Below are positions 1 to 39,560 of a DNA stretch of 39,560 nucleotides, in pieces. Numbering within the stretch: position 1 is the stretch's first letter; each line of letters begins with the position of its first letter. Location of the stretch: positions 1 through 39,560 of the forward strand of contig CAZESD010000004.1 in assembly GCA_964514945.1 (NCBI GenBank), in the 5' to 3' direction. The notes beneath the pieces were generated by a model. It ran no database searches, was not told where the DNA came from, and saw nothing but the letters and a program-made list of their open reading frames with translations. Made by a program: the position numbers and the translations under genes. This DNA comes from Candidatus Hadarchaeota archaeon. GTDB lineage: Archaea; Hadarchaeota; Hadarchaeia; Hadarchaeales; Hadarchaeaceae.

Positions 1-1960
1 TCGGACACTCTAGCCTCGCCGCCTCTACATAGATTTCCCCGCGTTCGGCCGCCTTTATCACGCTGCGCGTCGCCCCGCCGCGCAAGCTGACGGGGAAAAG
101 CACATGCACCGGAGGCTTCATCAACCGTGGATTTGCTTTCTCCGGTCTACCCATCCTGCACCCTATGCGCGTTGGGGCCTTCCGCTTCACGGGGAACCCG
201 GCCAGAATTTGAATTATTTCCATCACATCCTTCGCCGGGTTCTCACGCAAAGTTTCTTCGAGGCGCTCGCTGGTCAAACGCTGCCCGTTGAGTAGACCCA
301 AACACTTGCAGAGTGGCAGGGCACAATCATCGATCAAGATGTGTCCGTCCTCGACCATATGCGGCACCCCAACAACATCGAGCACTCGCTTGGGTGTCTG
401 ATTCAAGGTCAAGCGAAGCCCCTTGAGCTTACCATCCTCGAACTCCGGATCACCTCCCGCTAGCCAACTACCCAGCTCCCGGAGCTCCTCGATGCCGATA
501 TCGTGGAAAAGGTATGTGTACGCGGGGTGGAGCGGGCCCCCAAGTTTCTCGGATAGTTCCACCGCTAGGGATGGGGTGGGCTTTAAGTAGGGGGGTGAAA
601 GGTAAGGGGATAGGTCCGCGTCGAATTTCTTCCCCACAAGCACTTGCTCGACCTCTTGGGCCCACCACTCCTCGCTCCAGCCAGCTGGCATGAGCGGGTG
701 GTTGTTCTCGAGAAACTCACCAAACCCAATGAGGATGTCCCCAAGCGACAATATCTCGCTGACTCGATCCCTGAGCTCAAGTGCTTGCTCGACCGAATTC
801 ACCTGAACCACTGAGCCGTCGTCGAGCTTGACGATCGGCCCTTCGATTGAGTCCACGGGCGCTACAACGCCGCCCTTGCCTGGACGCTCCATCTTGAGCT
901 GGGTTCCAATTGCTATGAAATCATCACATATCGTCATCGCCGCGGGGTGAATTCCAACCGCAGCTATGCCTGTATTCCTAGCATGCCCGTAGCGAAGCCT
1001 GAATCCTCCTTCCCGACTCGGGTAAGAAAAAACGGGCCTGCCGGCGATTATCTCATCCAGATACTTGCTCCCCTTGGGGTAAGTCAACGCGGCCTCTTCT
1101 TTTGCCTGTGCTTTGGCAATTGACTCGGAGAGCCAGTCCCAGCCGTCGATGTTCAAATTGCTTACGTGCTTCATTATCTTCGGCGCCTTCTGCAGGACCC
1201 CTTCTACCAGGGCCAAAACCGCTCCTCCCCGGACGAGGTTGTGCCCTATCCGCTCAAGGTCACGGTAGGCGGTAACCGAGACATCCCGTTCAGTTGGTTC
1301 ACCTGTTATCTCCACGGGAATATTGCGCACGGCGGCGCGGATGTCGTCAGCGGATGGCGGGGTATATTGGAGGTGGGCGACATCGGTGGCGTAAAGATCC
1401 ACCTCCTCTACAAATCTCTCAATTTCGTTATCGGTTGGTTTGTAGGGGTCCAGATACAACTTTCGCCGCACGAAGTCCCCAGTGAGGACGGCGAGCGCAG
1501 CTGCGGTACCTCCCGCTGACCTAATTGGACCGGCGAAGTAAAGGGCGAGATAACGCGAGCCATCAAAATTTTTCCTTATCTCGACGTGGGTTATGCCCTC
1601 AAGCGGTGCCGCTGCAGCGATGCCCTCAGTGATTATCGCGAGCGCCGCCCGGACTGCCTGCTCGGCCGCTTGCTGCTCCTGAAATCTTCCAAAGTGACCG
1701 TCGACAATCATCTCAGCTATCTTCAGCGACAGCTCCTCGCGCGGCATCTCTTTCTCCAGCCCGCGTATCACCTCCGCCACGCCTAGGGGTCCAACAAGTT
1801 TCTCGACTCTCGCGGCGAGGTCTTCAGCCTGGGGGATCTCCGGCTCCAGCTCTGGGTCGTGGCCTAACGATCGGGCCTTCTTGGCTATCTCGTAAATTTC
1901 ACTAATTTGCCGTTCTAGCTCCTTGAAGTAAGCGTTCATCTCTTGGTTGGCGACTATCAT
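1..1960 (-). CDS. polC: DNA polymerase D large subunit DP2 (5' part; runs off window start)
   Basis: Hand translation of the minus strand from ATG at 1960 gives MIVANQEMNAYFKELERQISEIYEIAKKARSLGHDPELEPEIPQAEDLAARVEKLVGP, later YFAGPIRSAGGTAA and GRPVFSYPSREGGFRLRYGHARNTG, typical of DP2. Absent from the ORF track because the stop lies outside the window. ATG overlaps the stop of the upstream HAD gene (ATGA). Confidence 0.95.
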   Translation of the reverse strand, partial: MIVANQEMNAYFKELERQISEIYEIAKKARSLGHDPELEPEIPQAEDLAARVEKLVGPLGVAEVIRGLEKEMPREELSLKIAEMIVDGHFGRFQEQQAAEQAVRAALAIITEGIAAAAPLEGITHVEIRKNFDGSRYLALYFAGPIRSAGGTAAALAVLTGDFVRRKLYLDPYKPTDNEIERFVEEVDLYATDVAHLQYTPPSADDIRAAVRNIPVEITGEPTERDVSVTAYRDLERIGHNLVRGGAVLALVEGVLQKAPKIMKHVSNLNIDGWDWLSESIAKAQAKEEAALTYPKGSKYLDEIIAGRPVFSYPSREGGFRLRYGHARNTGIAAVGIHPAAMTICDDFIAIGTQLKMERPGKGGVVAPVDSIEGPIVKLDDGSVVQVNSVEQALELRDRVSEILSLGDILIGFGEFLENNHPLMPAGWSEEWWAQEVEQVLVGKKFDADLSPYLSPPYLKPTPSLAVELSEKLGGPLHPAYTYLFHDIGIEELRELGSWLAGGDPEFEDGKLKGLRLTLNQTPKRVLDVVGVPHMVEDGHILIDDCALPLCKCLGLLNGQRLTSERLEETLRENPAKDVMEIIQILAGFPVKRKAPTRIGCRMGRPEKANPRLMKPPVHVLFPVSLRGGATRSVIKAAERGEIYVEAARLECP

Positions 1961-2769
1961 CTGTCCACCAAATCCTTTATGCTATCGATAACGAAATCAG
2001 GAGTAATTTTCATGCCCCTGGCTTTCACGATATCTCGCCTCTTGCTCACGCCGCTGAGCACGAGAATAGTCGTGAGCCCTGCACGCTTGCCAGCAGTTAT
2101 ATCAGTGCCGAGGCGATCTCCAACTATTGCCGTTCCGCTTGGTTTTGAATGGAGAATTCCCAGCGCGATTTTTATCATTCGCAGCGATGGCTTGCCCAAC
2201 ACCACGCTCGGCTTTTTGCCCGAGCAGCCCTCGAGTGCACCTATTATTGTCCCAGCCCCCGGGGAGAGCCCATCCTCGGTTGGATAGGTTGCATCCGCAT
2301 TTGTCGCGATGAATTTGGCCCCCGCTAAGAGAGCACGCAGAGCTCCGGTCAACTTCTTATTGTTAATCTTACGATCCATACCTACAACTACGTGAGTCGC
2401 CTCCTCAGCTCTCTCGTACGGTACGAGCTTCAGACCCGCTCGCTTGAGTTCCGACCTTAGCCCCTTCTCACCGACCATGTAAACCTTAGCCCGCAGTGAA
2501 CGTTTTCTGAGGTAAAGTGCAGCCACAAATCCGGATGTCATTATTTCTGACTCGCGTGCTGCTATTCCCATACGCGCCAACTTTCGCGCGTAAGCTCTGC
2601 GGGTTTCAGCCGAATTATTCGTGGAGAAAACTATCCTTTTGCCCCTCTTTCGAAGCCATCTAACCGCCTCCGCTGCCCCCTTGATCGGCGTCTTACCGAG
2701 ATAAAGCACGCCGTCCATGTCCAAGATAAAGACCGAAATTCTATCGACCACTTGAGTGAGCTCACGCAA
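1957..2769 (-). CDS. HAD-superfamily class IIA hydrolase (NagD-like phosphatase)
   Basis: Motifs DMDGV (I), STNNS (II), GKPS (III), IVGDRLGTDI (IV), and ATNAD in the cap domain. Confidence 0.92.
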   Translation of the reverse strand: MRELTQVVDRISVFILDMDGVLYLGKTPIKGAAEAVRWLRKRGKRIVFSTNNSAETRRAYARKLARMGIAARESEIMTSGFVAALYLRKRSLRAKVYMVGEKGLRSELKRAGLKLVPYERAEEATHVVVGMDRKINNKKLTGALRALLAGAKFIATNADATYPTEDGLSPGAGTIIGALEGCSGKKPSVVLGKPSLRMIKIALGILHSKPSGTAIVGDRLGTDITAGKRAGLTTILVLSGVSKRRDIVKARGMKITPDFVIDSIKDLVDR

Positions 2770-4348
2770 AATGAATCACCCTAACTTTGCGGGTTTGTAG
2801 ATCGAAGACGGGCACGATTCCCGGCGTAGGCTTCACCCCGAGCCGCCGCATGTAGATAGTCGTCTCCTGAAAGGTTCCTGAGTTAACCACTTCCACATTA
2901 CGATACCGCTCGTACCCGTAAACGTGCATATGGCCGCAATGAAAAACATCAGGTACTTTTTCTATCACGAGGTAATCCTGCTGCTCTGGCGATATTGCCG
3001 TGCGCCCCCCATAAACCGGGGCAAGGTGCCTCTTCTGCAAAAGTTTAATCATGGAAGGCGTGGATTTCTGCCGGTTCAACCCGGGCATCGTTGCTATTAA
3101 GTCGTCGAAGCTTCTGCCGTGATAGATTAGAAAATTAACACCATGAAGCGATACCCACGCCGGATTCCCGACCATGACCGAGTTCAAATCGTAGAGGCCT
3201 CCCGCGATATCCTTTGGGATTGCCGGCTGGGGCTCGGTGGGGCGCACGGCATCGTGGTTACCAGGTGCTATGATGATAGTGATATGCTCGGGCACTTGAG
3301 CCAGGAGCTTAGCTGCGGCATCGTACTGCTTGGTAATATCATTGATGAGTAACTCCTCTCCCTGCTGGGGGTATACCCCAACCCCATCAACTATGTCGCC
3401 TGCGATAACCAGATACTTAACTCTGCTCGCTAGCTCCTGCTGTTGGGCGCTGCCAGTCTCACCTCGCAACCAATTCACAAACTTCATGAACACATCTTCG
3501 AGAAACATCTCGCTCCCGATGTGCAAATCCGATATAAGCGCCACGCAGGCAGGATCCTCAGCACGGGAGAGCTCACGCGTGATAGGTAGATCAGGCCAGA
3601 TGATATCTCTGACGAATAATCGCGGGGCGCGGTCTCCACTCCGCACATTTCCCACAATCCCAACTACCTCATCCACGACCACCTCTGCCGCCTTCCGCAT
3701 GCGCTCCCTCTGCCCCTTGAAGACCCACGCCGATGCCCGACCGTTCAAATCCTCTATCTCTAAAACTACGTGGCCCCCTGAGGTCTCTCGTTTTTCCGAG
3801 ACCATCCCAATCACCTTTACCAATTCCCTGCTCTCGAAGTTTTTCAGGCTACTGATCGGGACCGCGTCGTGGAGATCGACGCGCTTCCGGAGGATGCGGC
3901 TCAAGCGTTCATAACGGTCCTTAAACACGTTCACGAAGTCTTTCAGTTTTCCTTCCGTGTAGCTCCGTCCGGTGATATCTTTAAGCACCTCGACGCGGGG
4001 TTCGAATTCGCTTGCCCTAGGTTTGAATTTGGTGCGGGTGAGTTCGGGTAATTTTTCTGCAACTTCTCTAGCTTTGGGCGCCTCCTCCCCTTCAGGCATG
4101 CTCGGTCTGGGTAGGGGAACCGTGGGTGTGGGGCCTGTTTCAATGCTCACTTCTTCCAGAATTTTTGTGATAAGGTCAGCCGTTATTAGAAAGGGTCTCC
4201 CCCCCATTTCTCTAAGGCTAACTAACACTCGCTCGGCCGCGGACTCTGTGTCCTCCCGCTTGCGCAGCGCGTCGAGCGCATCCCGCGTCAGCTGCATATC
4301 CGCATCCATGAACCTGCGAACCAACGAGGCATCGTCCATAAAACCCAC
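2762..4348 (-). CDS. polB: DNA polymerase D small subunit DP1 (3'-5' exonuclease)
   Basis: OB fold followed by calcineurin-like phosphoesterase motifs SDLHIGS, AGDIVDG, PGNHDA, YHGRS, HCGHMH; lies between cdc6 and DP2. Confidence 0.95.
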   Translation of the reverse strand: MGFMDDASLVRRFMDADMQLTRDALDALRKREDTESAAERVLVSLREMGGRPFLITADLITKILEEVSIETGPTPTVPLPRPSMPEGEEAPKAREVAEKLPELTRTKFKPRASEFEPRVEVLKDITGRSYTEGKLKDFVNVFKDRYERLSRILRKRVDLHDAVPISSLKNFESRELVKVIGMVSEKRETSGGHVVLEIEDLNGRASAWVFKGQRERMRKAAEVVVDEVVGIVGNVRSGDRAPRLFVRDIIWPDLPITRELSRAEDPACVALISDLHIGSEMFLEDVFMKFVNWLRGETGSAQQQELASRVKYLVIAGDIVDGVGVYPQQGEELLINDITKQYDAAAKLLAQVPEHITIIIAPGNHDAVRPTEPQPAIPKDIAGGLYDLNSVMVGNPAWVSLHGVNFLIYHGRSFDDLIATMPGLNRQKSTPSMIKLLQKRHLAPVYGGRTAISPEQQDYLVIEKVPDVFHCGHMHVYGYERYRNVEVVNSGTFQETTIYMRRLGVKPTPGIVPVFDLQTRKVRVIHFA

Positions 4349-5628
4349 TACACGAGAGTCAACTGCCGCGGAATTGGAAGCGTTTCAATGCCGATGGGAT
4401 GCTCCTCCTGAACTGCCGCCCTAGCTTGGATTGGCGGGATGCTCAACTTTATTTCCTTGGTCCGCCCGTAGCGACCCTTGCTGATAATCTGGGCGTTGAC
4501 GATTCCCAGCATGTCGAGCTCGGAAATCAAATCGCTGACGCGGCGCTGCGTTAGCACGTCCAGCCCACCCTGTACGCAAAGTTTGCGGTATACCGTGTAC
4601 ACGTCGCCCGTCACTATCTTGCGCGAGTTTTTCTCCGTTAATAGCACAACGCTGAAAAGTACCAGTTTCGACTGCGATGGCAGTGTTCGGACGACTTCTA
4701 CCATTTTGTCCTTCTCCATCTTCTCGAAGGCCCGCCTGACATGGGCAACAGTGACCAGCTCCACACTTTCACGCTCGGCCAGTTCTCCCGCGGTACGAAG
4801 TAGATCGAGGGCTCGTCGAGCATCACCATGTTCGCGAGCTGCATGGGCTGCGCAGAGCGAAATCACCCCCTCACCCAACACATCATCAGCAAAGCTCATT
4901 GCCACTCTTCTTTCCAATATGTCTTTGAGTTGAAGCCCGTTGTATGGGGGAAAAACGATTTCCTCCTCGCTAAGGCTGCTCCGAACGCGGGGGTCCAAGT
5001 AGCCAACGAAGTTCAAATCGTTGGAGATGCCCACGATGCTCACCTTTGCCTTCATCAGATCGGAATTCATACGAGTCAGATTGTAGAGGACTTCATCTCC
5101 GCTCTTCAGCACGAGCCTGTCTATTTCGTCAAGCACGATTACCGCGAGCTGTGGGTCGTGATCGAGTGCCCTGAAAAAACACCTGTATACCTCGTCAGTC
5201 GGCCAGCCCGTCATAGGAACGCTTTCGGGAAAACCGAGGGAATCCACATACTCCCTACCGTAGCGCTCCCTGATCTTATCCAAGAAGATGTTCGCAAGCG
5301 TCGCGAGAATTCTGTACTGGGTGTTGACGATCTCGCAGTTCAGATAAACCGGTTCAATCATCCGAGGCGCACGATCGCTCACGCGCTTCAGCTCCTTCAT
5401 CATGTACTTTACGCTAGCTGTCTTCCCAGTCCCCGTCTTGCCGTAGATGAACAGATTCGACGGCGTTTCCCCCCGTAGGGGAGCCACAAGTATCCGCGCG
5501 AGCTGATGAATCTGCTCATCCCGGTGCGGTAGTTCCTCGGGTGTGTAGCTCGGCCGCAGATACTCCCGGTTTTTGAATATCGGCCTCGTCTCCAACAGCA
5601 TGTCGAACAGGCCTTCCGATCTCCTCAT
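4348..5628 (-). CDS. cdc6: Orc1/Cdc6 replication initiator
   Basis: LPHR, Walker A GKTGTGKT, Walker B VLDEID, HGDARRALDLL, and winged-helix SELDMLG..SKGRYGRT; SD GGAGG upstream. Confidence 0.96.
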   Translation of the reverse strand: MRRSEGLFDMLLETRPIFKNREYLRPSYTPEELPHRDEQIHQLARILVAPLRGETPSNLFIYGKTGTGKTASVKYMMKELKRVSDRAPRMIEPVYLNCEIVNTQYRILATLANIFLDKIRERYGREYVDSLGFPESVPMTGWPTDEVYRCFFRALDHDPQLAVIVLDEIDRLVLKSGDEVLYNLTRMNSDLMKAKVSIVGISNDLNFVGYLDPRVRSSLSEEEIVFPPYNGLQLKDILERRVAMSFADDVLGEGVISLCAAHAAREHGDARRALDLLRTAGELAERESVELVTVAHVRRAFEKMEKDKMVEVVRTLPSQSKLVLFSVVLLTEKNSRKIVTGDVYTVYRKLCVQGGLDVLTQRRVSDLISELDMLGIVNAQIISKGRYGRTKEIKLSIPPIQARAAVQEEHPIGIETLPIPRQLTLV

Positions 5629-6115
5629 TTCTACCTACCTCCTCTCCTACCTTCTCAAATGATTCTTTCAATCGCTTGTTCCAGCTGTCGAGTGCCACGG
5701 CCAAGCGATTGATCAGGAATAGCTCTTGGGGCGGCAGGGGGCCAACGCTCTCTGGGGAAAGCGCCAAACGAACCAACTTTGGGATTCTAATTTCCATCAG
5801 GGTTGAGACCTGGGTCTGAATCTCCTCGGCTTCCTCGTGCCGCTCAGCCGCCCGTGCAAATGCTATCTTTTGAGCAACCGACGAATAGAAATCATCTGGA
5901 AGGGGTGTGAGCCCAGATTCACGCTCCTCCGCCAAGAGGAGCTTCCGGAGCTCCGTTGATGTGAGTTTCTGAAGGGACTCCACAATCCCGTGACGCTCAA
6001 GGACTGCGGCCTCCCATGCCTCAAGCTGTGTTTCCTCCCCCTCCGCCAGTGGGCCCAGCTGCCTGCCCACCAACTTTATCGCTGGTAAATCCTTAAGGAC
6101 TCGAACGCGTCTCAT
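5516..6115 (-). CDS. GINS complex subunit, Gins23 type (B-A domain order)
   Basis: N-terminal beta domain (VRVLKDLP..GPL..G..WEA..L..GIVE) then helical domain (LLAEER..LTPLPDDFY); directly downstream of mcm. The 3' end overlaps cdc6. Confidence 0.75.
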   Translation of the reverse strand: MRRVRVLKDLPAIKLVGRQLGPLAEGEETQLEAWEAAVLERHGIVESLQKLTSTELRKLLLAEERESGLTPLPDDFYSSVAQKIAFARAAERHEEAEEIQTQVSTLMEIRIPKLVRLALSPESVGPLPPQELFLINRLAVALDSWNKRLKESFEKVGEEVGRNEEIGRPVRHAVGDEADIQKPGVSAAELHTRGTTAPG

Positions 6116-8140
6116 TTACTTCACCGCTCGTGTGACCATACCCTGCTTCGGCTCGTACAGGTGGCCCCTCATTTTCTCTTGCTCAATCAGCTCTTCCACA
6201 AATGACTGTTTGATCCCCTCAGACTCGGCGATGCGCTTTATTTCCTCGACCGGCGCCGCCCCGCCGTACTGGCCCTCAAGCTCCTTGATGATATCCAGCA
6301 CGCGGCGGATGTTATCTCGCTGGGATTTCGCCTTGCCTGTCATGAGCACGTCGATATCCAGCCTCCCCGTTTCGGTGTCGATCCCGGCCTCCTGAAGGGA
6401 GTGTTTGATGAGCTTAATTGCACAATTCGCATCCTCGAGTGTGACACGATCGCTTAACCTCATTCGGGCGTTCGCCTTCGCCAGCCGTACAATAGCCTCG
6501 AGCTGCCTCACCGTGATCGGGAGCGGTGCCTCCCCTCGCTCGGCTACTCTCCTCCAATCGACGAAAAAATCCTCGACCGTCTTCATGGCCTCCTTGTCAT
6601 CAAATTTTGGGTGGATGTTCTGACGCGCGTAGATGATAATTTTACGCAGGAACTCTAAGTCGATAGGCGGCTTGATCACTTTCTTGTGAGCGCTGTGTAG
6701 GTCTAAGATGTGGTGGGCTATGGTCCGATCTAGGTCGGCGCGCGGTTCATCGCGCATAATGAATACCAAGTCGAACCTAGAGAGAATCACGGGATCTAGG
6801 GGAACTTGCTGCGCGATAGTGAGATTTTTCTCAAACCTGCCTAGTTTTGGGTTGGCCGCTGCGAGCACAGCGGTGCGGGTGTTGAGAGTTGCGACGATTC
6901 CCGCCTTGGCTACACTAATCGTCTGCTGCTCAAGTGATTCTAGAATCGCGCTCGAGTCCTCTGACCTCATTTTCTCAAATTCATCGATGCTTGCTAAGCC
7001 ACCGTCCGCGATCACAAGTGCTCCTGCCTCGAGGGCCCAGCCGCCGCCTATCTCATCGCGGACCGCAGCCGCTGTAAGCCCGGCGCCCGTTGCTTTCATG
7101 CCAGAGGTATAGAGGCCGCGTGGGGCGACGTTCGCGGCCCACTTGAGTAGCTGGGACTTGGCCACGCCAGGATCTCCGGTCAAGAGAACGTGGGTATCGC
7201 CTCGAATTCTCGTTCCGTCTAGCAAATCTATTGCCTCGCAGCCGAATAGCTGTAGCGCGATCGCCTCCTTGATCGCGTCGTGCCCATAGATGCTCGGAGC
7301 AATTGACTGGATGATTTTGTTTCTGATCCAAGGGTCCTTCGCGAGCTCCTTAATTTTGACCTTGTCCTCCGGAGTCAGCTCAGCCTCTTCAACACCCTTC
7401 TGCAAGACCTCGATGTGGCTGACGAATAATATCTTCCGAAATGTCTTCTTTCGCTCATGGCGCCTGCCCTCCTGAAAGACGCGCAAAACGCCCGTAATCA
7501 CCAAATGGTTCCCCGGCACCGCCTTATCGACAAAATCGTCTCTGACTATGCCGTCCAACCTTCGAGGCATCCGCCCGCCGCGCAGCCTCTCGGGGGGCTC
7601 CTGCAAGCACAAGCTTTGCCAGTCGCGAAAAACTGTGCTTTCAATCACAAGGTCGAACGGGCCCTTCATACCGCAGTTCGGGTTCTCGCAAACGAGGGGC
7701 TCCCTGAAGAGTTCACCGACCTGAAGTATCCTGTTCTCCTCCCCGCAACGTCTGCATTTGAATACCGCCTCCGTCGCCTCCGGCTTTACCTCGCCTGCCC
7801 GTGTCAGGATTCCCTCAACCTGGATGAACTTGCCTACGTGCTCAGCGCGAATTTTGCGAATTTCTGTTGACTTATCGAGCCCCATCACGCGCAAGCGCAT
7901 TCCGGGAACCTTTGTTATACCCTCTAATGCAGCGGCAGCGGTATCAAAAAAATCAGATGGAGAATCTAGAAGGCTTTTAACTAGTTCCATGTCGAATTCT
8001 AGAAGCCGTTCGAAGGCGATCACGAGCGATTTTCGCCCGGCTGCCGCTATCCTGCGCAACTCCTTGAGGATCTCCCTGCGGTGCAGAAACTTCTCCAGCT
8101 TTTCCTTAACCTTCGGCTCCAATTTTTCCACCTCGAGCAA
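6116..8140 (-). CDS. mcm: MCM replicative helicase
   Basis: Zn finger CRRC..CENPNC, Walker A GDPGVAKS, Walker B IDEFEKM, arginine finger SRFD; no intein seen. Exact start (TTG vs a nearby GTG) is uncertain. Confidence 0.96.
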   Translation of the reverse strand: MLEVEKLEPKVKEKLEKFLHRREILKELRRIAAAGRKSLVIAFERLLEFDMELVKSLLDSPSDFFDTAAAALEGITKVPGMRLRVMGLDKSTEIRKIRAEHVGKFIQVEGILTRAGEVKPEATEAVFKCRRCGEENRILQVGELFREPLVCENPNCGMKGPFDLVIESTVFRDWQSLCLQEPPERLRGGRMPRRLDGIVRDDFVDKAVPGNHLVITGVLRVFQEGRRHERKKTFRKILFVSHIEVLQKGVEEAELTPEDKVKIKELAKDPWIRNKIIQSIAPSIYGHDAIKEAIALQLFGCEAIDLLDGTRIRGDTHVLLTGDPGVAKSQLLKWAANVAPRGLYTSGMKATGAGLTAAAVRDEIGGGWALEAGALVIADGGLASIDEFEKMRSEDSSAILESLEQQTISVAKAGIVATLNTRTAVLAAANPKLGRFEKNLTIAQQVPLDPVILSRFDLVFIMRDEPRADLDRTIAHHILDLHSAHKKVIKPPIDLEFLRKIIIYARQNIHPKFDDKEAMKTVEDFFVDWRRVAERGEAPLPITVRQLEAIVRLAKANARMRLSDRVTLEDANCAIKLIKHSLQEAGIDTETGRLDIDVLMTGKAKSQRDNIRRVLDIIKELEGQYGGAAPVEEIKRIAESEGIKQSFVEELIEQEKMRGHLYEPKQGMVTRAVK

Positions 8141-8590
8141 CAGCGGCAGATGGAAGAGGTAGTGAGGTGTATTTAGTAAATGTGGTGAAAATTTTGAACT
8201 TTAAGTTTAAAGTTTGAGAAACTTTTGTGCACATCCTAAAATCTTCTATGTCCCAATTTTTCATCCCCGACAAATTGAGCACTCCAACGCTAAACGGCTG
8301 GTTTGGCACTTTTATTTGAATATGCACCCTTGCTTCCCCCAATAAAACCTAAAAGAGATTTTTTGATGTCATTTTTGGGGAGAGGTCACCGAAAGTATTC
8401 CCAATCCTAAATTCCTGAATTTTCATAGTCTATTTTCAAAATGCCCTTAAAATAGCGGCTTTTCTACAACGCGTCTCTTTATTATCTGAGTTCGAGTGGA
8501 AACAGTCGAAAACAGGGGAAACGTAGGTCCTAAAGCTTTGAGTTCTGAGTTAAGCTTCAATTTTAAATTTTGGGAGTCGCCTTTTTACGA
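8141..8590. other. Probable replication origin (oriC) region: AT-rich, with ORB-like boxes
   Basis: 450-bp AT-rich gap upstream of the mcm-cdc6 cluster. ORB-like GTTCGAGTGGAAAC at 8490-8503 followed by GGGG at 8515-8518; weaker inverted box (minus strand GGGGGAAGCAAGGGT) at 8326-8340. Confidence 0.6.
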
Positions 8591-9889
8591 CTAACGTATT
8601 TTCACGTACTCGTATGCCTGCGTCGCGGACTCAAAACAATAGTGAACCTTTTGATAATCACGCCTGAACTCGGCCACATCGGCTGCAACACGCTTGGTTT
8701 CCTCCCCATCGACGATCACCCGCTTGATGAACTCCGCTATCTCCTCCATTTCGCTCTCTTTCATGCCGAGCCTCGTCACCTCAGAAGTCCCCAGCCTTAG
8801 GCCACCTGGATTCCTAAAGTGCCTTCCTTCTCTGGGATCCCAAGGTAAGAGCTCACGGTTGAGTATCACGTTGGCTTGCTCAAGTTTTCGCTCAAGCACC
8901 CCCCCATCTCCGTACTTGGTAACGTCTATGGCGAGGGTGTGCGAGGCCGTGAAGCCCTGATCTGGGCACAGAACTGCTAGTCCCCGGTCGTAGAGTGCCT
9001 TCCCGAGAGCCTTCGCGTTTTTCACTATTTGCGCCGTGTACTCCTTCCCGAACTCCAACATCTCCGCGAGAACCACCGCAAGACCCGCCACAGCGTGCAG
9101 GTGGTGGTTGCTCACCATACCTGGGAATACCCCTCGATTTATCGGGTCCGCCAGCTCCTTTTTGCACAAAATCATGCCGTGCTGGGGCCCTGGGAGGGTC
9201 TTGTGGGTGCTGCAGGTTATCACCTCGGCGCCCTCGCGCAGGGGATCCTGGAACTGGCCGCCTCCAATAAGACCGATGACGTGGGCGGCGTCGTACGCTA
9301 CGTGCGCGCCGTGCTCCTTGGCCACCTCGCTTAGCTCCTTAACTGGGTGTGGAAACAAAAATAAGCTCCCCCCGAATGTCACAAGCTTTGGCTTTAACTC
9401 CGCTATCTTCTTGACAGTCGCCTCTACGTCGATGTTCATGCGCTTCTCATCGAAGGGGAAATATTCGACCTCCAGACCGTGAACCGCCCCTGCCGCTCCT
9501 CCAAATTTCTTCTTCCCCATGGTGATGTGCCCCCCGGCGGCTATGGAAAGACACATCATGGTATCTCCGGGGTCTGTTAGCGCCGTGTACATGGCTAGAT
9601 TGGCGACGGCCCCCGAAACTGGCTGCACGTTCGCATGCTCCGCCTTGAAGAGCTCTCGGGCCAACTCCATGGCTAGCAGCTCGACTTGGTCGATATAGAT
9701 ACATCCAGCGTAGACCCGCTCTCCCGGCATTCCTTCAGCATAACGCCCACCGAAATCTGTGGTGAGCGCCTCCCGAACCGCCGGGGATTGCACGTTCTCG
9801 CTAGCTATCAGGGGCAAAACTGTCTTAAACCACTCATGGTGCTTTTGCAACAGCCCCAACGTCCGGTCGTATGCTTCTCTCGGTCGCAT
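8591..9889 (-). CDS. glyA: Serine hydroxymethyltransferase (archaeal type)
   Basis: LIASEN, RYAEG, YDAAH, and PLP lysine motif STHKTLPGPQHG. Confidence 0.96.
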   Translation of the reverse strand: MRPREAYDRTLGLLQKHHEWFKTVLPLIASENVQSPAVREALTTDFGGRYAEGMPGERVYAGCIYIDQVELLAMELARELFKAEHANVQPVSGAVANLAMYTALTDPGDTMMCLSIAAGGHITMGKKKFGGAAGAVHGLEVEYFPFDEKRMNIDVEATVKKIAELKPKLVTFGGSLFLFPHPVKELSEVAKEHGAHVAYDAAHVIGLIGGGQFQDPLREGAEVITCSTHKTLPGPQHGMILCKKELADPINRGVFPGMVSNHHLHAVAGLAVVLAEMLEFGKEYTAQIVKNAKALGKALYDRGLAVLCPDQGFTASHTLAIDVTKYGDGGVLERKLEQANVILNRELLPWDPREGRHFRNPGGLRLGTSEVTRLGMKESEMEEIAEFIKRVIVDGEETKRVAADVAEFRRDYQKVHYCFESATQAYEYVKIR

Positions 9890-9894
9890 TTAGT

Positions 9895-11112
9895 TCACCC
9901 CAACTGCTTCAATATTTCCTCATACCTCGCCGGAGCCTCGCGCGGGCGCTCCGAGACCCTTATCGCCTCTTCCGGGTCTTTAAGCATGTGCCCCGTCGCC
10001 ACGCAAACCACGCGCTCGTCCCGCTTGATGGTTCCACGACGCACGAGCTTTTTGAGCCCAGCGATTGTAGACGCGCTAGCAGGCTCCGCTCCAATTCCTT
10101 CCAAGCGGGTCATTAACTTTTGGGCCTTGATGATTTCAGAGTCACTCACCGCCTCTGCCGTACCCTTTGAGGCTCGGATTGCCCGAATTGCCTTTGGACC
10201 GTTCACTGGATTTCCTATGCGGATTGCCGTGGCTATCGTTTCTGGTTTTTTAACTGGCACGAATTTGTCAAGCCCCCTCTTGATAGCGTCGACGATTGGC
10301 ATTGATCCCTCGGATTGGATCCCGGTCATCATAGGTATTCCCTTCGTCAACCCGACCAAGTCGAACTCGAAGAAGCCCTTGTAAATCGCCCAGATGTTGG
10401 CGCAGTTCCCCATGGGCACCACCACACGGTCCGGCACTTCCCACCCAAGCTGATCCGCTATCTCAAATCCTATCGACTTCTGACCTTGGGGTCTAAAGGG
10501 ATTCAGTGAATTCAAAAGATAGATGTCCTTCCGCTCCTCGCATATCCTTCGCACAATCGCCAGCGCCTCGTCGAAGTTCCCCTTTACTGCTATCGTCTGT
10601 GCGCCGTAAATCAGCGTCTGCGCCAGCTTGCCTCGCGCCACCTTACCCTTGGGGAGCAAGACTACGCAGCGTAACCCGGCCTTGGCCGCATAGGCCGACA
10701 GCGAGGCTGAGGTGTTGCCAGTCGAAGCACACGCGACGGTCTTAGCTCCAAGCTCGAGCGCCTTCGTGACACCAACCGTCATCCCACGGTCCTTGAATGA
10801 ACCCGTTGGGTTAGCTCCCTCGAACTTCACATAAAGCTCCCGGACCCCTACTTCCTTGGCAAGACGGTTGCAGCGGTAGAGAGGCGTCCCCCCCTCACTC
10901 AAGCTGACGATTTTCGATTCATCTAAAATCGGCATGAATGCGCGATACTTCCAAACGCTCGGCGCCTCGACCTTCAAACGCTTGCGGTCGAGCTTCCGCT
11001 TCAGCTCGCTTAGCTCGAACTCGACCTCAAGCAAGCCTCCGCATTTTGGGCAAGTGTAAAATCTTTCGTGAATCTTGAACTTACTGCCGCACTCGATGCA
11101 CTCCAGTCTCAC
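9895..11112 (-). CDS. thrC: Threonine synthase with N-terminal Zn ribbon
   Basis: NPTGSFKDRG, CASTGNTS, PMGNCAN, VATGHMLKD. Start placed at GTG 11112 just before CIECG (the ORF track extends it to 11199). Confidence 0.93.
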   Translation of the reverse strand: MRLECIECGSKFKIHERFYTCPKCGGLLEVEFELSELKRKLDRKRLKVEAPSVWKYRAFMPILDESKIVSLSEGGTPLYRCNRLAKEVGVRELYVKFEGANPTGSFKDRGMTVGVTKALELGAKTVACASTGNTSASLSAYAAKAGLRCVVLLPKGKVARGKLAQTLIYGAQTIAVKGNFDEALAIVRRICEERKDIYLLNSLNPFRPQGQKSIGFEIADQLGWEVPDRVVVPMGNCANIWAIYKGFFEFDLVGLTKGIPMMTGIQSEGSMPIVDAIKRGLDKFVPVKKPETIATAIRIGNPVNGPKAIRAIRASKGTAEAVSDSEIIKAQKLMTRLEGIGAEPASASTIAGLKKLVRRGTIKRDERVVCVATGHMLKDPEEAIRVSERPREAPARYEEILKQLG

Positions 11113-11277
11113 GGGGATTCCCGATTTTAATTTGGGAGGCTTGGTAAATACCTTCGGTAAACTTACACGAGACCAGCGTTTAAGAGGGGTACGCTTCACT
11201 CCTTCTGGGTTAGAGGAGAAACCAAAAAAAAGGAATAAAATTTCCTATTTTGAAGCTTACGCAACTGTGCTGAAAAA

Positions 11278-12483
11278 TCAAAAGCGGTCTGGCTTCCACA
11301 TGTGTGGCCGCGCGCCAGTTCTGAAGAGCGAGTTGATCACTTTTACAACCGAAGGTTTGGCACGCGAAAGACCGTTATTAAAGGCTTCTCGAGGGGATAG
11401 GTGACCGGTCAAATGTTGGGCAAGAACCCGATGACTGGTTGTATATGTATCCTCTCTCCCCTTGGGCTCCGCTAGGTGAACCTCGTTATCCTTGATTTGG
11501 AGCGACACCTCATCCTCCTCAGTCTTGATCCTTACCCTTCCGGAAAAATCCAAGTTCCGGACGCGGTCGCTCAGCTCAGTAAGAATCTTTTCGGTCACGC
11601 CTTTCAAATCGATTATCCTGACCATCAAACTGCCATGAACTCTCGAGAGGTTTGAAGCGCCATAGTCGAGTAACTGCTTGGCCAAAAGATGATCTGGTGG
11701 AACGCTTGCAGATATCCTCTCAAGATTGGCTTCTTTGGCATATCTCCCCAGGTGGATCAAAAGGGCTTTGCAGGCCGATGACACATAAGGTGAATTCGGG
11801 AGATACCCGCTCTCGACCACTTCGAGCACCCCTCTAGACCTAACACAACGAGCATAAGCTTCCACGACTCGACGTTTTTTAATTAACAAAAACCCCTTGG
11901 GGTCTTCGTTCAAGTTGTGATCCAGCTGAAGTCGCCAACATTTCCGGAAGCGCACGACACTTAAGGTTCGCCCACGATTTACGAGCTCGTACATCCGCAT
12001 CACCGGGGTTAAATTCTTTCTCTGAAAATTTTGAGAATGGAGTATTTGGGAAGAGTTTGTAGCCTTATCACAAATTTTTGCCGTCGGAATTGAGTATTCA
12101 TAGTCCGAGCATGCCACTTCCCATTTCAGCCTACGGTAAAAATGTGGGACCCCTGTAAAAAGGATTGAGAACCCATATCCCCTCTCCTTCATAAGTTGAA
12201 TCGCTTCCCTAAGGAGCTTGGTAGCATAACCCCTCCGCCTATATTTGGGAAGGGTTGCAACGTTGCCGATTCCGCCAGCCATTACCGAGCAACCACCGAC
12301 ACGGACGGGCTTGGGGAATATCTGGAGGTGGCTGACAAGCTTGCCCGCATGTGAAAGAGTCAGCATGTTTTCGGGCTCAAACCAAGGATCCCTTTTAATG
12401 AGTGTCTCGAAATACTCGACCGGAAGACCGGAGACCTTACTTTGGAACTGAAATACTTCCTGAAGATCCTTACCCGAAACCAT
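11278..12483 (-). CDS. Eis-like GNAT N-acetyltransferase (GNAT-GNAT-SCP2 architecture)
   Basis: Acetyl-CoA motif GIGNVATLPKYRRRGYA, FYRRLKWE, MVRIID and a C-terminal aromatic residue (..PDRF); 401 aa. Confidence 0.8.
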   Translation of the reverse strand: MVSGKDLQEVFQFQSKVSGLPVEYFETLIKRDPWFEPENMLTLSHAGKLVSHLQIFPKPVRVGGCSVMAGGIGNVATLPKYRRRGYATKLLREAIQLMKERGYGFSILFTGVPHFYRRLKWEVACSDYEYSIPTAKICDKATNSSQILHSQNFQRKNLTPVMRMYELVNRGRTLSVVRFRKCWRLQLDHNLNEDPKGFLLIKKRRVVEAYARCVRSRGVLEVVESGYLPNSPYVSSACKALLIHLGRYAKEANLERISASVPPDHLLAKQLLDYGASNLSRVHGSLMVRIIDLKGVTEKILTELSDRVRNLDFSGRVRIKTEEDEVSLQIKDNEVHLAEPKGREDTYTTSHRVLAQHLTGHLSPREAFNNGLSRAKPSVVKVINSLFRTGARPHMWKPDRF

Positions 12484-12655
12484 GATGAACTACTCCCTGT
12501 AGTTTTCTCATGGAAGGAATTTGTTACCAAAACCTGATAACTACGGTGGTTGTTGCCTCAACTTAAGTTCGTAGCGAAGAAGCCACATAGGCTAGTAGAG
12601 AGTCTTGGATATGCTCGAAGCGAGGAGAGACGACGAAGCTGGGGGTAAGTGCTTC

Positions 12656-13672
12656 TCAGCCCCCAAGCGTTCGATGGATATCTATCAGATCACCAAGCAA
12701 TGAACTGGAAGTCTCCCTCGGGCCCGCCCCGAACCCCGTGATCGAGATCTCCCGCGCCAAGTCGAGCTTAAAGGTTACCGCGTTTAGGGTGCCACCAACA
12801 GCGAGCGGGTGCCCTAGTGGGACTAGCTTCGGCCCTACTTCCAGCGAACCACGTTTCGCGATGCCGATGAGCTTTATCGTGTGCCCTGCCTCTCGGGCCA
12901 GCCGAATCGCCTCGGGCCGAACTCGTGCGATGCCTGCTATCTTGACCTCATTGAGCCTTGCGTTCATGCCCAACAAGGAGTTCGCTAAAATCGTGATTTT
13001 GCATGCTGTATCTATGCCCTCGATATCGAGCGTCGGGTCCTTCTCGGCTATTCCAAGCTCTTTGGCCTCCCGCAGAACGACCTCGAAGGGGGCACTCTCC
13101 TTGCTCATGCGCGTGAGGATGTAGTTCGTGGTGCCGTTGAGCACGCCTCTGATCTCGCGAATCTCATTCCCGGCCAACAGTTTCTTCGCGAGCCCCACCA
13201 CCGGTACTGCTCCGCCGACCGAAGCGGAATACCTGAACTCCACGCCACGCCGCTTTGCCAGTGAATCGAGTTCCCTGAACGCGACCACGAGTGGCCCCTT
13301 ATTTGCGGTTATAACATGTTTTCCCGTCAGCATCGCACGTTTGATGTGAGTTAGCCCAGGCTCCCCTGTTTTGATGTTTGTCGGTGTGAGATCGTAAACA
13401 ACATCCGCCTCAACATTATCAATCACTTTGAGAGTGAGTTTGCCCCGTTTCCCTCCTTTATACGCTGCTACCGTCCCCTTCTTCTCGGCGACCTTTAGCA
13501 ATTCATCCAAATTGAGCCCTTTTTCATCCACTACCGCTCCGAACTCGTCGACGGCTGCAACCACGCAGGTGATCAAACCGTGACTCCTATGCAGAAAGCT
13601 GGCTTTTTGGACGAGCGCGCGGCTGAGCCCTCTGCCCAAGTTTCCGAATCCAACGAGTATTATGCGCATCAT
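12656..13672 (-). CDS. hom: Homoserine dehydrogenase
   Basis: GFGNLG Rossmann motif, TANKGP, SVGGAVP, NGTTNYIL, DIEGIDTACK, GAGPRET. Confidence 0.95.
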   Translation of the reverse strand: MMRIILVGFGNLGRGLSRALVQKASFLHRSHGLITCVVAAVDEFGAVVDEKGLNLDELLKVAEKKGTVAAYKGGKRGKLTLKVIDNVEADVVYDLTPTNIKTGEPGLTHIKRAMLTGKHVITANKGPLVVAFRELDSLAKRRGVEFRYSASVGGAVPVVGLAKKLLAGNEIREIRGVLNGTTNYILTRMSKESAPFEVVLREAKELGIAEKDPTLDIEGIDTACKITILANSLLGMNARLNEVKIAGIARVRPEAIRLAREAGHTIKLIGIAKRGSLEVGPKLVPLGHPLAVGGTLNAVTFKLDLAREISITGFGAGPRETSSSLLGDLIDIHRTLGG

Positions 13673-14172
13673 TCCGCCTCAAGTGAAGTTATCATGAGCA
13701 GCTCTTTTCTGTCTGCTATTTGCTGCATTCTGGAGAGGGCCAAATTCGTATGTTTCTCGTTGTCAGCCACGATCGTCATTCTAGCTGCCGACTCCTGGCC
13801 GGGGGTACCCATCGCGAGACTTAAGTCGGATACCATTACCCCCTTAAGAGCGTTCAGACGGTCGATAGTGTCCCGAACGTCGGTGTGGATAATGTGACCT
13901 ATCAACAAAACTGTGGTCCTCACTGCGCCCTCGCGTTCCCCAATCCGGGTGATCTGTACTCCCATCGCTCGGAGTGCCGCTAAAATTCGATTAAGCCTCG
14001 CCCGCTCTCCGATCTCAAAAATCAGCATTACAGGTAGCCGCCCGAGTGGTGTCTTTCGCTCACGCTGGTGCATGATGCTTTGAATGTTGCCCCCGTAGCG
14101 TGAGATGGGCTCAAGCGCTTTGACGAGCTGTCCTGGGACGTCTTCGAGCTCCATTTCGAGCCTTATCAACAA
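13669..14172 (-). CDS. ACT-domain protein (allosteric partner of homoserine dehydrogenase, COG2061-like)
   Basis: LEDVPGQL..LEPIS..GGNI and LIGHIIHTDVRDTIDR; overlaps the hom start (ATGA). Confidence 0.85.
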   Translation of the reverse strand: MLIRLEMELEDVPGQLVKALEPISRYGGNIQSIMHQRERKTPLGRLPVMLIFEIGERARLNRILAALRAMGVQITRIGEREGAVRTTVLLIGHIIHTDVRDTIDRLNALKGVMVSDLSLAMGTPGQESAARMTIVADNEKHTNLALSRMQQIADRKELLMITSLEAE

Positions 14173-14191
14173 TTCTTCACCCTCGCTTCCC

Positions 14192-14770
14192 TCAAGACTT
14201 CATGCGGGGGTACCGCCTTCGCCTCGGGATCGAGATAATTAACATTTCCCCTTTCAGCTCAACTTCTCGCTCGCTTGGCGCCGCATCAGGTGGGAGCTCA
14301 AACGCCCCAAAATATGCCTCGCCACTAGGCTTCCGCGCGATGATTTCGAGCGCGTTACCCAGCTGCCTAACCTCGACATCTTCCTTCTTCACTCCCGGCA
14401 CCTGCATCGTAAGCACGATTTCGCCAAGACGTTCTATCTTCCCGCAGTTCGTCTCAAGCATGCGGGTTACGGGTTTGATCTCTTTCCGTTCAACCTTTGG
14501 CGGCGGCGGCCGTTCCACGGGTACTTCGGCCGGCACTTTGACGGGCGCTATCCTCATCGGGCGCTTGCCTATCGGTGTTACTTTGACCTCTGGTTTGCCT
14601 TTACCGAAGTCCTTTATCTCCACCTTGAAGCCCGTGACCCCCGGCCTTCGCTCGAATTCTCGAAAGTCTATCTTGAACTTGTTCTCCATTTCTTTGAACT
14701 CACGGTCAAACTCTCGCAACATGCGCCACATGCGCTTGAAGAACTCATCGTCGAATGGATTGTATGACAT
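14192..14770 (-). CDS. Small heat-shock protein (Hsp20/alpha-crystallin family)
   Basis: Phe/Met-rich N-terminus (PFDDEFF..), VPGVKKEDVEV and C-terminal LKGEMLIISIP. Confidence 0.8.
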   Translation of the reverse strand: MSYNPFDDEFFKRMWRMLREFDREFKEMENKFKIDFREFERRPGVTGFKVEIKDFGKGKPEVKVTPIGKRPMRIAPVKVPAEVPVERPPPPKVERKEIKPVTRMLETNCGKIERLGEIVLTMQVPGVKKEDVEVRQLGNALEIIARKPSGEAYFGAFELPPDAAPSEREVELKGEMLIISIPRRRRYPRMKS

Positions 14771-14861
14771 GTGCTCACTAGTTAGATGTTTCGACTAGCA
14801 CTTATAAATTTAGGAGTGGACACGGCGCTTCTCGCCACGAAAATTGAATCTTCCGGGGTGA

Positions 14862-15002
14862 TTACTCCTCTTCTAACTCCTCGTAAGGTTCCACTTCAGA
14901 ATAGATGCACTCGCCGTTCGAGTAGTAATCACACTCAGGGCAACACTCGTTCCGATTCTCACACTCATAGTACTGCCAACATTTAGGACAGCACTTCGGC
15001 AT
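14862..15002 (-). CDS. 46-aa Cys-rich acidic microprotein (not in ORF track)
   Basis: Hand translation MPKCCPKCWQYYECENRNECCPECDYYSNGECIYSEVEPYEELEEE*. SD-like GGGAGGGGAAGG immediately before the ATG; BRE/TATA-like CGAAAACCTTAAATAA on the minus strand at 15047-15062. Confidence 0.75.
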   Translation of the reverse strand: MPKCCPKCWQYYECENRNECCPECDYYSNGECIYSEVEPYEELEEE

Positions 15003-15046
15003 CCTTCCCCTCCCAAGAATTTCCATTTGATAGGAGCAAACATCGC

Positions 15047-15098
15047 TTATTTAAGGTTTTCGAACCCTTCCGCCGAGAAGTGAGAAAGTTATTTATGG
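15047..15098. promoter_or_regulatory. Back-to-back archaeal BRE/TATA promoters
   Basis: Minus: CGAAAAC-CTTAAATAA (15062-15047). Plus: GAGAAAG-TTATTTAT (15082-15096), about 25 nt before the RNA candidate at 15120. Confidence 0.6.
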
Positions 15099-15119
15099 AA
15101 GTTAAACTAATTTTTTCTC

Positions 15120-15401
15120 GCGCCGGGAGAGCAAACCGGAAGGGCCTCTAGAATCGGTCTTGGTGGATCCCACTGGTAGGGGCCTCAGAGAGCTAGGCCG
15201 GCTCAAAGGGGCCTTGAACAGCAGGCTGACAGGGTTGATTCAAAAGCGCTCGAAGGGTTGCGGCGTGGAGAACTCGTAAGGGTAATCCACACGGTCCGTG
15301 AAGGATTGGAGCGACGTGGTTCGGCGAGCTGCTCAAAAGGCGGTTCGGGTGGGCTATGTCGTCCGCAGTCATCGAGATGCCCGCGGCTCTTATCTCGGCG
15401 C
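15120..15401 (+). ncRNA. Candidate ~282-nt structured non-coding RNA, family unknown
   Basis: 5' and 3' ends pair (GCGCCGGGA-GAGC with GCTC-tta-TCTCGGCGC). Many internal stems with G-U pairs and a GNRA loop; GC-rich island between an AT-rich promoter and a T6 run (15404-15409). Confidence 0.75.
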
Positions 15402-15402
15402 A

Positions 15403-15410
15403 CTTTTTTG
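15403..15410 (+). terminator. Oligo-T terminator after the RNA candidate
   Basis: CTTTTTTG immediately 3' of the closing helix. Confidence 0.5.
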
Positions 15411-15470
15411 ATAAGATTTAGCTGGAGAAGAATTTTTCTGGAAGCCGACAAAAAACAACAAGGTGTCATT

Positions 15471-16346
15471 GTGGATGTCATTCGAGATTTTGACCCCTGG
15501 GATGACCCCCTCTGCACCTGCCCAAAAAAATATGGGTTCAACCCATATACTGGATGTTCTTATCGGTGCGTCTACTGTTACGTTACATCTTACGTGCCGA
15601 GAGCTTTCGAATGCAGAATAAAGAAAAATTTATTGAAGAGGGTTGAGCGTGATCTCAAGCGGGTCGACAAGTGCCGCGTTATCAGCATGTCAAACAGTTC
15701 TGATCCTTACCCGCCGATGGAATCAAAATTTAAGCTAACCCGCGGCTGCCTCGAACTCTTTCTGCGCGAGGGCTGCCAAGTGCAAGTGATAACGAAATCT
15801 GACCTCGTCACCCGTGACATCGATTTGCTCTCGAAGATGCTCTGCGTGGCCAGCTTTACTATAACCACCCTCAAAAGAAATTTGAGTCGGAAACTCGAAC
15901 CGCGAGCGCCACCACCCGAACGAAGGTTGGGGGCGATGAGGAAACTCTCGAGTAATGGTGTGCCCGTGAGCCTGCGCCTCGACCCAATCATCCCCGGCCT
16001 AAACGACGCCGAAATTGAACAAATCGTCAAAGCTGCCGCCACCACCGGCGCCAAACATGTAACCTCATCGACGTTTAAACCCCGCCCCGATAGCTGGCAT
16101 CGCGTTCGGCAGGTTTTTCCTGAAGCTACCGCCAAGCTCGCGCCGCTATACTTCGAACGCGGCGAACGGCGCCACAACAGCTGGTACTTGCCACGCGAAC
16201 TCAGGTTTGAACTCATGGGGCAGGTCAAGAAAGCGTGCGATGAAAATGGTCTGACCTTCGCCTCCTGCCGCGAAGGGCTGCGGGAGCTGACAACCGGTGC
16301 GAGCTGCGATGGGAGTCATTTGATTTCAAAAAAGAGTTCAAGTTAA
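15471..16346 (+). CDS. Radical SAM protein, spore photoproduct lyase-like (COG1533 type)
   Basis: FDPW..LCTCP.KY.FNPYTGCSYRCVYCY, SNSSDPYP, ITKS, LEPRAP, RLDPIIPG. True start is likely GTG 15471 after SD AGGTG; the track's extension from 15258 runs through the ncRNA. Confidence 0.88.
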   Translation: MDVIRDFDPWDDPLCTCPKKYGFNPYTGCSYRCVYCYVTSYVPRAFECRIKKNLLKRVERDLKRVDKCRVISMSNSSDPYPPMESKFKLTRGCLELFLREGCQVQVITKSDLVTRDIDLLSKMLCVASFTITTLKRNLSRKLEPRAPPPERRLGAMRKLSSNGVPVSLRLDPIIPGLNDAEIEQIVKAAATTGAKHVTSSTFKPRPDSWHRVRQVFPEATAKLAPLYFERGERRHNSWYLPRELRFELMGQVKKACDENGLTFASCREGLRELTTGASCDGSHLISKKSSS

Positions 16347-16347
16347 T

Positions 16348-16985
16348 TTATTTCAAGACTTCGCCCGTCTTCAAGTACCAAAGATAGAGATCCAGCTCAC
16401 CAAGCGTGAGCCCGAGCTTCTCCGCGAGCCCCACGAGCTTTTCCTCGATCCCCAGATATCGTCCACGTGTCAGCGAGTGGGGCACCTCATCTATTAATTC
16501 GTATTCGCACAGCACGCTGAGCACATGCCGGTCCAAAATTGCTACATCATCAAATCCCACGTTGCGCAGAAAATGACTCGCCTCTTTGTAGCCAATACCC
16601 TTTACGTTTTTCACTAGCCACTCGCGGGCCTGCTTCGCACCGCCTATTCTATTGATAATCTCTTTTATGTTTCGAAATTTTCTGTTATACACAATATACG
16701 TGGCCTTTTTTTATAGGGCCCTTTGTAACCCAATATTCTAATTTTCCTAGTTAGATTTTGTTGTGGTAGAAAAAGAAACCCGTTCTTTCCTATTTTTTCT
16801 TGGAGTCTCATTACATTTTTTGCAGAGGAACGTGCAGTTAAAACACAATAACATAATTCGGAAAACCACTCTTCGTTACCCTTATGAGCAATATCCTTGA
16901 ACTCTCGCATCCTCCGAGCTATGAGTTTGCCTACCTTGCCTCCCCTCAGCTCATTTACCCTGCCCACTAAATCCGCGCCCACCAA
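16348..16985 (-). pseudogene. ogg: 8-oxoguanine N-glycosylase/DNA lyase, split by a single frameshift
   Basis: N-half FSELCYCVLTA (16665-16985) and C-half REWLVKNVKGIGYKEASHFLRNVG..AILDRH..LDLYLWY (16348-16692). One extra A in the A7 run (T7 at 16706-16712) joins them as ..GPYKKKATYIVYNRK.. Confidence 0.8.
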
Positions 16986-17036
16986 CTTGCCCCGACTTTC
17001 TTATGAAAATACAACTTGTTTAATGCGTTACCTGAG

Positions 17037-17852
17037 CTAGGCGATCGCGAGCTTCGTTTGGACTTGAGCGAGCTGCCACGGGTGGGCATGCTTCACTAAC
17101 TCATGCACCACCCTTGAAGGCCGCTTCCAATCGAACGGCCGCGCATCAGCAGGGCTGGCATCAAGCACGGAAAACTCTGTCACCTCATCTGGAGCGATGG
17201 GAACCGAAACCAAGCCCGACTCCGGGTTGAGGCTCATAGGCGCCAGCAATAGACCTCGCCTCACCCGAAGCTCGGAGAGTAGGCAGGTATTCGTCCTTCG
17301 CTTTATCTCAAGGGAGGAAGAGACGCCATTGACGCGAATGCTCGAATGACGCTCGGTTAAATAGCTCGCGATAGAATTTGTTAGTCCTCTCTGTAGGTCT
17401 GCCAGTGCATAGCTATCCCCCGCCCAAGCTTCGTGAGGGATGGCCTCGAAAGGTATCAATAAATCAAACCCAAGTTGGCCGGAGTACTTGACCCACGGCT
17501 CAGAGATGCCATCCTCCGCCAGCGCTTCGATCACCCAAGCAGTTACCGTCTTGGCAAACTCTAACCCTCCTCGCCTCACCCGCACACTCCAGACCAAATC
17601 GTGGCCAATCGGGCGCGAGAAGTCTTGACCTAGATAACGCCAGTAGGAGCAATAGAATGCCGTCGCTCCTGAGGCCAAGGCTCGGTCAAAGGCCGCCGTC
17701 GAGTCCAAAACAATGGGGTGCTTGCTTAGGTGGCGCTGCATGCTCTTGACGTGGGCGTTGTAGAAAGTGCATTCCCGCTCGCCGCTGCCGTTGCTAGCAC
17801 GCGCGAAATCCATGATTGTTTGTCTTACATCCAGGCGTCTGTAATAATCCAT
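17037..17852 (-). CDS. Archaeo-eukaryotic primase (PriS-like) fold protein with degenerate catalytic motifs
   Basis: YYRR.DVRQ.I..FA, GATAFY.S, GHDLVWSVR (motif I position), VKYSGQLGFD (motif II position), APMSLNPESGLVSVPI (C-terminal AEP motif). Confidence 0.65.
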   Translation of the reverse strand: MDYYRRLDVRQTIMDFARASNGSGERECTFYNAHVKSMQRHLSKHPIVLDSTAAFDRALASGATAFYCSYWRYLGQDFSRPIGHDLVWSVRVRRGGLEFAKTVTAWVIEALAEDGISEPWVKYSGQLGFDLLIPFEAIPHEAWAGDSYALADLQRGLTNSIASYLTERHSSIRVNGVSSSLEIKRRTNTCLLSELRVRRGLLLAPMSLNPESGLVSVPIAPDEVTEFSVLDASPADARPFDWKRPSRVVHELVKHAHPWQLAQVQTKLAIA

Positions 17853-17924
17853 TTTTCTCCCTTCAAAAGGATGCTTGGGTGGAATTTTTAAGCGTCTTTA
17901 GGGGAGAGGGGTCACCGAAAGTAT

Positions 17925-17943
17925 TGATACTATAGTAACAGTA
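17925..17943. repeat. 19-bp repeat copy 1 (TGATACTATAGTAACAGTA)
   Basis: 18/19 identical to 18565-18583; internal dyad TACTRT-N4-AYAGTA. Confidence 0.7.
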
Positions 17944-17946
17944 AAT

Positions 17947-18510
17947 TTATATTATTTTTCTCAATTGGGCCAAGTAGGGCTCAAGCCTCCGCGAAAATTC
18001 CTGCCCATCGGTCCAGTCAAGGACAATAAACCCCTCAATCACGCGTAAGATGTGCCGCGCCTGTTCAGCAAACTCAGGAGTCAACTTCCTCTGTCTACCC
18101 GTGCTTAGAAGTTCATCCATTTCGGTGGTGATCTTCGCCCGTTCTCGCCCAAGCACGATATAACCAGCGAGCGCCTCCTCCATCGCGCGCGCTCTAAGCT
18201 CGGGAGGCAGGATAGCTTGGAAGCTGTGAAGTTCCATGGGCTGCCACTTGGGGTTCGAGAAAAAATCTTCCAAACGGGGGGCCGCCAGCTCTGGGACAGC
18301 AATGACACTCTTTCCAAGTTTTAAGTGGGGAATTGCTCCAAGCAGACCCCGCGCAATGTGGGTGTAAATTTTTGTGGTACCATCTTTTTTGTTTCGCTTC
18401 GTGGAGCTTGAGTACCCGAAAAGCTTGCGGTAAAAAAGCGTCTTGCGGGTGCCTGTAAATCCAATGTCAAAGCTGAATACCCTTGCAAGAGTTCTTTCTC
18501 GCCCTTCCAC
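17947..18510 (-). CDS. Hypothetical protein; N-terminal half resembles a Cas2/VapD-like ferredoxin fold
   Basis: 187-aa ORF with BRE/TATA upstream (minus GATAAAAATTTAAATA, 18556-18541). Pattern FSFDI..FYRKLFGY..GLL..LGKSVIAVP..LEDFF. Fold assignment is an impression. Confidence 0.55.
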   Translation of the reverse strand: MEGRERTLARVFSFDIGFTGTRKTLFYRKLFGYSSSTKRNKKDGTTKIYTHIARGLLGAIPHLKLGKSVIAVPELAAPRLEDFFSNPKWQPMELHSFQAILPPELRARAMEEALAGYIVLGRERAKITTEMDELLSTGRQRKLTPEFAEQARHILRVIEGFIVLDWTDGQEFSRRLEPYLAQLRKII

Positions 18511-18517
18511 ACGACCA

Positions 18518-18635
18518 ACCCCTTGATTTCCACTGCAACTTATTTAAATTTTTATCACTTTTTATGATACTATTGTAACAGTATTATTGTAATCGGTTTA
18601 TTTATTTAGTTAACATCCACACGAAATAAAGGGGT
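18518..18635. promoter_or_regulatory. Inverted pair of ORB (Orc1/Cdc6-binding) elements around a 76-bp AT-rich spacer
   Basis: Minus strand GTTGCAGTGGAAATCAAGGGGT (18539-18518) and plus strand TCCACACGAAATAAAGGGGT (18616-18635), both close to the TCCAnnnGAAAY..AGGGG ORB pattern. Confidence 0.6.
18565..18583. repeat. 19-bp repeat copy 2 (TGATACTATTGTAACAGTA)
   Basis: Direct repeat of 17925-17943 with one mismatch. Confidence 0.7.
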
Positions 18636-18692
18636 CACACATCTCCAACAAAAGCTTTTAGCTGTCCAGTATACTTTTCGAGTGGTGATCAA

Positions 18693-19697
18693 ACGGAGGT
18701 AAAGGAGCGCTTCGAGCGCGCGGCTCGAGGCACGAGTGAGGTAGTAACAGAAACCGAACTCCGCAAACTACTGGATAAAGAGAAACTTACAGTCTACTGC
18801 GGCTACGAACCCTCTGGAAAAATCCATTTTGGGCACGCGCTGTCCGTGCAAAAACTTATAGATTTTCAGAAATTGGGAGCGCGCGTGGTTGTGTTGCTTG
18901 CAGATTTGCACGCGTATCTCAATGATAAGGGAACACTTGAGGAAATTCGCCGGGTGGCCGAGTACAATAAACATTGTTTCATTGCGTTGGGCCTCGACCC
19001 CGAACGTACGGAGTTCTTGCTCGGGTCCGACTTTCAGTTAAAGCCCGAGTTCATGATGGATGTACTTCGGATGGCCACAAGTACAACGTTGTTTCGGGCG
19101 CATCGCTCAATGACCGAGATAGCGCGCCATCTAAAGGATCCGGATGTGGCACAGGTGCTCTACCCTCTCATGCAAGCAGTAGATATAGCTCACCTAAACG
19201 TCGAGGTGGCGGTCGGGGGCATTGACCAGCGGAAGGTGCACATGGTCGCGCGGGAGAAATTACCAGCTTTAGGTTATCAAAAACCGGTCTGCGTACACAT
19301 GCCCCTGCTTCATGGCTTGGACGGGGCCGCCAAAATGTCTTCGTCAAAAGGCAACTTCATCGCTATCGACGATGAACCTTCAGTAATCAAGAAAAAGGTG
19401 ATTAAAGCATTTTGTCCGCTGAGGCAAACGAAAGATAATCCAATAATTGAATACGTTGAGCATGTTATCTTTCCCGCTCTCGGCAAGCTGGAGGTTAGTA
19501 GGCAGGCGAAGTACGGAGGTCCGCTTGAAGTAGAGGATGCAACAAAGCTCCGAAAGCTGTACTCGTCCGGCAAACTTCACCCCACAGACCTGAAAGCGGC
19601 AGTTGTTGAGGCACTAATTCGGGTGCTCGAGCCGGTTAGGCGATATTTTGAGGAGCACCCAGACACAAAACTTGCGCAACCATCCCCAGTTCTTTGA
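18693..19697 (+). CDS. tyrS: Tyrosyl-tRNA synthetase (archaeal type)
   Basis: The frame is open upstream of the track start and encodes EVKERFE..EVVTE.EL..YCGYEPSGKIHFGH (HIGH motif); YPLMQAVD, GGIDQ and KMSSS follow. Start placed at ACG 18693 after SD GGTGAT. Confidence 0.93.
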   Translation, partial: TEVKERFERAARGTSEVVTETELRKLLDKEKLTVYCGYEPSGKIHFGHALSVQKLIDFQKLGARVVVLLADLHAYLNDKGTLEEIRRVAEYNKHCFIALGLDPERTEFLLGSDFQLKPEFMMDVLRMATSTTLFRAHRSMTEIARHLKDPDVAQVLYPLMQAVDIAHLNVEVAVGGIDQRKVHMVAREKLPALGYQKPVCVHMPLLHGLDGAAKMSSSKGNFIAIDDEPSVIKKKVIKAFCPLRQTKDNPIIEYVEHVIFPALGKLEVSRQAKYGGPLEVEDATKLRKLYSSGKLHPTDLKAAVVEALIRVLEPVRRYFEEHPDTKLAQPSPVL

Positions 19698-19765
19698 TTT
19701 AGTTAAAATTAAAACAATATTTATGTTTTTAAGCCTGTGTTGTCAATAAACTTGGGGGTTGAAAT

Positions 19766-20590
19766 TTGCGTGTTAGGCCACGTTCGATAGTGATTGCCTC
19801 AGGCAAAGGTGGGACGGGGAAGACCACCCTCACGGCGAATCTCGGAGTGGCATTGGGTGTGCTCGGGCGCGATGTAACGATCCTCGACGGCGACCTCGCG
19901 ATGGCAAACTTGGGAATAATCATGGGGATGCACAAGTGTGAAGTGAGTTTTTTAGATGTTCTAACCGGAAAAGCCGATGTTAAAGACGTAATTTACGAGA
20001 ATCATGGCATAAAAGTTGTCCCAACTGGTTTTCGTTTTGAAGATGTACATGACGTGCTCTCGAAGGTGAAGCGCGAGCGCGTCGAGGAAATTGTCGAAAA
20101 GTTTCTGCGGCAAACCGAATTACTTCTAATCGATGCACCCGCCGGGATAGCCGACGCGACGATAATTTCAATTGCGGCCGCTCGCGAAATGTTGCCTGTT
20201 TGTAACCCAACTTACACGAGCCTCGTTGACTGCCACAAGACAATCCGCTTGGCAAATGTGCTCGGCTCTTGGGCTCGGGGTCTCGTCGTCAACCGCACTG
20301 GTAAGACAGCGGATCTTTCAACAGGTGAGGTCGAGCAGTTCATGGGCCGTACGCTTGGCGCGATGCCAGTGCTTGCAGATATTCCCGAGGATTCAAAGGT
20401 CCAGGAAGCAGAGCGCGAGGGGATCCCAGTTGTTGTGTACGAACCTGAATGTGAAGCATCAGTCGCGATTAACGAGCTTGCAAAAGTTGTGGCTGGTGAG
20501 GCGGACTTGCCCTACGTGCCCTACGAAGATCGTGCTGTGGAGGAGACCACCAACAGACTAATCCGAGCGCTTACTGGACGGCGGGTCTGA
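19766..20590 (+). CDS. minD: MinD/ParA-family ATPase
   Basis: Deviant Walker A SGKGGTGKTT, DGDLAMANL, LIDAPAG, VVNR, IPED. Confidence 0.88.
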   Translation: MRVRPRSIVIASGKGGTGKTTLTANLGVALGVLGRDVTILDGDLAMANLGIIMGMHKCEVSFLDVLTGKADVKDVIYENHGIKVVPTGFRFEDVHDVLSKVKRERVEEIVEKFLRQTELLLIDAPAGIADATIISIAAAREMLPVCNPTYTSLVDCHKTIRLANVLGSWARGLVVNRTGKTADLSTGEVEQFMGRTLGAMPVLADIPEDSKVQEAEREGIPVVVYEPECEASVAINELAKVVAGEADLPYVPYEDRAVEETTNRLIRALTGRRV

Positions 20591-20660
20591 TACATTAGGC
20601 TGGAGTCCAGACCAAATCCTCTCAGAGTAAACCTATTTCTTCAAACCAGTTGGCATTTTG

Positions 20661-20678
20661 TTGTTATAAATATAACAA
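20661..20678. promoter_or_regulatory. Perfect palindrome overlapping a TATA box (candidate operator)
   Basis: TTGTTATA-AA-TATAACAA upstream of the macrodomain gene. Confidence 0.45.
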
Positions 20679-20730
20679 GTCAACAACAAGTTCATTTTAA
20701 GATGTGGGGCGAAAATCTATTGGAGTGAAG

Positions 20731-21249
20731 ATGTTTAAAATTGAAAACTTGACGATTATCGTAAAACGAGGGGACTTGACAAGGCAAAAAGCCGATGCGA
20801 TATGCAACCCCGCAAACAGCCTGATGCATATGGGTGGCGGGGCCGCGGGAGCGCTGAAGCACGTTGGCGGCGAGGAGATCGAGCGGGAAGCCTTAAAGCA
20901 CGCTCCAGTGCCGGTCGGAAAAGCGATTGCGACAACTGCGGGCAAACTTCAAGCGCGATGGGTCGTGCACGCCCCAACGATGGAGCGCCCGGTGATGCAG
21001 ATAACGAGTGAAAAGGTCTATTTTGCAACGAAGGCGGCGCTCGAACGCGCAGATAACATTGGTGCTAGAAGTTTAGTATTCCCAGGTATGGGAACAGGCG
21101 TCGGAGGAGTTTCGGAAGAAGCTGCTGCAGGAGCAATGGTCCGCGCGATAAGGGATTTTATCCAAGTCGCGAAGACGCTTAAAGAGATAATACTATGTGA
21201 CAGAAATAAAGAAATGGCTGATGCTTGGAGCAAGGAATTGTCTAAATGA
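20731..21249 (+). CDS. Macrodomain protein (ADP-ribose binding/hydrolase)
   Basis: GDLT..ADAICNPANS..MGGGAAGAL, VVHAPTM, FPGMGTGVGG. Start moved to ATG 20731 after GGAGTGA. Confidence 0.92.
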   Translation: MFKIENLTIIVKRGDLTRQKADAICNPANSLMHMGGGAAGALKHVGGEEIEREALKHAPVPVGKAIATTAGKLQARWVVHAPTMERPVMQITSEKVYFATKAALERADNIGARSLVFPGMGTGVGGVSEEAAAGAMVRAIRDFIQVAKTLKEIILCDRNKEMADAWSKELSK

Positions 21250-21332
21250 TAAAACTTCAAGGCTTAACCCGCAAGTTCGACGGGCTCACTGCGGTCGATG
21301 ACTTGACGTTTGAGGTGAAGGAGGGTTCGTAA
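21246..21332 (+). pseudogene. N-terminal remnant of an ABC-transporter ATPase
   Basis: MIKLQGLTRKFDGLTAVDDLTFEVKEGS*, coupled to the macro gene (ATGA); ends before Walker A. Confidence 0.7.
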
Positions 21333-21487
21333 GGCCACAAAATGGATATGTGAACCCTTGTGATGGTTCCACCAAACAAAAGGATAAATAAACCATGGCC
21401 CATAACCTCGTGGATCACCTCTCCTAGGATCTTCATAATGAAACCAATGGAGAGAAATATGGATAAAAACTTCATACGATTCTTCAT
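21257..21487 (-). pseudogene. Truncated membrane metallopeptidase-like (M50-type) fragment
   Basis: Hydrophobic N-terminus with IHEVMGHG..LFGG; after about 55 codons it runs into the antisense of the ABC remnant. Confidence 0.55.
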
Positions 21488-21571
21488 TTACTCGCCCTAC
21501 GTTTGAATCACCTTCTCCAGCTAAAGTTCTCTATGCTTCTCGAGATCGGAGGCTTCCTGCTTGATTCTATT

Positions 21572-22963
21572 CTAAGTTACGAGCTCCGCGAGCGTGTCAC
21601 GATTTATTGCCCTCTTTATCTCAAGCGCAATTCTGTCTCCCATGCTCATTCTTCTCTGATATTTCGCGTTCGCGTATTTTGAGCCGATTCCCAGATGAGT
21701 GTTAGTCCCTCCCCCATGTCTCAATGCAACATCTTGTGTTACCGGAGTGTGCATGAAGACCTCCGATCCCTCTGGAACATCATACAAACCTAAATTCACC
21801 CCGCTGATGACCCCCATTTTGGTCCACGTTATTAAAGTTTGCAAACACCACGCCCCGAGAATCCCGGGCGGTTCATGGACCTGGGTTGCCTTTAGGAAAG
21901 CGTTGGCAGTTTTGTGGACATCTTTCAATAAGGACTCTCTAATGGAAATATCCACGTGAAATGTAACCTCAAAACTAAGTGGATACGGTGTCTTACTCCA
22001 ATCCGCTTTTAATTGGACATCAGCTGGCAGCCTTATGACGCCGTCGTGGGTAGCCTCTCTCCTTTCATCAATTGATAGGAATTCATTAGCTAAGCACGAT
22101 CGAGCCTCTTCTATGGGCGCGTTATAGATTTCCGCATATGCTTTTTCGGCGTCCCCCCAACTTTCTTTTGCGTTCAGCGGAGAGAAGAAATAATTGAAAT
22201 TGGCATGGGGGCCAGGAACGTATTCTTCAATTCTTGCTATTTTCAAACCATCCTCATCTATATTTCCAGCTTCAACTTCTCTTTTGAGTTTTTCTTCTAG
22301 ATCCTCTGAATTGGCGGCAAAAATAAAAGATCTTTCGTATTGCCTGTGTTTTAATTCGGTTTTTAAAATCAGCGGCTGTTCAATTTTTTTCTTAAATTTT
22401 ATCTCGTCTTTTTTTATTTCAACTTCAAAAGATTTTGGGGTGGGGATTCCGGCCTGTTGGGCAAACCAATAGTAATCTTTTTCTATTTCCCCACGATTTT
22501 CTATTTTCAAAAGTTTTCTTGAGCCGACGATGGGGACTGCAAAATCGTTTTCGATCACGCTGCATTTTTCATCTCCTCCGACATAAACGCTGAAAGCCCT
22601 ATTGGGGACCTGAAGGCATTCTAAATCGATTAAATCATCGACAAACTTTACAATATCAGAATACTTGTCCAAGATAAGGATCGCTTGTTTAAATTTTTTC
22701 TTCTTAAGATCGGCTATATCTTTGACTACAACCATATCTCGTCTTACGACGGCCGGCAAATCGTCGACGACTTCTTTTGACTTCCCGACCATCGGGTTTT
22801 GAAGGTAAATTATGGCTCTTTGCGGCGTGGTGTAAATTAAATACGGCAAATCATAATTTCTCGCACCCGCCGCAGCATCTAGAGCGGAATGGGAGCCCAA
22901 AATTAGAACCTTGGGATCTTTAAATTTTTGTGCTGCCTTTTGCATCTCCTTTCTTTCAATCAT
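21572..22963 (-). CDS. purP: PurP-family ATP-grasp protein (formate-AICAR ligase-like)
   Basis: LGSHSALD, VPNRAF, RIEEYV.G..NFNYFFSP, LSIDERRE, IRESLL, MSMGDRIALEIK. Start likely ATG 22963 (SD GGAG). Confidence 0.8.
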   Translation of the reverse strand: MIERKEMQKAAQKFKDPKVLILGSHSALDAAAGARNYDLPYLIYTTPQRAIIYLQNPMVGKSKEVVDDLPAVVRRDMVVVKDIADLKKKKFKQAILILDKYSDIVKFVDDLIDLECLQVPNRAFSVYVGGDEKCSVIENDFAVPIVGSRKLLKIENRGEIEKDYYWFAQQAGIPTPKSFEVEIKKDEIKFKKKIEQPLILKTELKHRQYERSFIFAANSEDLEEKLKREVEAGNIDEDGLKIARIEEYVPGPHANFNYFFSPLNAKESWGDAEKAYAEIYNAPIEEARSCLANEFLSIDERREATHDGVIRLPADVQLKADWSKTPYPLSFEVTFHVDISIRESLLKDVHKTANAFLKATQVHEPPGILGAWCLQTLITWTKMGVISGVNLGLYDVPEGSEVFMHTPVTQDVALRHGGGTNTHLGIGSKYANAKYQRRMSMGDRIALEIKRAINRDTLAELVT

Positions 22964-23074
22964 TTTATTGACTCCTTTGCCGCAAATGCGGTCTTCAATC
23001 ATTTATACCTTTCTACTCCTGGTTCTGCGTTAATTTTGGGGTAAAGGACTTCTTGAACCTATCTTAAAAAGAAC

Positions 23075-23416
23075 CTAAAACAACGGTTTCTTTCGGATTA
23101 CCGAATAAGTAATATCAGCTAGTGCTGCGGCACCCGCCAGAAGTATAATTATGCCCCCAAGGGTTAACGAGAACACATAATATCCCAGAACCCCTACTGT
23201 AAAGAGACAGAATCTGTGGAGAATTCTCAGCTTTACATAAGGAGCAACGTGCAGGAGGGGGGTCAAAAAGGCTAGAAAAAAGAAGCCCCCTGTGACGACT
23301 GATTTAGAGTCGATTATGCTAATGCCATAAACCATCAGCACAAGCCCCATGACGCAAAAAATGAGGGGAAGAATCGGGTACCCTCTCCATGTCAGTATAT
23401 TTATCTTTGATGTCAT
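23075..23416 (-). CDS. Small multi-pass membrane protein, unknown function
   Basis: 113 aa, about four hydrophobic segments; SD GGAG and TATA-like TTATATA upstream. Confidence 0.6.
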   Translation of the reverse strand: MTSKINILTWRGYPILPLIFCVMGLVLMVYGISIIDSKSVVTGGFFFLAFLTPLLHVAPYVKLRILHRFCLFTVGVLGYYVFSLTLGGIIILLAGAAALADITYSVIRKKPLF

Positions 23417-23471
23417 TTGTCGACGTCTCCTGTCTTATCCTATTTGCAGGAAATATATAATTTTTTAGATG

Positions 23472-24527
23472 TCAAGATGTATTTTTCTCGCTCAAATACC
23501 TTCGATATTCTTTTACTGTATTGGCGAGGCTTGAAACATCAAATAAATTAAGCCCAGTGCATTCGTTTGTTGCTGCCATGTACATGTCGCATATTATCTT
23601 TTTCAAACCTAGATCTAATCTCGACGGTTGAGACCTGCACAAACTTTTCCAGTCCTTGATCCCTTTAACATCGGCTTCCCTTTTCGCTTCTTCTACGTCT
23701 TTGTACCACTTCGTCTTTCTGTAGTACTGCCTTGCAATTTCCTTGCTCACGTGTAAACCTTCGTAAGTAAACCTGCATTCGTCCAAGGTGCCGATGACAT
23801 CCACGACGATTAATTTTCTATTGCCATCGAATGCTAACTCGATTTTTCCATCATCATTTTGTAGGTTAGCCCTTGCAGCAATTTTTGAAATCAAATTGTT
23901 TGTGTGGGATAATTTATTTTTAATTTCTTCTACCTCTTCATCGGTTAGGCTGGCAATTCTTTGCGCTTCTGACCATGTGATGTATCGATCCCTTTCTTCT
24001 AATTTTGTGCTCACATCAAAGAAAGGCTTTTCAAGTTTTTTTCCTGGTTTGGGGTAGTGGTTCAATCCTAGGTCCTCATAACTGATTTGACCGTTCTTAA
24101 GCCTTCTGAAAATGCTTGAACCTTCAGGTAAGCTGTTTCTATACATGATCTCCATCGGTATCAAAAAATTTACCAAGTCATGTGTAAACACGCTATAATC
24201 GTAATTGATACCACTTCCTTTTTTCGGGCGAATTACCCGAACTAGATTTATCTCCATGATATTAGTCGGCTCATGCAGTTCGTCGATTCTGACAACCTTT
24301 CCATCTCGTTCTACTATGCCTTGATAATGGGTTTTTATTCCTTTTTCCTCCGCTTTTTCGAAACAGTAAGCACCCATTATACACAAAGCAGCTCCCTTGT
24401 TGAGGAGGTGATCTGGCATCTCTCCCCAGTCGAACACAGAGTAGCGGTCCGAAAAGTGAAACCTGCCGATTCCCATTTTATTGCCTTCTGGCTGGCTTAA
24501 AATTTCCAGATCTTTCACGCTTCCCGT
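23472..24527 (-). CDS. purC: SAICAR synthetase
   Basis: FSDRYSVFDWGEMPD, KG..LC, STKLE..DRY, DGKIE, DVIGTLDECRF, SKE. The family N-terminus (M)GSVKDL is encoded from ACG at 24527. Confidence 0.93.
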   Translation of the reverse strand, partial: TGSVKDLEILSQPEGNKMGIGRFHFSDRYSVFDWGEMPDHLLNKGAALCIMGAYCFEKAEEKGIKTHYQGIVERDGKVVRIDELHEPTNIMEINLVRVIRPKKGSGINYDYSVFTHDLVNFLIPMEIMYRNSLPEGSSIFRRLKNGQISYEDLGLNHYPKPGKKLEKPFFDVSTKLEERDRYITWSEAQRIASLTDEEVEEIKNKLSHTNNLISKIAARANLQNDDGKIELAFDGNRKLIVVDVIGTLDECRFTYEGLHVSKEIARQYYRKTKWYKDVEEAKREADVKGIKDWKSLCRSQPSRLDLGLKKIICDMYMAATNECTGLNLFDVSSLANTVKEYRRYLSEKNTS

Positions 24528-24641
24528 TTTTATTCCCCCATTATTTCTGGAGAATTACTGCATTTATATCTAAATTTAGGTGTGCAAAATTGAATAGGCG
24601 TCGGAAGCCTACTTAAGCAGCAGAAGGGAAAGGAATTTTAC

Positions 24642-25963
24642 AGAACTCTCGGTGAGAAAGCCCTCGACTTCAGAGTGAGGGATGAATCGTCGAACATTTT
24701 CGATGGGACATGAAAAACTGTGAAAAAGTGCCCAAAAATCGGCTCAGCGAGACGATCTGGCTGCGTTTAGAGGTCCTTTATAGGGTTTATAAATTACTTT
24801 TGACGACCTCTCCCCGAAAATCGCTTGAGTTAGCGTGATTGAAGAGAGATTGGTGGCCGTGTGCATGTGCAGAAAACCGTCAAGGCGAAGGTCGTGGGAC
24901 TGACCCGCATCAAACGTGGCATACTCGACCACGAATACGACGGACTCCAGCGGTTCTTGCAGGGGGATTCCAGCGCCGAACTCTACTCGGCAAACAAACA
25001 GCAGGCGAAGCGGTTCTACAAGCGCGTCAAACCCGGACGAGAATATCCGCTCTCCATCCGAAAGGACCTCATCCGAGTCGAGCGGCGCGATACAAAAATC
25101 GCCCGCTACTGGGTCCGCATCCCGGTCAAACTTCGCAGCGGTGGCGTCTGGGTAGCCGTCAAGCCCCATTGTGAAATCACCGCTGACCTCGAAATCTGTG
25201 AGTCCAAGCTGCTCAGGTGGAACGGCGAATATTTCCTGCACCTCGTCGTGAAACGCGAGGTTGAGATTAAAACCTCCTACTCCTCGGTTCTTGCCATAGA
25301 CTTGGGAATCCGACATGTGGCGTGTTCTGTGGACACCCAATCGGGCAAGACCCACTTCTACAGGCGGAAGCTGAGGCGAGTAAGGGGACACTACTTCCAC
25401 CTGCGACGCAAGCTTGGGAGGAAGAAACTGCTGAAAGTGGTGAAGCGAATCGGCGACAAAGAGAGCCGCATCACGAACGACCAGCTGCACAAAATCGCCA
25501 AGGCAATCGTGGACGAGGCGGAGGGGCTGAACGCAATCATCGCAATCGGGAATCCAAAGAGCATAAGAAAAAATGGTAAAGGGCGAAGGTTCAACCGAAA
25601 GCTGAACTCTTGGCCGTTCTGGAAACTCCAGCGATACATCAAGTACAAGGCGAACTGGCGGGGCATCCGAGTGATTGATGTAAACGAAGCCTACACCTCT
25701 CAGCGGTGTTGTAGAAGTAGGTGCGGTGCAATCGGAGTGCGAAGTGGAAAACATTTCGGATTGTTCGAGTGCCTCCGATGCGGATTGAAAGAGAACGCGG
25801 ACAGGAACGGTGCCTTCAACATAGGCAGACGAGCCTTGGGGCAGGTCTCCAAGGTAGGGGCTGTCGTGAACCAGCCCAGAACTGGGGCATTGTTCAGCGA
25901 ACTTGGTAGTGTCGTTCAATGTTCGACCCCAGAAGCCACCATTTTTAAAGGGTGGTAGTTCAC
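24642..25963 (+). mobile_element. IS200/IS605-family element, tnpB only (IS1341-like), both ends intact
   Basis: Left end: TTAC (24638-24641), 15 nt, guide AAAG, hairpin CCCTC..GAGGG (24661-24681). Right end: guide GAAG, hairpin CCACC..GGTGG (25936-25955), TAGTTCAC ending at 25963. No tnpA ORF. Confidence 0.85.
24861..25958 (+). CDS. tnpB: TnpB RNA-guided endonuclease
   Basis: RuvC-I LAIDLG, LHKIAKAIV, W.F..L...I.YKA, VNEAYTSQRC, Zn finger, RuvC-III NADRNGAFNI. Confidence 0.93.
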   Translation: MHVQKTVKAKVVGLTRIKRGILDHEYDGLQRFLQGDSSAELYSANKQQAKRFYKRVKPGREYPLSIRKDLIRVERRDTKIARYWVRIPVKLRSGGVWVAVKPHCEITADLEICESKLLRWNGEYFLHLVVKREVEIKTSYSSVLAIDLGIRHVACSVDTQSGKTHFYRRKLRRVRGHYFHLRRKLGRKKLLKVVKRIGDKESRITNDQLHKIAKAIVDEAEGLNAIIAIGNPKSIRKNGKGRRFNRKLNSWPFWKLQRYIKYKANWRGIRVIDVNEAYTSQRCCRSRCGAIGVRSGKHFGLFECLRCGLKENADRNGAFNIGRRALGQVSKVGAVVNQPRTGALFSELGSVVQCSTPEATIFKGW

Positions 25964-25980
25964 ATCTAAATTAACGTATA
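25800..25980 (+). ncRNA. Predicted omega/reRNA (scaffold overlapping the tnpB 3' end plus flank-derived guide)
   Basis: Inferred from established TnpB biology: the scaffold ends at TCAC 25963 and the guide begins ATCTAAATTAACGTAT. The 5' boundary is a guess. Confidence 0.5.
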
Positions 25981-25994
25981 AGGATGGGAGACTT

Positions 25995-26273
25995 TTGACT
26001 AGAAAAAAAGAGCGCGCTGTGATTACGGTTACAGGGGTCGACCACCCCGGCATAGTCGCCGCCGTCACAACGGAATTAGCTAAGCTCAACGTCAATATCG
26101 AGGACATAAGTCAAACTATTTTACAAGATTTCTTCACCATGATTATGCTCGTGGACATAAGGAGGGTCAAGAGAAGCGAGGTTCAAAAAGCGTTGGATAG
26201 GGTCGCTGATAAGCAGAAAGTGAAGATCATAATGCAGCACGAGGACCTTTTCAGATACATGCACCGGGTGTAG
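25995..26273 (+). CDS. ACT-domain protein (UPF0237-like)
   Basis: AVITVTGVDHPGIVAAV, NIEDISQTI, FTMIMLVD, QHEDLF.YMHRV; upstream of a DUF711 gene. Confidence 0.88.
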   Translation: MTRKKERAVITVTGVDHPGIVAAVTTELAKLNVNIEDISQTILQDFFTMIMLVDIRRVKRSEVQKALDRVADKQKVKIIMQHEDLFRYMHRV

Positions 26274-26276
26274 GTT

Positions 26277-27629
26277 ATGAGGTTGTCCAAGGAGGAGATA
26301 GTCGAAACTATAAAGATGATCAGCTTTGAACGACTGGACATCAGAACAGTCACCTTGGGGATAAATCTTGGTGGATGTATTGATCCAAATATCGATCGGA
26401 TGTGCAAAAAGGTCTACAAAAAAATCATCTCGGTAGGCCGTAATCTCGTAGAAGAAGCAAAGGAAGTGGAGATGAAATACGGGCTGCCGATTGTCAATAA
26501 AAGGGTCGCGGTCACTCCCCTAGCTTTCTTGTTGGATGCGGTAAACACCAAAAAAGAGAGCACTTGCGTGAAATTGGCGAAATGCGTGGACGCGGCGGCG
26601 GAAAAATTGAAAGTGGATTATATTGGTGGATACTCCGCTCTAGTGGAGAAAGGGTTCACCAAGGGAGACGAGCTCTTGATTGATTCCATCCCGAAGGTGC
26701 TGAACAAAACCAAGCGATTATGTTCCTCCGTAAACGTCGCGACCACTAAAAGTGGAATCAACATGGACGCCGTGCTCAGGATGGGAAAGGTCGTGAAGGG
26801 GTGCGCTTTAATTAATCCATTGAGCTGTACCAAACTTGTCACTTTCGCAAATGCTCCTCCTGATAATCCATTCATGGCTGGGGCCTTTCACGGTGTTGGA
26901 GAGGCGGAGAACAGCATCAACGTTGGAATTTCAGGTCCAGGCGTCATTAGAGCTGTAGTAGAAAAGCTTGGCGATGCTGATTTCGGGGAGCTGGCCGAGA
27001 AAATCAAGCAAACCGCATTCAAGATTACAAGGGTTGGGGAGCTCGTCGGGAGGGAAATGGCGAGAAGGTTGAACGTTAATTTCGGGATTATTGACTTATC
27101 GTTGGCTCCAACTCCTTTTGAAGGTGATTCGGTTGCGGGGATAATTGAAGCCATGGGGTTGGAAAAATGTGGAGCTCATGGTAGTACTGCGGCGCTTGCT
27201 CTCCTCACGGATGCCGTGAAGAAGGGGGGCGTGATGGCGACGTCATATGTCGGTGGCCTATCTGGGGCGTTCATCCCCGTCAGCGAGGACAAGGGGATGG
27301 CTGAAGCGGTGGCTGAGGGTGCCATGAGTTTAGATAAGTTAGAGGCGATGACTTCGGTCTGTTCAGTTGGTTTGGACATGATAGTGGTGCCAAGCAAGAC
27401 ACCAGCGGAAACGATTGCCGCGATCATCGCGGACGAATGTGCGATAGGCGTCGTGAACGACAAGGCGACTGGTGTCAGAATAATTCCGATGGGAAAAGAG
27501 GGAGAATGGGTGGAGTTAGGGGGGCTGCTGGGTAGAGCGCCGGTGATGAAAGTGAGCAAATTTAGTTCCTCAAAATTTGTATCGAGGGGCGGGAGGACAC
27601 CTTCCCCAATCCGAAGTTTAACCGACTGA
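26277..27629 (+). CDS. DUF711/UPF0210 (PFL-like fold) protein
   Basis: [60 protein letters not shown]. Confidence 0.9.
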
Positions 27630-27696
27630 AAGTTAATTCAATCACCCAAGACATATAACTTTAAATACTGGATTGATGGGAAATTGGGGTGGGTTC

Positions 27697-28779
27697 TTGA
27701 AAAAGAAAAAAGCAGTGCTCGTCCTAGAAGACGGTACAGTAATTTACGGCACAGGATTTGGCGCCGAAAAAGAGGCATCGGGTGAAGTCGTCTTTAACAC
27801 TTCGATGAGCGGTTACGTTGAATCGTTAACGGATCCCTCTTATAACAGCCAAATTTTGATGTTAACTTACCCCCTGATCGGAAACTACAAGGTGCATCCG
27901 GATTGGTTTGAATCCGATCGAGTTTGGGCAGAAGGACTTATCGTCAAAGAAGTTTGTGAGAACCCCTCTCACTGGAAAGGTGCCCAAACCCTTGACGAGT
28001 TTTTGAAAGAATTCAACATTCCCGGTATAATGGGTGTGGATACCCGCGCGCTCACAATCAAGATTCGAGAGCGTGGGGTGATGAAGGGCATAATCGTAAC
28101 CTATACCGGTGAGAACCCTTCTGCCGCAAAGTTGCTCAAGAAGGTTAGGAAGCAGCTCAGCATTTCCGAGCTGGATCTCGTTAGCGAGACCACTTGTAAA
28201 AAAGTTGAAGAATTTGACGGCGGTGGCAAGCTTAAAGTGGTCTTGATCGATTGCGGCGTCAAGCGCAGCATCATCCGAAGCTTGCTCAAGCGTGGGGTTT
28301 CGTTGACGCGTGTTCCCGCGAGCACAACTTCGAAGGAGATTAAATCGCTTGAGCCCAATGGGATTGTCATCTCAAACGGACCAGGAGATCCAGCCATCTT
28401 AAGTCACGTTCGCGAAACCGTTCAAAAGTTGCTTCCTCAATATCCAATGATGGGTATTAGCCTTGGCCATCAGATCTTAGCTTTGGCATCAGGCGCCAAG
28501 ACTCTAAAGTTGAAGTTTGGGCACAGGGGATCAAATCAGCCAGTTAAGGATTTGGAAACCGGCAAGGTGCGCATAACCGCCCAAAACCATGGTTTCGCCG
28601 TGGATGCCGACTCCCTTGAGGGGACTGGCTTTCAAATTACTAAAGTGAACTGTAATGATAACACCGTCGAGGGCATGAGGCACGTTGAGCTTCCGATCAT
28701 CTCGGTCCAATACTATCCCGAATGGGACAACCAGTACCTCTTCGACAAATTCGTGGAAATGCTTAAGGAGTATCGCTAG
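27697..28779 (+). CDS. carA: Carbamoyl-phosphate synthase small subunit, glutaminase site degenerate
   Basis: LEDG, GEVVFNT, LTDPSY, SNGPGDP, FGHRGSNQPV, QNHGFAV; but GISLGHQ and SVQYYPE. Start likely TTG 27697. Confidence 0.93.
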   Translation: MKKKKAVLVLEDGTVIYGTGFGAEKEASGEVVFNTSMSGYVESLTDPSYNSQILMLTYPLIGNYKVHPDWFESDRVWAEGLIVKEVCENPSHWKGAQTLDEFLKEFNIPGIMGVDTRALTIKIRERGVMKGIIVTYTGENPSAAKLLKKVRKQLSISELDLVSETTCKKVEEFDGGGKLKVVLIDCGVKRSIIRSLLKRGVSLTRVPASTTSKEIKSLEPNGIVISNGPGDPAILSHVRETVQKLLPQYPMMGISLGHQILALASGAKTLKLKFGHRGSNQPVKDLETGKVRITAQNHGFAVDADSLEGTGFQITKVNCNDNTVEGMRHVELPIISVQYYPEWDNQYLFDKFVEMLKEYR

Positions 28780-28790
28780 GAGGTTTCAAG

Positions 28791-31700
28791 TTGCCCAAAC
28801 GTCAGGATCTCAAAAAAGTGATGGTAATTGGCAGTGGGCCCATCGTAATAGGTCAAGCGGCTGAATTTGACTATTCGGGCTCGCAAGCCTGTAAGGCATT
28901 GCGCGAGGAAGGAGTAGAAGTCGTCCTCGTTAATTCCAATCCGGCCACTTTCCAAACAGACACCGACATCGCGGACATCGTTTATATCGAGCCCTTGATG
29001 CCTGAAATCGTAGCTGAAATAATACGCAAGGAGAAACCCGACGCTTTGATTCCTTCGATGGGTGGTCAAACTGGCCTTAATCTCGCGGTAGAACTCCAAA
29101 AGTTAGGAGTGCTCGATGAGGTGGGAGTTGAGGTGATAGGTACGCCAGTAAACTCCATTAAGGCTGCCGAGGACCGGAAGCTCTTTTTCGACCTCATGCG
29201 CGAGATAGGCGAACGAATGCCAAAATCCATCGAAGTTCACTCGCTCGAGGAGGCATTGGTGGCCGTCAAAGAGCTTGAGGGATATCCAATCCTCTGTAGA
29301 CCTAACTACTGCTTGGGTGGCACGGGTTCAGGCGTTGCGCATGATGAGGAGGAACTCACACGAATCGTAAGGTTTGGGCTAGACGTGAGTTTAAACCGAA
29401 CCGTTTCTCTCGACAAATGTGTGCTCGGTTGGAAGGAAATCGAGTACGAGGTAATGCGTGATAGTGCAGACAACTGTATTACCATCTGTAGCATGGAAAA
29501 CATCGACCCTATGGGAATTCACACTGGCGAGAGTATGGTCGTCGCTCCGGCCCAAACGCTTTCCGACCAAGAGCACCAAACCCTAAGATCTGTCTCCCTG
29601 AAAGTAATCCGAGCCCTTAAACTAAATGGCGGCTGCAACATTCAGTTCGCCGTTAATCCAGACAAATTCGAGTACTATGTGATTGAAGTTAATCCAAGAG
29701 TCAGCCGTTCCTCTGCGCTTGCCTCTAAAGCCACGGGTTACCCGATTGCCAGGATAGCGACGAAACTAGCGCTTGGAATGACTCTGGATGAAATTTCCAA
29801 CCCCGTGACTAAGGATACCCCCGCTTCATTCGAGCCAACTCTTGACTACGTGGTAATCAAAGTCCCGCGTTGGCCATTTGATAAATTCCCAGAAGCCGAC
29901 CAAATGATAGGCACACAAATGAAGTCCACGGGAGAAGTGATGGCAATCGGACGGACATTCGAAGAAGCATTCCAGAAGGCGATACGTTCACTCGAAGTCG
30001 GGAGGTTTGGACTCGGTGGAGACGGAAGGGACAAACCTGCCCTCGACATCGAGCCTTTAAAGTGGCAACTAACCCATCCAAATGATCGACGAGTTTTCTT
30101 GATTAGAGACGCTTTCAAGCTGGGAGTCGGTGTAGATAAAATCTATCAACTAACTAAGATCGATCCTTGGTTCGTCTGGAAGTTTAAGCGGATTGTCGAT
30201 ATGGAAGAAAAACTCAAACGCATTTCGCCGAAAGACCCTGAAATAGAGAAAGTCTTAAGAGAATCCAAACGACTTGGTTTTTCGGACTGGCAACTCGCCT
30301 ACTTGCTCAAAACCAACGAGAGGACTATTAAGCAACTTCGCAAGCAAACGGGTATCAAAACTACTTTTAAGACAGTGGATACTTGTGCTGCCGAATTTGC
30401 GGCTAAGGCCCCCTATTATTACTCGGGCTATGAGCCTGTCGACGAGGTTCCGACGAGCAAGCGAAAGAAGATAATCATCATAGGTGGAGGGCCCATCCGG
30501 ATTGGCCAAGGAATCGAATTTGATTATTGTTGCGTGCACTCAGTACTGACTCTGCGGGAGGAGGGAATTGAAGCTATCATTATCAACAATAACCCGGAAA
30601 CTGTCTCCACAGATTCAGACACATCTGACAAACTTTACTTCGAACCGCTTACATTTGAGGATGTGATGAACGTCATCGAGAAGGAAAAACCGTATGGAGT
30701 AATTTTACAGTTCGGCGGTCAAACTCCAATAAATCTTGCAGTTCCACTGGCTAAGGCTGGCGTTAATGTTCTCGGAACCTCGGCTGAGAATATTGACCTC
30801 GCTGAAGATAGAGAGCGCTTTAACAAACTTCTCAGGAAATTGAAGATTCATCAGCCCGAAGGAAGCACCGCTTTCTCGGCCGAGGAGGCAAAAGAGATAG
30901 CGAAAAAAGTCGGCTTCCCCGTTTTGGTGAGGCCAAGCTATGTTCTCGGTGGACGTGCCATGGTGCGGGTGCACGATGAAATCGAACTCGCACGCTACAT
31001 GGAAGAAGCCGCGAGGGTCTCGGAGGATCACCCCGTCCTCATCGACAAGTTCCTCTCCCAGGCGATTGAAGTCGATGTCGATGCGGTTTCGGATGGCAAA
31101 CGAACCTTCATCGGTGGGATCCTAGAGCACATCGAAGAAGCCGGTGTTCATTCGGGAGATGCGGCCATGGTTATGCCGCCTCAAATTCTGAGTGAGAAAG
31201 CCATCAAGGCGATTAAGGATTACACCATTAGGCTTGCAAGGGAGTTAAACGTTATCGGGCTGATGAACATCCAGTATGCGGTCAAAAATGATGTCGTCTA
31301 CGTGCTCGAGGTAAATCCGCGGGCGAGCCGCACGGTGCCTTTCATATCGAAGGCGATTGGAATCCCCTTAGCGAAAGTCGCCACCAAAGTTATGCTAGGG
31401 TATTCGCTCGACGATCTCGGAATTCCGAAGGAGGTAGAAATTCCGTATGTCTGTGTGAAGGAATCCGTCTTTCCCTTCATTAAACTTCCCGGCGTCGATC
31501 CGGTTTTAGGCCCAGAGATGAAGTCGACCGGTGAAGTCATGGGTATAGACCGTGATCCGGGTAGAGCATTTTTCAAGGCCCAGCTGGCAGCCGGTAACAA
31601 GCTCCCGACTTCTGGAAGGATCTTCATGAGTGTACGAAAGGGGGACCAACAGGAGTTCGTTCCGGTTGCAAGAAAGCTCAAGAAACTTGGGTTCGAGATC

Positions 31701-32024
31701 TTAGCCACTGATGGCACGAGCGACGTGCTCCAGAAAGCTGACGTCGAATCAAAACTAGTATTGAAAGTCTCCCAAGGGCGTCCAAACATCATCGATTACA
31801 TTCGTGCTGGTGATGTCGATTTAATTATCAATACTCCAACCTTAGGACGAGATCCGGTGCGTGATGGGTACCAGATTCGACGAGCGGCAATAGATCTTGG
31901 AATTCCCTATATTACAACTCTAACGAGCGCGAGCGCTGCTGTTCAGGCAATAGAGAAAATATTGAAGGGAAAAATTGACATTAAGTCGCTCAATGAATAC
32001 CATACTCAGGTCACGAAAATTTAG
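28791..32024 (+). CDS. carB: Carbamoyl-phosphate synthase large subunit
   Basis: GSGPIVIGQAAEFDYSG, two ATP-grasp repeats (EVNPR twice) and a C-terminal MGS domain; 1077 aa. Confidence 0.97.
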   Translation: MPKRQDLKKVMVIGSGPIVIGQAAEFDYSGSQACKALREEGVEVVLVNSNPATFQTDTDIADIVYIEPLMPEIVAEIIRKEKPDALIPSMGGQTGLNLAVELQKLGVLDEVGVEVIGTPVNSIKAAEDRKLFFDLMREIGERMPKSIEVHSLEEALVAVKELEGYPILCRPNYCLGGTGSGVAHDEEELTRIVRFGLDVSLNRTVSLDKCVLGWKEIEYEVMRDSADNCITICSMENIDPMGIHTGESMVVAPAQTLSDQEHQTLRSVSLKVIRALKLNGGCNIQFAVNPDKFEYYVIEVNPRVSRSSALASKATGYPIARIATKLALGMTLDEISNPVTKDTPASFEPTLDYVVIKVPRWPFDKFPEADQMIGTQMKSTGEVMAIGRTFEEAFQKAIRSLEVGRFGLGGDGRDKPALDIEPLKWQLTHPNDRRVFLIRDAFKLGVGVDKIYQLTKIDPWFVWKFKRIVDMEEKLKRISPKDPEIEKVLRESKRLGFSDWQLAYLLKTNERTIKQLRKQTGIKTTFKTVDTCAAEFAAKAPYYYSGYEPVDEVPTSKRKKIIIIGGGPIRIGQGIEFDYCCVHSVLTLREEGIEAIIINNNPETVSTDSDTSDKLYFEPLTFEDVMNVIEKEKPYGVILQFGGQTPINLAVPLAKAGVNVLGTSAENIDLAEDRERFNKLLRKLKIHQPEGSTAFSAEEAKEIAKKVGFPVLVRPSYVLGGRAMVRVHDEIELARYMEEAARVSEDHPVLIDKFLSQAIEVDVDAVSDGKRTFIGGILEHIEEAGVHSGDAAMVMPPQILSEKAIKAIKDYTIRLARELNVIGLMNIQYAVKNDVVYVLEVNPRASRTVPFISKAIGIPLAKVATKVMLGYSLDDLGIPKEVEIPYVCVKESVFPFIKLPGVDPVLGPEMKSTGEVMGIDRDPGRAFFKAQLAAGNKLPTSGRIFMSVRKGDQQEFVPVARKLKKLGFEILATDGTSDVLQKADVESKLVLKVSQGRPNIIDYIRAGDVDLIINTPTLGRDPVRDGYQIRRAAIDLGIPYITTLTSASAAVQAIEKILKGKIDIKSLNEYHTQVTKI

Positions 32025-32087
32025 GAGATTGGATACCTCAAAAACCATGGATTTTTTGGTTCATCTGTAAAGGGAAAAGTTAGGTCT

Positions 32088-33626
32088 TTAGTGCTTGAAT
32101 ACCCTCATGCCACTGAATACCATCGCGATACCATATTCGTTCGCAGCATCGATAACTTCTTGATCTCTGATCGATCCCCCAGGCTGGATCATGGCGGTCA
32201 CGCCAGCACTTGCGATGACATCAATAACATCCCTAAATGGCAAAAATCCATCGCTCGCCACCACAGCGCCTTTCAAATTTTCTCCGCCTTTGTTCACTGC
32301 AATGCGCGCAGCGTCGATTCTGCTGGGCTGTCCAAAACTAACTGTAACCGTTCTTTCCCCCTTCGTAAAAACCAGCGCGTTTGATTTGCAATATTTGACG
32401 ACTTTAAACGCAAACAGCAGGGATTTCATTTCCTCATCGGTTGGGGCTCTCTTGGTCACTATTTTGAGGTCGCGAACATCTAACTCTTTTACATCCCTCT
32501 CTTGGACGAGCAATCCCCCCACAACAGATATTATTCCTTTACCGTCTCTCTTACTTGGTTCCATTTCCAACTCTAGCAGACGTATGTTCTTTTTCTTCTT
32601 CAAGATGTCCAAAGCTTCTAGACTAAATTTTGGGGTGATGATCGCTTCTAAAAACACGCTTGACATCTCTCGCGCCGTTTCCGCATCAACTTCCCTATTT
32701 AGAGCAACTATCCCGCCGTATTCCGATATCGGGTCGGTTTGATGTGCTAGTTTGTATGCGTCGAAAATCCTCTCGGATGTCGCCACACCGATGGGGTTGG
32801 TGTGTTTTACGATAACACAGGTTGGATTTTCAAATTCTTTCACTACTTCAAGGGATGCTCCTAAGTCAAGGATGTTGTTGTACGACAGTTCCTTTCCCCA
32901 TAACTTTCTTGCATTCGCGATGCTGGGTTCTTTGATATCATCTCCATAAAATGCGGCTTTTTGGTGTGGGTTTTCACCGTAGCGCAAATTTTGAATTTTC
33001 TTATAAGTTAAAGAAAGTGCCTCCGGAAACTCTTCTCCGCGAAACATCCTCCGCAGGTAATTTGAAATTATTGTATCATACCTTGCGGTGTGGGCAAATG
33101 CTTCCACAGCTAGCCTTTCCCGCGTTTTATCGCTTAGTTCGCCGTCTTTTTCCTTCAACTCCTTTAAAACCTCGTTATATTCATTAGGATTAACAATCAC
33201 CACAACATTTCTGTAATTTTTCGCTGCGGAGCGAAGCATCGCTGGCCCGCCGATGTCTATATTTTCAATCGCCTCTTCAATTGCGCCGCCGCTTCGGATT
33301 GTTTTCTCGAATGGGTAAAGATTTACGATTACTAGATCTATAGGCTCGATATCATGCTTTCTCAACTCTCGTATATGCTCTCCTTTCTCCCTGATTGCGA
33401 GGATTCCTCCATGCACTTTTGGATGAAGAGTCTTCACCCTACCATCCAGTATCTCTGGGAAGCCAGTGAAATCCGAAATGTCTTTCACTTTTATCCCGTT
33501 CTCTTTCAAAAACTTTGCAGTTCCCCCAGTTGAGATGATTTCGATACCCAGATCTTGAAGTCCTCTGGCAAGCTCTACGATACCGGTTTTGTCCGAGACG
33601 CTGATTAGTGCTCTTGCAATTCTCAT
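32088..33626 (-). CDS. purH: Bifunctional AICAR transformylase/IMP cyclohydrolase
   Basis: ALISVSDKTG, GRVKTLHP, IDIGGP, LRYGENPHQ, KHTNP, ASDGF, QPGGSIRD. Confidence 0.96.
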   Translation of the reverse strand: MRIARALISVSDKTGIVELARGLQDLGIEIISTGGTAKFLKENGIKVKDISDFTGFPEILDGRVKTLHPKVHGGILAIREKGEHIRELRKHDIEPIDLVIVNLYPFEKTIRSGGAIEEAIENIDIGGPAMLRSAAKNYRNVVVIVNPNEYNEVLKELKEKDGELSDKTRERLAVEAFAHTARYDTIISNYLRRMFRGEEFPEALSLTYKKIQNLRYGENPHQKAAFYGDDIKEPSIANARKLWGKELSYNNILDLGASLEVVKEFENPTCVIVKHTNPIGVATSERIFDAYKLAHQTDPISEYGGIVALNREVDAETAREMSSVFLEAIITPKFSLEALDILKKKKNIRLLELEMEPSKRDGKGIISVVGGLLVQERDVKELDVRDLKIVTKRAPTDEEMKSLLFAFKVVKYCKSNALVFTKGERTVTVSFGQPSRIDAARIAVNKGGENLKGAVVASDGFLPFRDVIDVIASAGVTAMIQPGGSIRDQEVIDAANEYGIAMVFSGMRVFKH

Positions 33627-33809
33627 CCTGCACCCAAAGTCCAGATAATCGAAGGGAGATAAAGGTTTTCGTCGTTTATAATTTTTAATCCTTTAATATC
33701 GATGAGGCCCTTTGAATACTCTTTTTCTTCTAAATCTTACTAATCAACACCAAATATGAACTCGGGCTCGAACTTCCTCTCCTTATACCCACCTTCAGAA
33801 TAAGCCATG

Positions 33810-34748
33810 TCATTCGTACTCTATTGTCGCCGGCGGCTTGTCAGTTAAATCGTAAAGGACGTGAGTGACCGTCGGGATTTTTTCCCTTATCCTTCTCTCG
33901 ATCCGCTTCAACACTTGCCATTGGAGATTGACGGACTTTGCGGTTACGGCATCCTTTGATTGGATCACTCGAATCGCTATCACTTCCCCGTAATTCCTCT
34001 CCCCACTCACGGTGACTCCAGTCGCTTTGTCGCCCATCGCTATCGCGAATGCTTGGAAACACGGAATGTCTTCGGTTTCTTCCTCTACAATTTCCGTGGC
34101 TTTCCTCACCAGATCCACCCTCTCGGGGGTTACTTCGCCTAGGATTCTAATCGAAAGGCCGGGACCTGGGAAAGGCCTTCGGTCGTGGATTTCGGCCGGC
34201 AGCCCCAGCGCTTTGGCAACTTCGCGAACCTCTGGCTTGTAAAGGTCTTTCAAAGGCTCCAGAATCTTGAAACCATACTTTTCGAGTGGGTGAATTCCAA
34301 TTTGCTCTAAGACGTTGTGTTGCGTTTTTACGCCTGCTTTAGTTTCAGCCACATCTGCTGCTATCGTGCCCTGTAGCAGGTACCCTGCTCCCAACTCGTG
34401 CGCAACCTTCCCGAAAACTCGGTAGAAAGTCTCTCTAAACGCTTTCCTTTTCTCCTCTGGATCCGTTAGGCCTTTGAATGCTTCAAAGAATTCATCTTTA
34501 ACATTATAGAGCTTAACATAAACACCCAATTTCTCGAAAATTTCAACGACCTTCTGGGGCTCGTTTTTCCTCATCAATCCGTTATCTAAGAAGGCTGCGG
34601 TTAAGTTATCGGGTATCGCGCGGTGGCCCAGTATAGCTGCGACCGAGCTATCTACACCGCCGGAAAGGGCTACAACAGTCTTTTTACCCCCTACCGTTTT
34701 TTTCAGCCACTCAACTTTTTCCTCGATGAATTTCTGAGGTTCAAACAC
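33810..34748 (-). CDS. guaAB: GMP synthase ATP-pyrophosphatase subunit (subunit B)
   Basis: PP-loop ALSGGVDS, DPEEKRK, KTQHNV, PFPGPGL, KPPATIEYE; no glutaminase domain. Start likely GTG 34748. Confidence 0.92.
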   Translation of the reverse strand: MFEPQKFIEEKVEWLKKTVGGKKTVVALSGGVDSSVAAILGHRAIPDNLTAAFLDNGLMRKNEPQKVVEIFEKLGVYVKLYNVKDEFFEAFKGLTDPEEKRKAFRETFYRVFGKVAHELGAGYLLQGTIAADVAETKAGVKTQHNVLEQIGIHPLEKYGFKILEPLKDLYKPEVREVAKALGLPAEIHDRRPFPGPGLSIRILGEVTPERVDLVRKATEIVEEETEDIPCFQAFAIAMGDKATGVTVSGERNYGEVIAIRVIQSKDAVTAKSVNLQWQVLKRIERRIREKIPTVTHVLYDLTDKPPATIEYE

Positions 34749-34870
34749 TCGCCCACCTTCTTGATGGATTCTAGCAGTCTCATAAATAAGGATTTTTCCA
34801 CGCTTATTGAGGCTGTTCAAATAGATACCATACTATAGATAGATTAAAAAGAACTCAGTGAAAAATTCCA

Positions 34871-35602
34871 TTGGCAGAGGATAATCTTATGAATGAAAAG
34901 AGGTTGATATACGAACCAAGAAACGATAGAAAAATGCGGATTGTAGTGCTTTTTTCCGGGGGTGCCAGCGCTGTCCCTTTTATGGTTGGAGGCGAAAGAT
35001 ACAAAGTCGTCGGCGCTATTTCTTCAAATAAAAACGCTTCTGGAATAAAAAAGGTTGAGAATTTAGGCATATCGGTGGAAGTGGTGGATATCCACGATTT
35101 CTATGGGGACAAACCGATCACTGACATGAAAATTAGAGCAGCCTACGATGAAAAACTTCTGTCAATTATAAAAGAAAAAAAGTGGGAGCCGGATATAATC
35201 GCATGTTCGGGTTACATGTATATTTTGACCAAGTTTTTAAACGGATTTCCAGCCAAGGTTCTAAACGTACATCCTGCAGATTTAAGAATAGAAGAAGGAG
35301 GGAAGAGAAAATATAAGGGGAGTAACGCGGTCGCAGAGCAAATAAAAGAGGGTGAGAAAGTTACGAGGTCCACCATCCACATAATGGATGAAAAACCAGA
35401 CCACGGGCCCATCCTATTCGTATCCGAAGGCCTACCTATAGAAAATAGAAGCCCAAAGGAGCAGCAAGAGCTTATGAAGGAAAAATGTGATGGGCCTGCT
35501 TACAGGAAAACTCTTGAAATGTTATCAAAGGGAATGTTTGCTGTTGATCCCGACAAAAATGTTTATGTCAAGGATGGTGAAAAGTGGGTTAAAAGGGTTT
35601 AG
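34871..35602 (+). CDS. purN: Phosphoribosylglycinamide formyltransferase-like (folate-dependent formyltransferase)
   Basis: VLFSGGAS, GYMYIL, LNVHP, STIH..DHGPI retain the Asn/His/Asp catalytic pattern; next to purD. Confidence 0.75.
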   Translation: MAEDNLMNEKRLIYEPRNDRKMRIVVLFSGGASAVPFMVGGERYKVVGAISSNKNASGIKKVENLGISVEVVDIHDFYGDKPITDMKIRAAYDEKLLSIIKEKKWEPDIIACSGYMYILTKFLNGFPAKVLNVHPADLRIEEGGKRKYKGSNAVAEQIKEGEKVTRSTIHIMDEKPDHGPILFVSEGLPIENRSPKEQQELMKEKCDGPAYRKTLEMLSKGMFAVDPDKNVYVKDGEKWVKRV

Positions 35603-35604
35603 AG

Positions 35605-37008
35605 GTGGCAAATTTGGCGGTGGGAGTTTTAGGGATAAGTTATGGAAGCAGATTCGCTTGCATGGCAGATTCTCTTTCCAGAAGTGCTCATGGTGTAAAG
35701 CTCTTCATAGCAGACAAGCAGGGAAATCCTTACAATATAAAGAAGGCGGAAGAAACTGGGGGTAAACACGTTGTAATCCCAAATTTAAATTTAGACGATA
35801 TCACCAAATTTGCTAAGAAACATGAAAATGAAATCGACTTCGGTGTACTTGGTCCTGAAGCCCCCGGCATGAACGGAATCAGGGACAGAATCGAAAAAGA
35901 AACAAAAATAAAAATGATCTGCCCAACAGCTGAATATTTTATCGAGAGAAGCAAAGTAGAACAGAGAAGATTGATAGAGGAAATAGTCCCCTCGGCAAAT
36001 CCGAGATTCAAGGTCTTCGATCCCAGCAGCTATGATTCAAGGGCCGAAGTTAAAAAAGACCTATACAAATGGTTGGACGAAATTGGGAACGAAGTGGCTG
36101 TAAAACCCGATGCACCAGCAACAGGGAAGGGGGTTGGCGTCTGGGGAGATCATTTCGCATCTAGAGAAAGTTTGTTCGAAGATTATTTCTCGCCGAATTT
36201 TGAAAAGGGGGCCGTAATAGTCGAGGAAAAGTTAGAGGGAGAAGAATTTTCTTTACAATTTGTTTCTGATGGAGAGCATTTGGTTACCACTCCTGTCGTC
36301 AGAGATTACAAGAGGGCCTTTGACTGGGATTTAGGACCCAACACCGGGGGAATGGGTTCTTACAAAGATAGAGGAGATTTGCTCTCATTCATGAAGGAAA
36401 GCGATTGGAGAGAGTCGCTGGAGATAGGAGAGAAGATTCATGATGGGTTAAAGAAGACCGAAAAAAATCTAAGAGTTAGAGGAAATCTGTACATGGCTTA
36501 CATAACCACAAAAAGTGGTGTGAAAGTCCTTGAGATAAACAGCAGATGGGGCGACCCGGAAGTAATGAATATCCTGCCGATCTTGAAAGACGATTTTGTC
36601 GACGTTTGCTTCAAAAGTTTAGATGGTAATTTAAGAAAACTCGATTTTGAAGAAGATAAAGCAACAGTTGTGACTTACGCCGTCCCTCTGGAATATGGGG
36701 GGTATGTAAGTTACTCGGGATCTAAAAAAGTAGATCTAATCCAGGCTGAAAAATTAAAGGAAAAGCACGGAGACAACTTGAGAATTTATCCGGGCGCCAT
36801 GGAGTTGAAAAATGGCGGGACTTATGCGTTAAAGTCCAGAGCTGTCGCTGTGGTGGGAATATCAAACACATTAGAGGAAGCTAGAGAAATCTCCATGGAA
36901 GGAATTAGAAAAATCGATGGTCCTTTGAGACACAGAGAAGACATAGCCCTCCCAGAATACATAAACAGGAGCAAAAAGCACATGGAAGAACTCAGCCTGA
37001 AAACATAG
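35605..37008 (+). CDS. purD: Phosphoribosylamine-glycine ligase
   Basis: GPEAP, VKPD..GKGV, EEKLEGEEFS, DYKRA..D.GPNTGGMGS, EINSRWGDPE. Confidence 0.94.
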   Translation: MANLAVGVLGISYGSRFACMADSLSRSAHGVKLFIADKQGNPYNIKKAEETGGKHVVIPNLNLDDITKFAKKHENEIDFGVLGPEAPGMNGIRDRIEKETKIKMICPTAEYFIERSKVEQRRLIEEIVPSANPRFKVFDPSSYDSRAEVKKDLYKWLDEIGNEVAVKPDAPATGKGVGVWGDHFASRESLFEDYFSPNFEKGAVIVEEKLEGEEFSLQFVSDGEHLVTTPVVRDYKRAFDWDLGPNTGGMGSYKDRGDLLSFMKESDWRESLEIGEKIHDGLKKTEKNLRVRGNLYMAYITTKSGVKVLEINSRWGDPEVMNILPILKDDFVDVCFKSLDGNLRKLDFEEDKATVVTYAVPLEYGGYVSYSGSKKVDLIQAEKLKEKHGDNLRIYPGAMELKNGGTYALKSRAVAVVGISNTLEEAREISMEGIRKIDGPLRHREDIALPEYINRSKKHMEELSLKT

Positions 37009-37050
37009 TCTTAAGGTTATTTCATGAAATATTAAAATGAGATGGTCAAA

Positions 37051-38466
37051 ATGAGTGGAATTTTTGGTGTAGTATCTCGAAAGGATTGTTCGGAAGATCT
37101 ATTTTACGGCACAGACTATCTCTCTCACTTGGGCACGGAATATGGAGGCCTAGCAGTTTTTGGAGAAAAGATTGTAAGAAGTATCCACACTCTAAGACAG
37201 AGTCAGTTCAAGTCAAAGTTTTATGACGATTGCAAGACCATGCATGGCAATAGCGGGGTCGGCGTGATTACCTCTAGAGAAATACAACCCGTCTGTTTAG
37301 ATTCAAAATTTGGCCCGTTCAGTATATGTACAACTGGCTTAATACAAAATGCCGAAGAGCTGGCCAGCGAATTACGTAAAAAAGGTGTCTCGTTCAGCGA
37401 GATAACAGGCGCAGGCGTGAACTCGACTGAACTTGTTGCTAAGCTCATTGCAGAGGGAAAGACCATTGTAGAAGGCATTAATTACATGTTTAGCAAAATT
37501 AAGGGTTCTTGCTCGCTTCTTCTGCTCAATAACGAGGGCATCTATGCTGTTAGGGATAAGTTTGGTTATAGTCCTCTTGTTGTCGGGCAAAAGAGAGGCT
37601 CTTGGGCAGTAACTTCCGAAACTTCAGCTTTTTTTAATCTAGGTTTTAAAATTAAAAAATATCTTGGGCCCGGAGAAATAGTCTTGCTCACTCCTTTAGG
37701 GATTGACCAAAAGCAGAAAGGTACAACCGTGGGCCAAATAAACGGCTTTTTATGGATTTATACAGGATTTCCAGCTTCTTCCTACGAGGAGGTAAATGTA
37801 GAAATCGTCAGGGAGAGATGTGGAAGATATCTGGCAAAGAATGATAACGTCAAGGCAGACATGGTCGCTGGCGTTCCGGATTCAGGTACTACTCATGCTA
37901 TTGGTTATTCGTTGGAATCAAAAATTCCTTTCAGGAGGCCGCTGGTTAAATACACCCCCGGATACGACAGGAGTTATACGCCGCCCTCCAAGGAGACCAG
38001 AGAGTTGGTTGCGAGGATGAAACTAATCCCGATTAAAGAGTTGATTGAAGGACAAAGAATTATTCTCTGCGATGATTCGGTAGTAAGGGGTACCCAGTTA
38101 AAAAATATCGTGCAAAAATTATGGGATAATGGAGCAAAAGAAGTTCATTTGCGCGTAGCATGTCCCCCCATACTGTTCCCGAGCGTGTTCGATTATTCAA
38201 CAAGGACTATTGAAGAATTGGCCGCTCGTCGTGCTATAAAAGCCATTGAAGGGAGGGATATTGAAGATGTGGATGAATACATTGACCCAAATTCAAAGAA
38301 GCATAAGAAAATGGTAAATCATATTGCCAAAGAGTTGGGTGTTACTTCATTAAGATATCAAACATTGGATGATATGATAAAGTCTATCGGGCTCCCCAAA
38401 AATCGTCTTTGCCTATATGTATGGATCGGAGAATCTATAGCCAAACCGCTTCGGAAGACTTTTTAG
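37051..38466 (+). CDS. purF: Amidophosphoribosyltransferase, lacking the N-terminal Cys
   Basis: MSGIFG, DYLSHLGT, RDKFG..PL, GVPDSG, PRPP motif LCDDSVVRGT, RVACPP. Confidence 0.9.
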   Translation: MSGIFGVVSRKDCSEDLFYGTDYLSHLGTEYGGLAVFGEKIVRSIHTLRQSQFKSKFYDDCKTMHGNSGVGVITSREIQPVCLDSKFGPFSICTTGLIQNAEELASELRKKGVSFSEITGAGVNSTELVAKLIAEGKTIVEGINYMFSKIKGSCSLLLLNNEGIYAVRDKFGYSPLVVGQKRGSWAVTSETSAFFNLGFKIKKYLGPGEIVLLTPLGIDQKQKGTTVGQINGFLWIYTGFPASSYEEVNVEIVRERCGRYLAKNDNVKADMVAGVPDSGTTHAIGYSLESKIPFRRPLVKYTPGYDRSYTPPSKETRELVARMKLIPIKELIEGQRIILCDDSVVRGTQLKNIVQKLWDNGAKEVHLRVACPPILFPSVFDYSTRTIEELAARRAIKAIEGRDIEDVDEYIDPNSKKHKKMVNHIAKELGVTSLRYQTLDDMIKSIGLPKNRLCLYVWIGESIAKPLRKTF

Positions 38467-38514
38467 TTTTTTGAGTTTGAGGGGGATGGCTCCGTCAATA
38501 TCTTTTCAATCAAG

Positions 38515-38997
38515 TCACTTTTGACGTCTAAGCGTTTTGTTATCGTCTTCTATCTTCTCTTTTATCTGACGTTGGTATTTTGCGATTTTATTTGAAAGTT
38601 CTTCGTTGTTCAATGCCAAGATTTTCGCAGCCGCCAGAGCGGCAGCCTCGGGTTCCAAGAGGACAAGAGGGGCAACACCGCGGGGCATACGTAACGACGA
38701 GTAAATATCGATACTTAATTTTTCAGAATATGGCGGGCATGCTATCACGGGATATTTAGTATTAGCATCAACTACCCCTGAAAGAGCATTTGACCTACCA
38801 GCGACCGTTATGTAGACCAATTCATCTTCGCACTTTTCGTATTCTCTCAATATTTCAAGTACCTTTTTTGGTGTTTTGTGAGCTGAAGTGATCCATTGAT
38901 CAAAATTTATTCCAAACTCTTTCAACGTGCTTCTCAGTGGTTTGGCGAAATCGACATCCACCTTGGAGCCAAACAGGATAACGATTTTTTGTGACAT
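38515..38997 (-). CDS. purE: AIR carboxylase PurE (class II-like signature)
   Basis: GSKVD, SAHKTP, AGRSNAL, PVIACP, SSLRMP. Start ATG 38997, about 25 nt after TTATAAA (possibly leaderless). Confidence 0.9.
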   Translation of the reverse strand: MSQKIVILFGSKVDVDFAKPLRSTLKEFGINFDQWITSAHKTPKKVLEILREYEKCEDELVYITVAGRSNALSGVVDANTKYPVIACPPYSEKLSIDIYSSLRMPRGVAPLVLLEPEAAALAAAKILALNNEELSNKIAKYQRQIKEKIEDDNKTLRRQK

Positions 38998-39214
38998 TCG
39001 TTGATATTTTCTGGAGGCGAGATTTATAACCATCGGTGCTTGGAAAAAACCGATTTTTAAAGATAGGGTAAGAATAATAGTATTTGGAGAATACACTTTT
39101 TTGAACTATGCGAGCCTTGGAACCCATACTTTGTACTGGATAGCTCTTAGATTTTTCAGTTCTCCGCTAAGGTTAAAGAGGCTAAGAGCGAAGAATGGTT
39201 GATTCGGTGAGGAC

Positions 39215-39560
39215 ATGACGACTGAATTTGATTATGGGACTTTCCTTTCTCCTTTTACGTGGCGATACGGTAGTCCGGAGATGAGAAAAATTTTTTCTGA
39301 AATCAATTATAGAGCAACGTGGAGAAAAATTTGGGTGGTTCTTGCCGAAGCTCAGTCAAAATATGGTCTTGTTACCCGGAAGGAACTTACTGATTTAAAA
39401 TCTAAGATGGGCCCAGAGCACGTTGACCTGAAAAGGGCCCACGAGATTGAGAAAGAGATTGGGCACGATTTGATGGCGGAGATTAAAGCTTATGCTGAGC
39501 AATGTCCGATCGGCGGCGGCAAAATTCATCTTGGCGCGACATCGATGGATATTGAGGACA
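39215..39560 (+). CDS. purB: Adenylosuccinate lyase (5' part; runs off window end)
   Basis: MTTEFDYGTFLSPFTWRYGSPEMRKIFSE..WRKIW..LAEAQ..HDLMAE..IHLGATSMDIED; SD GGTGAGG. Confidence 0.92.
   Translation, partial: MTTEFDYGTFLSPFTWRYGSPEMRKIFSEINYRATWRKIWVVLAEAQSKYGLVTRKELTDLKSKMGPEHVDLKRAHEIEKEIGHDLMAEIKAYAEQCPIGGGKIHLGATSMDIED

Follow-up and report, generated by a model that had tools for sequence, protein, structure and literature searches.

A gene of its own at positions 15120–15401 of the + strand of the Hadarchaeota contig CAZESD010000004.1 (the window, i.e., the whole stretch of 39,560 nt that was analysed) very probably serves one clade of Hadarchaeota (family f1) for the synthesis of a circular, structured non-coding RNA of an undescribed family, which is formed via a motif of the bulge-helix-bulge (BHB) type. 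The closing helix described in the initial annotation (15120–15132 with 15386–15401) exists and co-varies; that it is a BHB motif was not recognised there and is new here. The joint between the two bulges is found in contigs assembled from RNA libraries, and EndA and RtcB are both encoded in the genome.

The conserved block of the alignment (21 sequences) has G15120 as its first and C15401 as its last base, and the covariance model aligns over positions 1–282 in 32 genomes. The region 15083–15096 of the + strand has the appearance of an archaeal promoter, with a purine-rich, BRE-like GAAAG followed by a TATA-like, A/T-rich box (TTATTTAT, 15089–15096). The box, which had been placed about 25 nt upstream, is centred ~27 nt from G15120, and in 21 of the 21 sequences compared a RAAAG and the A/T-rich box are aligned upstream of the RNA, from which a transcription start near G15120 can be inferred. 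The primary transcript (15120–15401, + strand) would have ~282 nt plus a U-tail. The T6 run noted after the RNA is present at 15404–15409 and is, by its sequence, likely an archaeal terminator; a T-rich stretch 3′ of the RNA end is seen in all 21 sequences when the alignment is read by eye. The gene has one copy in its own genome, and all 32 of the positive genomes likewise contain a single copy. Independent transcription, as had been proposed, is supported by the conserved promoter box, the T-run and the single copy, and the RNA contigs are restricted to the RNA.

The fold belongs to the + strand, as had been argued from the G·U pairs: its minimum free energy (MFE) is −131.7 kcal/mol with a z-score of −4.55, none of 200 shuffles being as good, as compared to a z-score of −0.57 for the − strand, for which 59 of 200 shuffles were as good. 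Homologues were collected, and their fold co-varies. The consensus fold has 93 pairs. In a MAFFT alignment of 20 sequences 97.0% of the cells are paired versus 94.2 ± 0.2% after shuffling (0/500 as high), and 32 of the 93 pairs are compensatory versus 12.9 ± 2.5 (0/500), slid controls yielding just 7–16 compensatory pairs. With 32 distinct sequences the number rises to 57 of 93 (25.1 ± 2.8 in shuffles), the alignment in this case being fitted to the model. The closing helix (helices 1 and 2) contributes 13 pairs, which in the 20 sequences are 99–100% paired and of which four are compensatory.

Two domains follow inside the closing helix. Domain A (15151–15241, helices 4–6 of the consensus fold) is a long irregular hairpin with a base of 12 bp, in which 15151–15162 pairs with 15230–15241 (11 of the 12 pairs compensatory in 32 sequences), with an invariant core of GUGGAUCCCACUG (15163–15175) facing CAGCAGGCUG (15219–15228), and with a conserved GGCC in the apical loop. 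A K-turn in this domain (G47·A110/A48·G109 beside a 3-nt bulge) was considered and rejected, position 110 being an A in just 18 of 32 sequences. Domain B (15246–15380; helices 7–11 with 20 and 8–14 with 32 sequences) consists of a stem, 15249–15262 pairing with 15371–15376/15363–15370, and a four-way junction with three hairpins: B1 (15265–15290; GUGGA..UCCAC with a GUAA loop), B2 (15292–15308; CGGUCC-GUGAA-GGAUUG with a GUGAA loop) and B3 (15313–15360; the long CGUGGUUC..GGGCUAUG with invariant G·U pairs). Four G·U pairs (columns 218/258, 220/256, 228/246 and 230/244) do not change in 32 sequences. The three hairpins had been drawn correctly in the initial annotation and coincide with consensus helices 8–11. 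This does not hold for four other inner helices proposed there (15142–15150/15177–15185, 15200–15204/15209–15213, 15214–15218/15239–15243 and 15247–15251/15309–15313), which show no excess of covariation: in the 20 sequences they are 82.4% paired versus 82.1 ± 0.6% after shuffling, 191 of 500 column shuffles being as high. An all-pairs column scan for pseudoknots gave mostly clade-level noise, with no long-range pair prominent; the sole survivor of a separate test was a helix of the 3′ strand with a segment termed J1 (see below).

The search against Rfam yielded no match at the gathering score in the whole window and none at E ≤ 10 in the region 14950–15550. The earlier statement that the RNA fits no known family agrees with this and, as judged by Rfam on the linear, unrotated sequence, the RNA is a member of a family not yet described. 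Searches of the literature on non-coding RNAs of Hadarchaeota/Hadesarchaea and on archaeal circular or BHB RNAs brought up no paper on the RNA. The initial annotation is partly confirmed as an observation and partly supported as an interpretation.

The BHB motif is defined by two bulges of 3 nt, located on opposite strands and separated by a 4-bp helix, with a further helix on either side (hBHBh′) (PMC4090602). The closing helix has precisely this form: a 9-bp outer helix (15120–15128 with 15393–15401), a 3-nt bulge AAA (15133–15135), a 4-bp central helix (GAGC, 15129–15132, with GCUC, 15386–15389), a 3-nt bulge UUA (15390–15392) and an inner helix. Of 50 distinct full-length sequences, 45 have the strict 3-4-3 arrangement; in the other five a bulge has 4 nt or faces one additional nucleotide, or the central helix is weakened to 2–3 pairs (L058). 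The nine outer pairs are 99.4% paired in 20 sequences, and one of them (9/274) is changed in a compensatory manner from A-U to G-C in 4 of 32 sequences. All four central pairs are compensatory in 32 sequences, with seven co-varying versions: GAGC/GCUC, GGGC/GCCC, GGGU/GCCC, GGGU/GCCU, GGGC/GCCU, GGUC/GGCC and AGGU/ACCU. The cuts, after 15134 in the 5′ and after 15391 in the 3′ bulge, are each located after the second nucleotide of the bulge, which agrees with the geometry that can be derived for the canonical tRNA 37/38 intron from the account of the BHB in the same source (PMC4090602). They leave a 5′ "exon" of 15120–15134 and a 3′ "exon" that contains 15393–15401.

The joint 15391→15135 was found in metatranscriptome contigs of three of four runs (X15, X16 and X18), with three studies represented among them; X17, the remaining run, provided one contig, without the junction. 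This evidence consists of assembled contigs (Logan) rather than raw reads, and RNA libraries can contain DNA. In all four runs the RNA contigs cover 15135–15392 alone and none spans the flanks. In X16, where the depth was 378–1622, the loose end continues into CCGGAAGGG, which is 15136–15144. Since the joint lies at both bulges and the flanks are not covered by RNA contigs, the mature product is taken to be a circle of 257 nt (15135–15391, + strand) beginning with A15135; a discrete linear transcript of ~280 nt, which had been anticipated, is not what the contigs point to. Formally, the joint could also stem from a tandem duplication present in some strains; however, a single linear copy is what each of the 32 genomes and each of the 26 metagenome contigs contains. 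It should be noted that the shared A fits on either side of the joint and that the reading 15392|15136 is equally symmetric. The uncovered remainder of the 701-nt stretch in the RNA contigs is a weak hint only.

The circular form has a predicted MFE of −111.3 kcal/mol (z-score −4.0 versus 100 shuffles). In this prediction the segment J1 (AAGGGCC, 15140–15146) pairs with 15385–15391, forming a hairpin whose loop ACCGG (15135–15139) contains the ligation site. The J1 helix is 95.7% paired versus 92.4 ± 0.9% after shuffling (0/500 as high), and three of its seven pairs are compensatory versus 0.7 expected (reached in 5 of 500 shuffles). There is thus modest support for a junction hairpin in the circle.

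Both enzymes that could generate such a circle are encoded in the genome: EndA (PF01974, 114.2 bits, a 184-aa ORF, G000:C6:15570-15824) and RtcB (PF01139, 447 bits, G000:C65). Their assignment to this RNA rests on the BHB motif and on precedent, which make it probable that the circle is made by EndA plus RtcB. Transcription would proceed from the RNA's own BRE/TATA promoter up to the oligo-T stop, whereupon the two ends of the precursor (~282 nt) would pair to the canonical BHB. EndA would cleave within both bulges, and RtcB would ligate U15391 to A15135, yielding the 257-nt circle and a small leftover composed of the two "exons." The circle folds into three arms that meet in a three-way junction: the first, the short junction hairpin, probably does not form before excision, which frees the 3′ strand of the BHB helix for pairing with J1; the second, arm A, is long with the invariant irregular core; and the third, arm B, leads to the four-way junction with its three hairpins and several invariant G·U pairs.

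Homologues were found in 32 of 66 Hadarchaeota genomes (32 of 65 of the order), all positives belonging to family f1: the RNA is present in 31 of 45 f1 genomes, its own genome excluded, versus 0 of 19–20 in the other families. These counts were obtained with two successive covariance models; the second, to which the most distant members had been added, revealed no further genomes in the order. Pattern scans retrieved the RNA in 18 of 22 matching species genomes, 16 of these 18 being labelled Hadesarchaea/Hadarchaeota, and in 26 of 35 metagenome matches, all 26 inside the known diversity. Within its own family, 14 of the 45 genomes yielded no match to the RNA. The first-look filter of the genome search scored just 28–29 candidates per genome, and the pattern scans need exact matches, which puts distant relatives beyond their reach; because of these limits "not detected" does not mean absent. 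The exception is the site in the genome G021, where the RNA is missing at the syntenic position and its neighbours are ~90 nt apart. In the genome G057 the RNA is decayed, a filters-off search of the syntenic region uncovering a 7.4-bit relic; the same search found nothing else in the syntenic regions of RNA-less genomes. Absence in G021 and decay in G057 indicate that the RNA is dispensable in some lineages. The gene order is hom-ACT-(Hsp20)-(Cys-rich ORF)-RNA-(radical SAM)-ogg-PrimPol. Dispersed copies, which had been named as a sign of a MITE, were looked for and not found, and a MITE or other dispersed mobile element was ruled out by one copy per genome, the syntenic site, the lack of flanking repeats and zero matches among viral contigs.

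The function of the circle has to be guessed, since neither a protein partner nor complementarity above chance to a target (own genome, 16S and 23S rRNA) was found. Synteny suggested no partner: the radical-SAM gene and the Cys-rich ORF (54 aa) are present also in RNA-less genomes. The longest Watson-Crick run is 10 nt with 16S rRNA, inside a variable helix, and 8 nt with 23S rRNA (20 shuffles gave 8–11 and 8–13, respectively), and a blastn-short search of the circle against its own genome gave as best match 15 nt with E = 0.21, in a variable helix. A guide RNA of the C/D box or H/ACA type, for which recognisable boxes and a complementarity to rRNA or tRNA of at least 10–12 nt would be expected, was also considered and rejected, there being no Rfam match and the complementarity to rRNA lying within the range of the shuffles. 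The reading that we favour, if tentatively and at somewhat less than even odds, is that of a scaffold: the circle would resist exonucleases and hold one or more proteins by means of its invariant loops. Either role, scaffold or ribozyme, is a guess.

The second choice, which we consider rather unlikely, is a ribozyme: the circle would be catalytic on another RNA or on a small molecule, and circularisation would lock and stabilise the active fold. The RNA is large and multi-junction, with invariant blocks of unpaired or irregularly paired nucleotides, four or five of its G·U pairs never become G-C or A-U, and it reaches a high depth in one metatranscriptome. Unchanging G·U pairs of this kind typically serve as sites of metal binding or tertiary contact. 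However, the RNA is without similarity to any Rfam ribozyme family, no pseudoknot or other long-range pair was prominent when all columns were compared with all, synteny and complementarity suggest no substrate, and several genera can dispense with the RNA.

It is quite improbable that the locus is an orphan BHB intron, the ligated tiny "exons" being what is selected, or nothing being selected, and the circle being a stable by-product or selfish remnant. The ligated exons (15120–15134 plus 15392–15401 and tail) would form a hairpin of ~25–31 nt, whose absence from the RNA contigs says nothing because it is too short for 31-mer contigs. The outer helix GCGCCGRGA/UCUCGGCGC is indeed almost invariant, beyond what EndA needs, and circularisation of introns after their excision is known from archaea (PMC7714728; PMC3326292). 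However, the "intron" is under strong structural selection, with 57 compensatory pairs among 93 and with long invariant loops far from the splice sites. It is without a tRNA, rRNA or ORF as host, and the gene has a promoter of its own and keeps its syntenic position, without repeats or extra copies.

That the RNA acts in cis on the downstream radical-SAM gene (15471–16346), as its leader or riboswitch, appears very improbable and is largely refuted. The RNA is located ~70 nt upstream of this gene on the same strand, and in 18 of 30 loci examined the gene is found 3′ of the RNA. In 10 of the 30 loci, however, the ogg or PrimPol-like gene adjoins the RNA with no radical-SAM gene in between, and in several RNA-positive genomes the search found only a ~40% radical-SAM paralogue, located elsewhere. 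Conversely, a radical-SAM orthologue is present in 15 of 19 genomes of four other, RNA-less families, and upstream of the eight radical-SAM loci of other families that were checked (filters off) the RNA was found in none. In addition, the T6 run comes after the RNA, and the RNA contigs are circular and do not extend beyond 15392.

Least credible of all is a diverged or circularly permuted housekeeping RNA (SRP RNA, RNase P RNA or 5S rRNA), even though the permuted SRP RNA of Thermoproteus is circularised (PMC4731332) and no SRP RNA turned up in the RNA's own, 75%-complete genome: these identities are rejected because canonical copies exist at other loci and sequence similarity is lacking, the best blastn match to the SRP, RNase P and 5S loci having E = 2.1 and lying outside the RNA genes. 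The archaeal SRP RNA model (RF01857) has no match here, and 35 of 41 relatives have a canonical SRP RNA (127–190 bits) at a different locus, which within the same family applies to 19 of 24; for example, in G002 SRP RNA is at C1:206413 and the structured RNA at C1:794970. The archaeal RNase P RNA model (RF00373) likewise has no match here and finds a 189.3-bit copy at G000:C1:31232-31519. The same applies to 5S rRNA (RF00001), canonical 5S (86–105 bits) being present in five of five genomes tested, which include the own genome and one RNA-less genome. The 16S, 23S and 5S genes are located elsewhere, apart from the RNA gene. The initial annotation was therefore right that the RNA is neither RNase P nor SRP RNA; its expectation that canonical copies of both occur elsewhere in the genome holds for RNase P, whereas for SRP RNA it holds in the relatives.

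The RNA could, with due reserve, be regarded as the founding member of a new class: a dedicated circular RNA whose fold is completed only by circularisation and which would act as the core of an RNP or as a ribozyme. The gene has been retained across a whole radiation of about ten genera in an uncultured subsurface lineage. It offers a sequence-defined entry to two questions, namely what roles stand-alone archaeal circles have and whether circularisation is used as a folding switch. A new Rfam family would close a gap in that collection and end the annotation of the locus as an empty intergenic region in genomes of Hadarchaeota. For circular-RNA expression systems based on archaeal BHB motifs, the compact cassette with the BHB and the very stable 257-nt circle may be of interest as well.

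OLE, GOLLD, ROOL and HEARO are large non-coding RNAs of bacteria and phages that are linear as transcribed and that were found by comparative genomics. The RNA described here resembles them in its large co-varying fold, its invariant loops, its narrow phylogenetic range and in that its function cannot be read from the sequence. It differs from them in being archaeal and in maturing as a circle, and Rfam matches it to none of them.

Archaeal BHB introns, for example that of tRNA-Trp with its C/D box sRNA, the rRNA introns and the 5′-UTR intron of HVO_1309, share with the RNA the 4-bp helix between 3-nt bulges, the cut positions and the circular product, and some of them contain a functional RNA (PMC7714728; PMC4090602). 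Unlike these introns the RNA has no host gene, its "exons" being 15 nt and ~10–16 nt long. The tRNA introns have 11–129 nt with medians of 12–25 nt (PMC4090602), as compared to 257 nt with 80-odd conserved pairs and no Rfam-recognised C/D boxes in the case of the RNA.

Circular precursors of 16S and 23S rRNA and circular or permuted 23S rRNAs arise from BHB motifs in the processing stems (PMC12918454; bioRxiv 10.64898/2026.03.23.713588). They have in common with the RNA a long terminal stem with a BHB, excision by EndA and presumed ligation by RtcB, which for the RNA are proposed by analogy, and flanks that are ligated as a by-product. Whereas they derive from rRNA operons, the RNA has 257 nt and a promoter of its own.

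Another related system is the circular SRP RNA of Thermoproteus tenax, a permuted universal RNA whose circularisation repairs the permutation (Plagens et al., 2015, PMC4731332). Like the RNA it has ~250–300 nt, is structured and non-coding and is encoded by a stand-alone gene; the tRNA-splicing endonuclease cuts the ends and ligation gives a stable functional circle, a route that is likely also taken here. Unlike it, the RNA matches no known family, is not a permuted form of anything known and co-exists in relatives with canonical SRP RNA. The archaeal BHB circles that the literature search brought up are rRNA processing intermediates, excised introns and an SRP RNA whose permutation is repaired; here, an RNA that is large, intricately folded and without a known family has a gene to itself and appears to exist in order to be made circular. 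If the RNA is indeed the founding member of such a class, the tRNA-splicing machinery serves archaea also for the production of purpose-built circular RNAs, in addition to the repair and processing of known ones.

The stretch from 15120 to 15401 on the plus strand encodes a structured RNA that is real, expressed and circular, represents a new family in Hadarchaeota and is made by a known pathway. Its gene is located between an ORF for a Cys-rich protein of 54 amino acids (14862–15026, minus strand), which is divergent from the RNA promoter, and a radical-SAM gene (15471–16346, plus strand; Pfam PF04055). An A/T-rich box, TTATTTAT (15089–15096), with GAAAG just before it, is found ~27 nt upstream of G15120, in agreement with the TATA placed ~25 nt upstream in the initial annotation, and the T6 run described there as following directly is at 15404–15409, after C15401. 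The region is single copy in its genome, a Hadarchaeota (Hadesarchaea) assembly of ~1.07 Mb in 74 contigs that is 75% complete.

On the plus strand the RNA folds with −131.7 kcal/mol as compared to −109.4 ± 4.9 kcal/mol for shuffled sequences (z = −4.55; 0 of 200 shuffles as good), and on the minus strand z is −0.57, in line with the earlier remark that many G-U pairs work only on the plus strand. From a MAFFT alignment of 20 homologues with a mean column identity of 82%, RNAalifold yields a consensus of 93 pairs. In this alignment 97.0% of the cells are paired versus 94.2 ± 0.2% with shuffled partners (0/500 as high), and 32 of the 93 pairs are compensatory versus 12.9 ± 2.5 for shuffles (0/500), which is the covariation among homologues that had been proposed as a check. 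With partners slid by 1–3 columns, pairing is 32–47% and 7–16 pairs are compensatory. With 32 distinct sequences the count is 57/93 versus 25.1 ± 2.8, the alignment here being fitted to the model, which favours the count.

The RNA is built from a terminal stem and two arms. In arm A (15151–15241) a co-varying base of 12 bp is followed by an irregular core that is invariant and by an apical loop containing a conserved GGCC; arm B (15246–15380) has a co-varying stem leading to a four-way junction with the hairpins B1 (loop GUAA), B2 (loop GUGAA or GUGAU) and B3. B3 and arm A include G·U pairs that are unchanged across 32 sequences. The terminal stem and hairpins B1–B3 had been recognized in the initial annotation; its four other inner helices gain no support from the alignment, being 82.4% paired versus 82.1% for shuffled columns. 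Two symmetric 3x3 internal loops, GUA opposite GAA in arm A (15176–15178/15216–15218) and GAA opposite UAA in B1 (15270–15272/15283–15285), are ~70–90% conserved and may resemble loop-E/sarcin-ricin modules. Such modules often bind proteins.

Instead of a plain helix, the terminal stem is a motif of the bulge-helix-bulge (BHB) type. It consists of an outer helix of 9 bp (15120–15128 with 15393–15401), a 3-nt bulge UUA in the 3′ strand (15390–15392), a 4-bp helix (15129–15132 with 15386–15389) and a 3-nt bulge AAA in the 5′ strand (15133–15135), after which the inner helix follows. Of 50 distinct full-length sequences, 45 show strict 3-4-3 geometry as judged by script; the remaining five depart slightly from it, with one additional nucleotide facing a bulge, a bulge of 4 nt or, at locus L058, a central helix of only 2–3 pairs. 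The 4-bp helix exists in seven co-varying versions: GAGC/GCUC (23), GGGC/GCCC (9), GGGU/GCCC (5), GGGU/GCCU (3), GGGC/GCCU (2), GGUC/GGCC (2) and AGGU/ACCU (1).

Assembled contigs (not raw reads) of four metatranscriptome runs, X15–X18, were aligned to 14900–15600. In all four runs they cover only 15135–15392, in keeping with the discrete transcript proposed earlier, its product being a 257-nt circle rather than ~280 nt long. In three runs from three different studies (X15, X16 and X18) a contig goes back 257 nt, from 15391 to 15135; X17 contributes one 216-nt contig, which lies within the RNA and lacks the junction. In X16, with a depth of 378–1622, two contigs ending at 15392 continue into CCGGAAGGG (15136–15144). 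In at least one transcriptome from the environment, the circle is abundant. Both ends are placed behind nucleotide 2 of their bulge, where a cut after the third is equally symmetric, one A fitting either side; these are the positions at which a canonical tRNA intron (37/38) in a BHB would be expected to be cut. DNA, for example a duplication, can also be the source of such a joint, as RNA libraries can contain DNA and the joint is seen in assembled contigs. Against a duplication in the DNA, one linear copy is present in 32 of 32 genomes and in 26 metagenome contigs, and the joint matches the bulges to the nucleotide. The genome also encodes EndA (184-aa ORF, 114 bits) and RtcB (447 bits). Together, the BHB motif, the joint at its bulges and these two genes argue for a 257-nt circle as mature product: EndA would cut in both bulges and RtcB would ligate the ends, as judged from the motif and from precedent. 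The circular form folds with −111.3 kcal/mol versus −92.7 ± 4.6 kcal/mol for shuffles (z = −4.0).

Upon excision the 4-bp helix would lose its 5′ strand, and the freed 3′ strand (15385–15391) could then pair with the conserved single strand J1 (15140–15146). In the circular minimum free energy structure the two form a hairpin of 7 bp; its loop of 5 nt, ACCGG (15135–15139), holds the ligation junction. In the unfitted alignment, pairing in this helix amounts to 95.7% versus 92.4 ± 0.9% for shuffles (0/500 as high), slid controls giving 37–74%, and three of its seven pairs are compensatory versus 0.7 expected (5/500 shuffles). J1 has a different partner in one genus (G024 type), an inserted segment separate from the BHB strand, which suggests that the J1 helix is real. 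A possible folding switch upon excision has modest support.

As the initial annotation had supposed, the RNA fits no known family: Rfam returned nothing for the whole window at gathering scores and nothing for 14950–15550 at E ≤ 10. RNase P, SRP and 5S RNA are rejected because canonical copies exist elsewhere and the circle has no sequence similarity to these loci. RNase P RNA is present in the same genome (contig C1, 31232–31519; 189.3 bits), canonical 5S rRNA in five of five genomes tested, and SRP RNA elsewhere in 35 of 41 relatives (e.g., in G002 at C1:206413–206721, the circular RNA being at C1:794970–795278). In the 75% complete genome itself SRP RNA was not found, nor was 23S rRNA detected, 16S rRNA, 5S rRNA and RNase P RNA being present; since relatives carry both, assembly gaps are the most likely reason.

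A three-motif pattern occurs at 22 places in the species-genome collection, 18 of which have the RNA by blastn (16 records labelled Hadesarchaea, Hadarchaeota, Hadarchaeales or Hadarchaeum, one Hodarchaeaceae and one Bathyarchaeota); the other four are bacterial chance matches without the RNA. In metagenomes 26 of 35 places have it, and viral contigs yielded no place. Homologues were found by blastn in 21 of 41 relatives, and with a first covariance model in 32 of the order's 65 genomes (32/66 of the phylum); a second model including the most distant members found the same 32. All belong to one family (31/45, own genome left out, versus 0/19–20 in other families). Each carries a single copy in a syntenic setting without flanking repeats, contrary to what dispersed MITE copies would look like, and with no viral hits a mobile element is disfavoured. 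In near-complete G021 (genus g9) the absence is real: only ~90 nt separate the Cys-rich ORF from the radical-SAM gene and the RNA site is deleted. In genus g11 the syntenic spot is an unrelated or decayed spacer with the promoter-like box kept; G057 retains a relic of 7.4 bits (L097:3775–3950, minus strand) without arm A and BHB stem, and the spot in G023 has no RNA match. The other g9/g11 loci listed are L095:3722–4087 and L096:709–799. Decay in g11 and deletion in G021 indicate that the gene was lost more than once.

The gene order is hom - ACT - (Hsp20) - (Cys-rich ORF) - RNA - (radical SAM) - ogg - PrimPol-like. The Cys-rich ORF product, with ~9 cysteines in a CCPKC...CCPEC pattern, an acidic tail and no Pfam match, may be a small zinc-ribbon protein; the ORF is kept at the same spot in many genomes, RNA-less ones (G021, G023, G057) included. 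The 8-oxoguanine DNA glycosylase (Ogg-HhH) gene (16348–16985, minus strand) is split into two overlapping ORFs, 16348–16692 (C-half) and 16665–16985 (N-half). The distance between their ends, 293 nt, is not divisible by 3, which indicates a frameshift or assembly error; in relatives (e.g., locus L053) the halves appear to be in one frame. A 271-aa ORF (17037–17852, minus strand), two genes from the RNA and conserved throughout the RNA-bearing family, matches LigD primase-polymerase weakly (E = 0.0027, below the Pfam cut-off) and adjoins a 187-aa ORF (17947–18510, minus strand) without Pfam match. Low-GC islands at 8100–8700 and 22200–24600 (GC 0.36–0.42 versus ~0.50–0.58 around) may be foreign or intergenic DNA.

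The gene is promoter-driven and kept across ~10 genera, and the sequences point to selection on ~90 base pairs, on invariant non-Watson-Crick blocks and on a processing motif that would give an exonuclease-proof circle. The most likely role, put forward tentatively, is that of a protein-binding scaffold or regulatory RNP. A ribozyme ranks second and is rather unlikely; an orphan intron, existing for the sake of its very short ligated exons or serving no purpose, is quite improbable, and no tRNA was found in the region. A cis-leader of the radical-SAM gene is largely refuted: a T-run follows the RNA, the RNA contigs stop at 15392, a different gene is next in 10 of 30 loci, and families without the RNA widely carry the radical-SAM orthologue, the RNA not being seen upstream of it in 8 of 8 loci checked. 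Also disfavoured are an rRNA guide (complementarity no better than shuffles), an antisense RNA to another locus of the genome (the best match spans 15 nt with E = 0.21 and lies in a variable helix) and the neighbouring proteins as obligate partners, which persist where the RNA is lost.

No description of the RNA was found in the literature searched; circRNA supplements could list similar RNAs. Circles of the EndA/RtcB type are documented for pre-rRNAs and mature 23S rRNA (PMC12918454; bioRxiv 10.64898/2026.03.23.713588). In Haloferax they derive from tRNA and rRNA introns and a 5′UTR intron, and the seven BHB-flanked circRNAs reported genome-wide in the text available include no stand-alone ncRNA (PMC7714728). 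The Sulfolobus survey, in its available part, names circles in C/D box RNAs, RNase P, 7S RNA and some function-unknown RNAs, all of them small (22–163 nt in the table portion, rRNAs excepted) (PMC3326292). The closest analogue in these sources is the permuted SRP RNA of Thermoproteus, an EndA/RtcB-type circle (PMC4731332); unlike it, the hadarchaeal RNA is no rearranged copy of a known RNA. Its biogenesis is of a known kind, that of a BHB-made circular ncRNA; what is new is the fold and the dedicated gene.
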